A stretch of 64,000 nucleotides of DNA from sequence record PZ386973.1; one strand, written 5' to 3'. This DNA is from a phage. Both the position numbers and the translations under genes were made by a program. How positions within the stretch are numbered: position 1 is the stretch's first letter; each line of letters starts with the position of its first letter. Below the pieces are notes generated by a model. That model was given only the letters and a program-made list of their open reading frames with translations, was not told the DNA's origin and made no database searches. Below are positions 1 through 64,000 of this stretch, piece after piece.

Positions 1-58
1 CAATAATCCCAAAGTTCATCATCGGGCTTGAAATAGGCTTTATTAGATATAACAACCT

Positions 59-556
59 TCATAATTTTATTCTAAGTCTAGGAATTTCAGGCTCCTCTTG
101 ATGGACTTGATAAATAACAGGGCTATTATTTACCAGAATATAGCTTATATAAGCTGGAACATAGGATAATACAAATGGATAAGGGACTTTAGCCACATAG
201 CATTGGTATTTTCCGTTATAAATTCTAGCTGAATGCAAAACTTTAGAGGTGACAACATCATAGAACGTAGTTTTCTTCCAGTTAATAAGATTTCCATCAG
301 AATCTATAAATTGGCTACGCTTTGACCCAACTAATTGAGACAACATTGATATTCTGCCCCTAATAGGATAGAGCTTGTAGGGTAATTCCTTCCGTTTCTC
401 AAATAGAATAAGCCTACGTTGAGAAAACGTGCCAGGCAACTTCCTGTTATCTAGCACATATTTATTATACCTTGTTGTAATTACGGAATAATCACCTTCT
501 TGCTCAATTGATACAAACGCCCGTAACGCATAGACGGGCAATTTGAAATTAAGCAC
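59..556 (-). CDS. hypothetical protein
   Basis: 165-aa ORF on the leftward strand directly downstream of the polymerase gene; no recognisable motif. Confidence 0.35.
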   Translation of the reverse strand: MLNFKLPVYALRAFVSIEQEGDYSVITTRYNKYVLDNRKLPGTFSQRRLILFEKRKELPYKLYPIRGRISMLSQLVGSKRSQFIDSDGNLINWKKTTFYDVVTSKVLHSARIYNGKYQCYVAKVPYPFVLSYVPAYISYILVNNSPVIYQVHQEEPEIPRLRIKL

Positions 557-3116
557 CGAGAATCCTTTTCACGTTATCCAGATCTTTACATACAGCAATA
601 AACTTATCATCCTTGTACTTGCTGTGATCTGGATGCTCTTTATCCATTGCAGCTAGTTTCTTATACTCGAACTCTGCATCAAGTAATACACCCTTGACAT
701 AACGAGTATATTCATCATCATCAATACAAGCGATTGATGGGTGCTGTTTCTTCATCTTACCACAAGAATAGTCACGAGAACCCCCAGCTTCAGAATCTGA
801 ATCAATACCAATCGGACAGCCAGGAATACTGATACCACGGTCTTTCTGAATATTACGAATCAGGATTTCATTGTATTGGTCGATCAAATCCTCACGAACA
901 ATAGCAACTACGGAGTCATGAACCAGCATAACAATCTTCATCTCTTGTTCTAAGCCAAGAGAAATGATCTCATTATCTGCATCTACAGCACCTAAAAGGA
1001 GACTATCAGAAGAAGCAGACTGAATGATTGCGTTAAATCCAGAACGAATTTCTTCACCCTGAACGCCACGGTCTTCGGAGTGGATATTATGCAGACGACG
1101 TTTACGACCAAAGTGACTATAGATAAATCCATGATTCTTGATCTGGTCGTGACACTTATCAATCCAACGCTTAAGCTGCGGGAACTGACCGAAGTAAGTT
1201 TCGATATAGTCCTTCGCATCCGCAACAGTACACTCAACAAACGGTTCTCCTGTCTTAGCAGCCTGTTCCAGAAGAGCTTCGTTAACAGAATGAGCTACTT
1301 TAGCTGGGCCAGAACCATACAGAATACCGAAGGTAATTGCTTTAGCTGCTTGACGCAGAGCTGGGAACAGCTTTTTAACATCACGGGGTTCGCACTGGAG
1401 CTTAAATACCATGTGTGCGATGTTAGAGTGGAAGTCCGGGTATTTATCAGGTTCATTTCTCATGTTGATAAATACCTGTTGCATATTTCTATCACCAGAT
1501 AGAACAGCAGCATAATAAACTTCCGCAGTTGTTAAGTCCCACGCGATTACACGATACCCCGGAGGAGCTACTACACAACCCTTGATAATAGATTCATCAC
1601 GAGGTAACTGCTGCAGGTTCAGTTTACCAGAAGAACTCAGACGACCGGAAGTAGTCATGTGTTCGTGGAAACCAGTACGAATGCAACCATCTGCATCAAT
1701 ACTCAGAAGAATTTTCTCAACATAAGTAGAGATTAGCTTAGTCAGCTTACGAATCTCTAGCAGAGTTTTAGCAATTGGATGCTGCGTAGCCAGTTCGTTC
1801 AGAGCTTCTGCATCTGTAGAATCTGCCCCAGTATCTGTCAGTTTACCTGTTGGAGTTAACCCAACATAATCAAACAGAAGAACACGTAGCTGCTTAACAG
1901 AGTTTGGGTTAAACGCTTCGTTCTGATCTTTTTCTAGCTGAACGACTTCTGGATAAGTATACAGTTTCTCACGGGCTTTATTCAGATTATGAGTTAACTG
2001 ATACTGAGCTTCTTTTAAACGATCAACAGAAATAGGTACACCACGATCTTCAACACGCTGTAGGAATACACAACCAGGCATTAGAACATCATAATACAGA
2101 CTGCAAAGTTTTTCATTCTTCTCAATTTTTGGTAAGAAGAAGTTGTGCAAACGTATGGTAGCATCTGTATCTTTCGCAGCGTAAGGCCACATAATATCAA
2201 ACGGAATTAAATCATAGGTGAAATCCTCTTTCTTGATTTTATGTGCTTTGCAATAATCATCCTTGAATTTATCTAGTTCGAAGTCATAGTCACCCATATC
2301 GGTGTACTTCATCGCTAGAGATTTCAAGCCATGAGTACCACGACGTTCATCTAGAACATAGTGCTGCAACATGGTATCATGGAGCCTGCGTTCTTTATGT
2401 GCTTTATCAAAAGTAAGTCCCAGATGGTACTTATAAAAGTGCATATCAAACTTCAAGTTGTGAAAAACAATGGTGTGGTTTTCACTATCCAGAATTTTCT
2501 GGAGATAATATACTGCAACCTCTGTGAGACAATCAGAATCGATATATACACCCTGATATTCTTGGTGAGACATAGAAACACCAAGCAGATAACCATCCCG
2601 ACAGTATAGTGCTGAGGTTTCGGAGTCGAATGCGACAGGTCCGATAACCATATTATACACCATCTTGATATATTCTTCCGCCTCATCAGGGTCAGTAATA
2701 GGACGGTAATCACCAGCTTTTGCAATCTTCTCACGACCATTGATAATATCGTGGATATTCTCTACTGTTGCATCAAAAACTGGTTTCATTTCAGGTTTAA
2801 AATGTAACTGGGCTGGGCTGATACTCGCAATCCAGTTAGCATACCCATTATACTCTACACGTTTACCGGTATAATCACCAATACCTTTCTTACCTGCAAA
2901 GTACAGGAAAGGTTCGGCACCTACCAGTATAACAAAATCATAATCATTCGGATCAAATGGGTTTTCTGGTGTTCCAATAGTAATGTGCTTTTTAAGCAAA
3001 CGACCAGATAACTTCTCGTTACACATATGGAATACATCAACTTCCTCGCCGTATAGCTGGAAATGTTTATCATAACGAGTGTTATTTAGAGCTTTATCAA
3101 CTACTGCGATTTTCAA
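549..3116 (-). CDS. DNA polymerase, family A, with 3'-5' exonuclease domain
   Basis: 855 aa; exonuclease motif FDSETS; Pol A motif B-like KAITFGILYG; probable TTG start behind an AGGAGA ribosome-binding site. Confidence 0.9.
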   Translation of the reverse strand: MKIAVVDKALNNTRYDKHFQLYGEEVDVFHMCNEKLSGRLLKKHITIGTPENPFDPNDYDFVILVGAEPFLYFAGKKGIGDYTGKRVEYNGYANWIASISPAQLHFKPEMKPVFDATVENIHDIINGREKIAKAGDYRPITDPDEAEEYIKMVYNMVIGPVAFDSETSALYCRDGYLLGVSMSHQEYQGVYIDSDCLTEVAVYYLQKILDSENHTIVFHNLKFDMHFYKYHLGLTFDKAHKERRLHDTMLQHYVLDERRGTHGLKSLAMKYTDMGDYDFELDKFKDDYCKAHKIKKEDFTYDLIPFDIMWPYAAKDTDATIRLHNFFLPKIEKNEKLCSLYYDVLMPGCVFLQRVEDRGVPISVDRLKEAQYQLTHNLNKAREKLYTYPEVVQLEKDQNEAFNPNSVKQLRVLLFDYVGLTPTGKLTDTGADSTDAEALNELATQHPIAKTLLEIRKLTKLISTYVEKILLSIDADGCIRTGFHEHMTTSGRLSSSGKLNLQQLPRDESIIKGCVVAPPGYRVIAWDLTTAEVYYAAVLSGDRNMQQVFINMRNEPDKYPDFHSNIAHMVFKLQCEPRDVKKLFPALRQAAKAITFGILYGSGPAKVAHSVNEALLEQAAKTGEPFVECTVADAKDYIETYFGQFPQLKRWIDKCHDQIKNHGFIYSHFGRKRRLHNIHSEDRGVQGEEIRSGFNAIIQSASSDSLLLGAVDADNEIISLGLEQEMKIVMLVHDSVVAIVREDLIDQYNEILIRNIQKDRGISIPGCPIGIDSDSEAGGSRDYSCGKMKKQHPSIACIDDDEYTRYVKGVLLDAEFEYKKLAAMDKEHPDHSKYKDDKFIAVCKDLDNVKRILGA

Positions 3117-3177
3117 ATTTAATCTCCTCTTGGTAAGTAAGTATAACTTCAGTGTTTCTTCTCTAACTTACCAATAT

Positions 3178-3206
3178 ATTATATCAAAATATTGGGATAA
3201 TAGCAA
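3178..3206 (-). promoter_or_regulatory. sigma70-type promoter (-35 TTGCTA, 17-bp spacer, -10 TATAAT) upstream of the polymerase gene
   Basis: Reverse complement reads TTGCTA-17 nt-TATAAT; same architecture as the other promoters in the window. Confidence 0.5.
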
Positions 3207-3209
3207 ATA

Positions 3210-3539
3210 CTATTTATAGGTGTGAAGTAATTTACGCATTTCATTGCGCTGCTTTTCTAGTACCCGAAATTCTTCATCTATACGCAGAAAAGCATCTAGC
3301 GCTTTCATAGATTGCTCAGTATTTTCTACAACAGCCCAATCATATGTTAGGTATACCTCTTGACCTGTATCTTTTACTTTAAAGTAAATATAAGATGCAG
3401 GTAATTTAGGATCACCAAATAAATGGAAATTCTTTCGTTTATTAAGGGACTCCAGTGTTGTAAACCGCTCTAGTTTAACCTCTTTGTGTGTTATACTATC
3501 ATACACTGGAACATCCGCATAAATATATACATATTCCAT
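3210..3539 (-). CDS. hypothetical protein
   Basis: 109-aa ORF between primase and polymerase, same strand. Confidence 0.4.
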   Translation of the reverse strand: MEYVYIYADVPVYDSITHKEVKLERFTTLESLNKRKNFHLFGDPKLPASYIYFKVKDTGQEVYLTYDWAVVENTEQSMKALDAFLRIDEEFRVLEKQRNEMRKLLHTYK

Positions 3540-3565
3540 AGTAGCTCCTCAGTTATTTAGGACTA

Positions 3566-4456
3566 TTATACCAAATCTTTAAGCGATTCAGCAACTAAAA
3601 TTTCAATACGTTTTGCTAACATATCAATTTCTTCTTTATTTAAGTCACCTGGGTCTTTACCTTCAGGCAGAAGAAAGTTAGCAACTACAGGTGTTAAACG
3701 CGTTTTTGTACGAATTAGCTTGGCCAGTGCTTGTGCAGCTTTATTACCAGAAGCATCATTATCTAGTAAGATAACAACAACTTTTACACCAGCAATAATA
3801 TAAGGACTAAACTTATCTGCAATGTTATCCGAAGTAAACTGATGTGTACCAAAGCAGCAAGAAGCATAGTCTATGCCATTATCCTCTAGGTTCAGCATAT
3901 CAAAGATACCTTCAACTAAAATAAGAACTGGAGTATTATATCGTACAGGAAAAATTGGCGGTGAAACTTGTTTTGGTTTTACTAAGTATTTAGGAGGGGC
4001 AGAACTGTTTATAGAACGACCCAAAAATAGGGTATTGCGTCCAACAGCATCTGTGATTGGGAATACAATTCTGCCTTCCCAGTCTGCTTGGTGTTGGAAA
4101 GCAAAATATTTCTTCAAGGTCTTAGAACTTATACCTCGGAAATCACCTTCGAAAAGGTAAGCAGATTCAGGAATTGCAAGATTCGTTGATCCATTCCTAA
4201 TCTCTGAAATCTTTTTACGTACTTGCGATAGCCTTGGAGACTGTCGGTACTGAGTCTCATTAAAATAATGGTAAATGCTCGGTATACCTTTACCGAAGCC
4301 ACAACTCAAGCAGTGCATAATACCTGTTTCAGGATCAATACGCAAACTTGGGTGTTTATCGTCATGATCTGGATTGAGACAACAGATGAGGATGTCCCCA
4401 CCTGTGTCTTTATATTCAATGCCTTTCAGATCAAGTAGTTCTGTTATTCTACTCAT
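3566..4456 (-). CDS. DNA primase (DnaG-like, zinc finger plus Toprim)
   Basis: CHC2-type zinc finger (CLNPDHDDKHPS...HCLSCGFG); Toprim E (LILVEG) and DxD (LLDNDASG); 4-bp overlap with helicase gene. Confidence 0.8.
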   Translation of the reverse strand: MSRITELLDLKGIEYKDTGGDILICCLNPDHDDKHPSLRIDPETGIMHCLSCGFGKGIPSIYHYFNETQYRQSPRLSQVRKKISEIRNGSTNLAIPESAYLFEGDFRGISSKTLKKYFAFQHQADWEGRIVFPITDAVGRNTLFLGRSINSSAPPKYLVKPKQVSPPIFPVRYNTPVLILVEGIFDMLNLEDNGIDYASCCFGTHQFTSDNIADKFSPYIIAGVKVVVILLDNDASGNKAAQALAKLIRTKTRLTPVVANFLLPEGKDPGDLNKEEIDMLAKRIEILVAESLKDLV

Positions 4457-5925
4457 ATATCGCTGGCCTGTTCACCTGTTGAATTTTCAGCTTTGTCTTT
4501 CTTAGCACGTTTAGGTTGAGCCGGCTTATCCTTCTCAATAGGGATAACGAACTCAGCTTCCATTTGAGATATATCTTCCATTGCTAGGTTGGTAGTGTTA
4601 TCCATCCGCAGGGTTTCCCAGTTCATCTTAGGCATAAACTTAACGCTATCAGAAGAACGAGTCTTAACGAAGTCAAACATAATAGCACCTTGACCATTAT
4701 CAGCTTTTGCAGCATTAAGATTAGCAGCCATGTCTGCGGAATCAAGAATCCCCTTTGACATACGTGTTCTACCATCTTGATCGATCTGGTAAGGAGCTAC
4801 GCCAGCCACGTTATGTTTCTGGCAGATAGATTTGAAAGACGAGCTAACAACCATCTGTTCTTTCCAGTCATACATATCAATGGTTTTAGAGTCTGGAAGT
4901 CGGGTTTGGTTAATATAGTCAAGTAGAGCTACTGTAACTTTATCACCATATCTAGCAACTAATTTATTTAATTCTACGTCAACTGTTGTAATAGACAACT
5001 CAGGGTCATAAACAATAATCATAGGAGTATGTAGCTCATACCCTTCTATTAGCCTACTCTCCATATCGTAGAAATCACTCATCTTAGCCATTGTGTACTG
5101 TTTAACGAAGCTATCAAAAAGCTCTTCGCCACCATTAAACATCCTAGCTCTAGTTCTGGCTAATCTCAACAGAGCTGCACCTTCTAGAGTATTATTACGC
5201 ATTGCTAGTGCTGATACACCAGCTAACATGGCTAGATTACGTCTAAATACTTCATGTTCTTTCATCTCAATTGAGAAGTATGGAGCAATATCTCCATTCA
5301 AATATTGCTGAACCTGTATGTTTGAACAGATAATGGATTTACCAGTACCACGCCAACCACCAAGCAGTAACGTTTCTGTGCGAGCTAAACCAATTTGAGC
5401 GTCGAACTCATTACAAATACCAAGAGCGATTAAGTTCAGTTTGGTATCTTCTTCTCTCTGGAAAATACGCATGTTATCTGCGTTGAATACTTTTCCAGTA
5501 TTCGTTACTTTCTCTTCTAATTTTAAGTGAAGGGAGGCAACTCGGTTGAGAATTTCTCCCTGATCCAGCATTGTTAAATCTTGAAGCACGTCTGTTTCTA
5601 GAAGCTTCAGGAATAAATCCTGTGTATACTCGGCCTCTAGGACTTCAAGTGCCTGTTCCATGCTCACTTCTGGAATTTGAGTGTTAGCTAAGACGACTAG
5701 GGCTTGAGAAAGGCGGGCGTTCCTATTAGCTTCAAGCATAAGTGCGTCAATGGACGGCATTGTGTTATATTTTTTATAATAATTCTGGACGGCTTGGTAA
5801 ATTGAGGAGAAAGCGTCATTAAAATGATCTTTATGCAGTTTTGAGAATGTTTCCAATGCTATTTGCTTCTGTTCGGAAGCTAGAAGCATCTTCAACACTA
5901 CAGCTTGCACGTTAAACAAGGTCAT
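4453..5925 (-). CDS. DnaB-like replicative helicase
   Basis: Walker A GGWRGTGKS; start moved to the ATG at 5925, which has an AAGGAGA ribosome-binding site; track ORF extends to 5976. Confidence 0.7.
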   Translation of the reverse strand: MTLFNVQAVVLKMLLASEQKQIALETFSKLHKDHFNDAFSSIYQAVQNYYKKYNTMPSIDALMLEANRNARLSQALVVLANTQIPEVSMEQALEVLEAEYTQDLFLKLLETDVLQDLTMLDQGEILNRVASLHLKLEEKVTNTGKVFNADNMRIFQREEDTKLNLIALGICNEFDAQIGLARTETLLLGGWRGTGKSIICSNIQVQQYLNGDIAPYFSIEMKEHEVFRRNLAMLAGVSALAMRNNTLEGAALLRLARTRARMFNGGEELFDSFVKQYTMAKMSDFYDMESRLIEGYELHTPMIIVYDPELSITTVDVELNKLVARYGDKVTVALLDYINQTRLPDSKTIDMYDWKEQMVVSSSFKSICQKHNVAGVAPYQIDQDGRTRMSKGILDSADMAANLNAAKADNGQGAIMFDFVKTRSSDSVKFMPKMNWETLRMDNTTNLAMEDISQMEAEFVIPIEKDKPAQPKRAKKDKAENSTGEQASDI

Positions 5926-5957
5926 TCTCCTTTGCACGCTTTCGTGCCTTCTAAATG

Positions 5958-5992
5958 CAAAAAGGGGAAGGAGCATAGCCCCCTCCCCTTAG
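5958..5992 (-). terminator. rho-independent terminator candidate
   Basis: GC-rich hairpin (GGGGAGG...CCTTCCCC) followed by a T-run on the minus strand, just downstream of the 6008-6775 gene. Confidence 0.5.
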
Positions 5993-6007
5993 GTTTAATT
6001 TACCAGA

Positions 6008-6775
6008 TTATTCAGCAGCCGCAGCTTTTGCATCCAGTTTAGCACGCTTAGCGGCACCATCATAGTCCTTAGCAACCAGACCACGACGAGACAGCATAGA
6101 TTTAACACCGCGCTCAGACTTACCAGTTTTCTCAGCGATCTCAGCAACAGTCATGTTAACCAGATCCAGGCCTTCTAACAGATCTTCACGAGTTTTAGCA
6201 CTTGAGGTTTCCTGTACCGGCATAGCAGCGATACGACCTTCACGAAGCAGGCTCAGAGCTTTACCACGGATCTGCTTGATATTACGACCGAAGTGAGCAG
6301 CGATAGCTTCAATAGTAGCACCAGCAACAACCTGATTAACAAAATCAGTTTCTTCATCCGGAGTGAAGGAACGAACAGCGGCGGCTTTTTCGGTTGGTTT
6401 AACAGAAGCGGTCATTTCCAGGCTCAGAATTTTACCCTGTACCTGTTTAGCACCGAACTGACCACCAGCTACAGCAGCAGCGATTTCAGCATAAGTATAC
6501 TGACCAGCATGAGCGTTCAGGAAATCAACCAGTTCAGCTTCCTGCTCAGGAGTCCACGGGGATTTCTGTACTTCGTTAGCTTTCTGTACTTCGAAACCTT
6601 CTTTACGCAGCTTAGAGCCAACAGAGCGAGCGGTAACGTCTTTGCCAGTTTCAGCAGCCAGTTCAGCGGCGATAGCAGCTACTTGTTCTTGAGAGATTAC
6701 AGAAACACCCAGAGCAGTGGCTTTTGCTTTCAGAGACTCGGTTACACCTTCTACGTTCCAGTTCAGTTTAGACAT
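6008..6775 (-). CDS. hypothetical alanine-rich protein
   Basis: 255-aa ORF with internal repeated Ala/Lys-rich segments; position between helicase and ligase genes; function not readable from sequence. Confidence 0.45.
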   Translation of the reverse strand: MSKLNWNVEGVTESLKAKATALGVSVISQEQVAAIAAELAAETGKDVTARSVGSKLRKEGFEVQKANEVQKSPWTPEQEAELVDFLNAHAGQYTYAEIAAAVAGGQFGAKQVQGKILSLEMTASVKPTEKAAAVRSFTPDEETDFVNQVVAGATIEAIAAHFGRNIKQIRGKALSLLREGRIAAMPVQETSSAKTREDLLEGLDLVNMTVAEIAEKTGKSERGVKSMLSRRGLVAKDYDGAAKRAKLDAKAAAAE

Positions 6776-7550
6776 TATTATTTTTCTCCAATAGTTCTTT
6801 AATCGACAGGATTTCTATCCCATTCGTTTCGGCTTTCTTATAAGATGAGGAAGAACGTTTTGATTCATCCTCACAGATTAGGTATTTGACGTCTTTAGTA
6901 ACGGATTTCTTAACCGTATACCCTAGACTTTCTAAATAGTTTGTTGCATCCGTTCTATTTGCAAAATCTTGCAAAGATCCGGTAATACATACCGCGATTC
7001 CATTTGGCTGGGCAACTAATTCATCTGCAATGATGATGTCAGCTTTAGCACCCTTAATACCATTTGAGAATTTCCACGGTAATTCAATAACATCCTTGCC
7101 TTGTGGGGAATTTAGCCAGGCTTTATAATTTTCTCCAGCTTTGCCGTCAGCTCTCACATCTTGAAAACTGGTGCAATTTTGGGATAATTTCTTTGCTGCA
7201 ACCTCTCCAATTAGGGGGATTCCTAAAGAACCGAGAACTGAACCAAAGTCAATGTCTCCGCGAACTTTAGTATTTAATTCGCTAGTTAACTTAGCGGCAA
7301 CCTTGCTACCCACGGCTCTAACCAAATCTTCTTCGGTTAGGTAAAATAGTTCTGAAATCTTCGTCAGCTCCAGCTTCTCAATAGTTTTTGGGCCAAAACC
7401 CTTTAACTTCATCTTTGTACAGAAGTTCTCGATTAACTTACTTGATTGCGCTGGACAGTTGGACTTATTCCGACAGAATAATTGTCCGTTGACAAGATCT
7501 AGCTTAGAACCACAAGAGGGACATTGTGTTGGAATTTCGATTTTCATCAA
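6768..7550 (-). CDS. NAD-dependent DNA ligase, C-terminal part (zinc finger, helix-hairpin-helix, BRCT-like)
   Basis: Cys4 motif CPSCGSKLD...CRNKSNCP; separate ORF from the adjacent adenylation-domain ORF. Confidence 0.7.
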   Translation of the reverse strand: MMKIEIPTQCPSCGSKLDLVNGQLFCRNKSNCPAQSSKLIENFCTKMKLKGFGPKTIEKLELTKISELFYLTEEDLVRAVGSKVAAKLTSELNTKVRGDIDFGSVLGSLGIPLIGEVAAKKLSQNCTSFQDVRADGKAGENYKAWLNSPQGKDVIELPWKFSNGIKGAKADIIIADELVAQPNGIAVCITGSLQDFANRTDATNYLESLGYTVKKSVTKDVKYLICEDESKRSSSSYKKAETNGIEILSIKELLEKNNNV

Positions 7551-7577
7551 ATTTCTTCCTTATCAATTTATATAAAT

Positions 7578-7606
7578 ATTATAGCAAGTATTTAAGCATT
7601 TAGCAA
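7578..7606 (-). promoter_or_regulatory. sigma70-type promoter upstream of ligase C-terminal part
   Basis: Reverse complement TTGCTA-17 nt-TATAAT followed by the conserved ATAAATTGATA leader. Confidence 0.5.
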
Positions 7607-7749
7607 CTACAATTTTAACTAACTTTGCTTACCCTCGCCATAACTTTCTATCCCTCAACTGAATGATAATAGTATATACCTAAGCGGCGAAAATGTCAAT
7701 AACCACTTTATAATTCCGATATGGTAGATGGGTAGCAAAGGGTTATGTA

Positions 7750-8721
7750 TTAATCGTATACTCGCTCTACTATGCACGGGATTACACCACCAGCACGAAT
7801 CACTCGAATCTGGCAACCGATCTCTAGATCAAGAGAGTTAATATAATCAACGTTATTAAGAGTCGCTTTAACAATTGTAGCATCATCAATAATTACCGGT
7901 TCGAAATAACCAACTGGAGTTACTTTACCAGAAGCCCCTACCTGCCATTCAACTTTAGTAAGAGTTGTAATCTCGCCTTCTTCATCCTCTTTAATAGCGA
8001 ATGCTCCACGAGGGAATTTATTAGTCCAGCCTTCTCGGAAGAATTTGTTGTTGTCATTAATACGAACAACTTTACCGTCCGTCGGAATCCATTTAAAGAA
8101 GGAACGCACATTAACAACTGTTAAGAAGTTCTCATTCTCTAGCCAAAGCATATCTTTTAAATACGATTCTGTAATACCTACAGATTCAGTAGAGCACTGG
8201 ATACCGTATGCAACGAAGATTAAACCACCTTCCCCGATACGTTGTACGAAATCATCACTATCTTTGAGGTTAATAGCACCCGAGGCAAAGTTACGTTTAT
8301 TTTCTACTTCTTTTGTAATTAGAACTTCACCAGTGATTTGGGTTGGTACTTTTTGGGAAATCCTTTTAGGAATGTTCAGCAATCTTACGTTGCTTGTGAC
8401 ATCATTCCCTAGAATACCATTACCCCGAGTTAGTGCTTGAACAAATTCGCCATTAATATATAACAGAGAAATCGCACAACCATCTAACTTATCAGTTTCT
8501 ACCTGACCTAATGGGTTAAACGGAGGTTTATCTCCACGATTATAATAAACTTTCTGTAAAGAATACATACGATACAGATGTGGAATATCACCCTTAGGCC
8601 CGATCTCTTCTTCTAACGGAAATCTTTTAATCAGACGATCATATTCTTCGTCAGAGATTAAAGACATTCCCTGGTAATATGCTTCTTGGCAACGTTTAAT
8701 AAATTCTTTTACATTAGTCAT
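7750..8721 (-). CDS. NAD-dependent DNA ligase, N-terminal adenylation domain
   Basis: Adenylation motif KLDG (DKLDGCAI); 323 aa; lies directly upstream of the C-terminal part. Confidence 0.8.
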   Translation of the reverse strand: MTNVKEFIKRCQEAYYQGMSLISDEEYDRLIKRFPLEEEIGPKGDIPHLYRMYSLQKVYYNRGDKPPFNPLGQVETDKLDGCAISLLYINGEFVQALTRGNGILGNDVTSNVRLLNIPKRISQKVPTQITGEVLITKEVENKRNFASGAINLKDSDDFVQRIGEGGLIFVAYGIQCSTESVGITESYLKDMLWLENENFLTVVNVRSFFKWIPTDGKVVRINDNNKFFREGWTNKFPRGAFAIKEDEEGEITTLTKVEWQVGASGKVTPVGYFEPVIIDDATIVKATLNNVDYINSLDLEIGCQIRVIRAGGVIPCIVERVYD

Positions 8722-8752
8722 TTATTTGTATCTCTCATTAATTTATATAAAT

Positions 8753-8781
8753 ATTATATAACAAAACTGAGTTGAAAGCAA
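8753..8781 (-). promoter_or_regulatory. sigma70-type promoter upstream of ligase adenylation-domain gene
   Basis: Reverse complement TTGCTT-17 nt-TATAAT plus ATAAATTAATGAGAG leader. Confidence 0.5.
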
Positions 8782-8808
8782 ATACATTTATAAAGAAAAA
8801 GCCAAGAA

Positions 8809-9117
8809 CTAGGCATTCTTGGCTTTGAGTTCTTCAGCTCGTTTCTGTACTTCATGTAAAACCTCAGATTCGCTAAGAATCTGTGTAAACGCATAGAAAA
8901 GCTGTGATGTTGTTTCTAGAGTGTAAGGAAAAGAGAAGCCAGATTTCGTTGGAAACCATTCATCATTAATATCAAGAAGCCAGTAACGAATACCCATGTA
9001 TAGATTCCCACGAAATTCAGATACTGTTAATCTTACTTGTTCTCCCTCCTTCTCCCAAAGTATGATGGACTGGTCATCAACGTGTCCTTCATAGTTTTGA
9101 TTTACCTGTTCGCTCAT
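8809..9117 (-). CDS. hypothetical protein
   Basis: 102-aa ORF, leftward strand. Confidence 0.4.
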   Translation of the reverse strand: MSEQVNQNYEGHVDDQSIILWEKEGEQVRLTVSEFRGNLYMGIRYWLLDINDEWFPTKSGFSFPYTLETTSQLFYAFTQILSESEVLHEVQKRAEELKAKNA

Positions 9118-9167
9118 TTACATATCCCAAATACACAAAAAGCCCCATATAGGGGCTAATTGGTTTC

Positions 9168-9464
9168 TTATCGGCCTACTGGAGAAGCACGATCTAACTC
9201 TGATTGGAGGCTAGTCACACGACGGACTTTCTCGACAGGAATAAAACGGAAGCTATCATTAGTACGAGAGAAGACAAGGATTTCATCATCTTTCGCTTTA
9301 CGAATACGTTCACGTTTAATACGCTCAGCCAGATATTTATCCTGGGCTGGATCAAATTCCATCGTACCCTGAAGGTACGTGGTTCCTTTCTGACGAAGTT
9401 TCTCGTAATGAAGATAAAACTCACCAAATTTTTCACATTGTGCGATAATTTCAGCTTTGGTCAT
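9168..9464 (-). CDS. hypothetical protein
   Basis: 98-aa ORF, leftward strand. Confidence 0.4.
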   Translation of the reverse strand: MTKAEIIAQCEKFGEFYLHYEKLRQKGTTYLQGTMEFDPAQDKYLAERIKRERIRKAKDDEILVFSRTNDSFRFIPVEKVRRVTSLQSELDRASPVGR

Positions 9465-9500
9465 AACTGTGTTCCTTTTGTTGGTGGATTTATCTAAAAA

Positions 9501-9911
9501 TTACTTAGTGATAGCTCGGATTGCTTCTGCCAGATGAGCAGCTGCTTTACCGGTCAGTTTGTCGATAATTGCATCATCCAGAAAATCTGGTGCTAAGCCA
9601 GCATCAGAGAATGCTGAACGAAGATCGGCGTGGGCTTGGGCTTTGGAAGTACGAGAACCACCAGAAGCTTTTTCTCCGGTAGACGCGCTAGATTTAGAAG
9701 CAGAGCCAGCAGCTTTCTTGATATACAAACCTGCTTTAGTTAGCTTCATACGAAAACCGTTCGGAGTTACACCATTTTCCTGGGCAATTTCGCTAACAAT
9801 TTCCATGCTAACACCCGGACGTTCATCTTCTGGGAATTTCTCCATACGAGCAACATATTCGGAAGACATTTTTTCGAACAGTTCATCAGTCCACTGAGTT
9901 GGAGTAGTCAT
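9501..9911 (-). CDS. hypothetical protein
   Basis: 136-aa ORF with Ser/Ala/Gly-rich C-terminal half. Confidence 0.4.
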   Translation of the reverse strand: MTTPTQWTDELFEKMSSEYVARMEKFPEDERPGVSMEIVSEIAQENGVTPNGFRMKLTKAGLYIKKAAGSASKSSASTGEKASGGSRTSKAQAHADLRSAFSDAGLAPDFLDDAIIDKLTGKAAAHLAEAIRAITK

Positions 9912-10017
9912 ATTTTATATTTCCTTAATTAAGAATTAAACAGAATAGTTCTTTCAAACTATGAGAATATTATATCAAGAATTATAGGATTAAGCAACTG
10001 AAATTTTTCGGTAATTG

Positions 10018-10278
10018 CTACACATCTAGCTCAACAATCTCCCAATCATCCGCTAGAGCTTCGTCTAGTGTTAATTCAACTTCTTCATCACTAGGCAGTA
10101 GTGTAGTATCTGAAGGCATCCACACATATTGGCGTACAGTATTGCTGTCTACGTCAAATTTCAATAGTACAGTATATTCTTTATTATTTTCCCAGCAATC
10201 TCGCTGGAGATATTTTACGTCTCCAGCTTTCAGCAAATCAGTTAGCTTACTCACGGCGTTTTCCTTTTTCTTTATCAA
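10018..10278 (-). CDS. hypothetical acidic protein
   Basis: 86-aa ORF; overlaps the start of the next gene. Confidence 0.35.
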   Translation of the reverse strand: MIKKKENAVSKLTDLLKAGDVKYLQRDCWENNKEYTVLLKFDVDSNTVRQYVWMPSDTTLLPSDEEVELTLDEALADDWEIVELDV

Positions 10279-10951
10279 GTTTCAGGGCAGCCTTAACAGC
10301 TTCGTTAATCAATGTAATAATTTCTTCACGAGTCCACTTGTACCCAAGGGATTTTACGTCAACCCCTAACTTTTCCAGGTGTTTAACAGAAGCCAGCTCA
10401 TAATTCATATAATGAACGTTCTGTTGTTTGCCTTCCGATAGAAGCCATACGCGGTAACAACCAACAGGGTTATCCATTGCTTTTTTGATTTCACCGATAC
10501 ACTGATATCCAGGAACCCAGACAAGTTCTCCAACCTCAAATTCTTCTGCTACAGCATCATCAGGAATAATTGGTGGATTCAATGGATCTACAATATCATT
10601 CAAACGAAGCAGAGCGCCATAGCGTTCCAGAACAGATTTAACCATTGCTACAGAGCGGTAATTACGATCGGCAATTTCTTCAAAAGAATCACCAGACAAA
10701 TACTGCTCAATAACGTTAGCTAACTCAATGCCTTCAATGAGAGTGCCGCGTTTCTTTTTCTTCATTTCGGCAACTTGAATCTGGCGGTCTTGCCATTCTT
10801 CAATCATCCTTTCCATAGTTGGATTGGACGATACGCCGAGCATTTCACATGCTGCTTTCTTGGTACCACCGTTCTCCAGATGCTCTATAACCTTTTTAAA
10901 GACTTCATCAGGGATTTCATGGATATGTTTCTTTCTGCGAGAACCAGCCAT
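10247..10951 (-). CDS. hypothetical protein (possible DNA-binding regulator)
   Basis: 234-aa ORF; N-terminal helix-turn-helix-like segment (GGTKKAACEMLGVS); directly downstream of the PN25-like promoter. Confidence 0.45.
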   Translation of the reverse strand: MAGSRRKKHIHEIPDEVFKKVIEHLENGGTKKAACEMLGVSSNPTMERMIEEWQDRQIQVAEMKKKKRGTLIEGIELANVIEQYLSGDSFEEIADRNYRSVAMVKSVLERYGALLRLNDIVDPLNPPIIPDDAVAEEFEVGELVWVPGYQCIGEIKKAMDNPVGCYRVWLLSEGKQQNVHYMNYELASVKHLEKLGVDVKSLGYKWTREEIITLINEAVKAALKLDKEKGKRRE

Positions 10952-10982
10952 ATTTAAACTCCTCTCTCAAATTTATGAATCT

Positions 10983-11011
10983 ATTATACAGAAAAATTTT
11001 CCTGAAAGCAA
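10983..11011 (-). promoter_or_regulatory. strong early promoter matching the T5 PN25 sequence
   Basis: Reverse complement AAAAATTTATTTGCTTTCAGGAAAATTTTTCTGTATAATAGATTCATAAATTTGAGAGAGGAG matches the PN25 promoter as recalled from memory. Confidence 0.7.
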
Positions 11012-11019
11012 ATAAATTT

Positions 11020-11262
11020 TTACGATTCCTTGAGCAAAGAAGCAAGTTCAGCATAGACTTTATCTAACTCAAAGCCGATGCGAAGAGACACGTTTGTTTT
11101 CCGTTGTTTAAGTAACCACTCGGATATGTTAGGGATGCCAGCTAGTCTAGCAGGAACCACCCTACATAGCTTTTCCGAAGTGTCGTAAACAGGAACTTTA
11201 CGTTCTTTTACAGGGAACTTCCTTGTTTCCCATTTTTTATTCTTCACTGTCATTTCTAGCAC
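11020..11262 (-). CDS. hypothetical protein
   Basis: 80-aa ORF. Confidence 0.35.
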   Translation of the reverse strand: MLEMTVKNKKWETRKFPVKERKVPVYDTSEKLCRVVPARLAGIPNISEWLLKQRKTNVSLRIGFELDKVYAELASLLKES

Positions 11263-14104
11263 CTAGCTCTGCCATTGCTTCATCATGCATATGTTTTTCC
11301 TCATCAGTCATAAACTTATATGGAATTGGCATACACTCGATTTTACAATAGGTTCTGTACCAGTCTACAATATTTTCAGTGTTCATATCCTTACCAATAC
11401 CCATCATACCAAGATACATTCTCGCATATTTTGGGTTAGCACTCTGACCTGTTTTAAGGAAGAAATCTTTCTTCTTACCTTTCAGAGCTTCTATGAATGG
11501 TTTGATAGTGATATTTGAACACTTCTTAATATCCTCCCAGAACATCTCGTGCATCTTATGGAAGAATGCAGCTCGATCATTCGGTTTATCCTTGATATAT
11601 TGTTCGACATGCTCAACTGTTACATCTTTAATAGACTCAAGATGATAATAGCGAACAAGAAGTAGTTTAGCTTCATACGCATCTGCATGGCGTGGAGCAC
11701 AATAATCAGGAGTTGAATACAAAATAGCTTTGATTCGCTCTTCCGTATACTCTTTTCCTGCACCTTCGATAGTTCCCCAGCTTTCACTGAAAATATCAAT
11801 AGTTGCACCCTGATCAAGCAAGTAATAACGTAAAGTACTAGTATAGTTCCTAGACTCCAGCTCCCTACGACGTGTGTATAATTGCTGTGCTAACTCCAGC
11901 CAACCTTCATCAATGTTATATTGTTCAGAGCCTGCGGAGAATCCACTCGTAGATTTATCAATAAAATAATAAATGTTCTGAGCGCCACGGTCGCGCCTGA
12001 TTGCTTGAAAACGCATGTTTGGCGCTTGATTACTGGTTCTAGTAATAACGAATACGTTATCAAAATAGTTGAAGTCAACACCACTCGTTACGGATGGACT
12101 ACATAATAAGCAATCAATTTGTTGATCAATTAGCTCATTAGTTGTATAATCCAGGATACGTCGAATATCTACATCAGACGTAGAATTTGAGTGAATTTCC
12201 TTAACTAACGCACCCGTATTACGACGCAATGCCATGCCCTTCTCATTCAGTTCATCCGGTCCACAGTCAGATACTAGGATAGATTTCTCACCCATCTCTA
12301 GGGAAGTCTGAAGTGCAACCCAAATACTGGATTCATCAGGAAACTCATAAGCATGAGCTTTTGATAGCATTTTACGGTGATGATTATAAAATGCAACCGG
12401 TTTATCAAACTCAATCAAAGAACCATATGCTTCAATTGTTTCTGCACTAATATCCCCATCAGATAATATAATGATTTTTGCAGTTGCAAGAATATCCCGA
12501 AGAACCTGAATACATTCACGACGTTGTTTAACAACCGGGGCGAATAATAGGTCATTCATTACAGCATCACATTCATCGATAAAGATTGCATCAATTTGAC
12601 CAATAAAACTCTTGAACTTATGCAAAGAGTGAATAGTTGTGGACATACGGTCAATAGCACCACGCTTAAAATTAAGCATATCTACAGACTTATCATATTG
12701 TCCTGCACTAAATTTCTTAGCATTTGAAGATACCAGTGCTCGAGTATTGGTAATTGCTAAGAAATTACCATTAATAACTCCTGAATCTAACCAACGCACA
12801 ACCGCCGTAGTTTTACCTGTACCTAGACTTGCTTTTACAAAAGTCATATAACCTTCTGGTGGTACAGTATTTAATTTCAAGAAGTTATCAGTCTCTAAAG
12901 AGTTAGTTTCTAGCTTTTTAAGTGGAATACCTTTTAAAACATCCGGTATATCACGTTTAGAATTATTAACAAACGCTTTCAGAGCCTGTTTACGACCATT
13001 ATTAAAGTAGTCTTGAATATTACGACTATTATCTTTAGTTGCAATATATTCTGATAAGGCTGGACGAATTTCTTTTTCTAGCCATGCAAAATCAACACCA
13101 TCCTCTAAAGCCCTGTGATAGAGTTTAGGAATAATACGTAGATACACTCCATCCTCAGCTTCTTCTAGTTCGCTGATAGTTTCTTCTACTTTATCAGAGG
13201 CAGCTTTTTTACCCTTAATTTGGTCGAGTAAAGAGTAGAACTCTTCTTTAAACTCACCTCTAGTTGTTTCATAGTCAACCAGATTATTGGGTAAATTTAC
13301 TTTAGAACCCTTAACAAATACCAGACGTGAAGCACCCTCCGCTTTAAACGGATCTACTATACCATCAGTAAATAAAGGATCTGCAAAATAATGGAGCTGT
13401 ACGGAAGAGTAATAAGCTAAGTCGGCAATATCAAAGCCATACTTTTGTCTACTACTTTCGTTGATAGATGTAAATAAGAATTTGATTTGACCCTGAGTTA
13501 CTTTAACATTAGATTCTAGTATTAAGTGCATTCGGATACCTGGTTTTAGCCCAGCCGAAGACGATGCATGAGCGATAAACCCTGCATCAAGAGGAAACAT
13601 ATCCTCACTAATACTATTTAACATTCTAATAATATGTCGAGCCATGCCAACAAGATCAAACTTGTTACAACCACCTGTATCTACAATACCATCCACGTCC
13701 ATTGCAATTATATGGCTTGGATTAGATACATTAAAGTTGCCCTTCTTACGTCGCACATTATTTTTAGGTGCAAGACATCGACCTCGTACCGCAACGATAT
13801 GAGGGTCAGACGTTAAACGTCTCATAAGAGGAAGCATTTCTACTAGGGTTTGAGGATCAACTTCATCAATTACATCAAACTTGAAGGGCATTGAAGCTGG
13901 TTTACCTTCAGGATGCTTTGAGGAAAATCTTTTAGCAAAAAGATAATCTTCTGCTTTAACTTCTCGCCAATTGCCTGTGGCTAAATCGCGATGAAATCCT
14001 GCATGACCTTGTAGGATTGAGAACACAACAATACTCCTGTGTTGGAAATGAAATAAGTTTTCTTTAGGACTATTCAGAAAGAATAGAACAACTGTTACTG
14101 TCAA
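11237..14104 (-). CDS. large P-loop NTPase, helicase-like (possible origin-binding or replicative helicase)
   Basis: Walker A SLGTGKTTAV and Walker B-like IFIDECDAV; 955 aa; an alternative start at 13891 is possible. Confidence 0.5.
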   Translation of the reverse strand: MTVTVVLFFLNSPKENLFHFQHRSIVVFSILQGHAGFHRDLATGNWREVKAEDYLFAKRFSSKHPEGKPASMPFKFDVIDEVDPQTLVEMLPLMRRLTSDPHIVAVRGRCLAPKNNVRRKKGNFNVSNPSHIIAMDVDGIVDTGGCNKFDLVGMARHIIRMLNSISEDMFPLDAGFIAHASSSAGLKPGIRMHLILESNVKVTQGQIKFLFTSINESSRQKYGFDIADLAYYSSVQLHYFADPLFTDGIVDPFKAEGASRLVFVKGSKVNLPNNLVDYETTRGEFKEEFYSLLDQIKGKKAASDKVEETISELEEAEDGVYLRIIPKLYHRALEDGVDFAWLEKEIRPALSEYIATKDNSRNIQDYFNNGRKQALKAFVNNSKRDIPDVLKGIPLKKLETNSLETDNFLKLNTVPPEGYMTFVKASLGTGKTTAVVRWLDSGVINGNFLAITNTRALVSSNAKKFSAGQYDKSVDMLNFKRGAIDRMSTTIHSLHKFKSFIGQIDAIFIDECDAVMNDLLFAPVVKQRRECIQVLRDILATAKIIILSDGDISAETIEAYGSLIEFDKPVAFYNHHRKMLSKAHAYEFPDESSIWVALQTSLEMGEKSILVSDCGPDELNEKGMALRRNTGALVKEIHSNSTSDVDIRRILDYTTNELIDQQIDCLLCSPSVTSGVDFNYFDNVFVITRTSNQAPNMRFQAIRRDRGAQNIYYFIDKSTSGFSAGSEQYNIDEGWLELAQQLYTRRRELESRNYTSTLRYYLLDQGATIDIFSESWGTIEGAGKEYTEERIKAILYSTPDYCAPRHADAYEAKLLLVRYYHLESIKDVTVEHVEQYIKDKPNDRAAFFHKMHEMFWEDIKKCSNITIKPFIEALKGKKKDFFLKTGQSANPKYARMYLGMMGIGKDMNTENIVDWYRTYCKIECMPIPYKFMTDEEKHMHDEAMAELGARNDSEE

Positions 14105-14526
14105 TTTCTCAACAAATTAATCGCAAATACTGAAGTGGGGTGGCAACTTCCACTTTCACGCTGCGCTGCTGCCTCATTATACCGCACAAATCCTTGAGGA
14201 TGGCCGCTAAGCCAGATTTGCTCACCTAATGCTTCATATACTAGCTCATACTAGATGCAATATAACTTACAGAATCACGTCTCGGTAGTTTTTCACTCCT
14301 CCCATCTCACTTCACAACCACCTCATACTAGGTTGCTTCGAGGCCTTACCAGGGTTCCTATGGGACGCAGATCGCTAAGTATTCTATTAACTATTTGTTT
14401 AAAAACTAACACGTAACAGTTAAAACAACCCTTAATGGGGCAGCCTAACTGTTCCGTATCGCGGATTGTAAACAAGAAAAATTAGCAAAATCAATTTTTA
14501 CTAATGTCTCTCAATTCAATATAAAT

Positions 14527-14555
14527 ATTATATCAAGATTTTGGGCATCCTGCAA
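14527..14555 (-). promoter_or_regulatory. sigma70-type promoter (-35 TTGCAG, -10 TATAAT)
   Basis: Reverse complement TTGCAG-17 nt-TATAAT; about 400 nt upstream of the 955-aa gene. Confidence 0.4.
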
Positions 14556-14649
14556 GTAAAATTTTCCGGATGGTGCTATCATTGGTCTTGAGTACGGATA
14601 AAACCGAGCCAAAATGACTCGGTAATCAGAGTTCAGCTAATAAAAATCA

Positions 14650-15039
14650 TTAGTCATTTAGGCCAGGAACATAGATCCCAACACGGTTTAATTGTTCTTT
14701 AGCTTCTTTAAGAATATCTGGAGTGTACTCCCAAACATCATCTTCCACCTGTAAAAGATGGGGCGAACAACCATCATCCGGCACACGACATATGGCCAGA
14801 CCACGTGGATGGAACAAAGAGAAATTTAGGGCAACAATCAAGCCCATAGCAGACAATTCATTCCAATCCAATTCCCATTCCCCGGCATATCCAGACAGGA
14901 AAACACCAATGCAGGGATCATCTATTTGCTGCTCCGGAAAAGTGAAGGAGGCTTGTCTTACCCCCAACCAACGTTGTAGTAGCTTCTCCGCACGTCTCAC
15001 CAAACTAGGGTCAATCTGACGCCAATATACTTGTTCCAT
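14650..15039 (-). CDS. hypothetical protein, paralog of adjacent ORF
   Basis: 129 aa; shares GL(I/V)(V/F)ALN..LF.P and C-terminal PGL motifs with 15049-15477. Confidence 0.45.
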   Translation of the reverse strand: MEQVYWRQIDPSLVRRAEKLLQRWLGVRQASFTFPEQQIDDPCIGVFLSGYAGEWELDWNELSAMGLIVALNFSLFHPRGLAICRVPDDGCSPHLLQVEDDVWEYTPDILKEAKEQLNRVGIYVPGLND

Positions 15040-15048
15040 TCTGCCCCC

Positions 15049-15477
15049 TTAAGCAGTTAAACCTGGGATCATATACCCGAAACGTCGAAGTTTCTGAATC
15101 CCCTCATTTACTTCTTCCGGTGAGTAAGACCAACCATAACGTTCATTAACCTGAAAACCAGGGGATTCACTAGTCTTATAGTTAACAACGAGGCGATGCT
15201 TAGCAGGCATAAACAGCTTATAGTTTAACGCAAAAACTAAGCCCATTTCATCTAACTCTTTCCAGCCAACAATTTCTTCAAGACCCTCCTCTACCTGAAC
15301 AATTAAACCAATACAGAGGGCCTCATCAATATCATCTTTAAAAGCAAAGGAGATTTCGTTATTCTCACACCATATTTTCAAGGAATTAATAGCCTCATTA
15401 TACAGGCTAGCCGGGAGAGTACGCCAAAAGTTAACCAAAATTGGGTTAGCTTCTTTAGAGAATACATTATTGAACAT
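15049..15477 (-). CDS. hypothetical protein, paralog of adjacent ORF
   Basis: 142 aa; tandem duplicate of 14650-15039. Confidence 0.45.
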   Translation of the reverse strand: MFNNVFSKEANPILVNFWRTLPASLYNEAINSLKIWCENNEISFAFKDDIDEALCIGLIVQVEEGLEEIVGWKELDEMGLVFALNYKLFMPAKHRLVVNYKTSESPGFQVNERYGWSYSPEEVNEGIQKLRRFGYMIPGLTA

Positions 15478-15479
15478 AC

Positions 15480-15986
15480 TTACACCTTAAATTGTTGTAA
15501 GGATTTACACATTTCAAGATCCGGGCTAAATTCTAGCATATAGCTAACAGCTTTTAAATCTTGAAGATTTATCCCAGTCCTACCGTTGACTATAACTGTT
15601 GGATACTGATACATCATAGCACCAGCATCATCAAGCACACACCAATGTTTGAGCTTATGCTTTTCAACGAAGCGAAGAACAGAATTACCCCTAGATAATC
15701 CACCACCAGTAAAATCCGTTGTACCAAGAAAACGATCGATAAGACCTAATCCGGTCATAATTCGAACGTTCTCCATTTCATTTTTAACAGAAAACCACGA
15801 AGATACCCCAACAATCATTATTGAAGAGGGACGAATAAAATCCTGAAAAGCCTTGAGAAGTGGCTTAAAAACCCAATCACTTCCGAAGAAGATCTTTTCA
15901 TCATCCGGCGCATGGTGGTGCGAGATGCTCGAATTGAGCACCCCATCAATATCTAGAAAAATAACTGGAGTATTACTTATTTCCAT
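15480..15986 (-). CDS. HAD-superfamily hydrolase/phosphatase-like protein
   Basis: N-terminal HAD motif I FLDIDGVL; 168 aa. Confidence 0.55.
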   Translation of the reverse strand: MEISNTPVIFLDIDGVLNSSISHHHAPDDEKIFFGSDWVFKPLLKAFQDFIRPSSIMIVGVSSWFSVKNEMENVRIMTGLGLIDRFLGTTDFTGGGLSRGNSVLRFVEKHKLKHWCVLDDAGAMMYQYPTVIVNGRTGINLQDLKAVSYMLEFSPDLEMCKSLQQFKV

Positions 15987-16155
15987 TTTTGTTCCTTTCT
16001 AAGAACGTATCATACTCAACCGTATCAACATATATGACACCATAGTCATCGGATTTATAGTCCATTTCCCACAGCTCACAGCGATAACACCAACTACCAT
16101 CCGCCCATACAAATATATCATCGGGATGTGTATATACAGATTTAACTATAGACAT
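15973..16155 (-). CDS. hypothetical small protein
   Basis: 60-aa ORF overlapping both neighbours by a few bases. Confidence 0.3.
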   Translation of the reverse strand: MSIVKSVYTHPDDIFVWADGSWCYRCELWEMDYKSDDYGVIYVDTVEYDTFLERNKNGNK

Positions 16156-16970
16156 ATTTGTTTCCCTGGCATATAAGGTCTACCCTCTAAATGAGCTTCC
16201 ACACGAGCAATAAAATCAGGATCACTGAAAGCATCTACCGCACCTTTACTCCAGTAAGGGACCCCACGTTCTTCCAGCTGGTACATCTCACTACGAGTCA
16301 TACCTTGATAGCCGGGCTCCGCTGCTAGAGCACTATCATAGTAGTTAACAACCATAAGTTTCGCAGCAGTCAAATTAAGAACAGGAAATAATTCCCAGTA
16401 GAAGTTAATTACTTGGTTAGAGCAACCAACTACAATAATCATATCTTGACTGGTAATACTGTCAAAAACATTATACATTTCTGCGTATGCAGGAGCATGC
16501 TCTCCAAAGAAGATTACATTAGGTTTAGCCCATTTATAATCATCCGGATCGATAGAACTGTATCCTACATCAATAATCCGTTTATTGCTACTATTGTATC
16601 TATCAGCTACAACAACCTCTTTTAAATATCCGTGAATGTGCAGAATGTCACTATGTGGAACGCCAGCACGCTCAATAAGGTCATCAACGTTGGTAGTCAA
16701 GTTTACTACTTGACCAGGGTATTGTTTATGCCATTCACCAATACGCAAATGCGCAAGATTGGGTTCGACAGTTTTTAGCTCTTCACGACGCTTGTTATAA
16801 AACATATGGGTTTTATGGTAAAAATTACCACGAAAGGCATGAATATTACATACTTCTTCTAGATCATAATCATCCCACAATGCTTTACCACTAGCAGTAT
16901 CAGTACGAAAAGCTCGTACACCACTTTCAACGCTCAAACCTGCACCGCTAATAATAATTACTCTACGCAT
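16146..16970 (-). CDS. Sir2-like (sirtuin family) NAD-dependent protein
   Basis: Rossmann signature SGAGLSVESGVRAFR and HG motif (ILHIHGY); no Cys4 zinc-ribbon visible. Confidence 0.7.
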   Translation of the reverse strand: MRRVIIISGAGLSVESGVRAFRTDTASGKALWDDYDLEEVCNIHAFRGNFYHKTHMFYNKRREELKTVEPNLAHLRIGEWHKQYPGQVVNLTTNVDDLIERAGVPHSDILHIHGYLKEVVVADRYNSSNKRIIDVGYSSIDPDDYKWAKPNVIFFGEHAPAYAEMYNVFDSITSQDMIIVVGCSNQVINFYWELFPVLNLTAAKLMVVNYYDSALAAEPGYQGMTRSEMYQLEERGVPYWSKGAVDAFSDPDFIARVEAHLEGRPYMPGKQICL

Positions 16971-17184
16971 TTTTCACCTGTTCTCTGAAGTTTTGCCCAA
17001 TGCTGTCTAATAGCTCAGCTAATTCTTTATTGCCTTTCTCCATTAAGGTATTAGCAATAACTTCTAGCATAGTAGCACAGGATTCAACACCATCCTTATA
17101 GCCAGTTTCCCACTGCTGCATTAATGCATTTTCCAAAGCGGCATTTAAACCATTATCTGGTAGCATCGGCTTCGAGAATGCCAT
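16963..17184 (-). CDS. hypothetical small protein
   Basis: 73-aa ORF. Confidence 0.3.
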   Translation of the reverse strand: MAFSKPMLPDNGLNAALENALMQQWETGYKDGVESCATMLEVIANTLMEKGNKELAELLDSIGQNFREQVKNA

Positions 17185-17356
17185 AAAGTTTCTCCTCTAG
17201 TTCCATAACACGATTTTCATAAGAGGCACGCAACTTTTCAATTGCCAGCGCACGCACTGTAACCTCATTAGAATTAATAGCTAATTGGGCCAGGTCTTCT
17301 GTTTCCATACGTCCATTGTAAATTAAGCGATATTTAAGATGTTTTACGTTTTTCAT
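17153..17356 (-). CDS. hypothetical small protein
   Basis: 67-aa ORF. Confidence 0.3.
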   Translation of the reverse strand: MKNVKHLKYRLIYNGRMETEDLAQLAINSNEVTVRALAIEKLRASYENRVMELEEKLYGILEADATR

Positions 17357-17365
17357 TCTTGTTCC

Positions 17366-17647
17366 TTAGTTCTGTACTGTAAATTTATTCTTATCACAGT
17401 AAGCATAATAATACCCATACATACGATAAATTTTCACAGCCTTAGTAGACCCCTTCGATTCTTCATAATCAATCCAGAGCCACTTGTCTTTACCTACATA
17501 ATGTACCCGAAACTTCTTAACTTTCTTATCATTCCATGTTGCAACAACACGACGATAATCAAATCCGCCCAACCAATCTAGAGCCTTACGTTCTTCACTA
17601 GGCTCTCCAAGATGGGAGACATCTACTTTAGGAAGCAATTCGCTCAT
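17366..17647 (-). CDS. hypothetical protein
   Basis: 93-aa ORF downstream of a minus-strand promoter. Confidence 0.4.
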   Translation of the reverse strand: MSELLPKVDVSHLGEPSEERKALDWLGGFDYRRVVATWNDKKVKKFRVHYVGKDKWLWIDYEESKGSTKAVKIYRMYGYYYAYCDKNKFTVQN

Positions 17648-17675
17648 AGCTTTCTCCTCTCAAATTTATAAATCT

Positions 17676-17704
17676 ATTATATATAAATTTTTGGCTGAAA
17701 GCAA
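17676..17704 (-). promoter_or_regulatory. sigma70-type promoter
   Basis: Reverse complement TTGCTT-17 nt-TATAAT plus ATAAATTTGAGAGGAG leader. Confidence 0.5.
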
Positions 17705-17746
17705 ATAAAATAAAAGCCAGGTCGACTAGCAACCCGGCTGATTAGC

Positions 17747-19624
17747 TTATTTAGCTCGAATATCCTGATGTTTCACTCTGCCCATCACCTCGTGCTGTTT
17801 GCCGGGGTTAAATGGACGAGCACCTGGATTTCCAAGATACCCACAAACTCGACGAGTTACTTCAAGAGTTTCGGGGTCATGATTACCACAGATAGGGCAC
17901 TTAAATCCATCTTCGGATGCTATTGTTTCACCTAAGAATCCACATTTACCACAAGAATCCACTGGAGTATTAATACCGAAGTAATGAACCTTACTAGCAG
18001 CATAATTAATAACCCATTCCAGTGCATCTGGGAATCGTTTCATATCCGGTAGTTCCACATAGGAAATGCATCCACCAGAAGCAATCGGCGTAAAATTAGA
18101 TTCATAGTCGAACTTCACGTTTGGAGCAACCTTACGCTCCACATCTAGGTGGTGCGAGTTAGTGTAGTAACCTTTACTAAGAATATCTTCATGCTCCGGG
18201 AAATATTCACGATCTAAACGGCAGAAACGATCACATAAGGATTCAGATGGTGTAGCATACAGACTATAGCCTAACTGAGTCTCTTCCTTCTTCTGATCCA
18301 CTCTATCCCGCATATATTGTAGAACACGTTGTACAAACTTAATACAGGTCTCGGACATTGTATCTACATCTTTGCCAAACATAAATTGTAGCATCTCATG
18401 GCAACCAATATATCCCAGAGATACAGAAGCACGGTTATAGAAATGATCAAATACATATTCATCAGGCCCCAAGCGTAGTCCAAAGGCTCCTGACATATAG
18501 AGGATGGGTGCGGCTTTAGCTTGAATGTATTTTAAGCGATCAACTCTCCACTCCAGTGCTTTAAGCGCGGTATCCACACGTAGCTCAAGCAAATCAAAGA
18601 ATAGATCAATGTTCCCTTCAGCTTCGATAGCAATTCTAGGCAAGTTTACAGAAACAACACCTAAGTTATTACGACCGGCAGTTTCTCCATCTTCTGCAGC
18701 AGCTAGGAACGAACGGCAGCCCATAGAAACTTTATAGTCACCAGTAACTTCCACAACCTTATCATAGCTGATGTAATCAGGATACATACGTTCAGCAGTA
18801 CATTTCATAGCTAACTTCTTGATGTCATAATTAACATCCCCTGGTTTCATATTTACGCCATCACGAAGTACAAATACCAGTTTCGGGAAGATAGCTGTAC
18901 GTTTATTGATACCTAAACCATCCATGCGTACTTTCAGTATTGCTTTCTGTACTAGACGTGCTTCCCAAGAAGTTCCTAGACCAAAACCAAAGGTAATAAA
19001 TGGACTCTGACCATTAGAGTTGAACATGGTATTGATTTCATATTCTAAACCCTGACAAGCGTCATAGACTTCTTTTTCAGTCATCTCCGTAGCCATTACG
19101 GATGCTTTAGCTTCATCCTTAGTCCAACGTTTTGCAAACGCATGATTTTTGTCATAGGATTTACGAACATAAGGGGCTAATACTTCATCAAGGCGATCTA
19201 CAGAAGTACCACCATACTGATGGGAGCTAACCTGAGTAATAATTTGAGCAGTAATAGCCGCCGCAGTAGTGATAGAGTTTGGAGTGCTAATTTCAGCATT
19301 ACCAACTTTCATACCATTCTTCAACATATCTTCCAGAGCTACCAGACAACAGTTAGTCATGCCTAATGCAGCATAATCAGCATCATGGAAATGAATATCC
19401 CCAATCATATGAGCATTTCGAATCTGAATTGGCATTTCTTCTAGAATTAGATACTTACTCAATTCACCTGCAAGCATATCCCTTTGTGTAGGGAAACGTT
19501 CTGAGGGTTTATTGGCATTATTAAATAGCAGTTCTTCATCTGCTGACCCTTCGATAATCTCTTTGCAGTTTCTAATTAACGCCTGCATTTCTTTATATTT
19601 TAGTTCTTCATTACGATTCATCAC
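17747..19624 (-). CDS. nrdD: anaerobic ribonucleoside-triphosphate reductase (class III)
   Basis: 625 aa; C-terminal glycyl-radical motif RRVCGYLG and zinc ribbon CGKCGF...CPICG. Confidence 0.85.
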   Translation of the reverse strand: MMNRNEELKYKEMQALIRNCKEIIEGSADEELLFNNANKPSERFPTQRDMLAGELSKYLILEEMPIQIRNAHMIGDIHFHDADYAALGMTNCCLVALEDMLKNGMKVGNAEISTPNSITTAAAITAQIITQVSSHQYGGTSVDRLDEVLAPYVRKSYDKNHAFAKRWTKDEAKASVMATEMTEKEVYDACQGLEYEINTMFNSNGQSPFITFGFGLGTSWEARLVQKAILKVRMDGLGINKRTAIFPKLVFVLRDGVNMKPGDVNYDIKKLAMKCTAERMYPDYISYDKVVEVTGDYKVSMGCRSFLAAAEDGETAGRNNLGVVSVNLPRIAIEAEGNIDLFFDLLELRVDTALKALEWRVDRLKYIQAKAAPILYMSGAFGLRLGPDEYVFDHFYNRASVSLGYIGCHEMLQFMFGKDVDTMSETCIKFVQRVLQYMRDRVDQKKEETQLGYSLYATPSESLCDRFCRLDREYFPEHEDILSKGYYTNSHHLDVERKVAPNVKFDYESNFTPIASGGCISYVELPDMKRFPDALEWVINYAASKVHYFGINTPVDSCGKCGFLGETIASEDGFKCPICGNHDPETLEVTRRVCGYLGNPGARPFNPGKQHEVMGRVKHQDIRAK

Positions 19625-19871
19625 ACCCTCCTTCTCTAACTAAGACTACTATTATAACTCATTCGAGGGCGGATGTCAACAATATTTTACTATAAAGTTC
19701 TGTAACATGATCTGAGTCAAAAAATTTTATTTGCCAACCTCTATTAAAAATTGTATAATCACGCACTCGTGTATGCGATATAAAATGATTGTCTAGTATC
19801 ACACATCTACCATTAAAAGCAAGCAAATTTTTTATTTAAATGCAATATCATAGGCTTATTTAAAATTGTAG

Positions 19872-19900
19872 TTGCTTTTTACTGTATATATTGGTATAAT
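19872..19900 (+). promoter_or_regulatory. sigma70-type promoter upstream of the PhoH-like gene
   Basis: TTGCTT-17 nt-TATAAT; a second candidate (TTTGCC...TGTATAAT) lies at about 19728-19765. Confidence 0.5.
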
Positions 19901-19973
19901 ATATTTGTAAGTTGATAAACAAGATCTTTTTGTTGATCCTCTGTTAGCGAAGTACACTATAGGAGTGTTATTT

Positions 19974-20726
19974 ATGGGAAAAGCACGTCAAAAAAGAGAG
20001 AACCGCAATGGTTCAAGAAAGCGTGGCAACAAATATGAGAATAACGTAATTCAGGCTGATTTTTCTAATGATTACGCTAACCCAGTTGCTAAATCCCTAG
20101 TAGGTAAAAACCGCGAGCAAAAATCATATATCAATATGATCAAGAACAACACAGTGACTGTGGGTATCGGTGAGCCAGGTACTGGTAAAACCTTTATTCC
20201 GTCTGTTCTTGCAGCTCAGGAACTCGTAGACATTCACTCAGATATTGAGCAAGTGATTCTCGTACGTCCTAATGAACCTCTAGGTAAGTCTCTTGGTATG
20301 CTTCCTGGTGATCTAGCGGAAAAGCTAGAGCCTTGGTTGGAGCCAATAGCTGATGGTATGAAATGGGCCATCGGCGACCATGCATATAAAGGATATGTCG
20401 AACGTCAGAAAATTAAATTTTTGGCTATCGAACATGCTCGTGGCAGAACTTTCAACAACTCCTATGTAATTGTCGATGAAGCTCAGAATATTTCCGTTGA
20501 GGCAATGATTTGTCTCCTAACTCGTGTAGGACAAGATTGCCGTTTAATTATCTGCGGAGATATAGCTCAGAAAGACATTAAAGGTGACTCAGGTCTAGCA
20601 CTACTTATGGAAGTCTATGAGAAATACGAAAATGCCCCATTCTCAATGATCGAATTGATTGATAACGTTCGTTCTGTTGAGTCTAAAGCATTCTATGATA
20701 TTTTTAAAGACATGGGGAAGGTGTAA
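19974..20726 (+). CDS. phoH: PhoH-like ATPase
   Basis: Walker A GIGEPGTGKTF; start set at the ATG behind an AGGAG ribosome-binding site (track start 19965 is GTG). Confidence 0.8.
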   Translation: MGKARQKRENRNGSRKRGNKYENNVIQADFSNDYANPVAKSLVGKNREQKSYINMIKNNTVTVGIGEPGTGKTFIPSVLAAQELVDIHSDIEQVILVRPNEPLGKSLGMLPGDLAEKLEPWLEPIADGMKWAIGDHAYKGYVERQKIKFLAIEHARGRTFNNSYVIVDEAQNISVEAMICLLTRVGQDCRLIICGDIAQKDIKGDSGLALLMEVYEKYENAPFSMIELIDNVRSVESKAFYDIFKDMGKV

Positions 20727-20727
20727 T

Positions 20728-20949
20728 ATGGGAAACGTCGTTCATCTGAGCCGTAAAACTAAAATACATCGTACTTCACTGAGTGCTGCTAATATGATTA
20801 CACGTAGGGAAGGGGAAGAAAGTCCTAAGACAACCCTAGCGTGGAAAATTGTAACCTCAAATCCAAATAAACCATTCAATTATAACGAGCTGAGCACCTC
20901 CATAGATATTCTATTAAAAGAAGTAGCTAGAGCTAAAGTAATTGAATAA
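20728..20949 (+). CDS. hypothetical small protein
   Basis: 73 aa from the ATG at 20728, overlapping the PhoH stop. Confidence 0.35.
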   Translation: MGNVVHLSRKTKIHRTSLSAANMITRREGEESPKTTLAWKIVTSNPNKPFNYNELSTSIDILLKEVARAKVIE

Positions 20950-21091
20950 GCTAAAAAGCTAGACTGACAACACAGAAGGCCTGGGTATGAAAATACTCGG
21001 GCCTTTTCTATCAGAAAATTTTATTTGCCTAATGACCGATAATAAAGTAGAATATTTCCTAAATCCTGATAACTATAAAAAGGAAAACCAA

Positions 21092-23422
21092 ATGAGCCAT
21101 CGTATTGAAAAAGTAATTAAACGTGACGGTACTGTAGAAGACTTTGCTCCTGAAAAAATCAATGGTTGGGCAGAGTATGGTTGCAAAACAGTTGATGTAA
21201 GTTGGTCAGCCATTACTATGGCTGCTCAAAAAACTCTGCCTAAAGGGGTTGTAGATTCCGACACTCTGATGGACGCATTAATTAAAGCTGCTGAAAGTCT
21301 TATCAAAGATAACCCAGCATACGACGTGCCGGCAAAGGAATTACGTCTTGCGCAAATGCGTAAACGCCTCTATGATTCCTTCGAACCGCCTTCTCTGCGC
21401 TTCTTCCATGACCATATGGTTAGCGTAGGTGCATGGGAAGACATGAGTGCATGGATTACCGATGAGCAATTTGAAGCTCTGAATCAGGTTATCGACCATG
21501 ATCGTGATCGTCTTTTTACTAGTGGTGGACTGAAGCAGTTCTTTGATAAGTATTCCCGTCGTAATATAGCCACTGGTGAAATTTATGAAACCCCGCAATT
21601 TGCCTACATGGGTATGGCAATGGCGATGCTATCTCAACCTAACTGGACAATTCTAGATGCAATCGACCTCTACAACGCAATGTCGCTCCACAAAATCAAC
21701 GTTCCTACGCCGCCACTGGTTGGTCTGCGCTCTAGTGACCGCGGATTTGCTAGTTGCTGCCTCGTGGATTCCACTGACACATTGGATTCAATCGACACCG
21801 CCGAGCACATCGTCTTCAAAATGGTCGCAGCCAGAGCGGGAATCGGGTATCATCTTGAAAGCCGATCAATTGCTGATCCGGTGCGAAATGGGGCATTCCC
21901 GCATTCCGGAAAACTGCCATATTATCGACACATTGATCGATCAGTAAAAGCGAACACTCAGCAAACCCGTGGTGGTTCTGCTACTGTATCTTACCCGTAC
22001 TTCGATCCTGAAATCATTCAGTTGATGCAGGTTAAGCAACAACGTGCTACAGACGAGAATAAAATCGACAAGATGGATTATTCTCTGAGCTTCAATAATC
22101 TTTTGTTAAAACGTTATCTGAAAAACGAAGATATTACGCTAATGTCGTACTTCTATGCCCCAGAAGTTCATGAAGCGTTTTATAGTGATGACGAGGCTAA
22201 ATTTGAAGAAATCTATGTGGCAGCGGAGAAACGTGTGGCATCTCTTACAAAGATCGACCACGAAGGAAAAACAGTTCCAGCAGCTCCTAAAGTCTCTGCA
22301 AAAGAAATCCTAGATACCTGGCTGCGTATCCGAATGGAAACAGGACGTATGTATGCTCATCACATTGGGGAATCTAATCGTCATGGTAACTTCCTTGATC
22401 CGATCCGTATGACAAACCTTTGTGTTGAAATTACTCAGCCTACACGCCCGTTCCACCATATCACAGAACTGTATAAGACAAAAGAGCAGCTTGATCAAAT
22501 GAAGCCAGAGGATATTGGTGAAGTATCTCTGTGTAACTTAGGCGGTGTTGTACTTGGACGCATGGAATCTCTGGCTGAGTGGGAAAAGACTTGCTATATT
22601 CTTCTGAAATTCGTTGATACCATCATTGAAATTCAGGATTATCCATTCCCAACTATGGAATATACGGCTAAGAAACGTCGTAACGTTGGTATTGGTCTGA
22701 TGAACGCAGCAGGTGCAATGGCAGCGGAAGGTTTGGCTTATGAAGGCGTTGAAGCGCGTAACTGGATTCATCGTGAAGCTGAAAAACTGTCCTACTTCCT
22801 GCATAAAGCCTCTGTACGCCTAGCCAAAGAGCAAGGTGCATGTGAATGGTTTGACCGTACTAAACCGTCTAAAGGAATACTGGTAATCGACACGTACAAG
22901 AAAACTGTTGATGAACTGGTATCAGTAGGTCTAGAAATGGATTGGGAATCTCTACGTGCAGATATTCTGAAATATGGTATGCGTAACTCTGTTCTGACTG
23001 CTCAGATGCCTGGAGAAAGTTCTTCTGTACTGTTGGGTGTTACTAACTCTATCGAACCGCCTCGTAAGATTGTATCTATCAAGGGTAGTGCGGTGAATAA
23101 AGTAATTGCAATTGCTCCAGGTGCAACCGATTGGGAAACGTTAATGAGCTATAAACTGGCTTATGATGTAGATCGTATCGAGTGGATCAAATGGGTAGCA
23201 ACTATGCAGAAATTCTTCAGTCAGTCTATCAGTACGAATATGTACTATGACTACACCAAGTTTGAGAATGAAATCATTCCTGGCCCAGTAGTAGTTCGTG
23301 ATTTCATGACTGCTGTTAAGTATGGGTGGAAAACTTGGTATTATGCTAACTTCAACACTGCAAATGGTGGAGGTGCTGGAGAAGAAGCAGCCGGTTGTGC
23401 ATCCGGTGGTTGTACTATTTAA
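21092..23422 (+). CDS. nrdA: ribonucleoside-diphosphate reductase alpha subunit (class I)
   Basis: ATP-cone start (MSHRIEKVIKRDG) and active-site NLCVEI; start moved from 20987 to the ATG behind an AAAGGAAAA ribosome-binding site. Confidence 0.9.
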   Translation: MSHRIEKVIKRDGTVEDFAPEKINGWAEYGCKTVDVSWSAITMAAQKTLPKGVVDSDTLMDALIKAAESLIKDNPAYDVPAKELRLAQMRKRLYDSFEPPSLRFFHDHMVSVGAWEDMSAWITDEQFEALNQVIDHDRDRLFTSGGLKQFFDKYSRRNIATGEIYETPQFAYMGMAMAMLSQPNWTILDAIDLYNAMSLHKINVPTPPLVGLRSSDRGFASCCLVDSTDTLDSIDTAEHIVFKMVAARAGIGYHLESRSIADPVRNGAFPHSGKLPYYRHIDRSVKANTQQTRGGSATVSYPYFDPEIIQLMQVKQQRATDENKIDKMDYSLSFNNLLLKRYLKNEDITLMSYFYAPEVHEAFYSDDEAKFEEIYVAAEKRVASLTKIDHEGKTVPAAPKVSAKEILDTWLRIRMETGRMYAHHIGESNRHGNFLDPIRMTNLCVEITQPTRPFHHITELYKTKEQLDQMKPEDIGEVSLCNLGGVVLGRMESLAEWEKTCYILLKFVDTIIEIQDYPFPTMEYTAKKRRNVGIGLMNAAGAMAAEGLAYEGVEARNWIHREAEKLSYFLHKASVRLAKEQGACEWFDRTKPSKGILVIDTYKKTVDELVSVGLEMDWESLRADILKYGMRNSVLTAQMPGESSSVLLGVTNSIEPPRKIVSIKGSAVNKVIAIAPGATDWETLMSYKLAYDVDRIEWIKWVATMQKFFSQSISTNMYYDYTKFENEIIPGPVVVRDFMTAVKYGWKTWYYANFNTANGGGAGEEAAGCASGGCTI

Positions 23423-23430
23423 TAAAAACA

Positions 23431-23456
23431 AGGAGATCTTCGGGTCTCCTTTTTCT
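23431..23456 (+). terminator. rho-independent terminator
   Basis: Hairpin GGAGA-TCTTCGGG-TCTCC followed by TTTTTCTTT. Confidence 0.6.
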
Positions 23457-23528
23457 TTGAAATTTTACTTGCTAATCTCTACCAGATTTGCTATAATATT
23501 CCTGAAATAGTGAGAAAGAGGAAAATCA

Positions 23529-24674
23529 ATGACTACTTTACTAAACCTGAATTGGGACCATACTAACGCTGACCTTTTCCTGGGAGATTCTCTCGGTGTC
23601 GCAGATTATGTACGCGTAGCACATCCAGAACTAGAACGTCTGGCACTTCTGCAACGCTCTCAATTTTGGACTGAAACTGAAATCAGTCTGGAAGCAGATA
23701 AGAAACAATGGCCTAATCTCCCACGTGAAATTCAGGAAATTACACTCCTGAACTTAGCATGGCAGACTCAAACTGATTCCTTTATCAGTCGTGCCCCTGA
23801 AGCAGCTATTATGCCGCTTGTAAGTCGTCCAGAATTGGAAGGAATGTTAAAGCAGTGGAGCTACTTCGAAGACCTGCATAGTCGTGCTTATAGTAATATT
23901 ATTCGTAATGTGTTGACTGACCCAGCAGAATTTATTGATTCTGTAACTAAAAACCAAGAAGCATTCGCACGAATCGCTGATTCTGTTGAACTATTCGATG
24001 AACTGTACCAGTTAGGTCAGTATTTCATTGCAGTACGCGATCATCGTGGCGACAATACTTATCCAGAAACTGAGTTCCCTGAAGTTAAACGTGAAACTCA
24101 GGCTAAACTATTAGACGCTTACTTTGCTATCTATGGTCTGGAAGCAATGCAGTTTTACGCATCATTTGCATGTACCTTTGCATTAGCAGAGAACGATATT
24201 CTGCAAGGTATTGCTAAAAATCTGCAATTAATCGCTAAAGATGAAGCTCTGCACACTCAGATGTCCAAAGCAATCATCCAGATTATGTTCCAGCAGTTTG
24301 ACAAAGACCTGGTGGATGAAGCAGTGGCTAAAGCACCAGCACAGCTCCTGAAAACTCTGAAAACTGAAATTGAATGGGGTCATTTCATTTTCAAAGGTCG
24401 TAGTCTGATTGGCTTGAATGCAGAACTTCTAGAAGAATATCTGTACTTTGTGGGGCGTAATGCATTTATGCACATCGGTGTAGAATGGCCTAGTCACTTA
24501 CCAGTAATCACCAAAAACCCTATTCCGTGGATCATGAACTGGTTGGATACTACTTCTCTACAGCCTGCTCCGCAAGAAATCCAGATTGGTGCAGCTTACC
24601 GTGTAGGTCAGGTAACTGAGACCTCTACGGATACCCTGAAAGATCTGGGTAATGAATTTGGAGATTTCTTATGA
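23529..24674 (+). CDS. nrdB: ribonucleoside-diphosphate reductase beta subunit
   Basis: 381-aa ORF directly downstream of nrdA with a ferritin-like profile; 4-bp overlap with the next gene. Confidence 0.8.
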   Translation: MTTLLNLNWDHTNADLFLGDSLGVADYVRVAHPELERLALLQRSQFWTETEISLEADKKQWPNLPREIQEITLLNLAWQTQTDSFISRAPEAAIMPLVSRPELEGMLKQWSYFEDLHSRAYSNIIRNVLTDPAEFIDSVTKNQEAFARIADSVELFDELYQLGQYFIAVRDHRGDNTYPETEFPEVKRETQAKLLDAYFAIYGLEAMQFYASFACTFALAENDILQGIAKNLQLIAKDEALHTQMSKAIIQIMFQQFDKDLVDEAVAKAPAQLLKTLKTEIEWGHFIFKGRSLIGLNAELLEEYLYFVGRNAFMHIGVEWPSHLPVITKNPIPWIMNWLDTTSLQPAPQEIQIGAAYRVGQVTETSTDTLKDLGNEFGDFL

Positions 24675-25204
24675 TTACAGCAATGTATGCAGTTGGGCCG
24701 AATGGGGAGTTCGGCCTCCGCGGTAAACTTCCATGGGGTTCTTTCAAAGAAGAACTAGATGCTTTCTATTCTCAACTGGACGTGTTGAATCCAGATAACA
24801 TCATTATTGGTGCGGGTACTTATTTAGCTCTTCCATACGCCGTTAGGGAACGTATGATTGGAGCCTCCGACCTATTTATTCGTGCAGATCGTCCACTGCC
24901 AGACGATATTACACATGATATTTACACCCCAATTTCTAGGATTGGGGATACATTGCCCACGTTCTTAAAAGATCAGCAAACAGTAGTTCTAGGCGGAGCT
25001 AATCTTCTTTTGGAAATGTACCAGCACGGGCACATAGAAAGTGCTTTTGTATCTACAATCTTTAGCGAACAGAAGCTAGAGGCAGATATACACCTAGATA
25101 GCACAATCCTGGATTATAATTATGAATCCACTAGATTAGTTTATGCAGTTGGCGCTAACAGTGATAACAGCCTGCGATTTGTACAGGAATTGGTTACTTA
25201 TTAA
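24671..25204 (+). CDS. dihydrofolate reductase
   Basis: N-terminal motif VGPNGEFGLRGKLPW; 177 aa; stop overlaps the thymidylate synthase start. Confidence 0.7.
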   Translation: MITAMYAVGPNGEFGLRGKLPWGSFKEELDAFYSQLDVLNPDNIIIGAGTYLALPYAVRERMIGASDLFIRADRPLPDDITHDIYTPISRIGDTLPTFLKDQQTVVLGGANLLLEMYQHGHIESAFVSTIFSEQKLEADIHLDSTILDYNYESTRLVYAVGANSDNSLRFVQELVTY

Positions 25205-26043
25205 TGCAACAATACTTAAAAATTCTAACAGATGTAATTTTATTGGGTGAACCACGTAACGATCGTACGGGAACAGGCACAGTTTCAATTTTCGATTCCT
25301 ATGCTAAGTTCGACCTACGTGAAGGATTCCCTGCCGTAACCACTAAACGTCTAGCTTGGAAATCGGTAGTTGGGGAACTCTTATGGTTTTTATCTGGATC
25401 TACAAATCTTCATGATCTACGTGTATTCACATTTGGTCGTGACGAAGGACAGTGGACCATCTGGACTCCAAATTATGAAGACCAAGCTATAAGTATGGGG
25501 TATGATAAGGGTAATCTAGGACCAGTATATGGTAAACAGTGGCGTAACTTTGGTGGACGAGATCAGATTCTAGAACTTATTGAGGGACTCAAGAATAATC
25601 CTCATGGCCGCAGACATCTAGTTTCTGCATGGAATGTTGCTGAACTTGATAAAATGGCATTACCACCCTGTCACTACGGCTTCCAGTGCTATGTAAGTAA
25701 CGATGGATACCTAGATCTTAAATGGACACAACGTTCTGTAGATTGTTTCCTCGGTTTACCTTTCAATATTGCTAGTTATGCTTTATTAACGCATATAATA
25801 GCAAAACTGACAGGATTAAAACCTCGTTATCTTATCTTTAGTGGCGGTGATACTCATATCTATAATGACCACATGGAACAGGTAGAAGAACAGGTAAAAC
25901 GTAAACCTCGTCCTTTACCGACTCTAGTAATGCCAGAATTTGTAGATCTTTACGACTTACTAGAAAATAATACGGCAGCTTGGTCATTCCATTTAGAGGG
26001 GTACGATCCTCACCCAGCTCTTAAAGCTAAGATGTCTTCTTAA
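25204..26043 (+). CDS. thyA: thymidylate synthase
   Basis: Active-site motif LPPCHYGFQCYV; 279 aa. Confidence 0.9.
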   Translation: MQQYLKILTDVILLGEPRNDRTGTGTVSIFDSYAKFDLREGFPAVTTKRLAWKSVVGELLWFLSGSTNLHDLRVFTFGRDEGQWTIWTPNYEDQAISMGYDKGNLGPVYGKQWRNFGGRDQILELIEGLKNNPHGRRHLVSAWNVAELDKMALPPCHYGFQCYVSNDGYLDLKWTQRSVDCFLGLPFNIASYALLTHIIAKLTGLKPRYLIFSGGDTHIYNDHMEQVEEQVKRKPRPLPTLVMPEFVDLYDLLENNTAAWSFHLEGYDPHPALKAKMSS

Positions 26044-26082
26044 CTCAAATAGCCCTTCGGGGCTATTATATCTAAATTTCAT

Positions 26083-26111
26083 TTGCTTACTGAGTGAAAT
26101 TTAGATATAAT
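26083..26111 (+). promoter_or_regulatory. sigma70-type promoter
   Basis: TTGCTT-17 nt-TATAAT. Confidence 0.5.
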
Positions 26112-26135
26112 ATATTTTATAAATCGGAGACAACT

Positions 26136-26390
26136 ATGGGACTCTTTAAAAAGAAAGTTTATTTAACACAAAGTCAAGAACGTAGGTTCTTAGCTCTGTC
26201 TCAGTATTATCACTTACCTTTCGATCATTTTGTAGAACGGGCGTTAGAACAATTCCTAGAAAAGGAATTAAAGGCAATTAGACCTGAACCGCCAAGAGTA
26301 CCAAATGATGCACAGAGAGGTCATCCATGTATTCCTCCTATGCCGCCAATTCCTCCAGCGACTAGGGTAATTATAGAAGGCGAAAACTAA
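26136..26390 (+). CDS. hypothetical protein with proline-rich C-terminus
   Basis: Start at the ATG behind a GGAGA ribosome-binding site; C-terminal PCIPPMPPIPP. Confidence 0.4.
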   Translation: MGLFKKKVYLTQSQERRFLALSQYYHLPFDHFVERALEQFLEKELKAIRPEPPRVPNDAQRGHPCIPPMPPIPPATRVIIEGEN

Positions 26391-26659
26391 TGTCTATTCT
26401 TTTATCTGCTTTAGAAGCAAAACAAAATACTATTGCTGTTATTAAACAGGAAGTACTTAATCTAGAGTCACTTATTGCCGTAGAGATTGATAAAGCAATC
26501 AAAGAAAAAGAATTTAACTGCCATATTCAGGGATTAACTGAATATTCAGAAAACGCCAGAAACAGCGTTATGCAACGACTCACTAAACTAGGCTATGTCG
26601 TAGAAGCTAAGTATGAGCAGCGTGAAGGTTTTTGGCTTGAAATTGACTGGAGCAAATAA
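26390..26659 (+). CDS. hypothetical protein
   Basis: 89-aa ORF, translationally coupled to both neighbours. Confidence 0.4.
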   Translation: MSILLSALEAKQNTIAVIKQEVLNLESLIAVEIDKAIKEKEFNCHIQGLTEYSENARNSVMQRLTKLGYVVEAKYEQREGFWLEIDWSK

Positions 26660-27135
26660 TGTCGGTTTTCCACATTTACACAGATGGTGCTTGTAAGTCT
26701 AACCCAGGTCCAGGTGCTTGGGGTTTTATTGTCTATGATGATAACGACGATCGTTTAGGTTCTAAATCGGGTTATAGTCCTAAAACTACAAATAATGAGA
26801 TGGAACTCACAGCTATTGTAGAAGCTCTACGTTGGTCTGTTAAAAAAGATAATAGACCAATTGCTATCTATACTGACTCTGCTTATTGCAAAAATGGCAT
26901 GGAAAGTTGGATGTTTTCTTGGCAAAGGAAAGGCTGGAAGAAAGCAGATGGTGAAGTTCCTCTTAATCTAGAACTTTGGCAGGAAGCATTTAGATTAACA
27001 CAGCAGTATATTAACTTTCATAATACTAACCCTACCTTTATTAAGGTTAAAGGACATTCTGGTATTAGTGGTAATGAAGCTGTAGATGCCTTATGTAATA
27101 CAGTTATTACTGAAGCTGAAATGGCTGAGATGTAA
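26659..27135 (+). CDS. ribonuclease H
   Basis: Motif YTDGACKSNPGPGAWG typical of RNase HI; 158 aa. Confidence 0.85.
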   Translation: MSVFHIYTDGACKSNPGPGAWGFIVYDDNDDRLGSKSGYSPKTTNNEMELTAIVEALRWSVKKDNRPIAIYTDSAYCKNGMESWMFSWQRKGWKKADGEVPLNLELWQEAFRLTQQYINFHNTNPTFIKVKGHSGISGNEAVDALCNTVITEAEMAEM

Positions 27136-27155
27136 TAAATAAATTAAAAATTCTC

Positions 27156-27184
27156 TTGCTTAAAGCTCTCTAATTTAGTATAAT
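27156..27184 (+). promoter_or_regulatory. sigma70-type promoter
   Basis: TTGCTT-17 nt-TATAAT. Confidence 0.5.
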
Positions 27185-27211
27185 ATTCGTATTGAAAGTG
27201 AGGAGGGCTTT

Positions 27212-27496
27212 ATGCGGATTTATAACTCAAATTCATTAGGATTTAAACCATTGAGAAAACGTGCACAATCACCTCGTCAAATAAGAAAGGCTAATATTGG
27301 TGAGCCAGAAACACGTCTTCCACCTCCTCCAGAACAACGTTTAGTTTATCTGGACGAAGAATTAGCTGAACGCGAAAGAAAAGCTCAAGAAGAGATTGAG
27401 CGTAAGAAAATGTGTACTGCTCCAGCCTACTCCAAGGGGGCTTATCAGTATATCTATACAGCCGAGGAGGCTAAAGATGCGGGGCGTAAAAAATGA
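27212..27496 (+). CDS. hypothetical protein
   Basis: 94-aa ORF; 4-bp overlap with the NADAR gene. Confidence 0.4.
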   Translation: MRIYNSNSLGFKPLRKRAQSPRQIRKANIGEPETRLPPPPEQRLVYLDEELAERERKAQEEIERKKMCTAPAYSKGAYQYIYTAEEAKDAGRKK

Positions 27497-27942
27497 AGAT
27501 TACTGAATTTAAAGGTACTTATAGTTTCTTATCTAACTTTTATTTATCACCAATTACTTTCGAATATCTAAATGAGATATGGCATGCTGATACTGTAGAA
27601 CATGCCTTTCAGGCTATGAAATCCGACCAAAAAGATGATGTAGCTCATGTACTGCGCTCCCTAAGTGCAGGAGTTGCCAAACGTAGGGGACGTAAATTAA
27701 CTCTGCGCTCTGACTGGGATAAGGTAAAAGATGATGTAATGCTAGAGCTTTTACGGTTAAAGTTTGCAATCCCTGATTTGAGAGACAAACTGTTAGCAAC
27801 AAAAAATGCAACTTTGGTCGAAGGAAATACCTGGGGAGATACATATTGGGGTGTTTGCCGAGGCATCGGGGATAATACTTTAGGAGTTCTTTTGATGCAG
27901 GTAAGGTCTGAAATTAAAAGAAGCTTACAGTTAATAAATTAA
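27493..27942 (+). CDS. NADAR-domain (YbiA-like) protein
   Basis: Motifs FLSNFY, VEHAFQAMK and WGVCRGIGDNTLGVLLMQVR match the NADAR/DUF1768 family. Confidence 0.75.
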   Translation: MKITEFKGTYSFLSNFYLSPITFEYLNEIWHADTVEHAFQAMKSDQKDDVAHVLRSLSAGVAKRRGRKLTLRSDWDKVKDDVMLELLRLKFAIPDLRDKLLATKNATLVEGNTWGDTYWGVCRGIGDNTLGVLLMQVRSEIKRSLQLIN

Positions 27943-27950
27943 AAATTCAT

Positions 27951-27979
27951 TTGCTAAACGCTTCAAATTCTCGTATAAT
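27951..27979 (+). promoter_or_regulatory. sigma70-type promoter
   Basis: AAAAATTCATTTGCTA...TCGTATAAT plus CATAAATTGATAAAC leader. Confidence 0.55.
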
Positions 27980-28017
27980 ATACTTCATAAATTGATAAAC
28001 AAAAAGGAAAATAAATA

Positions 28018-28533
28018 ATGGCTAAGCAGAAAAACGCAAAAACTCAAGCAGCTCCGGCAGTTAAAACTTTCCCTCAGACTGAGGCTAATCGCAAAGCTCG
28101 TCTGGAACGCCACCTGCGCAAGCATCCTACCGATGCTCAGGCTGCGCAAGCACTGAATAACCCGGCTCCGATTCGCCAGAAACCTAAGGCTAAGAATACT
28201 GCTCGTTCTGTAGCCCGCCTTGTAACCTATGTGCAGGGTTATGGTCACAAATCTGTTCCAGTAACACTGAGTTTCAATGCTGGGGCTGAATTGTTCCCTC
28301 GTAATGGCATGGCTATGAAAGACTATGAGAAGGCAGTTAACCAGAAGCGTAAACCAACGGCAGATGTACTTCGTGACACTCGTGGCCAGTTTGGTTCTGT
28401 TAAACCAAATATTTTTGGCGTAGAATATAGCAAAGATAACGTTCGTGCTCTGTGCTACGGTGTAGGAATTAAGTTCACCGGCGATTCTGCTCGTAAATCT
28501 GCTAAACCAGCTCGCAAGCGTAAAGCGAAGTAA
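28018..28533 (+). CDS. hypothetical basic protein
   Basis: 171 aa, Lys/Arg/Ala-rich termini. Confidence 0.45.
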   Translation: MAKQKNAKTQAAPAVKTFPQTEANRKARLERHLRKHPTDAQAAQALNNPAPIRQKPKAKNTARSVARLVTYVQGYGHKSVPVTLSFNAGAELFPRNGMAMKDYEKAVNQKRKPTADVLRDTRGQFGSVKPNIFGVEYSKDNVRALCYGVGIKFTGDSARKSAKPARKRKAK

Positions 28534-28596
28534 TAGATAAATAGGGGCAGAAGCCCCTACAATCTACTAATTCTCTAACTAATCAAGGATATTTTT

Positions 28597-28812
28597 ATGT
28601 TCTCTAAGAAACCACGTTCCGTTACTGAAATCGTTGCTTCCTTTACCACTATCACTGATGAGCTTCAAGCTCGTATTGAGGCTGATCAAAAAATTGCTGC
28701 GGATATTCAGAAACAGCAGGAAGAACTCGCTTTAAAGTTGGCTGAAACCAACAAGAGTGAAAAATCTGCCCAAACTATTATGGAAAATATCCTTAAACTG
28801 CTGGGCAAGTAA
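28597..28812 (+). CDS. hypothetical small protein
   Basis: 71-aa ORF flanked by GC hairpins. Confidence 0.35.
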   Translation: MFSKKPRSVTEIVASFTTITDELQARIEADQKIAADIQKQQEELALKLAETNKSEKSAQTIMENILKLLGK

Positions 28813-28853
28813 TTTAAATCAGGGGGCGAAAGCCCCTCTTATTTGGAGAAACT

Positions 28854-29090
28854 ATGCGTAATTTTGTAGCAAAGAATGATTTTAACCGTGCTAGCACCCA
28901 TAAGTCAGCTAGGGATTATACACGACTTTCTAGTCATGAGGTAATGGATACCTGTTATGAAGAGCTGGAAGGTAGCTGGAATGAATGGCCCGACTTCTCT
29001 ATGGAAGAGAACTGGGATGTCAGTGAGGATATGCTTCCTGGTTTTAAAGACCCCAAGAAGTGGGAGTCTATTAAAGAGACAGCTCTTTAA
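28854..29090 (+). CDS. hypothetical small protein
   Basis: 78-aa acidic ORF. Confidence 0.35.
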   Translation: MRNFVAKNDFNRASTHKSARDYTRLSSHEVMDTCYEELEGSWNEWPDFSMEENWDVSEDMLPGFKDPKKWESIKETAL

Positions 29091-29118
29091 TAGTTTTCTA
29101 CACAATAAAGGATAAGTT

Positions 29119-29820
29119 ATGAAAGTAAAACCATTTGGTATGCTAGATATTGAATCTCTAGGAACCCCTGGAGATTGTGGTACTACCCATATCGCAATGC
29201 CTTCATTCGCTTTTGTGGCTATGCATGGAATTGATAAAGACCCTGATCTAGTATTTGTTACTTTAGATGTACAAGATCAACTTAATTCTGGTGCCAAAGT
29301 TACAGCATCTACTCTAGCATTCTGGATGGATCAGGCTAAACATAGCCCGTCTGCTATTCACATTATGGAAGCTATGAAGGAACGTAATCCAAAACTGATT
29401 GCCTTCCAAAATGGTAAACATCATTGCACTAATAAATTAGGCTCAAACTATGCTGCCTTCTCTATGGCTCAAAATATTATGGAGTTGGCTCTAGGCGAAA
29501 ATGCTTTGTATTATGGCAATGGCCCAGAGTTTGATATGACTATCTACTCTGCAAACACGTTCCATGCTGGAACCAATGAAGAGGTAGTTCCGTGGAAATT
29601 CTGGAATTTGGGTAATGTTCGATCTCTTCGTAATCTCTGGATGCAAGCTGGATACAGTTATAAAGCTCTAGAGACAGAAGGTATTAGCTGGGCAATAGCT
29701 AAAATGGAGAAGATGGACACTATTCGTTATGGGATCTATCCGGTTAAGCATGATCCTGCATTTGATGCCTTAGTTGAAAGCTATTGTGTTGCAGCTATGA
29801 TCGAAAAAATGAAAATTTGA
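29119..29820 (+). CDS. putative DEDDh 3'-5' exonuclease (DnaQ-like)
   Basis: Exo I-like LDIESLG and Exo III-like HDPAFDALVESY; 233 aa. Confidence 0.5.
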   Translation: MKVKPFGMLDIESLGTPGDCGTTHIAMPSFAFVAMHGIDKDPDLVFVTLDVQDQLNSGAKVTASTLAFWMDQAKHSPSAIHIMEAMKERNPKLIAFQNGKHHCTNKLGSNYAAFSMAQNIMELALGENALYYGNGPEFDMTIYSANTFHAGTNEEVVPWKFWNLGNVRSLRNLWMQAGYSYKALETEGISWAIAKMEKMDTIRYGIYPVKHDPAFDALVESYCVAAMIEKMKI

Positions 29821-29821
29821 T

Positions 29822-29850
29822 TTGCCTCCGGCTCCAAAATTCTGTATAAT
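29822..29850 (+). promoter_or_regulatory. sigma70-type promoter
   Basis: TTGCCT-17 nt-TATAAT. Confidence 0.5.
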
Positions 29851-29890
29851 ATATTCATAAATTTGAGAAAACAATAAAAGGAAAACAAAT

Positions 29891-30073
29891 ATGCCAGTAT
29901 CTAAAAATGTTCGTAAAAATGGTAAGAAAGCTACTCGTAATCTGGGTATCCGTCGTATGGCTGAACGTCAATCAGGTGTCCAGAAAATCTTTGATCTGCT
30001 AAATCGTGCTAATCCTAAAATTGATAACAGTAACGATACTGTTCTACGCACTCTGCTGGCAATTGGTCTGTAA
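29891..30073 (+). CDS. hypothetical small basic protein
   Basis: 60-aa ORF behind a promoter and a GGAAAACAAAT leader. Confidence 0.35.
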   Translation: MPVSKNVRKNGKKATRNLGIRRMAERQSGVQKIFDLLNRANPKIDNSNDTVLRTLLAIGL

Positions 30074-30126
30074 TAGACCAAATTTAAACAAATTCAAATC
30101 TCAAACCTCATATAAGGAAGCAAATA

Positions 30127-30765
30127 ATGACTACTCGTATTTCTAAAACTCGCGCTCTGGCAACTATCAAATCTCTGGAAGCTAAAATCCGTAAAGCTAC
30201 TGAACAGCAGCTTCTGATCGCTGTTGGTGAAGGTAAGGATAAAAATAAGGTTGTAGTTGGCGCTGCAATCGAAGTAGACGATCTGTCTGCTCGTATTAAG
30301 GCAGATTTCCAATCTCTCCTGGATATGATGTCCCAGCGTGACCGTATCAAAGCTGCTCTGATTAAGAGCAATGCGGAAACAGTAGTTGAGATTGGTTCTC
30401 GTAAGATGACTGTTGCGGAAGCAATTGAAGCTAAACGTTCTATGGAGCTTAAAGCTCAGCTGCTGGCTAACATGCGTAAGCAGTTCCATGCCGCAACGGT
30501 TAAGTTTAATACCCAGAAAGCACAGTTTGATGCTAAATATGAGCGTTTGCAGGATAGCATGGCTACCCGCGATAAGAAAACTTCCGAAGATGAAGTTAAA
30601 ATGCAGCTCAACCTGCTGGAACTCAAGAATACCCCATTCTTGATTGATCCGCTGGAACTGGAGAAGCTGATTAAGCAGCATGACGAGGAATATCAGGACT
30701 TTGCAACAAATGTTGACTTTGTTCTGTCCGAGTCTAACGCCTCTACTTTCATTGAAGTAGAGTAA
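30127..30765 (+). CDS. hypothetical protein
   Basis: 212 aa, predicted coiled-coil-rich; ribosome-binding site AAGGAAG. Confidence 0.45.
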   Translation: MTTRISKTRALATIKSLEAKIRKATEQQLLIAVGEGKDKNKVVVGAAIEVDDLSARIKADFQSLLDMMSQRDRIKAALIKSNAETVVEIGSRKMTVAEAIEAKRSMELKAQLLANMRKQFHAATVKFNTQKAQFDAKYERLQDSMATRDKKTSEDEVKMQLNLLELKNTPFLIDPLELEKLIKQHDEEYQDFATNVDFVLSESNASTFIEVE

Positions 30766-31148
30766 TGATTTGAAAGCTAGTAAATCGGTAGACGAAAGCC
30801 CAAGCATCTTACCTCGCAGCAGCGGTTGAAATACGAGGTTAAATAAGACCGCTGACCATACTATAAAGTATAATCTATTGGAGATTATGTTTATTACACC
30901 AGCCTTTTAAGCTGACACGTAAGAACAAAGCGTCGTTGATATTACCGACACAACTTCAAAGATCAACATTTAAGTATGAAAGCTGAAAAGTTTAAAGAAC
31001 TCAAACTTCTAAACTTCTAAAGCTAAAAGATGCAAAGTATTCGTTGATGATTCAAACCCTAGATCAAAGGTACATGGCTCATAAGATATGGCCTGTGGCG
31101 CCTCTAGGCTGTTTATCGGTTTACTAGTTTCACAATTTAAAAATGTAT

Positions 31149-31177
31149 TTGCTAATTTATTAAGTTATCTGTATAAT
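31149..31177 (+). promoter_or_regulatory. sigma70-type promoter
   Basis: TTGCTA-17 nt-TATAAT. Confidence 0.5.
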
Positions 31178-31207
31178 ATATTTTTAAATTGATGAAACGA
31201 GGCTATT

Positions 31208-32029
31208 ATGGGTAAATTACAAAAACAAATACTACCATATATAGATTATATTCGAGAAATTATAGAGTATAATCCTTATACCGGTAAATTATTTTATAAG
31301 CCTAATAAATACAAGAATAAAACTTGGCACACCCTATATGCTGGGAGAGAAATATGTAGTAAGAACTCTGATGGGTACATCAGGGTTAGTTTGCTATTAG
31401 ATAATAAACCCACAATTATTTATGGACACCGAATAGCGTGGTTGCTCCATTATGGTGAAGAGCCGCCTTATATGATCGACCATATAAATACCATACCGTG
31501 GGATAACAGAATTATTAATCTAAGAGAGACAAATTTTAAGTTAAATAGGATTAATACTAGTAAAACCGTAGGTGTAGAACTCCTCCCCGAGGGTTTTGTG
31601 TATAGCATTACATTAGGTGGAAAGTTTTTCGTATCTCCTGGCTTCACCACTTTCGAACAAGCTAAAGTAGAAAGAGAAAAACTAGTAAATGGTTTATGTA
31701 ATGCAGAAATTGGGAAGCAGACCAATATTCTAATAGACGATGTTAGAGATTTACCTGAAATGTCCATTATTTGTCGTACAGTTATAGGTGCGCTGGAACT
31801 ATCAGATGTGTTTAGTTTTACAGGATCCTATTTATTTATGGACTCAGATTTAGGAGATCCAGAGGTACAAGGAAAAGATTTATTAGATCATATACTATCA
31901 TTAGGTCAAAGACCCCTAAAAGTGATTCTAGTAACATCTAATCCTGTTGACGCAGAGTACATGAGAGGTACTCTTACGTCTTATGGATACCGAGAAAATC
32001 CCAATAGATTAGAATATGATCTATTTTAA
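31208..32029 (+). CDS. HNH homing-endonuclease-like protein
   Basis: HNH motif GHRIAWLLHYGEEPPYMIDHINTIPWDNRIINL; 273 aa. Confidence 0.7.
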   Translation: MGKLQKQILPYIDYIREIIEYNPYTGKLFYKPNKYKNKTWHTLYAGREICSKNSDGYIRVSLLLDNKPTIIYGHRIAWLLHYGEEPPYMIDHINTIPWDNRIINLRETNFKLNRINTSKTVGVELLPEGFVYSITLGGKFFVSPGFTTFEQAKVEREKLVNGLCNAEIGKQTNILIDDVRDLPEMSIICRTVIGALELSDVFSFTGSYLFMDSDLGDPEVQGKDLLDHILSLGQRPLKVILVTSNPVDAEYMRGTLTSYGYRENPNRLEYDLF

Positions 32030-32041
32030 GGAGTAAAAAGA

Positions 32042-32491
32042 ATGAAGGCAGCTTTGCTTTTAGTAGCTGCCCTTACCTTTAGCTTTAGTAGTCAGGCATC
32101 GCACGATGCAAAAGAAATAGATTGCATTGCTAAAAATATCTATTTCGAAAGTCGTGGTGAGGGCATAAAGGGAATGACGGCGATTGCACACGTTACTAAA
32201 AACCGTGTAAACTCCGGTAAATTCCCAGATTCCTACTGTAAAGTAGTATATCAGTCTAACCAGTTCTCTTGGGTATCTAAGAGACCAAAAGTTGATAAAA
32301 CTGATGAGGCTTGGCAAACCGCCAAGAATTTAGCTAGAGTGATATACTACGTTGATTTACCACAAGATCCTACACATGGAGCTTTATACTTCCATAGTGG
32401 TAAAGATAAACCGTACTGGACAAAGAAGTTTAAGAAAACAACTAAGATTAAGGGACATACATTCTATAAACCTGTTGCCACTAAAACTTAA
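32042..32491 (+). CDS. SleB/CwlJ-like cell-wall hydrolase with signal peptide
   Basis: N-terminal signal peptide; motif NIYFESRGEGIKGMTAIAHVTKNRV typical of the SleB hydrolase domain. Confidence 0.7.
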   Translation: MKAALLLVAALTFSFSSQASHDAKEIDCIAKNIYFESRGEGIKGMTAIAHVTKNRVNSGKFPDSYCKVVYQSNQFSWVSKRPKVDKTDEAWQTAKNLARVIYYVDLPQDPTHGALYFHSGKDKPYWTKKFKKTTKIKGHTFYKPVATKT

Positions 32492-32499
32492 AAATTTAC

Positions 32500-32528
32500 T
32501 TGCTTAAATACTTAAATTTCCGTATAAT
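32500..32528 (+). promoter_or_regulatory. sigma70-type promoter
   Basis: TTGCTT-17 nt-TATAAT. Confidence 0.5.
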
Positions 32529-32559
32529 ACTTCCATAAATTAATGAGAGGAAGCGAAAT

Positions 32560-32730
32560 ATGAAATCAGTTGTAATTATTGGTGTTAACACTCGCGGTAT
32601 TCGTACTACGAAAACTGTTAAAACTTCTAACATTGCTGAAATCACTACGAACCCTAAAAAGTTTGATTTCGCCAAAGTCTCAGCAGTTATGACAGAACAA
32701 TCTTTTAACCAAGCATTGGGGATGAAATAA
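32560..32730 (+). CDS. hypothetical small protein
   Basis: 56-codon ORF not in the supplied track (below 60 aa); stop overlaps the next start (TAATG). Confidence 0.3.
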   Translation: MKSVVIIGVNTRGIRTTKTVKTSNIAEITTNPKKFDFAKVSAVMTEQSFNQALGMK

Positions 32731-33164
32731 TGGGTACGAACATGATTCGTGTACTACGAGAGTTGATTGAAGATGCTCGTAAACGTGGAGATACTGTATC
32801 GGTTAAGCACCTAAGTACGATTCTAGGTGACTTGCAACGTATTAACAAGGATTGCATAACTAAGCTGGAATTTACTAACTGGCTGAAATCCCAGTTCAAG
32901 GCAATTGAGAATACACAGACTGCTGCTGAAAAAGCAAATGTCGAATATATTCCTGATGATGAATATCTAGATCTTTTAGCAGGTTTAGAGTATGAATACG
33001 CTTTGCAACAGCTGACTGAAACCGAAATTCGTAAATACTTTGCAGAACTAGTTAAATTAAACCCAGGTATTACCAAAGCCCTACTAATGAAAACTATTAA
33101 GGCAGAGTTCCCAGGGCGTTATGATGGTAAAACAACTGCTTTGATTGCTAGTGAATTTTTCTAA
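32730..33164 (+). CDS. hypothetical protein
   Basis: 144-aa ORF. Confidence 0.45.
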   Translation: MGTNMIRVLRELIEDARKRGDTVSVKHLSTILGDLQRINKDCITKLEFTNWLKSQFKAIENTQTAAEKANVEYIPDDEYLDLLAGLEYEYALQQLTETEIRKYFAELVKLNPGITKALLMKTIKAEFPGRYDGKTTALIASEFF

Positions 33165-33172
33165 AAATTCAT

Positions 33173-33201
33173 TTGCTAAATGCTTATAAATTCTGTATAA
33201 T
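33173..33201 (+). promoter_or_regulatory. sigma70-type promoter reading into an ORF-free region
   Basis: TTGCTA-17 nt-TATAAT; no ORF of 60 aa or more for about 900 bp downstream. Confidence 0.5.
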
Positions 33202-34013
33202 ATATTCATAAATTAGAGAACAGCGAGCCGATTACGCTGAGTGCAGAATCCCAACCGGAGCGCATTGAATAGAGTCGGTGGGTTAGTTGTAAAACTAGTA
33301 CACAGGGGGCGGCAATCCCGGTTAGTGGCTAGAACGTGTAAAATGGGGCGTCTGAAACCTCTCCCTTAAACTCTTCTCTAATCTATAAATAGTGGGGTGT
33401 GGAAATCACTTATGTAGTAACACTGCCGTCCTAAGTTAATTGGTAGACTTCTGCACGCGGAGATTATATCTCCAGATGCGGAAAGTGCAGGTTCGAATCC
33501 TGCGGTCGGTAAGAACTGGATAACTGGTGCTTTTAACGTAAAAGCTTCCGAGGTTAGTTGCGCACTGCCTAAACCACGCGGTAGTTGGTTCCAGGCTAAC
33601 CAACCCGTCTGCTGAATAGTTTTATTACGATTTAGCTATGTCCAGGCTAAAGAAGAACTTTAGAAGGTATTCTAGGATAGTGAAGTTCTTTCTCCATATC
33701 GGAGTAGTTTTTCAGGCTATCCACAAAGTGGGAAATGCTGACATGAGAGATGTCACTAATGGTGCACAATAGCACAGGTAATTCGCGATAACTCCTGTTG
33801 AGTAGCAGCAAAAGGCGGGAAGTCATGACCCCAAGCCTAACCGAGTCCTCAATATACCGCAGGACATAACCACTAAGTCACCCTGACTTAAACTGGAAAA
33901 TAATAGACGTTACTGTATTTTGTCTTGAAATACTTAATGAGTGAGACTTATGACTCTCCCGGTATCGTCTGTATTTTTAAGAATTTTTACGAGAGTTCTT
34001 AAAAATACTTAAA

Positions 34014-34088
34014 CGGGGTGTAGTCTAAGGGAGAGGCAGGAGTCTTCTAAATTCCTTTATGCAGGTTCGAATCCTGTCACCTCGGCCA
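34014..34088 (+). tRNA. tRNA-Arg (anticodon TCT), read by eye
   Basis: Acceptor CGGGGTG/CACCTCG, T-arm GCAGG-TTCGAAT-CCTGT, anticodon loop CTTCTAA, encoded CCA. Confidence 0.55.
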
Positions 34089-34122
34089 ATTTTATTAACT
34101 GTAACTAAAACAAAGGAAATAT

Positions 34123-35070
34123 ATGTTTGCTACTAAAAATATGAAAGAACTGACTTCTGAGCAGAAAGTAATTCGTACTATTAAACGTTGGGGTATTGGT
34201 GCTGTAGTTGGTTTAGCAGGTTTAATCCTAGCTTTTAATTCATATACTATTGTTTCTGATGGTACGGTTAAAACCCAAACATTCCTGGGTAAAGTAGACC
34301 CTAATCCAGTATTGCCAGGTTTCCATCTTGTAAACCCGTTTGCATCTTTCGATACTTTTAGTACAAAAGATATTGCTGTAAAATTAGATAAACTTCAGGT
34401 TCCTAGTCAGGATAAGTTTAAATCCACTGTTGACCTGACTGTTATGTTGCAGTTTGATGGTTCTAAGGCACCTATTAACCGTATTAATGCGGGTACTCAG
34501 GATCAGGCACTAGACAAGTATGTAACTGAAAAATTACTATCTACTATTCGTGAGTTTGGTAAGTCTGTACCTAAAGCACAAGATTTGTTTGATGCTAAAA
34601 TTCAGGCTCAATTGCAAACTGCAATTCAACAGGAAGTTGAAGAGTATGCACGCCCATATGGTTACACAGTTAAGCAGGTGTTCCTTCAGGATATTACTTT
34701 GCCACCGGTAATCATGGAACAGGTACAGAATACCAAAGTTCGTGAAGAGCAAGTTAATGCTGCGAAAGCTGAACTGGCTCGTGTTGAACAGGAAGCACAG
34801 CAAAAAGTTAAACAAGCAGAAGCAGATCGTGAAGCTCGCAACAACCAAGCTATTGCTAATGAACGTGACGCAGATGCTAAACTGTACGCAGCTAAGAAAG
34901 AAGCTGAAGCTAACGCCGCATTGCAACGTACCATTACTCCTGAGATGATTCGCTGGAAGCAACTGGAAGTTGAAATGATTCGTGCTCAGAAATACCAAGG
35001 TGGTGTACCACAGACGGTAGTTGGTACTGGTTATGATGGCCAGATGATTATGGATATGCGTAACAAGTAA
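34123..35070 (+). CDS. SPFH/band-7 (prohibitin-like) membrane protein
   Basis: N-terminal transmembrane helix, band-7-like core, C-terminal coiled coil; 315 aa. Confidence 0.6.
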   Translation: MFATKNMKELTSEQKVIRTIKRWGIGAVVGLAGLILAFNSYTIVSDGTVKTQTFLGKVDPNPVLPGFHLVNPFASFDTFSTKDIAVKLDKLQVPSQDKFKSTVDLTVMLQFDGSKAPINRINAGTQDQALDKYVTEKLLSTIREFGKSVPKAQDLFDAKIQAQLQTAIQQEVEEYARPYGYTVKQVFLQDITLPPVIMEQVQNTKVREEQVNAAKAELARVEQEAQQKVKQAEADREARNNQAIANERDADAKLYAAKKEAEANAALQRTITPEMIRWKQLEVEMIRAQKYQGGVPQTVVGTGYDGQMIMDMRNK

Positions 35071-35139
35071 TAGTTACACGTAATCTTCGAACCAAGCCTG
35101 CGTTTCCCTCGAGAGCGCGGGCTTTTCTGTATTTAAGGC

Positions 35140-35186
35140 AAAAGAAAAAGCCCCTTACCTTTCGGCAGGGGCTTTTGTTTTTGGTT
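35140..35186. terminator. bidirectional rho-independent terminator
   Basis: Hairpin AGCCCCT...AGGGGCT flanked by an A-run and a T-run, between convergent genes. Confidence 0.7.
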
Positions 35187-35389
35187 TAGAACCACACTCT
35201 CGGTATACAGCAACCACCCATACGGGAGGCCAATCTTGACTGAAAATCTACTCTAGGGGGCAGGATAAGAGTAGGCTTAAAGGCAAACGGATTGAACGCC
35301 GGTATTTGCGTAAACATTGCTGGAGAGCAACAACGTGCTACAGGCATTGGGCAGCACGAAACAGATTTTCTGCAACACATAATTCCTCC

Positions 35390-35806
35390 TTAGGAGTTAT
35401 TACCGCTATTTTGAGCTTTTGCAATTTGGCTTTGGCAGAAGCTATTAAACTTACCCATAAGTGATACAAGCTGCCTCCCATCCTCTGTCTTTGCGAAGTC
35501 TTCGAAAAGGGCTAGTACTGCCTGTCCTTCCGCAGAAACCTGCGGTTGTTGGGTTTGCTGCTGAACTTGCTGCTGAGGCACCTGTTGCTGCATTTGTTGA
35601 GGCATTTGCGACTGCCCGCTCATTTGCTGCATCATTTGCATAGGACTTACACTTCCAGGGTTTTGCTGGAGTTGTTGCTGCATCTGTTGCGCTTCTGCTA
35701 AACGCTGTTGCAATTGTTGTAAGTAGGGGTTATCCAGACCCGGAATGGGCTGCTGGGAGCCCATACTTTGATTAAGTCCGTTATTTACAAAACCATATTT
35801 ACTCAT
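35390..35806 (-). CDS. hypothetical Gln-rich low-complexity protein
   Basis: 138 aa with long Q/M/P-rich tracts. Confidence 0.4.
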   Translation of the reverse strand: MSKYGFVNNGLNQSMGSQQPIPGLDNPYLQQLQQRLAEAQQMQQQLQQNPGSVSPMQMMQQMSGQSQMPQQMQQQVPQQQVQQQTQQPQVSAEGQAVLALFEDFAKTEDGRQLVSLMGKFNSFCQSQIAKAQNSGNNS

Positions 35807-35827
35807 AATGGGCTCCTCCCCTTAATA

Positions 35828-36814
35828 TTAAGCCGGCAGTTTAGCCTGCAGACCAGCCAGAGTCTGAGTGATCGCACCAAGACTTACAGCGATTTGATTA
35901 ATTACCTGACCATTAGCACCGTTACCCGCAGCGATTGCCTCACGTAGGCGACATGCATCTAACTCATCCTGAATACGCGCAGTAGTTACACCAGCGATCG
36001 CAGTCTGAAGTTCACAGCAACATTCAGAGATCTGACGTTCCAGAGAATTCTGGTTAGCACACATCTGAGCCTGAACAGCGGCAAACTGGTTATTAGTTTG
36101 TAAAGTCTGCTGGAAAGCGATCTGTGCAGAATCAAACTTATCTTGTGCACGAGCTATCTGGTTAGCTGCGAAAGATTGATCAATCTGGCGAGAAAGATCG
36201 AACTGACCCTGAATAACGTTGCGAGTTTCCTGGCAGATCTGATTAGACAGATTAGCACCTGTACCATAGATCGTAGTTAGTACAGACTGAGTATCACGGC
36301 TCTGGTTTTGGGATGTCTGGCTAAAACCATTGTTAACTGCGCTTAAAACAGCTCCAGTACCCTGGTTAGCTTCTGTACGAGTAGTGTTAATAGCTGCTAG
36401 AATACTAGCGGTATCTTGGTTCTGAAGTACTGCATCAACTGCGGTACCATCACCAACTACACCACGTCCACCGAATCCACCGAAACCACCGAATCCGCCT
36501 GTTAATAGAGCACCGATTAGGATAGCTCCGAATAGTCCCATACCTTCACCACCGAAAGCACCTGCGTTTGCTGGGTAACCACCCAGTAGGCCAGGGAGGC
36601 CACTAGTAAATACGTTTACTGGTTCTTGCATTTTATGTTTTCCATATTTATGACAATGTTCATCATCGTCATCTTCTTCATCATCGTGTTCACGATGCTT
36701 TTCTTCGTAGGCTCTGACCTTCTCCCACTTTTTCTTATCTGATTCCTCGTGACGGTGCAGTTCTGCTGCAACGCTAGCGACGGTCTCAGGACTCTTAGCT
36801 ACTTCTTCTGTCAT
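35828..36814 (-). CDS. hypothetical Gly-rich protein
   Basis: Start moved to the ATG with an AGGAGG ribosome-binding site (MTEEVAKS); acidic His-rich N-terminus, GGFGGFGGFGG tract, Q/N-rich C-terminal half. Confidence 0.45.
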   Translation of the reverse strand: MTEEVAKSPETVASVAAELHRHEESDKKKWEKVRAYEEKHREHDDEEDDDDEHCHKYGKHKMQEPVNVFTSGLPGLLGGYPANAGAFGGEGMGLFGAILIGALLTGGFGGFGGFGGRGVVGDGTAVDAVLQNQDTASILAAINTTRTEANQGTGAVLSAVNNGFSQTSQNQSRDTQSVLTTIYGTGANLSNQICQETRNVIQGQFDLSRQIDQSFAANQIARAQDKFDSAQIAFQQTLQTNNQFAAVQAQMCANQNSLERQISECCCELQTAIAGVTTARIQDELDACRLREAIAAGNGANGQVINQIAVSLGAITQTLAGLQAKLPA

Positions 36815-37021
36815 TTTTTGACACCTCCTAGTATATAGAAAATGTGTGTCTCTTTGATCACTCATCCATAACATATACTTTACACTACCCCAGCGAAAAT
36901 GTCAAGGGGTCTTTAAAAATTGCCCCCGGATTTTTAGTGGGGTCACAAATTTTGGTCCTCACCACTTATATGCTACCCTTAAGTGCCCTATGATTTTCCT
37001 CTAAAAAGTTAAAAAATTTGA

Positions 37022-37050
37022 TTGCTTGAATGCTAAATTCTCTGTATAAT
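37022..37050 (+). promoter_or_regulatory. sigma70-type promoter
   Basis: TTGCTT-17 nt-TATAAT. Confidence 0.5.
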
Positions 37051-37080
37051 GTATCTATAAATTTGAGAGAGGAACCAAAT

Positions 37081-37599
37081 ATGAATGTTGACGAGCTAAC
37101 ACAGCACCTCTTATCTAGAGGATTTGATACAGATAAATATCATTGCTGGTTAAGTCCGGAAGGATGGCTAACAGTCCCGTTGTATGATTTCTCTGGGATG
37201 TTGAGGGGCTATCAGACGTATAATCCTTCTGCTCCAAAAGGTCATGGTAAGTGCCCCTTTGAGGCTAAATATTTTACCTGCTCTACTACACAGTGTGTAT
37301 GGGGGCTAGAAACTCTCAATGGAGATGAAAAAGTAGTATTGATCGCTGAATCTGTATTTAAGGCAGTTGCGTTACACAACGCTGGTTATCCAGCCCTGGC
37401 AATGTTGGGTTCTTCTCCAGGAAAAGCGTTATTAAAGCAACTGAAATTATTACCTTTTAAATTGGTAGCTGTCGGAGATAATGATCCTGCGGGTGAAAAA
37501 TTTGCTAGAAAATTAAACGGCTTTGTTTCTCCCGTAGATGTGGATGAGATGTCTACCGAAAACTTGAAAAATTTTCTTGCTATGAAGCTAAATTTCTAA
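37081..37599 (+). CDS. Toprim-domain protein
   Basis: Toprim E (LIAES) and DxD (GDNDPAGE); start at the ATG behind a GAGAGAGG ribosome-binding site. Confidence 0.5.
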   Translation: MNVDELTQHLLSRGFDTDKYHCWLSPEGWLTVPLYDFSGMLRGYQTYNPSAPKGHGKCPFEAKYFTCSTTQCVWGLETLNGDEKVVLIAESVFKAVALHNAGYPALAMLGSSPGKALLKQLKLLPFKLVAVGDNDPAGEKFARKLNGFVSPVDVDEMSTENLKNFLAMKLNF

Positions 37600-37620
37600 T
37601 ATAATATATCTTATAAATTC

Positions 37621-37714
37621 GGAAGATTAACCCTAAAGGTAAGGGAGCTGTTTGCTAAACAGCCAGTAACTGTGGAAACATGGTGTGCCAGTTCGAGTCT
37701 GGCATCTTCCTCCA
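37621..37714 (+). tRNA. tRNA-Ser (anticodon GCT), long variable arm
   Basis: Perfect acceptor GGAAGAT/ATCTTCC, T-arm TGCCA-GTTCGAGTC-TGGCA, anticodon loop TTGCTAA, encoded CCA. Confidence 0.65.
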
Positions 37715-37720
37715 GATTTT

Positions 37721-37798
37721 GGTTCTCAAGCTCATATGGTATGAGCACCCGGCTCATAACCGGAAGGTACGTAGGTTCGAATCCTCGGGGAGCCACCA
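37721..37798 (+). tRNA. tRNA with CAT anticodon (Met or Ile), read by eye
   Basis: Acceptor GGTTCTC/GGGAGCC, D-arm GCTC...GAGC, anticodon loop CTCATAA; T-stem weak. Confidence 0.45.
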
Positions 37799-37818
37799 AC
37801 TTAATTAGGGGATTACAA

Positions 37819-38007
37819 GTGGAATTATACATAGTTTATGTTGTGTTTATTCAAGATAGAGAATACCCGGATGAATATAAAAAAGGATATAGGTTAGCCA
37901 GAGCTACCTCTGAGGCCCAAGCTATGGATAAAGTGGCAGATTATATGATTATGGTAGAAAACGTATACTATATCGACTCCCTTGAAGCCTCAAAAGTAAT
38001 TGACTAA
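37819..38007 (+). CDS. hypothetical small protein
   Basis: GTG start after an AGGGGA ribosome-binding site; the track ORF 37672-38007 overlaps two tRNAs. Confidence 0.35.
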   Translation: MELYIVYVVFIQDREYPDEYKKGYRLARATSEAQAMDKVADYMIMVENVYYIDSLEASKVID

Positions 38008-38016
38008 GGAGACTAT

Positions 38017-38202
38017 ATGTCTAAGTTTCAAGAACTCAAGCAAGAGCTAGAAGAATGTGCCTGCCCTGAATGTAGGGGGATTGGTGAAAGTTCTGATGCA
38101 GAAGCAGGAGATACTTTTTGCAATATCTGGATTTGTTCAAATTGCAACGGTACAGGTATTAATCCTAACTGCGGTATTTCCCTAGATATTGAACGAGGAT
38201 AA
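38017..38202 (+). CDS. small zinc-ribbon-like protein
   Basis: 61 aa with CxxC pairs (CACPEC...CSNCNG). Confidence 0.4.
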   Translation: MSKFQELKQELEECACPECRGIGESSDAEAGDTFCNIWICSNCNGTGINPNCGISLDIERG

Positions 38203-38304
38203 TACCTGTGAAACTAAAAGATTATTATATTGGTTGGTTTGTGGGACTAGTAGTAGGATTTTCACTAGGCTATAATATGTATCAACTAATAAACTGATTA
38301 CATG

Positions 38305-38381
38305 GGGGGTGTAATCGAATTGGCATAGGTACTGGACTTAAAATTCAGGTTTTGTGGGTTCGAATCCCACCACCCCTACCA
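38305..38381 (+). tRNA. tRNA, anticodon read as TAA, short variable arm
   Basis: Acceptor GGGGGTG/CACCCCT, T-arm GTGGG-TTCGAAT-CCCAC, anticodon stem CTGGA/TTCAG, encoded CCA; identity needs software. Confidence 0.5.
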
Positions 38382-38556
38382 AATTAAGGAATTAAGATGT
38401 ATAGACCTCCTCCGCCACCAACACGTCGTTCTAGGGAAGTCATCCTTATGGAATTGACGAAAAACTTCAAGGCGACTCTTGAGGATAGAGACTTAGGCAC
38501 AGATGAAGACGTTGATTTCATTTGTAAACTATTAAAAATGAAACTGGAGAAACAAC

Positions 38557-38763
38557 ATGGCTAATCCTGAAATTACCATGCAACGACTCATGACTAAAGG
38601 CATGATAGCCGAGGCAGGTATTGAACAAGAAGTAAAAGGCTATTACGAACAGATTAAGACTATTATAGACTCTGCTAAAAACACCGGAGAAAAAGAACAC
38701 GGTGCAGCAATTATGGCTATAACTCTTATTAGTCTAGACTTGGCCGAAGAATCTGGAGTTTAG
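38557..38763 (+). CDS. hypothetical small protein
   Basis: 68-aa ORF with a GGAGA ribosome-binding site. Confidence 0.35.
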   Translation: MANPEITMQRLMTKGMIAEAGIEQEVKGYYEQIKTIIDSAKNTGEKEHGAAIMAITLISLDLAEESGV

Positions 38764-38793
38764 CTCCTCCAAACAGAATTTTTAAAAATGTAC

Positions 38794-38823
38794 TTGCTTT
38801 TTGTCTTAAATTTCTGATATAAT
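38794..38823 (+). promoter_or_regulatory. sigma70-type promoter
   Basis: TTGCTT-18 nt-TATAAT. Confidence 0.45.
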
Positions 38824-38853
38824 AGTCATATAAATTGATGAAGGAGTTAACTA

Positions 38854-39129
38854 ATGCAAAATCGTGTTGTAGCAACTGGTATTGAAAGTGCAATCTGTAA
38901 ATCCTGGGAAGGCTGGGAAGGTGAGATTGAATGGCTTTATTTCTACGATGTAGAACTCCTGCCGGAAGTTAAAGCTAAATGCGTTGAAGCTGGTATGGCT
39001 CCAGATGCAAAAGCTGATATTGATATTTCAATGTCTGAACTTAAAGGTCGTGTAGTTACCGTTAGTAATGAGGGGGAAGAAGTTTTTGAACTTCCGTTCT
39101 CCTTAGCTGTCACTCCTAAGTTCGACTAA
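38854..39129 (+). CDS. hypothetical protein
   Basis: 91-aa ORF with an AAGGAG ribosome-binding site. Confidence 0.45.
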   Translation: MQNRVVATGIESAICKSWEGWEGEIEWLYFYDVELLPEVKAKCVEAGMAPDAKADIDISMSELKGRVVTVSNEGEEVFELPFSLAVTPKFD

Positions 39130-39136
39130 CTAATAC

Positions 39137-39177
39137 AGCACTGAGCAAGTTCTTCAAAATCTGACTTGCTCAGTGCC
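39137..39177 (+). terminator. stable hairpin, terminator or processing-site candidate
   Basis: 13-14-bp perfect stem AGCACTGAGCAAGT...ACTTGCTCAGTGC; no clear T-run. Confidence 0.4.
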
Positions 39178-39257
39178 CTAAAACTTGATATAATAGTTAT
39201 CTAATTTGGAAACATATTTAAAAGTGTTTAAACAAGTATTTGAATGCTTCTAAATAT

Positions 39258-39345
39258 GGGCGTTTATTCCGTAAGTGGTAGCGGAGGGGATTGTAAATCC
39301 CTGGTCATTGCGACTCGAGTGGTTCGACTCCATTAACGCCCACCA
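39258..39345 (+). tRNA. tRNA-Tyr (anticodon GTA), long variable arm
   Basis: Acceptor GGGCGTT/AACGCCC, anticodon stem-loop GGGGA-TTGTAAA-TCCCT, encoded CCA. Confidence 0.65.
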
Positions 39346-39353
39346 AATTTAAT

Positions 39354-39428
39354 GCACCTATCGTCTAATGGCTAGGACATCAGGATTTCAATCTGAGAAT
39401 CGGAGTTCAATTCTCCGTGGGTGTACCA
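39354..39428 (+). tRNA. tRNA-Glu (anticodon TTC)
   Basis: Acceptor GCACCTA/TGGGTGT, anticodon stem-loop TCAGG-ATTTCAA-TCTGA, T-arm CGGAG-TTCAATT-CTCCG. Confidence 0.55.
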
Positions 39429-39435
39429 ATTTCTG

Positions 39436-39513
39436 CATTCCTAGAGTGTTACTGGACAGCATGTCGGTCTCCAAAACCGTACGGTCTAGGTTCGAGTCCT
39501 AGTGGGTTTGCCA
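39436..39513 (+). tRNA. tRNA-like element with Trp-type anticodon arm (CCA); acceptor stem not resolved
   Basis: Anticodon arm TCGGT-CTCCAAA-ACCGT and T-arm CTAGG-TTCGAGT-CCTAG present; 5' acceptor pairing not found by eye. Confidence 0.35.
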
Positions 39514-39519
39514 AAATTT

Positions 39520-39594
39520 GCACCTTTAGCTGAGATGGATTAGCGCTTGCCTGAAGAGCTTGAGAGGTTCGTTCGATTCGAACAGGGTGCACCA
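39520..39594 (+). tRNA. tRNA-Phe (anticodon GAA), read by eye
   Basis: Acceptor GCACCTT/AGGGTGC, T-arm GTTCG-TTCGATT-CGAAC, anticodon loop CTGAAGA; anticodon stem has two mismatches. Confidence 0.5.
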
Positions 39595-39611
39595 ATTTGA
39601 AGGAGATGCTG

Positions 39612-39884
39612 ATGCATCCTGAAAACTTCTTTATTTACTGCGCGGATAAGTCGCTGAAACGTAGAATTAACAAAGTCTATCATTATCGTGCTAGTCAACA
39701 GCCTTATATATACGCTTTTGACGGTGATCACATTCCACTAGAACAATTATCCTGTGATTACATGATATTGAAGAACTTTGACGAGACAAAGATCTCAAGC
39801 GTTCATAATCGACAGAATCCATTAACGTGGAAATATAAGAAGAAAAAGAAAGGCATCAAATTCTTAAAAAATGTAGTTGCTTAG
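39612..39884 (+). CDS. hypothetical protein
   Basis: Start at the ATG behind a GAAGGAG ribosome-binding site; track start 39597 is TTG. Confidence 0.4.
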   Translation: MHPENFFIYCADKSLKRRINKVYHYRASQQPYIYAFDGDHIPLEQLSCDYMILKNFDETKISSVHNRQNPLTWKYKKKKKGIKFLKNVVA

Positions 39885-39905
39885 TTTCCAAAAGTTCTGT
39901 ATAAT
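39877..39905 (+). promoter_or_regulatory. sigma70-type promoter upstream of tRNA genes
   Basis: TTGCTT-17 nt-TATAAT. Confidence 0.5.
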
Positions 39906-39953
39906 AATTACATAAATTGAACTGGAGAAGCAACATGACAGAACAAGATAAAT

Positions 39954-40029
39954 CGACCGTTGGCTGAATGGCTTAGGCGAAGGATTGCAAATCCTTTTTA
40001 TGTGAGTTCAAATCTCATGCGGTCGTCCA
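39954..40029 (+). tRNA. tRNA-Cys (anticodon GCA)
   Basis: Acceptor CGACCGT/GCGGTCG, anticodon stem-loop AAGGA-TTGCAAA-TCCTT, T-arm GTGAG-TTCAAAT-CTCAT. Confidence 0.65.
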
Positions 40030-40181
40030 ATTTGCTGAAAGAATTGTTAAATCAATTCAGGCACGCGTAGGAACACTGTCTCCGTAATTGAAAGATGAGA
40101 CACGGTTTGGAGAGGTATGCCGCTACACGCTACGGTGCTAACTCCGTCTAGGTGAAAATCCTAGTCAGCAATATAAATTTA

Positions 40182-40264
40182 GGGTCGTTAGCCAAGCGGT
40201 TTGGCGGTGGACTGTTAATCCATGTCGAAAGACAACGTAGGTTCGAATCCTACACGGCCCGCCA
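40182..40264 (+). tRNA. tRNA with long variable arm; anticodon read as GTT, identity uncertain
   Basis: Acceptor GGGTCGT/ACGGCCC, T-arm GTAGG-TTCGAAT-CCTAC, variable stem-loop GTC-GAAA-GAC. Confidence 0.5.
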
Positions 40265-40366
40265 AATTCTGTGTAGAGTTAAGTAAACCGGTAGCCAACC
40301 AGCTATCATTGCTGACATCGAATTCAGCCACAGATACCATTTTCATTAATAACTGAGGAAACAAGC

Positions 40367-40552
40367 ATGTCCAAGAATGTAATTGCGCAGCTAGAAGTTC
40401 ATCGTGATAGCACTATCAATAATATTGAAGTTGAGAAGAAATACATCGAAGAACTTAAACATGATATACTAGTAAGTCTCAACCGTCTTAATGTACGAAA
40501 AGAGTTTCTTAAAGAACTTAATGCAGCTATTGAAAAACTCAAAGCTGAGTAA
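40367..40552 (+). CDS. hypothetical small coiled-coil protein
   Basis: 61-aa ORF with a GAGGAAACAAGC ribosome-binding site. Confidence 0.35.
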   Translation: MSKNVIAQLEVHRDSTINNIEVEKKYIEELKHDILVSLNRLNVRKEFLKELNAAIEKLKAE

Positions 40553-40561
40553 ATAAATTAT

Positions 40562-40638
40562 GCGACCGGGGCTGGCTTGGTAATGGTACTCCCCTGTCAC
40601 GGGAGAGAATGTGGGTTCAAATCCCATCGGTCGCGCCA
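40562..40638 (+). tRNA. tRNA-Asp (anticodon GTC)
   Basis: Perfect acceptor GCGACCG/CGGTCGC, anticodon stem-loop CTCCC-CTGTCAC-GGGAG. Confidence 0.7.
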
Positions 40639-40655
40639 AATAAGGTAGGTTAGCT

Positions 40656-40808
40656 ATGGAACGTAGGGAGTTTACTCCAGAAGAGATAGAGCAGATAAAA
40701 GAATCTGCTATGAAAAATGCTAGAATATCTCTGTCACTGGAAGGTATCATTATTAGTGACGTAAACTTTGAAAAAATCAAAGCCATAGCTGATGAACTGG
40801 AAAAAGTA
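40656..40808 (+). CDS. hypothetical 50-aa protein with S-x3-E-G motif
   Basis: ATG behind an AAGGTAGG ribosome-binding site; sequence RISLSLEG fits the [S/T]xxxE[G/N] motif of FicA/VbhA-type Fic inhibitors. Confidence 0.3.
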
Positions 40809-40814
40809 ATTTAA

Positions 40815-40890
40815 TACATCCATAGCTCAATGGTTAGAGCTACCGCCTCTTAAGCGGAGGGTTCTAGGTTCAAGTCCTAGTGGGTGTACC
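40815..40890 (+). tRNA. tRNA-Lys (anticodon CTT), read by eye
   Basis: Acceptor ACATCCA/TGGGTGT, D-arm GCTCAATGGTTAGAGC, anticodon loop CTCTTAA, T-arm CTAGG-TTCAAGT-CCTAG. Confidence 0.55.
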
Positions 40891-40917
40891 AAATTAAACT
40901 AGCACGAGAAATATGCT

Positions 40918-41265
40918 ATGATTAATGCTAAAGAAGAGTTGTTACTTGCCCTAAAGAATACTAAGTCTGAAGTTAAGTGTATTAAGATAGAATTCGGTTA
41001 TTATGGGGATAAAGAAGTTTGGGTATTACCCGTAGGTTATACAGAAAAAGATATTGAAGATTTTCTAGATAATCTAGACTTTAAATATGATTCTGGTTTC
41101 GGCGGACAACTGCTTTATGGTAACGTATGGTTTACTGATGGAACTTGGTTAGAACGTGGTGAATATGATGGTTCTGAATGGTGGGAATATAAGACTACAC
41201 CAGCAATCCCAGAAGAATGCCGAACAATTAATGGTGAAGTAGATCGTACTTTACTATTAAATTAA
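40918..41265 (+). CDS. hypothetical protein
   Basis: 115-aa ORF. Confidence 0.45.
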   Translation: MINAKEELLLALKNTKSEVKCIKIEFGYYGDKEVWVLPVGYTEKDIEDFLDNLDFKYDSGFGGQLLYGNVWFTDGTWLERGEYDGSEWWEYKTTPAIPEECRTINGEVDRTLLLN

Positions 41266-41657
41266 CAAAATTTCAGTGCAGAACACGGAGCTAGCAATTC
41301 GGAAGTGCTGACTCATGATAAGCTGCCTATGTACTTGCGAAGCGGTCGTGTCCAAGACTCGGACTCTTGCACTGAAAACAATCAAACATTCTAGCGTGGT
41401 TGATGGGGAAACCAGCTTGGCTAGGGCAGAAGCTCGTTCGATTCGAGTGGAAGAATGGTTCTCGTAAGTCCGCACAAGTGATAACAGGTTCGAGTCCTGT
41501 CTAGAATGACACTATAAAGTTTACTTATTGAGTAGGTTCCGATAGATCGGCGGGTCTATTCTGGCATTTAAGAGAGGTCTCGCAAACTTCTTTGTCAGCC
41601 GTGGGGTTCATAGCCTCCAGGTGGCCTACACAATAAGTAAATTTATTAAAAATTCAT

Positions 41658-41686
41658 TTGCTATTCTGCTTAATTATCTGTATAAT
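41658..41686 (+). promoter_or_regulatory. sigma70-type promoter
   Basis: TTGCTA-17 nt-TATAAT. Confidence 0.5.
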
Positions 41687-41718
41687 ATATTTTATAAAGT
41701 GAAGAGAAGGAAAGCAAA

Positions 41719-41877
41719 ATGAAACACAAGATAGCTCAAGTTTTTATGGCATTATGGTGTATGCCAATAGCTATAACAGCATTTAATCTAGATACTCTTA
41801 CTATAGAAGAAAAATGTATCGGATTAGTTAGCGGCTTTAGTATGCTGGGCTTATCTTTGCTGTGGTTAAAGAAATAA
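41719..41877 (+). CDS. hypothetical small membrane peptide
   Basis: 52-codon ORF with a GGAAAG ribosome-binding site; two hydrophobic segments. Confidence 0.3.
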   Translation: MKHKIAQVFMALWCMPIAITAFNLDTLTIEEKCIGLVSGFSMLGLSLLWLKK

Positions 41878-41881
41878 TATT

Positions 41882-41959
41882 CTCCGTGTAGCTCAGTTTG
41901 GCCAGAGCGTTTCGTTTGGGGCGATAGGGTCGGGGGTTCAAATCCTCCCACGGAGACCA
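41882..41959 (+). tRNA. tRNA-Pro (anticodon TGG)
   Basis: Perfect acceptor CTCCGTG/CACGGAG, D-arm GCTCAGTTTGGCCAGAGC, anticodon loop TTTGGGG. Confidence 0.6.
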
Positions 41960-41965
41960 AACAAT

Positions 41966-42043
41966 TGCGGGTTAGATCTCTGGTAGAGATCGCTAGTCTC
42001 ATAAGCTAGAAAGAGGTAGGTTCGATTCCTGCACCCGCTTCCA
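41966..42043 (+). tRNA. tRNA with CAT anticodon (Met or Ile); 1-72 mismatch
   Basis: Acceptor TGCGGGT/ACCCGCT with T-T at 1-72, anticodon stem-loop CTAGT-CTCATAA-GCTAG, T-arm GTAGG-TTCGATT-CCTGC. Confidence 0.5.
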
Positions 42044-42063
42044 TTTTAATAGAGGATTTCGAA

Positions 42064-42231
42064 ATGAAAGTATTTCGATTAGTAGTAAGTGATAAACGTT
42101 TAGGTAAGAATACATCAAAATCCTTACTCGCTCATTACGGTAAAAATTGGGATGAAGTAATGGTAGAGTTTAGTACTAATCACCCTTACCTGAAAGTTCA
42201 CTCTATTAAAGAAGTATACAATGGTTACTAA
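42064..42231 (+). CDS. hypothetical small protein
   Basis: 55-codon ORF with an AGAGGA ribosome-binding site between two tRNAs. Confidence 0.3.
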   Translation: MKVFRLVVSDKRLGKNTSKSLLAHYGKNWDEVMVEFSTNHPYLKVHSIKEVYNGY

Positions 42232-42232
42232 T

Positions 42233-42311
42233 AGATCGCTAGCTCAATAGGTTTAGTAGCATCCGACTTTTAATCGGAAGGTTCTGGGTTCAAGTCCCAG
42301 GCGATCTACCA
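42233..42311 (+). tRNA. tRNA-Lys (anticodon TTT)
   Basis: Perfect acceptor AGATCGC/GCGATCT, anticodon stem-loop TCCGA-CTTTTAA-TCGGA, T-arm CTGGG-TTCAAGT-CCCAG. Confidence 0.7.
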
Positions 42312-42329
42312 ATTTCAAGAAAAACGCAG

Positions 42330-42358
42330 TTGCTTGATGCTTAATTTCTTGTTATAAT
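42330..42358 (+). promoter_or_regulatory. sigma70-type promoter
   Basis: TTGCTT-17 nt-TATAAT. Confidence 0.5.
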
Positions 42359-42596
42359 ATTTATATAAATTGATGAGGATTTCTCCTCATCATAGTTCAC
42401 TAAGGTATTAGCTCGACCTAGGACTGGCTGCCAAAAAGCACGATCCCTACGATTCGGGAGAAGTTCTAGATTAGTCCACTAGATTCAGCGGCAACTGAAT
42501 AGTGTATCGGGTTTGCGAGATGACGTAGTTCCTTCCGCTCGAAGCGAAGGTGCTGTAGTTACGCCGAGCTAATAGCCTTAGTAAATTAAAGAATTT

Positions 42597-42675
42597 GGGG
42601 GATGGGTCTGCTAGGAGTGGACACCTCGCTTGCACCGAGGACATCAGAACGATTCGAATTCGTTATCCTCCACCA
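42597..42675 (+). tRNA. tRNA-Ala (anticodon TGC)
   Basis: Acceptor GGGGGAT/ATCCTCC, anticodon stem-loop CCTCG-CTTGCAC-CGAGG, T-arm AACGA-TTCGAAT-TCGTT. Confidence 0.6.
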
Positions 42676-42680
42676 AATAC

Positions 42681-42757
42681 GCGTGATTGATGGAATGGGC
42701 ATACATACCGTCCTTAGAAGTCGGGTTTTGAGGGTTCGAATCCCTTGTCACGCACCA
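42681..42757 (+). tRNA. tRNA, anticodon read as TAG, short variable arm
   Basis: Acceptor GCGTGAT/GTCACGC, T-arm GAGGG-TTCGAAT-CCCTT; identity needs software. Confidence 0.5.
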
Positions 42758-42869
42758 AATTTGATGGTCAGAGTAAATTAAACCTACTATCTCGGTTGAG
42801 CTGTTTTAATGGGTTCGAATCCCAGCGAGGCGTAACTGCCTGGCGTGATAGAGGCATCATCTTATTATT

Positions 42870-42960
42870 GGAAGAGCAAATCGAATTGGCGACGAAAACC
42901 GCTTGGAAAGTGGCTGACTGGTAAAACGGCTTGAGAGTTCAAATCTCTTCTCTTCCGCCA
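42870..42960 (+). tRNA. tRNA-Ser (anticodon GGA), long variable arm
   Basis: Perfect acceptor GGAAGAG/CTCTTCC, anticodon loop TTGGAAA, T-arm GAGAG-TTCAAAT-CTCTT. Confidence 0.55.
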
Positions 42961-42972
42961 AACAATTTATAT

Positions 42973-43067
42973 GGTAGGTCAATCCAAAGGCTGGCGCTGG
43001 ACTCCGACTTGAAATCGGTTGATCGTAGTGATACGGTGTAAGGGTTCGATCCCCTTACCTACCTCCA
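42973..43067 (+). tRNA. tRNA-Ser (anticodon TGA), long variable arm
   Basis: Perfect acceptor GGTAGGT/ACCTACC, anticodon loop CTTGAAA, T-arm AAGGG-TTCGATC-CCCTT. Confidence 0.55.
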
Positions 43068-43432
43068 AATCTTGGAATATGCCGGAATTAGTAGACGGGA
43101 CTGCCGAATAGGTTTACTAGGAACATCCACTCCTAGAAATATACCTTAAAGGCGGTTGAGATAAATGGTCTATCTCGTGAAGGTTCAAGTCCTTCTATTC
43201 CTTGATACATCAATGGCTCAAAGTGTAACGGTGCTATTTGATGCTCTTGGAAAGACTTTCCCGACAGGCGTTCGGGGGTAAGCTTCTGAGGCTAGAATAG
43301 AAGAGTTTCTGAGAGCCGCCACAATTGAAAATTCGTACTCGTCTTGAGCTGCGTGCAATAGGAGATAACTTGATTAGTATTCTAGAACATGCTAATTGAG
43401 GATGGTTTCGCTAACCCTGCGAGTTTTCAATT

Positions 43433-43509
43433 GTGGCTATATCATAATTGGTTAATGATCCTGATTGTGAATCAGGCCTATGTGGATTCGAATTCCACTA
43501 GCCACCCCA
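43433..43509 (+). tRNA. tRNA-His (anticodon GTG)
   Basis: Perfect acceptor GTGGCTA/TAGCCAC, anticodon stem-loop CCTGA-TTGTGAA-TCAGG, T-arm GTGGA-TTCGAAT-TCCAC. Confidence 0.7.
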
Positions 43510-43534
43510 AATTAACTTAAATAGGAAATAAAAT

Positions 43535-43732
43535 ATGGCTGATTTCTGCAAACAATGCTCTATTGATATGTGGGGCAGAGATACTGGTGATCTTTCTGGT
43601 TTGATTACAGAAGCCGAAGTTAAAGAAGGTTATGGTGCAGTTGTGATTTGCGAAGGATGCGGAGTTATTCGAGTGGATCATGAAGGCAAACGTTTAGAAG
43701 AGCAGGAAAATTTAGGAGAAACAAATGAGTAA
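43535..43732 (+). CDS. small zinc-ribbon-like protein
   Basis: 65 aa with CKQC...CEGCG pairs. Confidence 0.4.
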   Translation: MADFCKQCSIDMWGRDTGDLSGLITEAEVKEGYGAVVICEGCGVIRVDHEGKRLEEQENLGETNE

Positions 43733-43961
43733 TGCCTTAATTAGTGAAATTATGTTAACACGTCTTGCAGAATTACAAACTCTTCGAGATGAATCTCAGA
43801 ATAACTTAGCCTACCATAAACAGATGGTAGATACTCTTACTACTCGTATTGAAACTTACGAGCGCGATATTGCAGCATTACAAGCCCTTTTCTCTGTGTC
43901 AGCACCCGATACGTTAGAACAGCCTCCTGTGTCTCAGCCGGTAGAAACAGCATCTAGTTAA
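43725..43961 (+). CDS. hypothetical small coiled-coil protein
   Basis: 78-aa ORF overlapping the previous stop. Confidence 0.35.
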   Translation: MSNALISEIMLTRLAELQTLRDESQNNLAYHKQMVDTLTTRIETYERDIAALQALFSVSAPDTLEQPPVSQPVETASS

Positions 43962-43970
43962 TAGCATTCT

Positions 43971-44046
43971 TGGAGTGTAGATCAATTGGCAGATCGTCGG
44001 CCTCTGACTCCGAAGGTTCCTGGTTCGATCCCAGGCACTCCAGCCA
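43971..44046 (+). tRNA. tRNA-Gln (anticodon CTG)
   Basis: Perfect acceptor TGGAGTG/CACTCCA, anticodon loop CTCTGAC, T-arm CCTGG-TTCGATC-CCAGG. Confidence 0.6.
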
Positions 44047-44052
44047 AACAAT

Positions 44053-44128
44053 TGGAGAGTAGTGTAACGGTTAGCACAACGGCCTTTGACTCCGTTAATG
44101 GTAGGTTCGATTCCTCCTTCTCCAGCCA
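44053..44128 (+). tRNA. tRNA-Gln (anticodon TTG)
   Basis: Acceptor TGGAGAG/TTCTCCA, anticodon loop CTTTGAC, T-loop TTCGATT. Confidence 0.55.
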
Positions 44129-44136
44129 AATAATAG

Positions 44137-44212
44137 GCGGTTAAGCACACGGGTTGTGTCGCAGGCCTTCCAAGCCTCGCTGAGTAGGGTTCGATTCCCT
44201 CTAGCCGCTCCA
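44137..44212 (+). tRNA. tRNA-Gly (anticodon TCC)
   Basis: Acceptor GCGGTTA/TAGCCGC, anticodon loop CTTCCAA, T-arm TAGGG-TTCGATT-CCCTC. Confidence 0.55.
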
Positions 44213-44228
44213 ACTTTAAGGAAACGTT

Positions 44229-44480
44229 ATGCACGTTTTTGAGTTTCGTAATAAAAGTACCGATAAACGAGTTATTGTTATTGGAGAAACATACCGAGCA
44301 TACGAACAAACTGACGGCTCTGTTATCCTGAATGATGAGAAAGGAGGTTTTAGCTTTTATCCAGAAGAACCTTATGAAGAGTTTCGAAAACAATTTAACC
44401 TAGACTGGAGAAAGCATTTAAACACTGTTGCTTCATCTGTAGTATTGCCAACTACCAGTACTGTACCCCCTAATGGCTGA
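44229..44480 (+). CDS. hypothetical protein
   Basis: 83-aa ORF with an AAGGAAACG ribosome-binding site. Confidence 0.4.
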   Translation: MHVFEFRNKSTDKRVIVIGETYRAYEQTDGSVILNDEKGGFSFYPEEPYEEFRKQFNLDWRKHLNTVASSVVLPTTSTVPPNG

Positions 44481-44637
44481 CAACCTAAAAGTAAAGATCG
44501 ATAAACAAAAGAAACGTGTAGAAGTAGAGATTGGTGAAGAACGTGTAGCCTTCACCTTTGAATTTCTTCAGCAGTTGGCAATGACAGTTATGACTGATAA
44601 GTCTCCTGTTATTGAAAAAGAAATCCCGTTGAAATAA
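44473..44637 (+). CDS. hypothetical small protein
   Basis: 54-codon ORF overlapping the previous stop (ATGGCTGA). Confidence 0.3.
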   Translation: MADNLKVKIDKQKKRVEVEIGEERVAFTFEFLQQLAMTVMTDKSPVIEKEIPLK

Positions 44638-44645
44638 CGGGTTTT

Positions 44646-44720
44646 GCTCCTAAAGCATTGCTGGCGATGCAGTTGCCTTGTAAGCATCTGAACCGGGTTC
44701 GATTCCTGGTGGGAGCACCA
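44646..44720 (+). tRNA. tRNA-Thr (anticodon TGT)
   Basis: Acceptor GCTCCTA/TGGGAGC, D-arm GCAT...ATGC, anticodon loop CTTGTAA, T-arm CCGGG-TTCGATT-CCTGG. Confidence 0.6.
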
Positions 44721-44735
44721 AATTTAAAAATTCAT

Positions 44736-44764
44736 TTGCCTTCTCTCTTATTTATTGTTATAAT
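44736..44764 (+). promoter_or_regulatory. sigma70-type promoter
   Basis: TTGCCT-17 nt-TATAAT. Confidence 0.5.
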
Positions 44765-44794
44765 ATTTATATAAATTAATGAGAGGGAAACCAA

Positions 44795-45088
44795 ATGAAA
44801 CGTTATCTTTCTGTATTATTCCAAGCTGGTGGTCAACGCTATACTTACGAATTTCCTAGCTCTTGGAAAATAAAAGAAGGTGATCAAGTAGTAGTGTTAA
44901 CACCACGTGAAGGGTATAAAGTAGTAACGGTTAAACAAGTATTTCCAAAAGATCATGAACCGGCTAAAGGCATTCGCTATAAGATGATTCATGGTGTGGT
45001 TCGTCAAGTACCACGAGCGGAAGTAGAAATCAGAGTAGATAAAGATGGTAAACTTAAGTATACTTCTTGCTTAGATGAGTTACTATAA
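44795..45088 (+). CDS. hypothetical protein
   Basis: 97-aa ORF. Confidence 0.45.
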   Translation: MKRYLSVLFQAGGQRYTYEFPSSWKIKEGDQVVVLTPREGYKVVTVKQVFPKDHEPAKGIRYKMIHGVVRQVPRAEVEIRVDKDGKLKYTSCLDELL

Positions 45089-45294
45089 TGAGGATTACTT
45101 TCACAGAAAAGATCATGAGTAATGGTGTTATGATCATTACCGCATGGGATGGTAATCAGTGGTGTAGTGTTTCAGGTATTAAGCCCGAAGAACAAACACT
45201 AGAAAATATCTCAAAGATTAAGCGAAGAATGGCAGAACGTGCACGACTTCCAGGTGCGCCTAGAAATGGTAAACGTTCTGCAATTAAATGTTAA
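45088..45294 (+). CDS. hypothetical small protein
   Basis: 68-aa ORF, coupled start (TAATG). Confidence 0.35.
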   Translation: MRITFTEKIMSNGVMIITAWDGNQWCSVSGIKPEEQTLENISKIKRRMAERARLPGAPRNGKRSAIKC

Positions 45295-45295
45295 T

Positions 45296-45372
45296 GCTTC
45301 GGTAGCTTAGCGATCTAAAGCACTCGGCTGATAACCGAGAGATCGGGGGTTTAAATCCCTCCCGGAGTACCA
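45296..45372 (+). tRNA. tRNA-Ile (anticodon GAT)
   Basis: Acceptor GCTTCGG/CCGGAGT, anticodon stem-loop CTCGG-CTGATAA-CCGAG. Confidence 0.6.
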
Positions 45373-45468
45373 AATTTAGGAATTAAGACTATGCGTCCAG
45401 GAAAGTTTAAAAAAGCTAATTGGTCTAAAGAGTATAAAGAATACTTACTTAGTCTAATAAAACATAAT

Positions 45469-45544
45469 AGTTAGTTGGCAGAGTGGTTATGCACCTCCTT
45501 CATACGGAGCGACTACAGTGGTTCAAATCCACTACTAACTACCA
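45469..45544 (+). tRNA. tRNA with CAT anticodon (Met or Ile)
   Basis: Perfect acceptor AGTTAGT/ACTAACT, T-arm AGTGG-TTCAAAT-CCACT, anticodon loop TTCATAC. Confidence 0.55.
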
Positions 45545-45567
45545 AATTCTAACATCGGGGAGATCTA

Positions 45568-45936
45568 ATGAAAGCATATCAAAATCTTAAATCTGGCGTA
45601 ATTAACCTTGTTCATGAAAATCAGATTATTCAGCTATACTCCGACAACGGTGAACTTAAACAGAAAGTTCTAGTTGAAGATCTAGAAGGTATCACCCCAC
45701 AATTCGATCCTGAAGCCTTCCGTGAAGTCAAAGTGGAAGTCGCCCCTCAAATCGAAGGTGGTCAGCACCTAAATGTCAATGTGTTAAGCCGTGATCAGCT
45801 TTTGGATGCGCAGAAACATCCTGAAAAATATCCTCAGTTGACCATCCGTGTCTCTGGCTACGCTGTTCGATTTAACGCACTGACTCGTGAACAACAGAAC
45901 GACGTTATTAGTCGTACATTTACTCAGGCGATGTAA
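45568..45936 (+). CDS. GrcA/YfiD-like autonomous glycyl-radical cofactor protein
   Basis: C-terminal glycyl-radical signature [19 protein letters not shown]; 122 aa. Confidence 0.75.
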
Positions 45937-46017
45937 TGGGGTTTGGATACGATTTCTCCGAGCTACATGAGGTAGTCGAGCAAACTCCATTTATCTCCCA
46001 AGTTTTAGGAGAAATGT

Positions 46018-46323
46018 GTGGATCGAGCATTAAGACGCCATCACCGGCAACGTGTGAAGAACAACCGTAAGAAGTATTGGACAGTCTTTCCACATGAAGA
46101 AAGCCCTAAGCGGTTAGGTATTATCACTACTACTCCTTGCATCTGTTCTTGTTGGATGTGTGGGAACCCTCGCAAATATTATAAGAATAGTAAAGCAGGT
46201 ATGAAAACCTCGGAGATCAGGAAAATGGAAGCGATGATTGCGGACATCACCTATACTGGTGGTATTTCAAATGATGAATTTGATGGCTTCGTAGCGTTCG
46301 AAGATGAACGCCCCGATCTGTAA
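46018..46323 (+). CDS. hypothetical Cys-rich protein (CxxxCxxC)
   Basis: GTG start behind an AGGAG ribosome-binding site; motif C-ICS-C-WM-C; basic N-terminus. Confidence 0.4.
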   Translation: MDRALRRHHRQRVKNNRKKYWTVFPHEESPKRLGIITTTPCICSCWMCGNPRKYYKNSKAGMKTSEIRKMEAMIADITYTGGISNDEFDGFVAFEDERPDL

Positions 46324-46331
46324 TTAATAAC

Positions 46332-46367
46332 AAACCCCAGCTATTGAATAAGTAGTCTGGGGTTTTT
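46332..46367 (+). terminator. rho-independent terminator
   Basis: AAACCCCAG...CTGGGGTTTTTCTG. Confidence 0.6.
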
Positions 46368-46444
46368 CTGTATAAAGGTACATAATATATGTATAATAAA
46401 ATTCATCCACATTAGGTTAATTTAAAAGACTTAATGGAGGTAAT

Positions 46445-46792
46445 ATGAGCCGTACTTATCGTAAACAATCTGGTGATCAGTGGTGGAAGTCTAAAGAACA
46501 ATTCTCTCAAGAATATTCTTTCCTCAAAGAAAATGGCTACTGGATTCGTGTTATTTATGCCAAATCCTGGGACGACATCAAAAAAGAAATGAAGGAAGCA
46601 ACCATTCGTAATGAGAAAAAGGATGGTTATAACTGGAATTCTATTAGTAAGAATGTTAAGTGGCATTCTAATAAAATGGTTCGTCAAGGGAATCGTCAAG
46701 AACTCCACCGCGTGATGAAAGATCCAGAAAATTATGATTATAATCGCGATCATGACATGCGTAAACGTGGGTTATGGTGGTGCTATGACTAA
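46445..46792 (+). CDS. hypothetical Trp-rich protein
   Basis: 115-aa ORF with a GGAGG ribosome-binding site. Confidence 0.45.
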   Translation: MSRTYRKQSGDQWWKSKEQFSQEYSFLKENGYWIRVIYAKSWDDIKKEMKEATIRNEKKDGYNWNSISKNVKWHSNKMVRQGNRQELHRVMKDPENYDYNRDHDMRKRGLWWCYD

Positions 46793-46809
46793 ATTCTGAA
46801 ATAATTCAT

Positions 46810-46838
46810 TTGCTAAACCTCTCTTTTCTTGTTATAAT
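46810..46838 (+). promoter_or_regulatory. sigma70-type promoter
   Basis: TTGCTA-17 nt-TATAAT. Confidence 0.5.
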
Positions 46839-46868
46839 ATGTTTATAAATTGATGAGAGAGGTTTGAA

Positions 46869-47150
46869 ATGAAAACTCGTCTAGACTGTGCTGTTCATGT
46901 TCTTGAACATGATGTTGCGGGAACCTGTATGTCTTACCACGAAGCAGGTCGTTTAATTAAAGAACGTGTGGCAGATGTGTGCGGATTGAAGATTACTGCT
47001 GAGGAAGCTGATGATCTTTTAGGTCAAGCACTGGAGAAAACCGAAATGTTTCTCTGTGATTCTTGTTCTTGGTGGTGTGAAGCCCACGAACGTTCTTTCA
47101 ACGATTATGATGTATGTCGTGATTGTAGTGGGGAGGATGAAGATGAATAA
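46869..47150 (+). CDS. hypothetical Cys-rich acidic protein
   Basis: 93 aa; CDSCSWWC and CRDCSGEDEDE C-terminus. Confidence 0.4.
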   Translation: MKTRLDCAVHVLEHDVAGTCMSYHEAGRLIKERVADVCGLKITAEEADDLLGQALEKTEMFLCDSCSWWCEAHERSFNDYDVCRDCSGEDEDE

Positions 47151-47442
47151 GTTTATTATTGCACTGATGATCTCCGCAGTTAGTTTCGGTTCTCTGGCGT
47201 CTACCAAAGTTTCTATGAAAAATGGTAATGTTAAAGTCCAACAGAACGGCATTATTACCGAGTATGGTAAAGTTCGTGATGTTAAGGAACGTAATGGTAA
47301 AGTAGAAATATATACTAATAAAAACTTCTCTACTCCAGCCGTTACTATTAGCAAACGCGGTGAAATAACCACTCAACGTACTAATAGCTCCAGTTCTTTT
47401 ACTTGTCGTTATGATTGCGACTTTGAAGGTGAAGATGAATAA
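47143..47442 (+). CDS. hypothetical secreted protein
   Basis: Start at the ATG giving an N-terminal signal peptide (MNKFIIALMISAVSFGSLAS); C-terminus CRYDCDFEGEDE. Confidence 0.4.
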   Translation: MNKFIIALMISAVSFGSLASTKVSMKNGNVKVQQNGIITEYGKVRDVKERNGKVEIYTNKNFSTPAVTISKRGEITTQRTNSSSSFTCRYDCDFEGEDE

Positions 47443-47854
47443 TTTAGACCCTAGAATTAAATTTGCAATTACAGAAATCCAAGATCAAATTGATGAGGAC
47501 TTCACCGTTTGGTCAAGGTCTGGTAATGGAGAATATTGCCAGCTTTATAGCCTGAAAATGGGTATCTCAATTGAGCTTAATATCAACTCTGAAGGTAGAG
47601 TAGAGGCCCAACCCATGTTCAGTGTTCCAGGCTTCTCTGGATTTGTTGCAGGTATAAAATTGTGTCTACCAAATAACCATCTTCATCGAGTTATTTGTCA
47701 GTTAGAGACTATTAAGCATTTCTTGCCAGAAGGTAATATTAATGACTACTACCATGAAGTTGTAGCAGCTCATATGATGAAAGAAAGTAAACGTCGGAGA
47801 GAAGAACGTGAAAAGACTAAACATCAACAGCACAGTGCAGATTCCAGCAACTAA
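47411..47854 (+). CDS. hypothetical protein
   Basis: 147-aa ORF. Confidence 0.4.
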   Translation: MIATLKVKMNNLDPRIKFAITEIQDQIDEDFTVWSRSGNGEYCQLYSLKMGISIELNINSEGRVEAQPMFSVPGFSGFVAGIKLCLPNNHLHRVICQLETIKHFLPEGNINDYYHEVVAAHMMKESKRRREEREKTKHQQHSADSSN

Positions 47855-48104
47855 GGATGTTCTAACATTCCTACGTAGTGAGAATACCCAGTTTTGGCAT
47901 GACTATATTCAGGAAAATAAAAATAATCCAGATGTAGTTGCTTTTGCCAAAAAACGTATTGGTGAATATAAAGATCCAGAGATTAAAGATGGGATGATTA
48001 CCATGCAATTATGGATAGCTATGAAAACCTTTGGACCCACTATGAGTCTAGGATTTACTCCACTGTTTACTAATATTCTAGTTAATGAAAAGGATCTGAA
48101 ATGA
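47808..48104 (+). CDS. hypothetical protein
   Basis: 98-aa ORF. Confidence 0.35.
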   Translation: MKRLNINSTVQIPATKDVLTFLRSENTQFWHDYIQENKNNPDVVAFAKKRIGEYKDPEIKDGMITMQLWIAMKTFGPTMSLGFTPLFTNILVNEKDLK

Positions 48105-48385
48105 TTATCTCTCCATTTGCTCTTTGGTTCGTCATTGGATCTGTGGTTGCTATTTACAGCTTGATTGATGATCTGTATATTTCTAAGAATAAAGATGTAA
48201 TATTATACGTTATACATAAAACTCGACCGTTAGATCTGCCACCTCTTGATGATAAAACATTACTCAGATGTGCTAGATCTATGATATTTATTGTGGATAT
48301 TCTTCTAGGCCCAACATCTGTGTTTTTCTTTTATAGAAAAACTCGTAATATGAAAAAATTTAAAGCTGAAATGCAGAATACCTAA
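48101..48385 (+). CDS. hypothetical membrane protein
   Basis: 94 aa with an N-terminal hydrophobic helix. Confidence 0.4.
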   Translation: MIISPFALWFVIGSVVAIYSLIDDLYISKNKDVILYVIHKTRPLDLPPLDDKTLLRCARSMIFIVDILLGPTSVFFFYRKTRNMKKFKAEMQNT

Positions 48386-48459
48386 AGAACTCGCGTAGGA
48401 CCGAGTTGCGTCACCTGCAACTGTTACGGATAAGGGAGTCGTGCCCCTTAGTGCGGTAA

Positions 48460-48840
48460 GTGGTGAGGTGGCTGCTAGCCCTAACTGGAGATAATATGAC
48501 TATATTACTAATTCTTGTTACAACTTGGTTTTTAATTGGTGCTGGATATGCGATAGCTATTATTAGACATTTGGACGAATACTCTGCTGAATGGTTTGTT
48601 AAGTATCTACGTATTGATGATCAAGAGCAGAAGTTTAAAGATGAAAAGCAGAAAAAAGCAGTAAATAATATGACAGCCAAAGAATGCTTGTTCTACATGC
48701 GTATTGTAGGGTTCTTTGGACTATTAGTTGCTGGCCCAATTGGTTCTACCATTGCCCCATATAAAGAAACAGTTGCTGACATCAAATTGTGGAGAAATGC
48801 AGGGGTACTACGCAAAGCTAGAGAAACTAATATTACATAA
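48460..48840 (+). CDS. hypothetical membrane protein
   Basis: 126 aa with two hydrophobic helices. Confidence 0.4.
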   Translation: MVRWLLALTGDNMTILLILVTTWFLIGAGYAIAIIRHLDEYSAEWFVKYLRIDDQEQKFKDEKQKKAVNNMTAKECLFYMRIVGFFGLLVAGPIGSTIAPYKETVADIKLWRNAGVLRKARETNIT

Positions 48841-48883
48841 GATTGATGCTAAATCAACTTACTAGCAAAAGCAAATAATGACA

Positions 48884-48919
48884 AAGCCCAGCCTGCACTT
48901 TTGCGACTGGGCTATTTTT
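48884..48919 (+). terminator. rho-independent terminator
   Basis: AGCCCAG...CTGGGCT followed by ATTTTTA. Confidence 0.6.
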
Positions 48920-48934
48920 ATAATAAAATTTTAG

Positions 48935-48963
48935 TTGCTTAGATGCCCAAACTTTTGTATAAT
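48935..48963 (+). promoter_or_regulatory. sigma70-type promoter
   Basis: TTGCTT-17 nt-TATAAT. Confidence 0.5.
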
Positions 48964-48994
48964 ATGTTTATAGATTGAGGCAAGAGGATTAAAT

Positions 48995-49693
48995 ATGAGG
49001 ATTATTTCTAAGTTCGCCGATGTGTATGATTTGCAGAACAGTTTGTTCGACCCAGATCGTGTGTGGGAACGTAAAACTGAGGAGTTGCTGGTTAAAGTAA
49101 CCGATGACGCAGAAAAGAACATTGTGCATACTCGCCAGGTATTTCGTGATGGTTCGCTATCTTTCCGTGGTGATTTCGAATATTTTGTAAACCCACTATT
49201 TGTTGCAGGTGAGGTTTACTGGTTACACGAGCTGTACTGCTGGCATCCAGCATTTAGCTTCAAAACGTTTAATCTCGACACTATGTTTGATAAAATGGAA
49301 GAGATGGGATTACATGCTCGCTCTTACTTAATGGATAAGAGTCGCGGAGATGTTCGTGAAACAATGCGTGATTTGCTCGCTGAAGCAAAACCTAAAGCAG
49401 AACGTATCTTATCCGAACTGCGTGTACCGATTGCATATGTGAAAGGTATTAAAAAGAACGATAACGATGATGTTCGTAACTTCGTAATTCAGACTAACAT
49501 TCGTTTCCATCAGTCCGGTATTCCGTGGCAGGAAATTGAAAGTAACTTATACCGTTTACACCAAGTTCTCGAACAGTATATCTTCGGTGTACTAGGAACT
49601 GGTGAGCCTGATATGATTAAAGTATCAGATAAAGACAGGTTAGCAGCGCATGGATTTGATACAAAAACTTCTTTCAGGAATATGGCACGGTAA
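48995..49693 (+). CDS. hypothetical protein
   Basis: 232-aa ORF. Confidence 0.45.
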   Translation: MRIISKFADVYDLQNSLFDPDRVWERKTEELLVKVTDDAEKNIVHTRQVFRDGSLSFRGDFEYFVNPLFVAGEVYWLHELYCWHPAFSFKTFNLDTMFDKMEEMGLHARSYLMDKSRGDVRETMRDLLAEAKPKAERILSELRVPIAYVKGIKKNDNDDVRNFVIQTNIRFHQSGIPWQEIESNLYRLHQVLEQYIFGVLGTGEPDMIKVSDKDRLAAHGFDTKTSFRNMAR

Positions 49694-50099
49694 GTGGTAT
49701 ATCCTGGGAGCAGGTCTAGCGATAGGCATCGGATTCGGTGCTTATCACTTAGTAGATAAAGTGGAGACTTTAGCCGGAGATCTTGCGGTAGCTACTAAAA
49801 AGATCTCTTCTCTAGAAACTTCCCTTAATAAGGTGAAAGCTGAGAGCGAACTTCGTGAGACTAGAATGAATCAGTATTTCACAATGAATAATATTTCGCA
49901 AGCAGATCTAGACAAAAAGATTAAGCAGTTAGATAAAGCGCTTAGTCGCCAAGATATTATAGCTGCAAAGCCTGGATTGGTAACATTAATTGCTAAAAAG
50001 CAGAGTAAAGAGTTCGAGGAAAGATTAGCGTGTTTAACTGGAAACTTGGAATACTGCTCGCAGCCGCAATCACAATCACAGGCTGTGCAGAAGAAATAA
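49650..50099 (+). CDS. membrane-anchored coiled-coil protein, i-spanin candidate
   Basis: N-terminal transmembrane helix (WYILGAGLAIGIGFGAY) then a long helical region; overlaps the downstream lipoprotein ORF. Confidence 0.4.
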   Translation: MDLIQKLLSGIWHGKWYILGAGLAIGIGFGAYHLVDKVETLAGDLAVATKKISSLETSLNKVKAESELRETRMNQYFTMNNISQADLDKKIKQLDKALSRQDIIAAKPGLVTLIAKKQSKEFEERLACLTGNLEYCSQPQSQSQAVQKK

Positions 50100-50383
50100 A
50101 ACCAGAGCCATCTCATGAGTTAAAGCAAGCTCATGTAGACTGGCCTAAAGGACTTCAACCTTGTAGCTTTAACTTTAGGTTTGAAAAGAAATTAGCTACA
50201 AATGGAGAAGATGGCGTAGTAGTTGTTATACCATACAAAGATTGGAATGCAAAAGCAAAATGTGAGGAAGCAGTTTACTCTTACATTTCACGACTGACTG
50301 GTATGGTCTGCTTCTATCGTCAAGATTTACAAGAAAAACGTTGCTTAGTTTACTATCCACCCATTACAAATAGGAAAGATTAA
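50030..50383 (+). CDS. lipoprotein, o-spanin candidate
   Basis: Lipobox-like signal LLAAAITITGC; start embedded in the 3' end of the upstream ORF in a different frame. Confidence 0.4.
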   Translation: MFNWKLGILLAAAITITGCAEEIKPEPSHELKQAHVDWPKGLQPCSFNFRFEKKLATNGEDGVVVVIPYKDWNAKAKCEEAVYSYISRLTGMVCFYRQDLQEKRCLVYYPPITNRKD

Positions 50384-51135
50384 TGTCAGTATTAGTCGGT
50401 TTACATGGTGAAGCTGGTTCGGGAAAAGATACCGTTGCAAAATTAATTATCGATTGGTGTAGTGACACGTATCCAACGTGTTTATCCCGTCGTTACAGTT
50501 TTGCTAAGCCCGTTTATGAACTTGCATCCGTAATCCTCGGTGTAACTCCAGAGTTTCTAGGAGAGCGCAGGGGAAAAGAGATTGATCAATGGTTTACGGT
50601 CACACAATCTCAATTGGAGCGAGCCAGAGATGTGTGGTTTAAGTACGGTATCGATAAGTTTGAAGACTTCTCGTACGTTTGGCCTATTTTTGAGGAAAAA
50701 TATCTTAATCCTCAACAACTTATCTCAGAGAGTAAAGAAGACGGACTTTATAGTTTATTTATTTCTCCGAGAAAAATGTTACAGCTCGTAGGAACAGAGC
50801 TAGGAAGGCAGCTGGTGCATGAACGCATTTGGCTCATAATTCTGGAGCAATCCATCGCTAAAGACGACCCAGACGTCGCCATAATAACAGATGTTAGATT
50901 CCCCAATGAAGGAGAGCTACTCAGAGAAACAAACCATTTAGATATGGATTCTTTGATAGTAAATGTAGTACCCGCTGAGCAGAAGTTCACTATTAAATCA
51001 GATCATCCATCTGAAAGTGGTATTCCTGCAAAATATATTACTCACGAATTAGTTAATAAATTCGATGGTATCAATAACCTTAAACTAGAAGTTTATAACT
51101 TCTGTGACTTAGAGCTAGAACCACTAGTTGGATAA
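50383..51135 (+). CDS. deoxynucleoside monophosphate kinase-like P-loop protein
   Basis: Walker A GLHGEAGSGKDT; 250 aa; coupled start. Confidence 0.6.
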   Translation: MSVLVGLHGEAGSGKDTVAKLIIDWCSDTYPTCLSRRYSFAKPVYELASVILGVTPEFLGERRGKEIDQWFTVTQSQLERARDVWFKYGIDKFEDFSYVWPIFEEKYLNPQQLISESKEDGLYSLFISPRKMLQLVGTELGRQLVHERIWLIILEQSIAKDDPDVAIITDVRFPNEGELLRETNHLDMDSLIVNVVPAEQKFTIKSDHPSESGIPAKYITHELVNKFDGINNLKLEVYNFCDLELEPLVG

Positions 51136-51147
51136 TCAAGGATCGCT

Positions 51148-51747
51148 ATGACTAATAAAAAAGAAGAAAAGACTAACCTGTTTCACTCCATTCGCCAATC
51201 TAACGAGTATACCTTTTTCTTTGATGAAGAGTTAGGCCCGCCGGATGAATACCGTGATTTATCAATGGTACTTATGCAGGCACATGAGGACGACGAAATT
51301 AATCTGATGATTAATGGCCCGGGTGGTTATGTTGATACTGCTGCACAGTTATCTAACTTAATTGCTAATTGCCGTGGAACAGTTATAGGACACCTGATTG
51401 GTCCTAGTGCTTCTGCTTACTGCACAATTTTCCTATCCTGTCATGGATGGGTAGTACATCCACATGCTACGCTAATGGGACACACGTTCTCTGGCGGATT
51501 CTGTGAGAAGGGTCAAGAAATCAAGAAAGCCTATGAATCTTACAACAAGTTCGTAGAAGATATGATGCTAGATGTCTACTATCCGTTCTTCTCAATAGAC
51601 GAAATCGACGAGATGGTAAAAGACAACAAAAATATCTATCTAGATAGCAAAGAAATCCATAAGCGTATTGAAATCTTGGCAAAATATCGATCTGAGCAAT
51701 ATAATAAAGCCCAGTTACCTCAATCAGAGGAGCATAACGAAGAGTAA
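51148..51747 (+). CDS. ClpP-like serine peptidase
   Basis: INGPGG motif resembling ClpP INSPGG, and GPSASAY; 199 aa. Confidence 0.5.
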   Translation: MTNKKEEKTNLFHSIRQSNEYTFFFDEELGPPDEYRDLSMVLMQAHEDDEINLMINGPGGYVDTAAQLSNLIANCRGTVIGHLIGPSASAYCTIFLSCHGWVVHPHATLMGHTFSGGFCEKGQEIKKAYESYNKFVEDMMLDVYYPFFSIDEIDEMVKDNKNIYLDSKEIHKRIEILAKYRSEQYNKAQLPQSEEHNEE

Positions 51748-51757
51748 GTAATTTTAA

Positions 51758-51789
51758 GCCAGGGTTTAACGACCCTGGCTTTTCTTTTA
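51758..51789 (+). terminator. rho-independent terminator
   Basis: GCCAGGGT-TTAACG-ACCCTGGC followed by TTTTCTTTT. Confidence 0.65.
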
Positions 51790-51850
51790 TCTAAAATTCT
51801 TCTTGACAACGACAAAATTTTATGCTCCAGAAGTGATCTTTAAAAACACA

Positions 51851-51879
51851 TTGTAATTTTCCTCCAAAATTAGTATAAT
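51851..51879 (+). promoter_or_regulatory. sigma70-type promoter upstream of lysis genes
   Basis: TTGTAA-17 nt-TATAAT; a TTGACA hexamer lies 45 nt upstream. Confidence 0.45.
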
Positions 51880-51903
51880 GGTACTGGTTAGAGGAGGTTA
51901 CAA

Positions 51904-52560
51904 TTGGAAAAGTTCTTACAATTATTAACGGTACTGCTCCAAGAAGCGAAAGATCCAGCATCGCTTCTTAAACGTCTGCTAACTATCTTAGTTGCTGTCA
52001 TTATTTTCTTATTTGTTAGTAATACTAGCGAGGTGATGTCATTCTTAAAGACTTTCTCCACGTCTGCGGTTCTACAGGATGTTCAAACTCAAAGGATAGA
52101 TAACTTTCCTAATGTAGCTAGAGAAAAGAGCATGGTACTTTTTTCTCAAACGGGTGCGGATGCTGTTTTTGTCGTCAAGTATAAACCAGATGCTATTAAT
52201 GATTATTCTAACATTATTGCATGGGAAAGCAATGCGCAATTAGATAGGGCTGACTTGGCCGATAAAGCGGTAAATAAAACGTCTGAGCTATATAGACGTC
52301 ACTTGGAGGGCTTTAACTACGCATCGGATTTAAGTGTAAAAGTAAATAAATACATGGGGTTAAATATACCTGCGTTTAAGAACGTTACTTTTAATTACAT
52401 ATACACTTGTCCGTATTTCAATCTAAACAATATCTATGCTGGATATATTGGTATTGCTTGGAAAGATAACCCTGTAGATGCAGCCGATTCTGAGAAATTT
52501 AAGGAATATTTAACAAAGCTCTGTTCACCACAACAGAGATCTTTAGGTAGATCAATATGA
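51904..52560 (+). CDS. putative holin
   Basis: 218-aa protein with an N-terminal transmembrane segment directly upstream of the endolysin, 4-bp overlap; TTG start behind an AGAGGAGG ribosome-binding site. Confidence 0.5.
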   Translation: MEKFLQLLTVLLQEAKDPASLLKRLLTILVAVIIFLFVSNTSEVMSFLKTFSTSAVLQDVQTQRIDNFPNVAREKSMVLFSQTGADAVFVVKYKPDAINDYSNIIAWESNAQLDRADLADKAVNKTSELYRRHLEGFNYASDLSVKVNKYMGLNIPAFKNVTFNYIYTCPYFNLNNIYAGYIGIAWKDNPVDAADSEKFKEYLTKLCSPQQRSLGRSI

Positions 52561-52970
52561 GTTTTAAATTTGGTAAAAATAGCGAAAAACAATTAGCTAC
52601 CGTTAAGCCAGAGCTACAAAAAGTAGCTCGTAGAGCTTTAGAATTATCTCCATATGATTTCACGATCGTACAGGGTATTCGTACAGTAGCACAAAGTGCC
52701 CAGAATATTGCTAATGGTACTTCATTTTTAAAAGATCCTAGTAAAAGCAAGCATATTACTGGGGATGCCCTTGATTTTGCTCCATACATTAATGGCAAAA
52801 TTGATTGGAATGATTTAGAAGCATTTTGGGCAGTTAAAAAGGCTTTTGAACAAGCTGGTAAAGAACTGGGCATTAAACTTCGCTTTGGTGCTGATTGGAA
52901 TGCTTCGGGGGATTATCACGATGAAATAAAACGTGGTACCTATGATGGCGGTCATGTCGAACTAGTTTAA
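52557..52970 (+). CDS. endolysin, peptidase M15-like (L-alanyl-D-glutamate peptidase type)
   Basis: 137 aa; zinc-ligand-like H-x6-D (HITGDALD) and C-terminal GGHVE. Confidence 0.75.
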   Translation: MSFKFGKNSEKQLATVKPELQKVARRALELSPYDFTIVQGIRTVAQSAQNIANGTSFLKDPSKSKHITGDALDFAPYINGKIDWNDLEAFWAVKKAFEQAGKELGIKLRFGADWNASGDYHDEIKRGTYDGGHVELV

Positions 52971-52981
52971 TTAATAACTTA

Positions 52982-53004
52982 GGCGGGAATATTCCCGCCT
53001 TTTT
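52982..53004 (+). terminator. rho-independent terminator
   Basis: GGCGGGAAT/ATTCCCGCC hairpin followed by TTTTT. Confidence 0.7.
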
Positions 53005-53047
53005 AGGCAAAGGGGGCTTTAATAATTTTTGAAGATAGGAGAAAGCC

Positions 53048-53464
53048 ATGTTTGCAGAACTATTCACTATGATGCTGCTAGGTATCTGGAAAATAAGTCT
53101 AGTAGTATTCATTTTAATGATAGTCTTTACTATCATTGCATTAACTACCCGAAATAGCTTATTAATAAAGGTTATTCACGGACTAGAGTATATAATTATG
53201 GGTTCATTCGGCGTTTGTAAATGCAATTGCCATAGAGATACGAAATATTGTTGGTTATGGATGGAACTAGAGAATCCTATATCCATAGCTTTGGCTGTTT
53301 CATTCGGCATGATTCTTATGGCCCTTACTCTAGCATTAATACCTTTGATGTTAGCTGGGGGAGTTACAGCGTATTTCACCCTTTTCTCCCCGATACTTAT
53401 GTACTCAATTTACCCAATAACTATGTATCTAGTTAGGAAAAGATTTATACATGCAGTAGATTAA
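53048..53464 (+). CDS. hypothetical multi-pass membrane protein
   Basis: 138 aa, at least three hydrophobic helices. Confidence 0.45.
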   Translation: MFAELFTMMLLGIWKISLVVFILMIVFTIIALTTRNSLLIKVIHGLEYIIMGSFGVCKCNCHRDTKYCWLWMELENPISIALAVSFGMILMALTLALIPLMLAGGVTAYFTLFSPILMYSIYPITMYLVRKRFIHAVD

Positions 53465-53477
53465 GATAAAAAAGTAG

Positions 53478-53506
53478 TTGACTTTTAGCCCTAGTTATTA
53501 TATAAT
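53478..53506 (+). promoter_or_regulatory. sigma70-type promoter
   Basis: TTGACT-17 nt-TATAAT. Confidence 0.5.
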
Positions 53507-53539
53507 ATATACATAAATTAGTTAAGAGAGGTATATATT

Positions 53540-53971
53540 ATGTCTGATCGTTTCTATACTCAAATGGCGGAACATTTTCGTATACCACATTACGAGCTAA
53601 ACATTGCACTCCGTGATCATGACTCTCCTGAGTACAAAAAGCTCGAAAAGAAAGCGGAAAAATCTATTGATACAAAGGTAGGTGCATCTATGTCTAAGGG
53701 CAAAAAGTTAACTCGTCTTGATCTTAATAAAATTTTAACTGAACTTTTGGGTACTGATATTGAAGGTGCTAAATTACCGCTTCTTGTACTAGAGACTATG
53801 ATTAAAAAGGTCAAAAATAAAGAATATAAGAAAGTAGAAGTCCCAGAAGGCAGATTAAAGGCTCCTTATCAGGAAGCATTAACCGAGTGTTTGGGTGTAA
53901 ATCTTGATCTGAGCACCGCAACCGTAAAAACTATGAAAAACTTCTTAGAGGCCATTAATAACTATGAGTAA
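53540..53971 (+). CDS. hypothetical protein
   Basis: 143-aa ORF. Confidence 0.45.
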   Translation: MSDRFYTQMAEHFRIPHYELNIALRDHDSPEYKKLEKKAEKSIDTKVGASMSKGKKLTRLDLNKILTELLGTDIEGAKLPLLVLETMIKKVKNKEYKKVEVPEGRLKAPYQEALTECLGVNLDLSTATVKTMKNFLEAINNYE

Positions 53972-54254
53972 ACTAGTATATCTATTGAAAGGTTCCACTT
54001 GCAACCCTTGCAAAATGTTTGAGCCAGTATTTGATAAAGTAGTCAGTGACTATAATTTGGAAATCCATAAAGAGACTGATAATACAGAATTAATGCAGAA
54101 ATTTGGTGTACGCCAAGTTCCTGTAGTAGTTCTGGCGGATCGCTTACCTAATGGTCGAGTAGAAGCTAATCATATTCTGATTGGACGTCAGCTTCGTAAA
54201 GAAACTATGCACGAAGCTATTAAAAATTTCCTGGATGATAATCCAGAGGATTAA
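53964..54254 (+). CDS. thioredoxin/glutaredoxin-like protein
   Basis: CxxC active-site-like CNPC near the N-terminus; 96 aa. Confidence 0.5.
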   Translation: MSKLVYLLKGSTCNPCKMFEPVFDKVVSDYNLEIHKETDNTELMQKFGVRQVPVVVLADRLPNGRVEANHILIGRQLRKETMHEAIKNFLDDNPED

Positions 54255-54260
54255 TAAACC

Positions 54261-54289
54261 AAGCCTGATCTTAGCTGATCAGGCTTTTA
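54261..54289 (+). terminator. rho-independent terminator
   Basis: AAGCCTGATC...GATCAGGCTT followed by TTATTTT. Confidence 0.7.
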
Positions 54290-54295
54290 TTTTAC

Positions 54296-54324
54296 TTGCT
54301 TTTTGCTAAAAATTTTGGTATAAT
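54296..54324 (+). promoter_or_regulatory. sigma70-type promoter
   Basis: TTGCTT-17 nt-TATAAT. Confidence 0.5.
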
Positions 54325-54351
54325 ATTTATATAAATTGATTGGAGGATTAA

Positions 54352-54597
54352 ATGTTAGCGGAACAAGCAAAACGTTTAGCTAGGATAAATAGAGCTGCTC
54401 TTCTCAAGAGCAGAAAGAAGCCGTATAGATACGTTAAAAGGCGGATTCTAGCTTCTGTAGAGGCTGGGGGTTCTTTTATACAATTTAATCGTGATGAAAT
54501 TAGTTATGAAGCTATAAAAGCTCTTAATAAAGAGGGTTATACTCTAAAACTATCAAATAATTATGGTACAACTATTTTAAATGTTATTTGGGAATAA
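54352..54597 (+). CDS. hypothetical protein
   Basis: 81-aa ORF. Confidence 0.4.
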   Translation: MLAEQAKRLARINRAALLKSRKKPYRYVKRRILASVEAGGSFIQFNRDEISYEAIKALNKEGYTLKLSNNYGTTILNVIWE

Positions 54598-55463
54598 TTA
54601 TGAAAAAAGAATTTAATGTACATAAAACACTAGTAGTACCTGATGATGTTAACCTATTCTTTGTTGGTGATATTCATGGATGCAACGATTTACTAGAAGA
54701 TGCACTACAATTAGCTGCTTATAACGGCAAGAAAGATTGTGTTGTATGTGTGGGGGACTTAATTGACCGAGGCACACAAAACTTACAAGTTTTAGCCAAA
54801 TTCTTATATAACCCACGCTTTATCAGTGTCCGTGGAAACCATGACCAGTTTATGATTGTAGGGGATTGGGCTAACTGGATGTATAACGGTGGTATGTGGG
54901 CTATGAATGAGCTAGATTCTGATACCATTACTAATATAGCTAAGGATATGGCTGAAAAACTTCCAGTATTCCTGACCGTACTACATCGTGGTAAGAAATA
55001 TGGTGTTGTTCATGGTGGTGTACCTTTTACATACAAAGAATGTGGTAATGAAGTAGAAACCCCAGTATGGGATAATCTTATTGCACAAGTAGAAGCAGCC
55101 AAGGAAGACCCACGTGACCATCCTGGATACCATATTGAACCTTATTTATGGGATCGAGATGTAATCCAAGAAATAGGCTTCTACTTATCCAAAAATGGCG
55201 AGGAACATCCGTATTTCCAGCGTTATGCAGGATTTAAGGAAAAATATATGGTAGAAGTGCCAGAAGTTAAAGGGGTAGATTATGTGTTTCATGGGCATAC
55301 TGGAGTACCTTACCCGATTTTATACCAGAACCGTGTTTATCTTGATACTGGCGGTGTTTTCAACGGGCAGTTGACGGTTGCGCAAGTTAATGATGAAACT
55401 GGCAAAATCACCACATTTACCACGCTTCGAGAAGATAGCTGTGGTGTACAGAGGATTCTTTAA
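54588..55463 (+). CDS. Ser/Thr protein phosphatase (calcineurin-like metallophosphoesterase)
   Basis: Motifs GDIHG, GDLIDRG and GNHD; the true start may be the ATG at 54600. Confidence 0.8.
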   Translation: MGIIMKKEFNVHKTLVVPDDVNLFFVGDIHGCNDLLEDALQLAAYNGKKDCVVCVGDLIDRGTQNLQVLAKFLYNPRFISVRGNHDQFMIVGDWANWMYNGGMWAMNELDSDTITNIAKDMAEKLPVFLTVLHRGKKYGVVHGGVPFTYKECGNEVETPVWDNLIAQVEAAKEDPRDHPGYHIEPYLWDRDVIQEIGFYLSKNGEEHPYFQRYAGFKEKYMVEVPEVKGVDYVFHGHTGVPYPILYQNRVYLDTGGVFNGQLTVAQVNDETGKITTFTTLREDSCGVQRIL

Positions 55464-55750
55464 TGAATGATAGAATGAAAGAAGTACAAGAAGAATTACG
55501 AGCAATGCGTATTGATGCCCTTCGTTGGAGGGCATTAGTTAATGCTTTCGTCAAAGGAGATACCGGAGTAATATATTCTGGAATAGCAGTCAATTTTTGT
55601 TTTAATTCTCCTGCTGAAATAGAGATAGAAACAAGGCTTACTACCTACCTTAGTGAGGTAGACCTTAAGGAAGGAGAGACTTCCGAGGAGTTTAAAACTA
55701 GAGTATTAACTACCTGGGTTGATAATTTAATACAAAAAAGGAGTAAGTGA
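55463..55750 (+). CDS. hypothetical protein
   Basis: 95-aa ORF, coupled start. Confidence 0.4.
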   Translation: MNDRMKEVQEELRAMRIDALRWRALVNAFVKGDTGVIYSGIAVNFCFNSPAEIEIETRLTTYLSEVDLKEGETSEEFKTRVLTTWVDNLIQKRSK

Positions 55751-56340
55751 TGAAGGTTAAATTCTGGTCAGACTTGCACTTAGACCACCCTGGAGCACTA
55801 CGTTTCCGTCCGTGGTTTAAGAACATGAAAGAGCACGATGAGTATATTCTAGATACTTTATCCAAGCATATTGGTAAACGAACAAAACTTATTTTGCTAG
55901 GAGATATTGCAGTAGGTCGTGAAGGTCTGGCCAAATTAAAGTCGGTTATCCACAATGTCCCTAATCAACTCATTATGGGTAATCATGATGCGGAGCGTCA
56001 AGGACTGAGTATCAGGGACTTAGCGGAAGTTTATGACGATATTCAAGCTCTAGGCAAACAGACTGGAGGTGGCAAAAAGTTTTGGCTATCTCACTGCCCT
56101 TTGCACCCTAATGAACTTCGTGGCAAACTAAATATTCACGGACATGTACATACTACTTCTTTACGTGATCCACGTTATATTAATGTCTCATTTGAAATGA
56201 GTAGAACTCCAATTCCACTAGAGGATATTGTGTCTGGTAAGTTTACTAGTTACGATAGAGTGGTTAATTGTACTACCGGCGAGGTATTACAAATAGGAGA
56301 AGACGTAGCTGCTGTATTGCGTGGCGATATAAATGTCTAA
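55747..56340 (+). CDS. calcineurin-like metallophosphoesterase
   Basis: Motifs DLHLDHPG, LLGDI and GNHD; 197 aa. Confidence 0.65.
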   Translation: MMKVKFWSDLHLDHPGALRFRPWFKNMKEHDEYILDTLSKHIGKRTKLILLGDIAVGREGLAKLKSVIHNVPNQLIMGNHDAERQGLSIRDLAEVYDDIQALGKQTGGGKKFWLSHCPLHPNELRGKLNIHGHVHTTSLRDPRYINVSFEMSRTPIPLEDIVSGKFTSYDRVVNCTTGEVLQIGEDVAAVLRGDINV

Positions 56341-56448
56341 GTATATAGCTGAGGTTATTATTAAACGAATCATACAGGCGATAGCAATACTTATAATCAT
56401 TTGTATTGCTATTGGCACAGGATTAGGCATTTTAATTGAAAGTTTTAT

Positions 56449-56477
56449 TTGCTAAAATGCTTAAGTTTCTGTATAAT
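56449..56477 (+). promoter_or_regulatory. sigma70-type promoter
   Basis: TTGCTA-17 nt-TATAAT. Confidence 0.5.
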
Positions 56478-56507
56478 TACTTTATAAATTGATGAGAAGG
56501 AATCAAA

Positions 56508-56939
56508 ATGAACAAAGTTGATAAAGCTCTAGTTTTCGCAGCAGCAGATAAGTTTGAACAAGTTAAGGCAACTTTCCAAACCTTGTTCCAGTCTTACGTT
56601 CAAGATAAGTCTAATCCTATTTCTGAACGCTTAATGGTTTGGGAATGTCATGCTTGCAATGCCCTGCTAATTGCGGATTATCGTAGTGATATAGATAAAG
56701 ATCTCTGTGAAATCCTCATCCCTGAGGAAGCAGAACGTTATCAGCTAATCTCTTTTCAAGATTTGGCAGAGCATATTATTCCTGATGATCTTTGGGACAA
56801 GTATTACGGAGACCCTGAGGATGAGGGGATGACTCCAGAAGCATGTATTGAGTTAATCTGTAAGGATCATCCTGAAATTGCAGAAAAATTTGAAAAAGTT
56901 TTTGCTTCTGAGTTCTCTGGTGTTGTTAACGATTGGTAA
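56508..56939 (+). CDS. hypothetical acidic protein
   Basis: 143-aa ORF. Confidence 0.45.
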   Translation: MNKVDKALVFAAADKFEQVKATFQTLFQSYVQDKSNPISERLMVWECHACNALLIADYRSDIDKDLCEILIPEEAERYQLISFQDLAEHIIPDDLWDKYYGDPEDEGMTPEACIELICKDHPEIAEKFEKVFASEFSGVVNDW

Positions 56940-56957
56940 GTAATTAAAAAAATTCAG

Positions 56958-56986
56958 TTGCTTTAAGCCTTAAAATTCTGTATAAT
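56958..56986 (+). promoter_or_regulatory. sigma70-type promoter
   Basis: TTGCTT-17 nt-TATAAT. Confidence 0.5.
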
Positions 56987-57018
56987 AAGTTCATAAATTA
57001 ATGAGAGAGGAAATTCTA

Positions 57019-57270
57019 ATGGAAAACATGACTAAAAATGAAATGGCTAACGTTCTGGCAATTCTCCTCGACATGCAGGGTTTTGAGGGTCAGCTCATGA
57101 AGATGTCTATTCCGGCAATGAAAAAGATGTATGATTCTCTGAATAAGAATGCTATGGCATTCAACCTTGCAAAACAGGAAGCACGTTTTGCTAAAGAGCA
57201 TCAAGCGACTGCCGAGCGTCGTGCAGCATCTTTTGAGCGTGAAGTTAAGCAACTGAAAGGTAAGAAATAA
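57019..57270 (+). CDS. hypothetical protein
   Basis: Start moved to the ATG behind a GAGAGAGG ribosome-binding site; track start 57001 lies in the conserved leader. Confidence 0.4.
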   Translation: MENMTKNEMANVLAILLDMQGFEGQLMKMSIPAMKKMYDSLNKNAMAFNLAKQEARFAKEHQATAERRAASFEREVKQLKGKK

Positions 57271-57292
57271 GGACTAAGGGAGTATATAATTA

Positions 57293-57574
57293 ATGTTAAT
57301 TGAAATTCTCATTGGGTTGCTAGTGCTTATGACACTAGTAGCGATTGGTGGGGTTATTGGTATTGTAAGCATGCGAAAAAATATAGAGAGTATGCTTACT
57401 ACTAATAGTGGACTTCACTGCCGATTAATAGAACAAGAACAAGATATTGAACTAGCACAGAGACGCTCAGATATTCTAAAAGAAAAACTAAACAATATTG
57501 AAGCAATAGTTGGGAATAATAAATTACCTGCTAAAGTAATGCGTACACAGATAATCACGGAGATTAAAAAATGA
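57293..57574 (+). CDS. hypothetical membrane protein
   Basis: 93 aa with an N-terminal transmembrane helix. Confidence 0.4.
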   Translation: MLIEILIGLLVLMTLVAIGGVIGIVSMRKNIESMLTTNSGLHCRLIEQEQDIELAQRRSDILKEKLNNIEAIVGNNKLPAKVMRTQIITEIKK

Positions 57575-57816
57575 TGATGTTTATTCTAGCGTTTTATCTA
57601 ATTGTGGTTGGTGTACTGGTTACTAAGTATCACACATGGGCACCAAAGAATGTAGGTAAGGTAGCACTGTTTGTTATCCCAGTTCCGCTTATTATCTTTT
57701 CTATGTTACTGGTGATGTTAATTGGTAAAGTAACAAAAACTGATATTAAACGTATTGCTGATGAATTGCAACAGTCTTGTGATATGGTAGAGGATATTAT
57801 TAAAGATGAAGCTTAA
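57571..57816 (+). CDS. hypothetical membrane protein
   Basis: 81 aa with two hydrophobic helices. Confidence 0.4.
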   Translation: MMMFILAFYLIVVGVLVTKYHTWAPKNVGKVALFVIPVPLIIFSMLLVMLIGKVTKTDIKRIADELQQSCDMVEDIIKDEA

Positions 57817-58132
57817 TTTTAATGAATTAAATACCTTACATGAGATATTACAATTTGTGAATAATAATATTAGTATTCCAGATGATACTCTAGAAGTTCT
57901 CATGTTAATCGAGAAAAAGGTAGGAATTGAAATTGAGGACTCTTGGAAACCACTTTCTGTATTAACACCTCTTAATATGAAAGTGATTGTTAAAAATATT
58001 GATACTGGTGAAGAGTGTGAAATGATTCGTAAAGAACTAGCTAATAGCTATTCACCAAAGTCTGTAGTAATGTACCATGATGATACCGCTAAGACTCTAC
58101 AGACAGCTAATTACGTATGGCGTCTTCCATGA
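57806..58132 (+). CDS. hypothetical protein
   Basis: 108-aa ORF. Confidence 0.4.
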   Translation: MKLNFNELNTLHEILQFVNNNISIPDDTLEVLMLIEKKVGIEIEDSWKPLSVLTPLNMKVIVKNIDTGEECEMIRKELANSYSPKSVVMYHDDTAKTLQTANYVWRLP

Positions 58133-58231
58133 TTGATTTAGTACCAATTACTGCGGGGCTAATAGCACTATTAGTGCTTGCAGTTTTTATTATTGTGGAG
58201 CAGGCCAAAGTAATAAGGAGACTTAAAAACA

Positions 58232-58432
58232 ATGATAAAACGTCTTGTTTATCAAGCACCAAAGATTGTAACTGAGTATTTTGTATTACTGCCTCAGATT
58301 GTATTTCTAACAGCATTATTTAATATACTTTTCCGACATCTAGGAGTAACAGAAAACGTATTTTACACTTCTGAATTACTTCCTTTTATGTACGAAGGCA
58401 TTATCACGGCGTTTAATGGGGTTCGTAAATGA
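58232..58432 (+). CDS. hypothetical small membrane protein
   Basis: 66-aa ORF. Confidence 0.3.
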   Translation: MIKRLVYQAPKIVTEYFVLLPQIVFLTALFNILFRHLGVTENVFYTSELLPFMYEGIITAFNGVRK

Positions 58433-58890
58433 CAGCACTACAACAACTACAGAATTACTGGTTTGATAACCAATTTAATGATCTCTTCATCCAGTTGTTT
58501 GTCGAAACGAACGGGCGTTTTAACTACCGATTCTTTAATAAGTTTCATGAAACAAAATTCTCGCATACAGAAATTAACGCTGCAATTCAGGACTTAACAG
58601 GTTCTAAGGTAGTTCAGTATCGTGAAGTAGACTTTACACCAGATTGTTTTGGATTTGAATTGTTTAAGAAAGCGTATAAATTTGGCAAGTTTGAGGATGC
58701 TCGTCAATGGGTTCATGATTTCTGGTATAATACTGATATTGTTCCTAGTCGTGTGCTGATTCTTAACTGGATTGCTAAACAACACCCACCTAAAGCTCAA
58801 TCGTCCTTCTTACCAACTGACACAGGAAACCTTTACCATGACAGAAAAGAAAAATCCATTGCTGGAGCAGATGAAGGAATGGGAGAGTAA
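58429..58890 (+). CDS. hypothetical protein
   Basis: 153-aa ORF. Confidence 0.45.
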   Translation: MTALQQLQNYWFDNQFNDLFIQLFVETNGRFNYRFFNKFHETKFSHTEINAAIQDLTGSKVVQYREVDFTPDCFGFELFKKAYKFGKFEDARQWVHDFWYNTDIVPSRVLILNWIAKQHPPKAQSSFLPTDTGNLYHDRKEKSIAGADEGMGE

Positions 58891-59209
58891 TATTGAATCT
58901 GGTCTAGTAGACGGAGAAGATATTGTTAACTCTATGCTAGAAGTAACAGTGGATAATATTAACCCTATTTTGGCCGGAGAAACTTCAGATCTTATAGGAC
59001 TTTCTAGTACCTTCGATTCTTTGGCTAAATTAGCTTTAGACGATGAAGAGATAACCAAAGAAGATCTCGCTACAGCTATGAATATGGCTATTAACGCTTA
59101 CATTGGCAAACGTACCGATGAACTCGACAAACAAATCAAAAAGCGGGATACAACGTTAAATCTTATGGAAATGGCCACTATGTTAAGAAGTGGTAAACAA
59201 CTTCATTAA
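58838..59209 (+). CDS. hypothetical acidic protein
   Basis: Start at the internal ATG (MTEKKNPLL); track start is 58772. Confidence 0.4.
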   Translation: MTEKKNPLLEQMKEWESNIESGLVDGEDIVNSMLEVTVDNINPILAGETSDLIGLSSTFDSLAKLALDDEEITKEDLATAMNMAINAYIGKRTDELDKQIKKRDTTLNLMEMATMLRSGKQLH

Positions 59210-59216
59210 TTTTAGA

Positions 59217-59244
59217 GGCCAGGACTTAATTGTTCTGGCCTTTT
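59217..59244 (+). terminator. rho-independent terminator
   Basis: GGCCAG...CTGGCC followed by TTTTGTG. Confidence 0.55.
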
Positions 59245-59700
59245 GTGTATATTATGAGAGAAAAAGTAAATGAATTATTAATCGAGGAAGCTAACAACTT
59301 CCCAGTAAATAGATTCATCAAATCAGATGGATCTATTAATAGAACTAAGATTAAGCAGCTACATCCCGACTTTCAACAAGAAGCGCTAAACCTTATATTT
59401 ATCAAGAAAGCTGTTGCAGCTCATGGGGCTTTCTTTGGGTATGAGCGTGTAAATTATAAAACAATGCAACAGCAGGTTGAGATCTATTGTCCAGACCACG
59501 ATGGTTATTACTGGCAAACTGCTAGATCTCATTTAGAAGGGCATGGTTGTCGACTGTGCGCACACAAGGTTGTGCAGCGTGTCACGGATTATGGAACTTA
59601 TACCGTACCAGCATGTTATCATAAATTTGTAATTGACGATAATCATATAATTTGGTATAATAAGTTTTCAAAGTTAAGAATGGAGATAAATAGTGAGTAG
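59230..59700 (+). CDS. hypothetical protein
   Basis: 156-aa ORF; the true start may be the ATG at about 59245. Confidence 0.4.
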   Translation: MFWPFVYIMREKVNELLIEEANNFPVNRFIKSDGSINRTKIKQLHPDFQQEALNLIFIKKAVAAHGAFFGYERVNYKTMQQQVEIYCPDHDGYYWQTARSHLEGHGCRLCAHKVVQRVTDYGTYTVPACYHKFVIDDNHIIWYNKFSKLRMEINSE

Positions 59701-59986
59701 CTATATTGTATGGTCAAATCCATTAGCCGCACTTAGTAATAAACTATTTAAAACAGAATGGGGTAAAAACGAAATAGACTTAAGTAGTCGTCCAATACCA
59801 AACAAGCACCCATTAGTCCCTGAGCTATATAGGGTGGTTATAAATGACACAGAGTATTTGGTCGATAAATTTGATAGAAAACGTTTACTAGAGGGTATCT
59901 ATGATAATTCTACATCAATGGATGAATTAATAGAGCATGCCCAAATATATGATAAAAGCTGGATGTTAATATGGAGATCATACTAA
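59693..59986 (+). CDS. hypothetical protein
   Basis: 97-aa ORF. Confidence 0.4.
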   Translation: MSSYIVWSNPLAALSNKLFKTEWGKNEIDLSSRPIPNKHPLVPELYRVVINDTEYLVDKFDRKRLLEGIYDNSTSMDELIEHAQIYDKSWMLIWRSY

Positions 59987-60204
59987 TTATTTTAGGAGTT
60001 ATGCTATTTATTGTAGCATTTGTATATTTTGCTATTATGAGTAGAGCCAGAGAGTTAGAAAAAGATCTAACAAAATTACGAGGTGAGTTGGCAGCCCTTA
60101 AATTACAGCGTGAGGCTTTAAAGTTGTTTGTGGTTCAAGGTAGTGTAGAACATACACCAGAAGACTTCATTGCGTGTCTCAAACGTTATATGGGAATTAA
60201 ATAA
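59971..60204 (+). CDS. hypothetical membrane protein
   Basis: 77 aa with an N-terminal transmembrane helix then a coiled coil. Confidence 0.4.
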   Translation: MEIILIILGVMLFIVAFVYFAIMSRARELEKDLTKLRGELAALKLQREALKLFVVQGSVEHTPEDFIACLKRYMGIK

Positions 60205-60389
60205 TGGAAACACTTTTTCTTTTAATGCTCGTAGGTTCGTTAGTAGTTATATTAGCACTCCTATTAATCTGTAATATTCTTAATAATAAGAATTTAGGAC
60301 TAAAGTGTGAAAACCAAATCCTCAACCGTGAACTTAAACAATATAATCTAGCAGCACATAAGCTGCTAGACAAACTGGAGAATAAGTAA
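60204..60389 (+). CDS. hypothetical membrane protein
   Basis: 61 aa with an N-terminal transmembrane helix. Confidence 0.35.
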   Translation: METLFLLMLVGSLVVILALLLICNILNNKNLGLKCENQILNRELKQYNLAAHKLLDKLENK

Positions 60390-60994
60390 TGACTTTATAT
60401 GCACAACAACCTGTTCAAGTAGTACCAGACCATGAGTTAAATACTTGGGATTATAGCTTCAAAGATTTAACTGCTACTGTACAGTTCAAATCTATGAAAT
60501 TAACCTTTGCACATACTGATATTAAAGCATGTAAAGATTTTGAAGGTAAACTAAAAGAAGCTCGTAAGATTTTTGGCAGGGCTCGCATCCCAGCTGATAA
60601 TCTAATTAATACACTAATCGATGCTGGCTATAAACTCGTGAAGACCGAGGTGAACCGTCCTGATACTCCTATAACTGTTGGAGGTTACTGGGCTAAAAGT
60701 GGTATAGCATTTAATCCTAAAATAACGTCGGAAATGCACAATGTTCCATGCGGTGGCAATATAGAAAATAGTTCCTCATATCGAGTTGGTGAAGATTACG
60801 GCCCATCTGTACAGTTGAAACATACTCAAGAGGCTTTTGAATCTGACATGAAAAGCGTAGCACCTGCGGATACTAAAGGTTTTAGAAGTCCCATCTATGT
60901 TACTCACTTTAATAATCTTAGGCCTGGGAGTATAAATGATACTATCCTTGAAGCGTTGGGAGCTGCTCTTAATGAAGATAAGAGAGGTAGTTAA
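60389..60994 (+). CDS. hypothetical protein
   Basis: 201-aa ORF. Confidence 0.45.
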   Translation: MTLYAQQPVQVVPDHELNTWDYSFKDLTATVQFKSMKLTFAHTDIKACKDFEGKLKEARKIFGRARIPADNLINTLIDAGYKLVKTEVNRPDTPITVGGYWAKSGIAFNPKITSEMHNVPCGGNIENSSSYRVGEDYGPSVQLKHTQEAFESDMKSVAPADTKGFRSPIYVTHFNNLRPGSINDTILEALGAALNEDKRGS

Positions 60995-61725
60995 TGAAAG
61001 ATTTGGCTGTAAAGTTTAAGAATATTCTAGCCCTCGCTAAGGGGGCTGATCATCGCTGTTTCTCTGATTTAACCACTGAAGAGAAACATGCAGTAATGTT
61101 TGTTTGCGAAATGTTCCCAGCTAGATGGGAGGGTGGTAAGATTAAGTATGATAACAAAGCAGCAAAAGCTGACCTTGCTTATTCTTACGTTGATATGAAT
61201 AAACTCCTAAAGTCTTTAGACCCCACTGCTAAAGGTCACATGGGAAACTATATTCATGTTATCATTGATGAACCTCTCCCGGCTTATAGAGAAACATCCG
61301 CTAGAGAAGCATTAGAAGCATATCCAGAACAATTATACATTCCGCCTAAGAAATGTAAGTTCGATCATCTTCCAGCGTTAGCATTTGAAACTAGTATCAC
61401 GTTTGAAGATATTTATAGAACGATTGGAGCTGTAGTAGCACGGATTGCAGTGGCACATCATCGTGGCATAGAACTTACTACAGCGGAAGATTATATTCTA
61501 TACGCTATCCATGATGAAAAGGACTCCTTCAAACGTCTAATGGATGCTCTAGGATTAGGCAGTCTCACAGCGCTTGTGCTTAACCAGGCTCCTAGAACCA
61601 AGCGTTATGCAAAAGGATCTATTACTCTTGAAGAAACAGGGTCTACATCTTCATTCCTTGCTACATATATTTATTTAGCATCTAAAGGAATCTATCTAAA
61701 GGCTAGAAAGAATGTCACTATATAA
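60994..61725 (+). CDS. hypothetical protein
   Basis: 243-aa ORF. Confidence 0.45.
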   Translation: MKDLAVKFKNILALAKGADHRCFSDLTTEEKHAVMFVCEMFPARWEGGKIKYDNKAAKADLAYSYVDMNKLLKSLDPTAKGHMGNYIHVIIDEPLPAYRETSAREALEAYPEQLYIPPKKCKFDHLPALAFETSITFEDIYRTIGAVVARIAVAHHRGIELTTAEDYILYAIHDEKDSFKRLMDALGLGSLTALVLNQAPRTKRYAKGSITLEETGSTSSFLATYIYLASKGIYLKARKNVTI

Positions 61726-62068
61726 AGTATATATTCTTGCAAACAGGGATCTGACAAAGATCCCTAAGAGAACAAAGATCGGTATTAGCATGAATCCACA
61801 TAATAGGATTCAAACACTAAACTTAGATAAGATAGTCTATCGAGGTTTTGACGATTTATACGTGTATGGGGTCTATGAAACCCATAATCCTAGAGATCTA
61901 GAAGCCGCTGCTCATATCTACTTTAAGAAATACCGTTGTAATTTAAAGGGATTCGAAGGATGTACAGAGTTCTTTGATATTCACCCACAACTTGCAGAAC
62001 GATTCCTATTAAATACAGGAGCCAAGAAGATTTACGATCCCAATACCAATCTCGAAGGAGATGTATAA
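61712..62068 (+). CDS. GIY-YIG-like / T5orf172-domain-like protein
   Basis: N-terminal YKVYILAN...KIGIS...R pattern resembling the GIY-YIG-related T5orf172 domain; last plus-strand gene before the repeat region. Confidence 0.4.
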   Translation: MSLYKVYILANRDLTKIPKRTKIGISMNPHNRIQTLNLDKIVYRGFDDLYVYGVYETHNPRDLEAAAHIYFKKYRCNLKGFEGCTEFFDIHPQLAERFLLNTGAKKIYDPNTNLEGDV

Positions 62069-62085
62069 ACATTAACAAAATCTTC

Positions 62086-62115
62086 TTGACAACTCATTGC
62101 GGCACATGTTATAAT
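62086..62115 (+). promoter_or_regulatory. sigma70-type promoter reading into the non-coding repeat region
   Basis: Consensus TTGACA-18 nt-TATAAT with no ORF downstream. Confidence 0.45.
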
Positions 62116-62154
62116 AATCTCATAGATTAAAAACAACTCTTGTTTTGAACTCTA

Positions 62155-62253
62155 GGGGCGATGATTATTACACTTAGTATTACGTCTATACGTTGCGACA
62201 GCACGAGTATAGATCTAATTACTAAGTCTTCCGTAATACTCACGCGCCCCACG
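62155..62253. repeat. large imperfect palindrome
   Basis: GGGGCG...CGCCCC flanks with nested inverted repeats (CTTAGTATTACG/CGTAATACT, TCTATAC/GTATAGA). Confidence 0.5.
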
Positions 62254-62467
62254 AGTAAGCTCTCATGAAATGGGGGGACTATTTACTTTTAAAATATATG
62301 AAAATATTTAAAGGCAATATCTGTGTTCAAGATGGTACACCTGTTGCCGCTCTTCTGCTAGGATGGCACAACACTTTCTTCTAGACTCCTAAGTTTATCA
62401 CGAAATACCACACTTCTAGTGGGCGGTTCTCCTAAGTTTCTAGGAACATATACTAGGCGGTTAATAC

Positions 62468-62508
62468 AGGGCGGTTATAGGGAGGGCGGTTATAGGGAGG
62501 GCGGTTAT
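62468..62508. repeat. tandem direct repeats of GGGCGGTTAT(AGGGA), three copies
   Basis: GGGCGGTTATAGGGAGGGCGGTTATAGGGAGGGCGGTTAT read directly; a further GGCGGTT copy at 62456. Confidence 0.7.
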
Positions 62509-62550
62509 TTCTAGAAGACATTTTTTGAAAACACATTTCCAGAAATTACT

Positions 62551-63150
62551 GTCGGATTTGCACACTGCATTTCTAGAAATTTATGGTCGGATTTGCACAA
62601 ACGCCTAAGTTTTTAGGAACATATAATCTCTTGAAAATAGCAGCATTATTTCGGGCCGAAGGCCCATGATTGCCTGAGTTTTTAGAGCCACAGAAATTTT
62701 CCCTTGTCAAGCTATTTTGCCACATTTAGCTAATAAAATTTTACTTTTTCTGCACCTATCTCAAATCTTCTCCAATTATCTCAACTCTTCCCCAAAATCC
62801 CGGCAAATCTGGTGCTCCGCACCAACCATGCGCCCACATCCCTCTAGTCCCCAAAATTTCTTCGTTCTCTCAACTTCTCTCCAAACCTATACAATCACAC
62901 ACCCTCTAATCGAAGTCATAAAAATCTTGTCGGATTCGCACATCTTAATCCTAGAAAAACCGTGTCGGATTTGCACATACCCCACAGGATTCGAACGCAG
63001 TTCGTGATTGCTGGAGTTTTTGGGAAAATTCATTGTCGGATTCGCACACTATAAAAATTTTTAGGGTCGGATTTGCACACTACCAAAAATTGTCGGATTC
63101 GCACATACACGCCAGCACGTAACCCGTGGAGCAAATGTCGGATTTGCACA
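62551..63150 (+). repeat. iteron array: eight direct copies of GTCGGATT(T/C)GCACA
   Basis: Copies at 62551, 62586, 62929, 62964, 63035, 63066, 63092 and 63137, all same orientation, irregular spacing. Confidence 0.8.
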
Positions 63151-63157
63151 AAAGCGC

Positions 63158-63175
63158 AGGGCAATTGCCCTGCTA
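63158..63175. repeat. perfect 18-bp palindrome GCAGGGCAATTGCCCTGC
   Basis: Read directly; immediately follows the last iteron. Confidence 0.7.
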
Positions 63176-63193
63176 GTTTGAATGCGAATAAAA

Positions 63194-63328
63194 ATGAGAA
63201 TCATTATCATTTAAAAAGCGGAATGCGAATGAGAATCATTATCATTTACGAAAGGGAATGAGAACTATTCAGGAAGTGAAACGATTCTCATTTAGATAGT
63301 GAAATGCGAATGATAATGATTCGCATTT
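63194..63328. repeat. direct and inverted repeats of GAATGAGAATCATTATCATTT
   Basis: Two direct copies (63194, 63227), a partial copy (63257) and an inverted copy (AATGATAATGATTCGCATT, about 63304). Confidence 0.7.
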
Positions 63329-63360
63329 AAAAACGGAAGTGAGAAACACTGTTATTTAAG

Positions 63361-63453
63361 TTATCCACAGACTTATCAACAGCACGATTTGACTTGACAA
63401 AATCCTAGCCATTTTGAGGCGTTATTAACAGACTTATCCACAGCTTATCCTAC
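63361..63453 (+). promoter_or_regulatory. cluster of DnaA-box-like 9-mers
   Basis: TTATCCACA at 63361 and 63434 (consensus), TTATCAACA at 63373, TTATTAACA at 63422, within a direct repeat ACAGACTTATC(A/C)ACAGC. Confidence 0.6.
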
Positions 63454-63470
63454 TGTATAAATATACAGTA
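63451..63470. repeat. perfect palindrome TACTGTATAAATATACAGTA
   Basis: Read directly; adjacent to the DnaA-box-like cluster. Confidence 0.7.
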
Positions 63471-63720
63471 TTCCTACGCAGTGAATAGTTCTAATATAGC
63501 GTTAAAACGTCCTAGATCGCATTCTAACGCGTTTAATTTTGGTGGGGATACTAAAACAAGGGGGTATTTATCTGGAGGGAGAAAAACGGGGATCAGATCC
63601 CCGTCGATTATTAGAAAAGAGGGCAATTATCCCGCTTTGCCATTTCGCGCCACTCATCCTGATGCCTAGACTTGCGACGGCGTACTAAAAACCGTTTATA
63701 CCAGTGATTAAACCATCGTT

Positions 63721-63924
63721 TCATAAATCCTCCTCAGGTAGTCGATGCGTGATCTTCTCCTCTTCCCCATAGGAATCGACCAAATGTTGATAATAACCAT
63801 CGGCATCATAAATCACTTTATCATATTCGCCACGCTCGACCGCTTGCCGATTCTCAGGTGTATCCGGCACATAGAAAACATCAACCATTGTGGTAGTTTT
63901 GGTCACAATAATTTTATTGCTCAT
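63721..63924 (-). CDS. hypothetical small protein
   Basis: 67-aa ORF on the minus strand beyond the repeat region. Confidence 0.3.
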   Translation of the reverse strand: MSNKIIVTKTTTMVDVFYVPDTPENRQAVERGEYDKVIYDADGYYQHLVDSYGEEEKITHRLPEEDL

Positions 63925-64000
63925 AATAACGCTCCGTTATTAAAAATCCCCATATATTCCCGGCCAAATTTTACTAGTAACATAAGTTACTATCCCGGCA

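What the first reader, a model, noticed from the sequence alone, without database searches (positions are those of the whole stretch)
62400..63480. Iteron array plus DnaA-box-like cluster in a 1.4-kb non-coding region at the edge of the early region
Eight same-orientation copies of GTCGGATT(T/C)GCACA sit next to two consensus DnaA boxes (TTATCCACA), two near-consensus boxes, GGGCGGTTAT tandem repeats and several perfect palindromes. This is the layout of a protein-binding control region such as a replication origin, or an injection-stop-like signal as reported for T5. A strong promoter at 62086 reads into it although it contains no ORF.
Basis: partly seen in the sequence, partly recalled or inferred. 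Interest (0 to 1): 0.7.

Follow-up and report, generated by a model that had tools for sequence, protein, structure and literature searches.

The report
T5-type injection-stop / terminal-repeat boundary region
This is the already described untranslated "injection stop signal" region at the inner end of the terminal repeat of a T5-like phage, so the repeats are real but not a new discovery, although how they work is still unsolved.

Summary
There are eight exact, same-strand copies of GTCGGATTYGCACA, four DnaA-type boxes, GGCGGTT repeats, palindromes and a consensus promoter, in about 1.4 kb with no conserved ORF.

It is not new. The window is a T5-like phage (Tequintavirus) read on the T5 minus strand. 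Positions 62257-63942 align colinearly with T5 at 91% identity. The finding covers T5 "Repeat Region 3", annotated "injection stop signal". The iterons are T5 direct repeats D1-D8. The DnaA boxes are direct repeat B inside IRD'-spacer-IRC'. The T5 7.9% nick motif lies at 63154-63161. The terminal-repeat end maps to 62685, inside the iteron array.

The same layout recurs in Salmonella, Yersinia, Klebsiella, Pectobacterium and Vibrio relatives.

Most likely function: the cis region where first-step DNA transfer pauses and restarts. Host-type sites (DnaA boxes and Fur-box-like palindromes) lie on the side that enters first. Phage-specific iterons lie only on the side that enters later.

Main rival for the iterons: a packaging or terminus-formation signal. 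A replication origin is unlikely.

I found no report of the Fur-box resemblance in the text-search library. It is a testable lead, not a demonstrated function.

The parts
62086..62115 (+). Consensus sigma-70 promoter (TTGACA, 18 nt, TATAAT, with TG extended -10) that follows the last early gene and reads towards the terminal repeat.
   Evidence: 12 of 12 positions. A promoter of the same type sits at the same place in T5, Klebsiella L047 and Vibrio L048/L072.
62155..62251 (+). Long hairpin downstream of the promoter. The outer stem is invariant and the apex is replaced in relatives.
   Evidence: RNA fold -54 kcal/mol, z = -6.2. Eleven relatives fall into three apex types that still pair; 7 pairs show changes on both sides. 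No Rfam family matched.
62422..62506 (+). Five GGCGGTT(A/C)T repeats, three of them exact GGGCGGTTAT. They lie outside the terminal repeat.
   Evidence: Also present in T5 and in the Klebsiella phage.
62551..62599 (+). Two iterons GTCGGATTTGCACA (T5 direct repeats D8 and D7), 134 and 99 nt outside the repeat end.
   Evidence: The distances are fixed in 27 distinct junctions.
62604..62665 (.). Palindrome CCTAAGTTTTTAGG (62604-62617) and hairpin GGGCCGAAGGCCC (62653-62665), just outside the repeat end.
   Evidence: Nearly invariant in 19 aligned relatives.
62680..62700 (.). Inner end of the terminal repeat, which is also the sequence of the right genome end: TTTTTA|GAGCCACAGAAATTTT. Position 62685 is the first repeat base in window orientation.
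   Evidence: T5 position 10139 maps to 62685. The Sepoy (PhageTerm) and phiR2-01 repeat ends map to the same base. The motif is conserved in Klebsiella phages. The window itself holds only one copy of the repeat, so this boundary is inferred by homology.
62700..62900 (+). G-poor, C-rich stretch containing T5 direct repeats A2 and A3 (62780-62798 and 62760-62776) and the palindrome GGTGCTCCGCACC (62811-62823).
   Evidence: GC skew -0.64. Feature mapping. The same strand asymmetry, with different sequence, occurs in Klebsiella and Vibrio relatives.
62929..63150 (+). Six iterons (T5 D6 to D1) at 62929, 62964, 63035, 63066, 63092 and 63137, inside the repeat.
   Evidence: Nine of the 14 core positions are 100% conserved and four more 97-99%, against variable flanks, in 216 copies. 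All copies are on one strand in every locus examined.
63154..63173 (+). T5 major nick motif GCGCAGGG (63154-63161), overlapping palindrome J GCAGGGCAATTGCCCTGC (63156-63173). On the minus strand this palindrome looks like a terminator.
   Evidence: Mapping from the AY587007 annotation. Terminator scan. In nearly all relatives the motif starts 17 nt after the start of the last iteron.
63186..63332 (.). T5 direct repeats C1-C4 and palindromes E to I: AT-rich palindromes that resemble Fur boxes (AATGAGAATCATTATCATT).
   Evidence: Mapping. The only two matches with 3 or fewer mismatches to GATAATGATAATCATTATC in the 64 kb are here (expected 0.02). The seven best PWM hits in the window fall in 63190-63330.
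63338..63470 (+). IRC'-spacer-IRD' with two paired DnaA-type boxes (63361/63373 and 63422/63434), followed by palindrome D (63451-63470).
   Evidence: Described for 25 T5-like phages by Davison.
63586..63605 (-). Palindrome C, annotated in T5 as the rho-independent terminator that ends the last pre-early operon.
60727..60740 (+). Outlying degenerate iteron (GTCGGAAATGCACA) inside the early gene 60389-60994. It is an exact iteron at this position in T5 and many relatives.

Best explanation
The region is the T5-family untranslated 'Repeat Region 3', also called the injection stop signal (iss) region. It straddles the inner end of the left terminal repeat. It is a composite of cis-acting protein-binding sites arranged in a fixed order around the point where first-step DNA transfer halts (the 7.9% point, marked by the nick motif at 63154).

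Shown here: identity with the T5 region, conservation of the layout across genera, and the order of the elements.

Inferred mechanism:
- DNA enters from the high-coordinate side of the window.
- The last DNA to enter in the first step carries the paired DnaA boxes and the Fur-box-like palindromes. These match host-protein consensus sites and keep that consensus even in Vibrio relatives.
- Host proteins that are already present bind these sites and help hold the DNA. This fits the fact that the stop needs no new protein synthesis.
- The iterons lie only on the side that has not yet entered, starting 4 nt from the nick motif. Their sequence changes with phage lineage, which fits a phage-encoded binding protein.
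- The best candidate is the DNA-binding pre-early protein A2, together with A1. Binding to the iterons as they become accessible would restart transfer.
- The terminal-repeat end lies inside the same array, so the region probably also serves in end formation.
For: Identity with T5:
- 91% identity and colinearity with T5 over 62257-63942, with every annotated T5 element mapped.
- T5 records annotate this stretch as 'injection stop signal' and 'major nick 1, 7.9%'.

Statistics:
- Iterons: 8 exact copies against about 0.46 expected.
- DnaA boxes are clustered beyond chance.
- Fur-like sites are unique to this spot in the 64 kb.

Order of elements:
- In T5, no iteron occurs in the rest of the 10.2-kb repeat or in the 4.6 kb before it. 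All lie beyond the nick.
- The DnaA and Fur-like sites lie on the side of the nick that enters first.

Conservation:
- Iteron distances from the repeat end are fixed in 27 distinct junctions.
- The order iterons, GCGCAG, palindromes, DnaA boxes, palindrome D holds in Epseptimavirus, Sugarlandvirus and Vibrio phages. The Pectobacterium phage has nine same-strand iterons, DRC-like repeats and DnaA-type boxes, but I did not read its element order.
- Vibrio phages replace the iteron with TAGAATCCGCACTCACA yet keep exact TTATCCACA boxes and Fur-like palindromes.

Literature:
- The stop is placed in this non-coding region. A1 and A2 are required for second-step transfer. A2 binds DNA by an unknown mechanism.
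Against: - No experiment has mapped the stop signal to any element here. In the 2023 and 2026 papers I checked, the stop position or mechanism is still described as undetermined.
- In vitro, T5 ejects its whole genome into FhuA proteoliposomes (Davison). The DNA sequence alone therefore does not stop transfer.
- BF23 and other relatives use BtuB, which is not iron-regulated (my own knowledge). A Fur link to the receptor is therefore not general.
- The Fur-like sites are copies of one repeat, so the statistics amount to roughly one independent event.
- At the pause the iterons would lie outside the cytoplasm, so a cytoplasmic protein reaches them only as DNA moves.
- The iterons straddle the repeat end, which fits a packaging role equally well.
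- Binding of A2, DnaA or Fur is not testable with these tools.
Confidence: 0.55

Rival explanations
1. The iterons, and perhaps the GGCGGTT repeats, are the packaging or terminus-formation signal. The left end is injected first, so it should be packaged last (my inference). Packaging would then start at the right genome end, whose sequence is the repeat end at 62685. Repeated sites on both sides of that cut would recruit terminase, or the machinery that duplicates the terminal repeat. This would resemble cosB of lambda or the short-repeat arrays that flank the T7 terminal repeat.
For: - The repeat end determined independently in T5, Sepoy (PhageTerm) and phiR2-01 maps to one base, 62685. That base lies between two iteron groups at fixed distances: 99/134 nt outside and 243-452 nt inside.
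- The boundary motif GAGCCACAGRAATTTT is conserved in Klebsiella phages whose flanks have diverged.
- One to three iterons lie outside the repeat in every junction scored, and four in the Klebsiella phages when degenerate copies are counted. This fits a site that functions in the concatemer or junction context.
Against: - The two cut junctions of T5 share no 9-mer or longer.
- The left ends of T5, Sepoy, phiR2-01 and Sugarland carry no iterons.
- No terminase gene or binding data are available in the window.
- This rival does not explain the DnaA-box and palindrome modules, or why the iterons begin exactly at the nick.
Confidence: 0.25
2. Plasmid-like replication origin. A phage initiator binds the iterons. 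DnaA binds its boxes. The AT-rich palindrome block between them melts.
For: The layout recalls RK2 oriV or P1 oriR (from my own knowledge): eight direct repeats in two groups, four DnaA-type boxes and a 33% GC block between them. One extra iteron lies inside a neighbouring gene, reminiscent of lambda ori inside gene O.
Against: - Iteron spacing is irregular (35, 343, 35, 71, 31, 26, 45 nt) and the core is only 14 nt.
- The neighbouring genes have no Rep-like or other known domain, and their structure predictions were unusable.
- The literature places the T5 origins near the genome centre.
- Six of the iterons and all the boxes are duplicated in the right terminal repeat.
Confidence: 0.05
3. 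The repeats act at the RNA level or through transcription. The conserved strong promoter at 62086 makes a non-coding transcript that carries the eight repeats, for example as a protein-binding RNA. Alternatively, the C-rich stretch is a Rho-loading site that stops early transcription from entering the repeat.
For: - The promoter is conserved from Escherichia to Vibrio phages.
- It is followed by a structured leader with compensatory changes.
- All iterons are on the transcribed strand.
- A G-poor, C-rich stretch lies downstream.
Against: - No transcript data are available and no Rfam family matched.
- The six iterons in the right repeat copy have no such promoter upstream.
- The conservation is that of an exact 14-mer with fixed distances to a DNA end, which fits a DNA site better than an RNA site.
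Confidence: 0.07
4. Davison's model. Membrane-bound DnaA holds the DnaA boxes and so stops the DNA. A1 and A2 then cut at a site to the right of the stop signal in both terminal repeats, releasing the DNA and producing ends for circularisation.
For: Paired DnaA boxes are conserved in all relatives examined. The iterons lie where such a cleavage or recognition site is postulated.
Against: - The model is untested.
- No nuclease activity on T5 DNA at this site has been reported.
- Two of the eight iterons lie outside the repeat and so are absent from the right repeat copy. Symmetric cleavage at those sites is therefore impossible.
Confidence: 0.08

Closest known systems
Bacteriophage T5 injection stop signal region, also called 'Repeat Region 3' (Heusterspreute 1987 and Wang 2005 as cited by Davison; Davison 2020 bioRxiv 10.1101/866236; GenBank AY543070 9140-10149 and AY587007 9194-10409)
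   Same: Colinear at 91% identity. Shared elements: direct repeats D1-D8, direct repeat B with DnaA boxes inside IRD'-spacer-IRC', direct repeats C and A, palindromes C to J, the 7.9% nick motif, and the same position of the terminal-repeat end.
   Different: - The ninth T5 D repeat is missing here.
- The DnaA boxes are closer to consensus than in T5: TTATCCACA twice, where T5 has one TTATCCACA and one TTATCCCCA.
- The segment between the promoter and 62257 is a different sequence from T5; a GIY-YIG homing-endonuclease fragment lies just upstream of the promoter.
Iteron-type plasmid origins (RK2 oriV, P1 oriR, pSC101 ori); comparison from my own knowledge
   Same: Direct repeats in one orientation, placed next to DnaA boxes and an AT-rich block.
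   Different: Irregular spacing, a 14-nt core, no recognisable initiator gene alongside, duplication in a terminal repeat, and T5 origins mapped elsewhere.
Terminase recognition regions next to a genome end (lambda cosB R sites; the short-repeat arrays flanking the T7 terminal repeat); comparison from my own knowledge
   Same: Repeated short sites on both sides of the position where the mature genome end is made.
   Different: No binding protein is known. The other genome end has no equivalent motif. The terminal repeat is about 10 kb, not 160 bp.
Fur operators (19-bp iron box GATAATGATAATCATTATC; the published box GATAATGAGAATCATTATT is listed in PMC10665472)
   Same: Two 16-of-19 matches to the consensus, a 15-nt identity (AATGAGAATCATTAT) with the published box, and PWM scores of 20-21 bits, within the range of the training boxes.
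   Different: The sites do not overlap a recognisable promoter. They occur as tandem palindromes within a phage non-coding region. Binding is untested. I found no paper that links Fur to T5.

Membership tests
T5-family injection stop signal region / Repeat Region 3 | Sequence homology and colinearity with T5 9194-10409 | tested here: met
   91% identity over 1645 aligned columns (62257-63942). All annotated T5 elements mapped except D9.
T5-family injection stop signal region / Repeat Region 3 | Lies between the last pre-early genes and the first early genes and contains the inner end of the terminal repeat | tested here: met
   Gene order matches Kenya-K37, Lindwurm and T5. The repeat ends of T5, Sepoy and phiR2-01 map to 62685. 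The window holds only one repeat copy, so this rests on homology.
T5-family injection stop signal region / Repeat Region 3 | Carries D repeats, paired DnaA boxes in IRD'-spacer-IRC', C repeats/palindromes and the 7.9% nick motif | tested here: met
T5-family injection stop signal region / Repeat Region 3 | DNA transfer actually pauses here in vivo | not testable with these tools
   Known only from shear experiments in T5 and BF23.
Iteron-type replication origin | Regularly spaced iterons of about 17-22 bp | tested here: not met
   14-nt core with variable flanks. Spacings of 35, 343, 35, 71, 31, 26 and 45 nt.
Iteron-type replication origin | Initiator (Rep) gene next to the iterons | tested here: inconclusive
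   No domain found in Pfam, PHROGs or NCBIfam for the flanking proteins. AlphaFold2 models had pLDDT 59 and 41.
Iteron-type replication origin | Replication starts here | not testable with these tools
   The literature places the T5 origins near the genome centre.
Terminase recognition (pac/cos-like) site | Adjacent to the mature genome end | tested here: met
   The repeat end at 62685 lies within the array.
Terminase recognition (pac/cos-like) site | Related signal at the other cut site | tested here: not met
   The T5 junctions share no 9-mer or longer. The left ends of four phages carry no iterons.
Terminase recognition (pac/cos-like) site | Bound by the small terminase subunit | not testable with these tools
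   No binding data are available. The terminase genes are not in the window.
Fur operator | Match to the 19-bp Fur box | tested here: met
   16 of 19 twice, against an expected 0.02. PWM scores of 20-21 bits against a shuffle maximum averaging 14.4, and reaching 20.6 in the best of 200 shuffles.
Fur operator | Overlaps a regulated promoter and is bound by Fur-Fe | not tested
   The promoter scan found no promoter-like site within 63186-63332. Binding cannot be tested here.
DnaA-box cluster (oriC/datA-like) | Several boxes matching TTWTNCACA in one short stretch | tested here: met
   Two exact boxes, one with 1 mismatch and one with 2 mismatches, within 82 nt. A cluster of 3 occurred in 1 of 300 shuffles.
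DnaA-box cluster (oriC/datA-like) | The iterons themselves are DnaA boxes | tested here: not met
   ATTTGCACA is one base away from TTWTNCACA. The Vibrio-clade iteron (GCACTCACA) has 3 mismatches, and the invariant GTCGG half is not explained by this reading.

The most novel reading that the evidence does not exclude
The stop and the restart of T5 DNA transfer are encoded as two classes of site on either side of the 7.9% point.

On the side that enters first, a cluster of Fur boxes acts together with the DnaA boxes as a brake made of pre-existing host proteins. I found no report of these Fur boxes in the literature searched.

On the other side, about 600-730 bp carry lineage-specific iterons and GGCGGTT repeats. 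That length is close to the DNA that fills a 250-nm tail (tail length from my own knowledge). This stretch would be the loading track for the phage A2/A1 proteins that restart transfer.

Similar Fur-like palindrome clusters in unrelated coliphages (Justusliebigvirus alia, and 146-151-kb coliphages I did not classify) would then point to wider use of Fur sites by virulent phages.
Probability: 0.15. Interest if true: 0.65.

Novelty: already known. Interest (0 to 1): 0.25.

Why it matters
Two-step DNA transfer in T5 has been known since the 1960s, yet the reason for the stop and the restart remains unknown. The finding itself adds nothing to what the T5 annotation and Davison's comparison of 25 phages already contain.

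The comparative work here does sharpen the experiments that could settle the question:
- It separates the sites that keep a host-protein consensus across genera (DnaA boxes and Fur-like palindromes) from the iterons, which change with the phage lineage.
- It shows that the iterons occur only beyond the nick.
- It shows that the repeat end sits at a fixed base inside the array.

These points say which sites to mutate and which proteins to test.

Tried and rejected
1. Iterons as weak DnaA boxes. The enteric version is one base off the relaxed consensus, but the Vibrio version is not, and the invariant GTCGG half is unexplained. Rejected.

2. A common signal at both genome-end cut sites. The T5 junctions share no 9-mer or longer. 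The TAACCGCC near the T5 left end (the reverse of GGCGGTTA) is not conserved in Sepoy, phiR2-01 or Sugarland. Rejected.

3. Neighbouring early proteins as the iteron binder.
- No hit in Pfam or NCBIfam, and only families of unknown function in PHROGs.
- The homologue sets are shallow.
- AlphaFold2 models had pLDDT 59 and 41, so no fold search was run. This led nowhere.

4. Known RNA family. The only hit was a sub-threshold plant miRNA match (MIR172, 26.8 bits against a gathering score of 70), which I attribute to the long palindromes. T5, Klebsiella and Vibrio loci gave nothing.

5. Hidden small genes. Most ORFs in the region are broken in relatives, and none shows a clear codon-position pattern.

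6. An RNA protein-sponge reading of the iterons (a GGA in a short hairpin loop). Considered from the sequence alone and judged weak, because the base before GGA does not fit the CsrA preference (my own knowledge). Not tested.

7. Literature on a T5 pac site or on Fur and T5. Nothing relevant found.
Full report
**What is in the sequence**

The region was read directly.
- GTCGGATTYGCACA occurs eight times exactly, always on the + strand, at 62551, 62586, 62929, 62964, 63035, 63066, 63092 and 63137. Only 0.46 matches are expected in the whole 64 kb even when two mismatches are allowed.
- TTATCCACA is exact at 63361 and 63434. TTATCAACA (63373) and TTATTAACA (63422) are each paired with one of them at a 3-nt gap, forming two copies of a 24-nt unit.
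- Three such sites within 100 bp occurred in only 1 of 300 block shuffles.
- GGCGGTT occurs five times in 62422-62506.
- The palindromes and the promoter at 62086-62115 (12 of 12 positions, with TG) are real.
- No ORF in the region is convincingly conserved as coding. Most are broken in relatives, and the two that stay open in 14 of 18 show no clear codon-position bias.

**What it is**

Megablast against phage genomes gives 457 records, nearly all Escherichia and Salmonella T5-like phages. The best hits are 91-93% identical. In records with standard orientation the match is on the minus strand at about 8.7-10.8 kb. The window + strand is therefore the T5 minus strand, and the flanking + strand genes are the first early genes.

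T5 records annotate exactly this stretch. AY543070 labels 9140-10149 "injection stop signal (iss)". AY587007 lists palindromes C to J, inverted repeats D' and C', direct repeats A, B, C and D (nine copies), "major single-stranded nick 1, 7.9%" and the end of the left terminal repeat at 10139.

A pairwise alignment (91% identity, 62257-63942) maps every feature:
- The eight iterons are D1-D8. D9 is absent here.
- The DnaA boxes are direct repeat B, inside IRD'-spacer-IRC'.
- The nick motif GCGCAGGG is at 63154-63161, overlapping palindrome J.
- The AT-rich repeats at 63186-63332 are direct repeat C with palindromes E to I.
- The repeat end maps to 62685.

Davison's preprint (10.1101/866236) describes this "Repeat Region 3" in 25 phages, including the nine D repeats and the DnaA boxes. 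It proposes that membrane-bound DnaA stops the DNA. In the 2023 and 2026 papers I checked, the position or mechanism of the stop is still described as undetermined. The finding is therefore a rediscovery of a known, named, but mechanistically unsolved region.

**Comparative anatomy**

*Distribution and conservation*
- Pairs of iterons occur in IMG/VR only in 104-122 kb contigs, the size of T5-like genomes. Several match the lengths of records seen in the phage searches, among them T5 itself (121,750 bp).
- In every locus all copies are on one strand. In nearly all of them the last copy starts 17 nt before GCGCAGGG.
- In 27 distinct junctions the copies sit at fixed distances from the boundary motif: 99, 134 and sometimes 271 nt outside, and 243-452 nt inside.
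- Across 216 copies, nine of the 14 core positions are 100% conserved and four more 97-99%, while the flanks vary.

*The repeat end*
- The repeat ends of T5, Sepoy (PhageTerm) and phiR2-01 map to the same base, 62685 (TTTTTA|GAGCCACAG).
- This motif survives in Klebsiella phages whose flanks have diverged.

*Position relative to the nick*
- In T5, no iteron occurs anywhere else in the 10.2-kb repeat or in the 4.6 kb before it.
- The iterons lie only on the side of the nick that enters later. The DnaA boxes and palindromes lie on the side that enters first.

*More distant relatives*
- Klebsiella (Sugarlandvirus) and Pectobacterium (Hongcheonvirus) phages keep the same iteron.
- Vibrio T5-like phages keep the whole order: promoter, C-rich stretch, 2 plus 3 iterons, GCGCAG, AT-rich palindromes, TTATCCACA boxes and palindrome D.
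- In the Vibrio phages the iteron is TAGAATCCGCACTCACA, while the DnaA boxes remain exact.

I read this pattern as follows. The boxes are sites for conserved host proteins. The iterons are sites for a protein that diverges with the phage.

**Fur-box resemblance**

- The C repeats contain AATGAGAATCATTATCATT.
- The only two matches in the window with 3 or fewer mismatches to the Fur consensus GATAATGATAATCATTATC are here, against 0.02 expected.
- A matrix built from 11 published iron boxes (PMC10665472) places its seven best hits in the window at 63190-63330. They score 20-21 bits, against a shuffle maximum with mean 14.4 and sd 1.9; the best of 200 shuffles reached 20.6.
- One published box shares 15 contiguous bases with the repeat.
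- Every T5-like junction examined has at least one such hit next to the nick.
- In the T5 repeat the only other cluster is near the left end, inside dmp.
- Davison's text never mentions Fur. Searches for Fur together with T5 found nothing relevant.
- Similar palindrome clusters appear in unrelated coliphages: Justusliebigvirus alia, and several 146-151-kb coliphages that I did not classify.

The copies are repeats of one another, so this amounts to about one independent event. Binding is untested.

**Mechanism**

The following points are established from the literature read here:
- Transfer halts at about 7.9-8% without new protein synthesis.
- A1 and A2 are needed to resume.
- A2 binds DNA.
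- FhuA alone allows complete ejection in vitro.

The following is shown here: the ordered, conserved arrangement around the 7.9% nick motif, and the two classes of site.

The following is inferred:
- Pre-existing host proteins (DnaA, possibly Fur) bind the last-entering module and contribute to the hold.
- The iterons, which begin 4 nt from the nick motif and extend about 600 bp outward, are the first DNA available at restart. They are the likeliest target of A2/A1.

One geometric point uses tail length from my own knowledge. A tail of about 250 nm holds about 730 bp. The distance from the nick (63154) to the far end of the GGCGGTT repeats (62422) is 732 bp. The distal repeats may therefore correspond to the DNA lodged in the tail during the pause. 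This is speculative.

**Rivals**

- *Packaging or terminus signal.* This is the main rival for the iterons, because the repeat end lies inside the array. If the left end, injected first, is packaged last (my inference), then packaging starts at this end. Against it, the two T5 cut junctions share no motif, and the left ends of four phages carry no iterons.
- *Replication origin.* Unlikely. The spacing is irregular, no initiator is recognisable next to the array, and the T5 origins are mapped centrally.
- *RNA-level role.* Possible, because the promoter is conserved from Escherichia to Vibrio phages and is followed by a hairpin with compensatory changes. However, the six iterons in the right repeat copy lack this promoter, and no RNA family matched.

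**Verdict**

- The feature is already known.
- Its mechanism remains open. The polarity of the site classes, the lineage-specific iteron replacement and the Fur-box resemblance are leads for experiments, not demonstrated functions.

Noticed in passing
window 50565-50572 (+): A second copy of the T5 nick motif GCGCAGGG, on the same strand, near the place expected for the T5 18.5% major nick.
   Followed up: partly
window 62086-62290 (+); T5 L003, Klebsiella L047 1581-1610, Vibrio L048 and L072: An extended -10 consensus promoter reading from the early region towards the terminal repeat is conserved across genera.

In the window it is followed by a 97-nt hairpin (z = -6.2). The outer stem is invariant. 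The apex is replaced by three unrelated sequences that still pair.

T5 and the Klebsiella phage carry a different shared element at this position. No Rfam family matched.
   Followed up: partly
window 62700-62900 (+): A strongly G-poor, C-rich stretch just inside the repeat end (GC skew -0.64). The asymmetry is conserved in Klebsiella and Vibrio relatives although the sequence is not; in the Klebsiella phage the opposite strand has many G runs. It could be a Rho-loading site on the promoter transcript, or a G-rich 3' strand at the right genome end.
   Followed up: no
window 60727-60740 (+), inside ORF 60389-60994: An outlying iteron about 1.8 kb from the array, inside an early gene of unknown function. 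It is an exact 14-mer in T5 and many relatives and has 2 mismatches here. The protein has no recognisable domain and its AlphaFold2 model was poor.
   Followed up: partly
L051 (Klebsiella phage Sugarland, MG459987.2) position 2471: The PhageTerm 'repeat end' annotated in Sugarland falls at ...GCACATAA|GCGCAGG. That is the conserved nick site, not the conserved boundary motif GAGCCACAGG 350 nt away. The nick was probably mistaken for a genome end, which also suggests that the nick exists in Sugarlandvirus.
   Followed up: partly
L050 (Escherichia phage alia, NC_052655.1) 1476-1610; hits H111-H120: Unrelated coliphages carry clusters of the same Fur-box-like palindromes in non-coding DNA: Justusliebigvirus alia, and several 146-151-kb coliphages that I did not classify. 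In alia there are four or five copies, followed by GCGCAGGGGCGG.
   Followed up: partly
T5 terminal repeat positions 228-252 (L023, AY543070 numbering): The only other Fur-matrix cluster in the T5 repeat (GGAACTGATAATCATTATCATCCTC, up to 20 bits). It lies about 230 nt from the left genome end, inside dmp.
   Followed up: no
window 61712-62068 (+): A 118-aa GIY-YIG/T5orf172 homing-endonuclease fragment directly upstream of the promoter. The T5-colinear alignment begins only at 62257, about 190 nt downstream of this ORF.
   Followed up: partly

What the first reader, a model, noticed from the sequence alone, without database searches (positions are those of the whole stretch)
63194..63328. AT-rich direct and inverted GAATGAGAATCATTATCATTT repeats between the iterons and the DnaA boxes
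Two or three direct copies and one inverted copy of a 21-bp AT-rich unit could form a cruciform or serve as a DNA-unwinding or protein-binding element. Their position between the iterons and the DnaA boxes fits an origin-like module.
Basis: seen in the sequence. Interest (0 to 1): 0.5.

Follow-up and report, generated by a model that had tools for sequence, protein, structure and literature searches.

The report
Fur-box array in T5 injection-stop region
The repeats are the already-described "direct repeat C / palindrome E-I" array of the phage T5 injection-stop region, but their units are near-consensus binding sites for the host iron regulator Fur, next to DnaA boxes and a near-perfect LexA box, which gives a testable lead on how T5 pauses DNA injection.

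Summary
The 21-mer occurs at 63192-63212, at 63227-63247 and inverted at 63308-63328, with two partial copies (chance 0.01).

The window is a T5-like phage. This stretch is orthologous to T5 "direct repeat C copies 1-4 / palindromes E-I". [quoted passage not shown] The "iterons" are T5 repeat D, and the DnaA boxes are known. The repeats themselves are therefore already described, and their function is still unknown in 2026.

What I add: the units are Fur operator sequences.
- A literature iron-box matrix puts its best 4-5 hits in 64 kb here, at 15-20 bits, in pairs offset by 6 bp.
- A matrix built only from phage units picks out the fepA-fes, fepD-entS, fepB-entC and fhuA promoters in E. coli.
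- The exact 19-mer sits upstream of iron and manganese uptake genes in many bacteria.
- Palindrome D, just beyond the DnaA boxes, matches the LexA consensus at 19 of 20 positions.

Seventeen T5-like arrays vary in length but keep 3-5 strong sites. Serratia and Vibrio relatives carry unrelated repeats in the same slot.

Best reading: a host-protein (Fur) binding platform, not an unwinding element. Fur binding and any role in the injection pause are untested.

The parts
63190..63214 (.). Composite Fur-type site A (AAAAATGAGAATCATTATCATTTAA). Corresponds to T5 direct repeat C copy 4 / palindrome I. The calculated T5 first-step shear point (9618) maps to about 63205.
   Evidence: Two overlapping 19-mers at 63190 (20.1 bits) and 63196 (15.3 bits), 6 bp apart. 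16/19 match to the Fur consensus. Alignment to T5. Shear point.
63225..63249 (.). Composite Fur-type site B (GCGAATGAGAATCATTATCATTTAC). Corresponds to T5 direct repeat C copy 3 / palindrome G.
   Evidence: 19-mers at 63225 (19.6 bits) and 63231 (17.4 bits), 6 bp apart. 16/19 match to the consensus.
63257..63293 (.). Degenerate units: truncated direct copy GAATGAGAACTATTCA (63257-63272) and partial inverted copy AACGATTCTCATTT (63280-63293). This part of the array varies in copy number between phages; T5 has one more ~23-bp unit here.
   Evidence: These units score below 8 bits with the iron-box matrix.
63302..63330 (.). Composite Fur-type site C, a palindrome AAATGCGAAT-GATAATG-ATTCGCATTT. 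[quoted passage not shown] It is the inverted copy named in the finding.
   Evidence: 19-mers at 63306 (11.7-12.3 bits) and 63312 (12.5-14.5 bits), 6 bp apart. Inverted repeats I2-I4.
63152..63173 (.). AAGCGCAGG motif, which is the site of the T5 major 7.9% single-strand interruption, overlapping palindrome J (GCAGGGCAATTGCCCTGC). On the minus strand the palindrome looks like an intrinsic terminator.
   Evidence: T5 annotation, alignment, motif position, terminator-like hit. The motif is conserved as far as the Serratia and Vibrio relatives.
62550..63150 (+). This is T5 direct repeat D. The binder is unknown.
63361..63442 (+). Two pairs of DnaA-type boxes, each pair 3 nt apart: TTATCCACA/TTATCAACA at 63361-63381 and TTATTAACA/TTATCCACA at 63422-63442. 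These are the T5 inverted repeats C' and D' with their spacer.
   Evidence: Described by Davison, bioRxiv 10.1101/866236.
63451..63470 (.). TACTGTATAAATATACAGTA, which is T5 palindrome D. It matches the LexA (SOS box) consensus TACTG(TA)5CAGTA at 19 of 20 positions.
   Evidence: The only match within 3 mismatches in 64 kb, against 0.01 expected by chance. Conserved in T5, Klebsiella, Erwinia, Serratia and Vibrio relatives.

Best explanation
The element is this phage's copy of the T5-family 'direct repeat C / palindromes E-I' array. It lies in the non-coding injection-stop region, about 0.5 kb inside the inner end of the terminal repeat.

Its units are Fur operator sequences. There are three composite sites (A, B, C). 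Each consists of two overlapping 19-bp Fur boxes offset by 6 bp, and weaker half-units lie between them.

The most likely mode of action is as a multi-site landing pad for the host Fur repressor. Iron-loaded Fur dimers would bind on opposite faces of the DNA and spread, as they do at long natural operators. Together with DnaA on the four adjacent boxes and LexA on palindrome D, this would form a host-protein-loaded stretch of about 300 bp. That stretch sits at the point where first-step DNA transfer pauses.

Shown here: the orthology, the Fur-box nature of the sequence, and its conservation in enterobacterial T5-like phages.

Inferred: that Fur actually binds.

Speculative: what the complex does. 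Candidates are an anchor or roadblock at the pause point, for example stopping RNA polymerase or nucleases from moving into DNA that has not yet entered, or a read-out of host state.
For: Orthology:
- 89% identity to T5 across the region. The T5 annotation places repeat C copies 1-4, palindromes E-I, the nick, repeat D and the iss here.

Fur-box identity:
- Only two matches to GATAATGATAATCATTATC within 3 mismatches occur in 64 kb. Both are here, against 0.02 expected.
- A matrix from 11 published iron boxes (PMC10665472) was also run with 9 boxes, omitting the consensus and the most similar site. Its top 4-5 hits in the window fall here, at 15-20 bits. The training sites themselves score 13-26 bits.
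- The hits come in pairs 6 bp apart. That spacing is the reported hallmark of Fur site clusters (PMC2189734 abstract).
- Reciprocal test: a matrix built only from 33 phage units puts its top six hits in a 26-kb E. coli region in the fepB-entC, fepD-entS and fepA-fes intergenic regions. Its top hit in a 45-kb region is the fhuA promoter.
- The exact 19-mer is widespread in bacteria. Of 20 genes lying 60 nt or less downstream, 12 are iron or manganese uptake genes: 3 TonB-dependent receptors, 3 siderophore-binding proteins, FecCD, 2 Nramp, 2 FTR1 and PepSY_TM.

Conservation and distribution:
- Seventeen distinct T5-like arrays vary from 187 to 326 bp, yet each keeps 3-5 separate sites of at least 12 bits.
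- Klebsiella, Erwinia, Yersinia and Salmonella relatives have such sites in the same slot.
- The same motif family, including an identical 21-mer, forms an array in unrelated Justusliebigvirus coliphages.
- The motif occurs in at least 120 viral contigs, against 0 for a shuffled palindrome.

Neighbouring host-protein sites:
- DnaA boxes and a 19/20 LexA box.
Against: - No experiment shows Fur binding here.
- No promoter overlaps the sites, so the classical repressor role has no target.
- Serratia phage Kamaji and the Vibrio T5-like phages keep the nick motif, DnaA boxes and LexA box. In the same slot, however, they carry unrelated tandem repeats that score under 7 bits. Fur-type sequence is therefore not required for whatever the slot does. 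A lineage-specific binder is possible.
- The short units of the array score poorly.
- FhuA, the receptor of T5 itself, is most abundant when Fur is iron-free and off DNA (established Fur biology).
- T5 degrades host DNA early, so titrating Fur away from host genes would be pointless.
- The iron-box matrix rests on only 11 sites.
Confidence: 0.55

Rival explanations
1. Structural stop signal (the classical view). The direct and inverted repeats fold into hairpins or a cruciform, or otherwise distort the DNA. The DNA then cannot pass the tail or channel until the phage A1/A2 proteins act. Any resemblance to Fur boxes is incidental.
For: Strong hairpin potential: -25.3 kcal/mol, z = -5.0. Palindrome at 63302-63328 with 10-bp arms and a 7-nt spacer. 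The calculated shear point maps inside the array. The literature still lists secondary structure as a candidate mechanism.
Against: The long arms are 54-97 bp apart, which is unfavourable for cruciform extrusion. This model does not explain why the units match the Fur operator so precisely, why the exact motif recurs in unrelated phages and upstream of bacterial iron genes, or why array length and unit order vary freely while strong Fur-type sites are retained. According, T5 DNA is released completely in vitro through FhuA proteoliposomes, which argues against an intrinsic DNA block.
Confidence: 0.12
2. Binding array for a phage-encoded protein, for example the DNA-binding pre-early protein A2 or the terminase/nicking machinery. 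The protein would co-evolve with its sites, and in enterobacterial T5-like phages its sites happen to resemble Fur boxes.
For: The slot between the nick motif and the DnaA boxes always holds a tandem array, but the unit differs by lineage: Fur-like in Tequintavirus, Epseptimavirus, Sugarlandvirus and Erwinia phage KEY, and unrelated units in Serratia Kamaji and Vibrio Javier and D232. This is the pattern expected for a co-evolving protein-site pair. A2 is annotated as a DNA-binding protein required for transfer.
Against: The same motif occurs in Justusliebigvirus phages, where local tblastn on two 5-kb loci around the array found no A1/A2. It also occurs in viral contigs with G+C from 21% to 55%. 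A phage protein's specificity would not stay fixed across such distances. A universal host regulator explains this better.
Confidence: 0.15
3. Part of a DnaA-dependent replication origin. Repeat D would act as iterons, the array as an unwinding or auxiliary-factor region, and the DnaA boxes as the initiator site.
For: The arrangement looks like an origin. In unrelated viral contigs, Fur-type boxes sit among clusters of DnaA boxes (L114, L139, L144, L056). This happens more often than at control positions: 5 loci against 1.3 +/- 0.5.
Against: No initiator gene is adjacent. G+C is only mildly low and there are no 13-mer unwinding repeats. There is no match in the plasmid collection. T5 origins were mapped near the genome centre, and replication genes are not expressed while only first-step DNA is in the cell.
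Confidence: 0.08
4. Functionally neutral minisatellite: a slippage-prone tandem repeat with no role of its own.
For: Copy number varies between close relatives. The array is replaced in some lineages.
Against: Three to five high-scoring Fur-type sites are kept in every one of 17 arrays and across four host genera, while the neighbouring coding DNA diverges.
Confidence: 0.05

Closest known systems
Phage T5 injection-stop region ('Repeat Region 3'): direct repeat C copies 1-4 and palindromes E-I (GenBank AY587007 annotation; Davison, bioRxiv 10.1101/866236)
   Same: Orthologous sequence at 86-91% identity. Same order: repeat D, nick and palindrome J, repeat C array, DnaA boxes, palindrome D, terminator. 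Non-coding, and inside the terminal repeat by homology.
   Different: This phage has one ~23-bp unit fewer than T5, and two of its units are closer to the Fur consensus. The T5 annotation seen and the preprint searched describe the repeats only as repeats and palindromes of unknown function. Neither Fur nor LexA is mentioned in the preprint.
Extended Fur operators of enterobacterial iron-uptake promoters (aerobactin iucA, fepA-fes, fepB-entC, fhuA)
   Same: Same 19-bp consensus and hexamer logic. Overlapping sites 6 bp apart. Scores in the range of real sites. The 15-nt core AATGAGAATCATTAT is shared with the listed iron box GATAATGAGAATCATTATT.
   Different: No promoter lies under the sites. 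The three composite sites are spread over 140 bp in a virulent phage's non-coding terminal repeat, beside DnaA and LexA boxes. Binding is not demonstrated.
Fur box at the stx1 promoter of Shiga-toxin prophages (own knowledge: Calderwood and Mekalanos 1987) and upstream of prophage sitABCD (PMC6969025)
   Same: A host Fur operator carried on a phage genome.
   Different: Those are single operators that repress a cargo-gene promoter in temperate phages. Here an array lies without a promoter in a virulent phage.
oriC-type and iteron-type replication origins
   Same: Clustered DnaA boxes, direct repeats, and a somewhat AT-rich repeat block between them.
   Different: No initiator gene, no 13-mer unwinding element, no evidence of initiation. 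The location is the injection-stop region.

Membership tests
T5-type injection-stop region repeat array (direct repeat C / palindromes E-I) | Sequence homology and the same position relative to repeat D, the 7.9% nick motif, the DnaA-box inverted repeats and palindrome D | tested here: met
T5-type injection-stop region repeat array (direct repeat C / palindromes E-I) | Non-coding | tested here: met
   Only ORFs of 62 aa or fewer overlap the region. No CDS is annotated in T5 here.
T5-type injection-stop region repeat array (direct repeat C / palindromes E-I) | Lies inside the long terminal repeat | not testable with these tools
   The window holds only one copy. By homology, the T5 repeat end maps to about 62715, so the array would lie about 0.5 kb inside the repeat.
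T5-type injection-stop region repeat array (direct repeat C / palindromes E-I) | DNA transfer pauses here in vivo | not testable with these tools
   This needs blender or qPCR transfer experiments. According, two-step transfer has been shown only for T5 and BF23.
Fur operator (iron box) | Match to the 19-bp consensus / array of NAT(A/T)AT hexamers | tested here: met
   16/19 at 63190 and at 63225. These are the only such matches in 64 kb.
Fur operator (iron box) | Scores like validated sites and is interchangeable with them | tested here: met
   15-20 bits against 13-26 bits for the training sites. The phage-derived matrix recovers the fep/ent and fhuA operators. The exact 19-mer lies upstream of iron-uptake genes in bacteria.
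Fur operator (iron box) | Clustered overlapping sites 3 or 6 bp apart | tested here: met
   Pairs at 63190/63196, 63225/63231 and 63306/63312.
Fur operator (iron box) | Overlaps a promoter that it represses | tested here: not met
   No sigma-70-like promoter lies over the sites. This feature is typical of Fur operators but does not define Fur binding.
Fur operator (iron box) | Metal-dependent Fur binding in vitro or in vivo | not testable with these tools
   Needs EMSA or footprinting, a Fur titration assay, or ChIP.
Replication origin (oriC or iteron type) | AT-rich unwinding element with 13-mer-type repeats | tested here: not met
   31.8% G+C against 39.2% for the window. No GATCTNTTNTTTT within 2 mismatches in 63000-63600.
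Replication origin (oriC or iteron type) | Initiator gene next to its iterons | tested here: not met
   The flanking genes are small pre-early ORFs and an uncharacterised ORF.
Replication origin (oriC or iteron type) | DnaA boxes | tested here: met
   Four boxes at 63361-63442.
Cruciform-forming palindrome | Inverted repeat with a short spacer | tested here: inconclusive
   63302-63328 has 10-bp arms and a 7-nt spacer. The longer arm pairs are 54-97 bp apart. The fold is favourable as single-stranded DNA. Extrusion in duplex DNA is not testable here.

The most novel reading that the evidence does not exclude
Unrelated phages carry promoter-less non-coding modules that combine arrays of Fur operators with DnaA-box clusters and SOS (LexA) boxes. 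Examples are T5-like siphoviruses, Justusliebigvirus myoviruses, a 345-kb jumbo phage and many uncultured viral contigs. This would be an unrecognised class of cis-element that recruits, or reads out, the host's master sensors of iron, growth and DNA damage. In T5 this module is the long-sought injection stop signal. The host proteins loaded on it set or gate the pause between first- and second-step DNA transfer.
Probability: 0.25. Interest if true: 0.85.

Novelty: new member of a known kind. Interest (0 to 1): 0.55.

Why it matters
How T5 stops DNA injection at 8% of its genome has been open since the 1960s and is still called poorly understood in 2026. The candidate region has been described only as a maze of repeats and palindromes, with DnaA boxes as the single named feature.

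Recognising that one repeat family is a set of Fur operators, and that palindrome D is an SOS box, turns part of that maze into named host-protein sites. The tests are simple: fur, lexA(Def) or lexA(Ind-) hosts, iron chelation, EMSA, ChIP on first-step DNA, and array replacement in both repeats.

The motif's abundance in other viral genomes also suggests that phages use Fur sites for more than regulating cargo genes.

Tried and rejected
- Plasmid or iteron replicon: no match in the plasmid collection.
- Known RNA families: only a sub-threshold MIR172 hairpin hit, 26.8 bits against a gathering score of 70. It reflects the inverted repeat and is noise.
- Unwinding element: no 13-mers and only mildly low G+C.
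- Fur-regulated promoter: none over the sites.
- Universality in the family: rejected. Serratia Kamaji and Vibrio Javier and D232 lack Fur-type sites in this slot.
- Fur titration to derepress host iron genes: rejected on biology, because T5 destroys host DNA early.
- DnaA-trio, Zur, ArgR and IHF consensus sequences were compared by eye from memory and do not fit. This is my own knowledge, not a tool test.
- Link to terminase genes: the motif lies 1-2500 nt upstream of the large terminase gene in 23 of 38 viral loci, against 14.5 +/- 2.6 for random non-coding positions (families confirmed). Many of the loci are related to each other, so I treat this as a lead only.
- Per-position information correlation between phage sites and literature sites: circular, because the sites were chosen with that matrix. 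I give it no weight.
- Davison 2015 could not be fetched under the two ids tried. I did not try to fetch Heusterspreute 1987 or Wang 2005. 'Not previously reported' therefore applies only to the searchable library.

Full report
**What is there.** The 21-mer GAATGAGAATCATTATCATTT occurs exactly at 63227-63247. It occurs with one mismatch at 63192-63212, and inverted with three mismatches at 63308-63328. That is three matches against 0.01 expected. A truncated direct copy (63257-63272) and a partial inverted copy (63280-63293) complete the block. To the left lie eight copies of TGTCGGATT(T/C)GCACA (62550-63150). To the right lie four DnaA-type boxes in two pairs (63361-63442). The block has 31.8% G+C against 39.2% for the window, the 7th percentile, so it is only mildly AT-rich. 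As single-stranded DNA it folds at -25.3 kcal/mol, z = -5.0.

**Where it comes from.** Window 62300-64000 matches 457 phage records and no plasmid. All of the best matches are T5-like phages, at about 89% identity. A central 12-kb piece of the window is 96% identical to Escherichia Tequintavirus genomes.

In the two annotated T5 records, the finding corresponds to 'direct repeat C copies 1-4' and 'palindromes E-I'. The 'iterons' are 'direct repeat D'. The AAGCGCAGG motif at 63152 is the site of the major 7.9% nick, with palindrome J. The DnaA boxes lie in inverted repeats C' and D'. The whole stretch is annotated 'injection stop signal (iss)' within the left terminal repeat.

This phage has one ~23-bp unit fewer than T5. 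By homology, the inner end of the repeat maps to about 62715, and the calculated first-step shear point (T5 9618) maps to about 63205, inside the array.

Davison's preprint (10.1101/866236) describes these repeats in 25 phages, stresses the DnaA boxes, and says the function of the other repeats cannot be guessed. Papers from 2026 still call the mechanism poorly understood. The repeats themselves are therefore not new.

**What the units are.** The unit resembles the Fur box GATAATGATAATCATTATC. Four independent checks support this.
1. Only two sites in the 64-kb window match that consensus within three mismatches. Both are here, at 63190 and 63225, against 0.02 expected.
2. I built a matrix from the 11 Gram-negative iron boxes listed in PMC10665472. 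Its five best hits in the window fall in 63190-63330, at 14.5-20.1 bits. The training sites score 13-26 bits. Leaving out the consensus and the most similar natural site, the four best hits and six of the top seven still fall there. The hits form pairs exactly 6 bp apart: 63190/63196, 63225/63231 and 63306/63312. This is the signature of Fur site clusters (PMC2189734).
3. Reciprocally, I built a matrix only from 33 distinct units of T5-like arrays. Scanned over E. coli K-12 606-632 kb, its top six hits fall in the fepB-entC, fepD-entS and fepA-fes intergenic regions. Scanned over 145-190 kb, its top hit is the fhuA promoter region. That these are Fur-controlled promoters is established knowledge.
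4. The exact 19-mer AATGA(G/T)AATCATT(A/C)TCATT occurs in very diverse bacteria. I took 20 genes starting within 60 nt downstream, in list order. Twelve encode iron or manganese uptake proteins: three TonB-dependent receptors, three siderophore-binding proteins, FecCD, two Nramp, two FTR1 and PepSY_TM.

**Conservation.** Seventeen distinct T5-like arrays range from 187 to 326 bp between the nick motif and the conserved GGAAGTGAGAAACAC. Each keeps 3-5 separate sites of at least 12 bits, with best sites at 15.6-22.1 bits. Klebsiella (Sugarlandvirus), Erwinia phage KEY, Yersinia phiR2-01 and Salmonella UTK0009 also have such sites in this slot, with different exact sequences.

The array is not universal, however. 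Serratia phage Kamaji (A1 protein 61% identical) and the Vibrio phages Javier and D232 keep repeat-D-like units, the nick motif, the DnaA boxes and palindrome D. Between the nick and the DnaA boxes they carry unrelated tandem repeats that score below 7 bits.

**Neighbouring host-protein sites.** Palindrome D (63451-63470, TACTGTATAAATATACAGTA) matches the LexA consensus TACTG(TA)5CAGTA at 19 of 20 positions. It is the only such site in the window, against 0.01 expected. It is conserved from T5 to the Vibrio relatives. T5 has a second, weaker copy beside its other DnaA-box module at 6211. Neither Fur nor LexA appears in the Davison preprint, nor together with T5 in the searchable library.

**Beyond T5.** Justusliebigvirus coliphages (alia, vB_Eco_J-01, cardinal) are unrelated to T5. 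They carry an array of the same motif, including an identical 21-mer, in a non-coding region flanked by genes that read towards each other.
A shuffled palindrome of the same composition hits none.
- The hits are almost all non-coding: the median stop-free cover is 165 nt.
- Fourteen loci have three or more separate strong sites within 200 bp of the motif hit.
- In non-T5 contigs the motif sits near clusters of DnaA boxes (5 loci against 1.3 +/- 0.5 at control positions) and near LexA-like boxes (5 against 0.4 +/- 0.6).
- L114, L139, L144 and L056 look strikingly like the T5 arrangement.
- The motif also tends to lie upstream of terminase genes (23 of 38 against 14.5 +/- 2.6). These loci are not independent of each other.

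**How it most likely works.** Shown here: the array is a set of Fur operator sequences, kept by selection in enterobacterial T5-like phages, next to DnaA and LexA sites, at the mapped pause point.

Inferred: iron-loaded Fur dimers bind the three composite sites and may spread over the weak units, as at long natural operators. With DnaA and LexA this would give a host-protein-coated stretch of about 300 bp.

Speculative: this complex acts as an anchor or roadblock at the boundary between injected and not-yet-injected DNA, or reports host state. One concrete idea rests on gene orientation. The rightward pre-early genes are transcribed towards this region and end at a terminator. Bound proteins and terminators could then keep RNA polymerase from drawing in second-step DNA too early.

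There is no promoter for Fur to repress. Titrating Fur away from host genes makes little sense once host DNA is degraded.

**Weak points.**
- There are no binding data.
- Some relatives lack the array.
- The short units score poorly.
- The receptor of T5 itself, FhuA, is induced when Fur is off DNA.

The main rivals are a purely structural stop signal, a lineage-specific phage protein, and an origin-related role. I cannot exclude any of them, but none explains the precise and reciprocal Fur-box identity.

**Verdict.** The element is the known T5 iss repeat-C array. 'Unwinding element' is not supported, and 'origin-like' is a resemblance only. The new and testable point is that the units are Fur boxes beside an SOS box and DnaA boxes.

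Noticed in passing
window 63451-63470: T5 palindrome D matches the LexA SOS-box consensus at 19 of 20 positions. It is the only such site in 64 kb and is conserved from T5 to the Serratia and Vibrio relatives. It is not mentioned in the T5 preprint I searched.
   Followed up: partly
window 62086-62115 (+): A perfect consensus sigma-70 promoter (TTGACA, 18-nt spacer, TG-TATAAT). It sits just after the last early ORF and reads towards the repeat region. A similar promoter is present in T5 (TTGACA ... TATCAT). A terminator-like hairpin follows at 62260-62277, so a small non-coding transcript is possible. Rfam finds nothing there.
   Followed up: partly
window 63156-63173 (-): Palindrome J (GCAGGGCAATTGCCCTGC followed by GCTTTTGTGC) looks like an intrinsic terminator on the minus strand. 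It overlaps the motif of the 7.9% nick.
   Followed up: no
window 62431-62625 and 62468-62512: Other unexplained repeats just outside the terminal repeat: three tandem 15-mers AGGGCGGTTATAGGG, and two copies of the palindromic CCTAAGTTT(C/T)TAGGAACATATA 173 bp apart.
   Followed up: no
window 62700-62900: A strongly C-rich strand-asymmetric stretch (GC skew about -0.6 to -0.7). It contains three copies of TTATCTCAACTCTTCCCCAAA-like units (T5 direct repeat A) near the mapped inner end of the terminal repeat.
   Followed up: no
L004, L005, L008, L012, L021, L023, L024 (IMG/VR contigs): The T5 double DnaA box TTATCCACAGACTTATCAACAG occurs verbatim in unrelated G+C-rich viral contigs, directly after the end of a coding-looking stretch. 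It may be a widespread phage 'double DnaA box'.
   Followed up: no
L033 2255-2600 (Escherichia phage alia, NC_052655 76984-77330): An unrelated 147-kb coliphage has three ~60-bp direct repeats followed by four or five Fur-type boxes. One is identical to window 63192-63212. The region is non-coding and flanked by genes that read towards each other.
   Followed up: partly
L056 2210-2900 (IMG/VR contig, 21% G+C): At least ten Fur-type boxes are followed by a run of DnaA-like boxes. This is the same two-part layout as in T5, in a very different phage.
   Followed up: no
L120, L047, L052, L130, L149, L152, L155; L061 and L098: Uncultured contigs carry the Fur-type motif close to distant homologues of T5 pre-early genes: dmp/polynucleotide-kinase-like genes, and A1/A2 in L061 and L098. 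In L120 the motif lies between the dmp-like gene and the terminase genes, where a T5-type genome end would be.
   Followed up: partly
L157 228-252 (T5 dmp gene): An 18-19.5-bit pair of Fur-type sites, 6 bp apart, lies inside the dmp coding sequence near the left genome end of T5.
   Followed up: no
L161 44581-44601 (E. coli K-12, map-rpsB intergenic region): The phage-derived matrix gives a 17.7-bit hit, AATTGAGAATCATTCTGAATT. I did not check whether this is a known Fur site.
   Followed up: no
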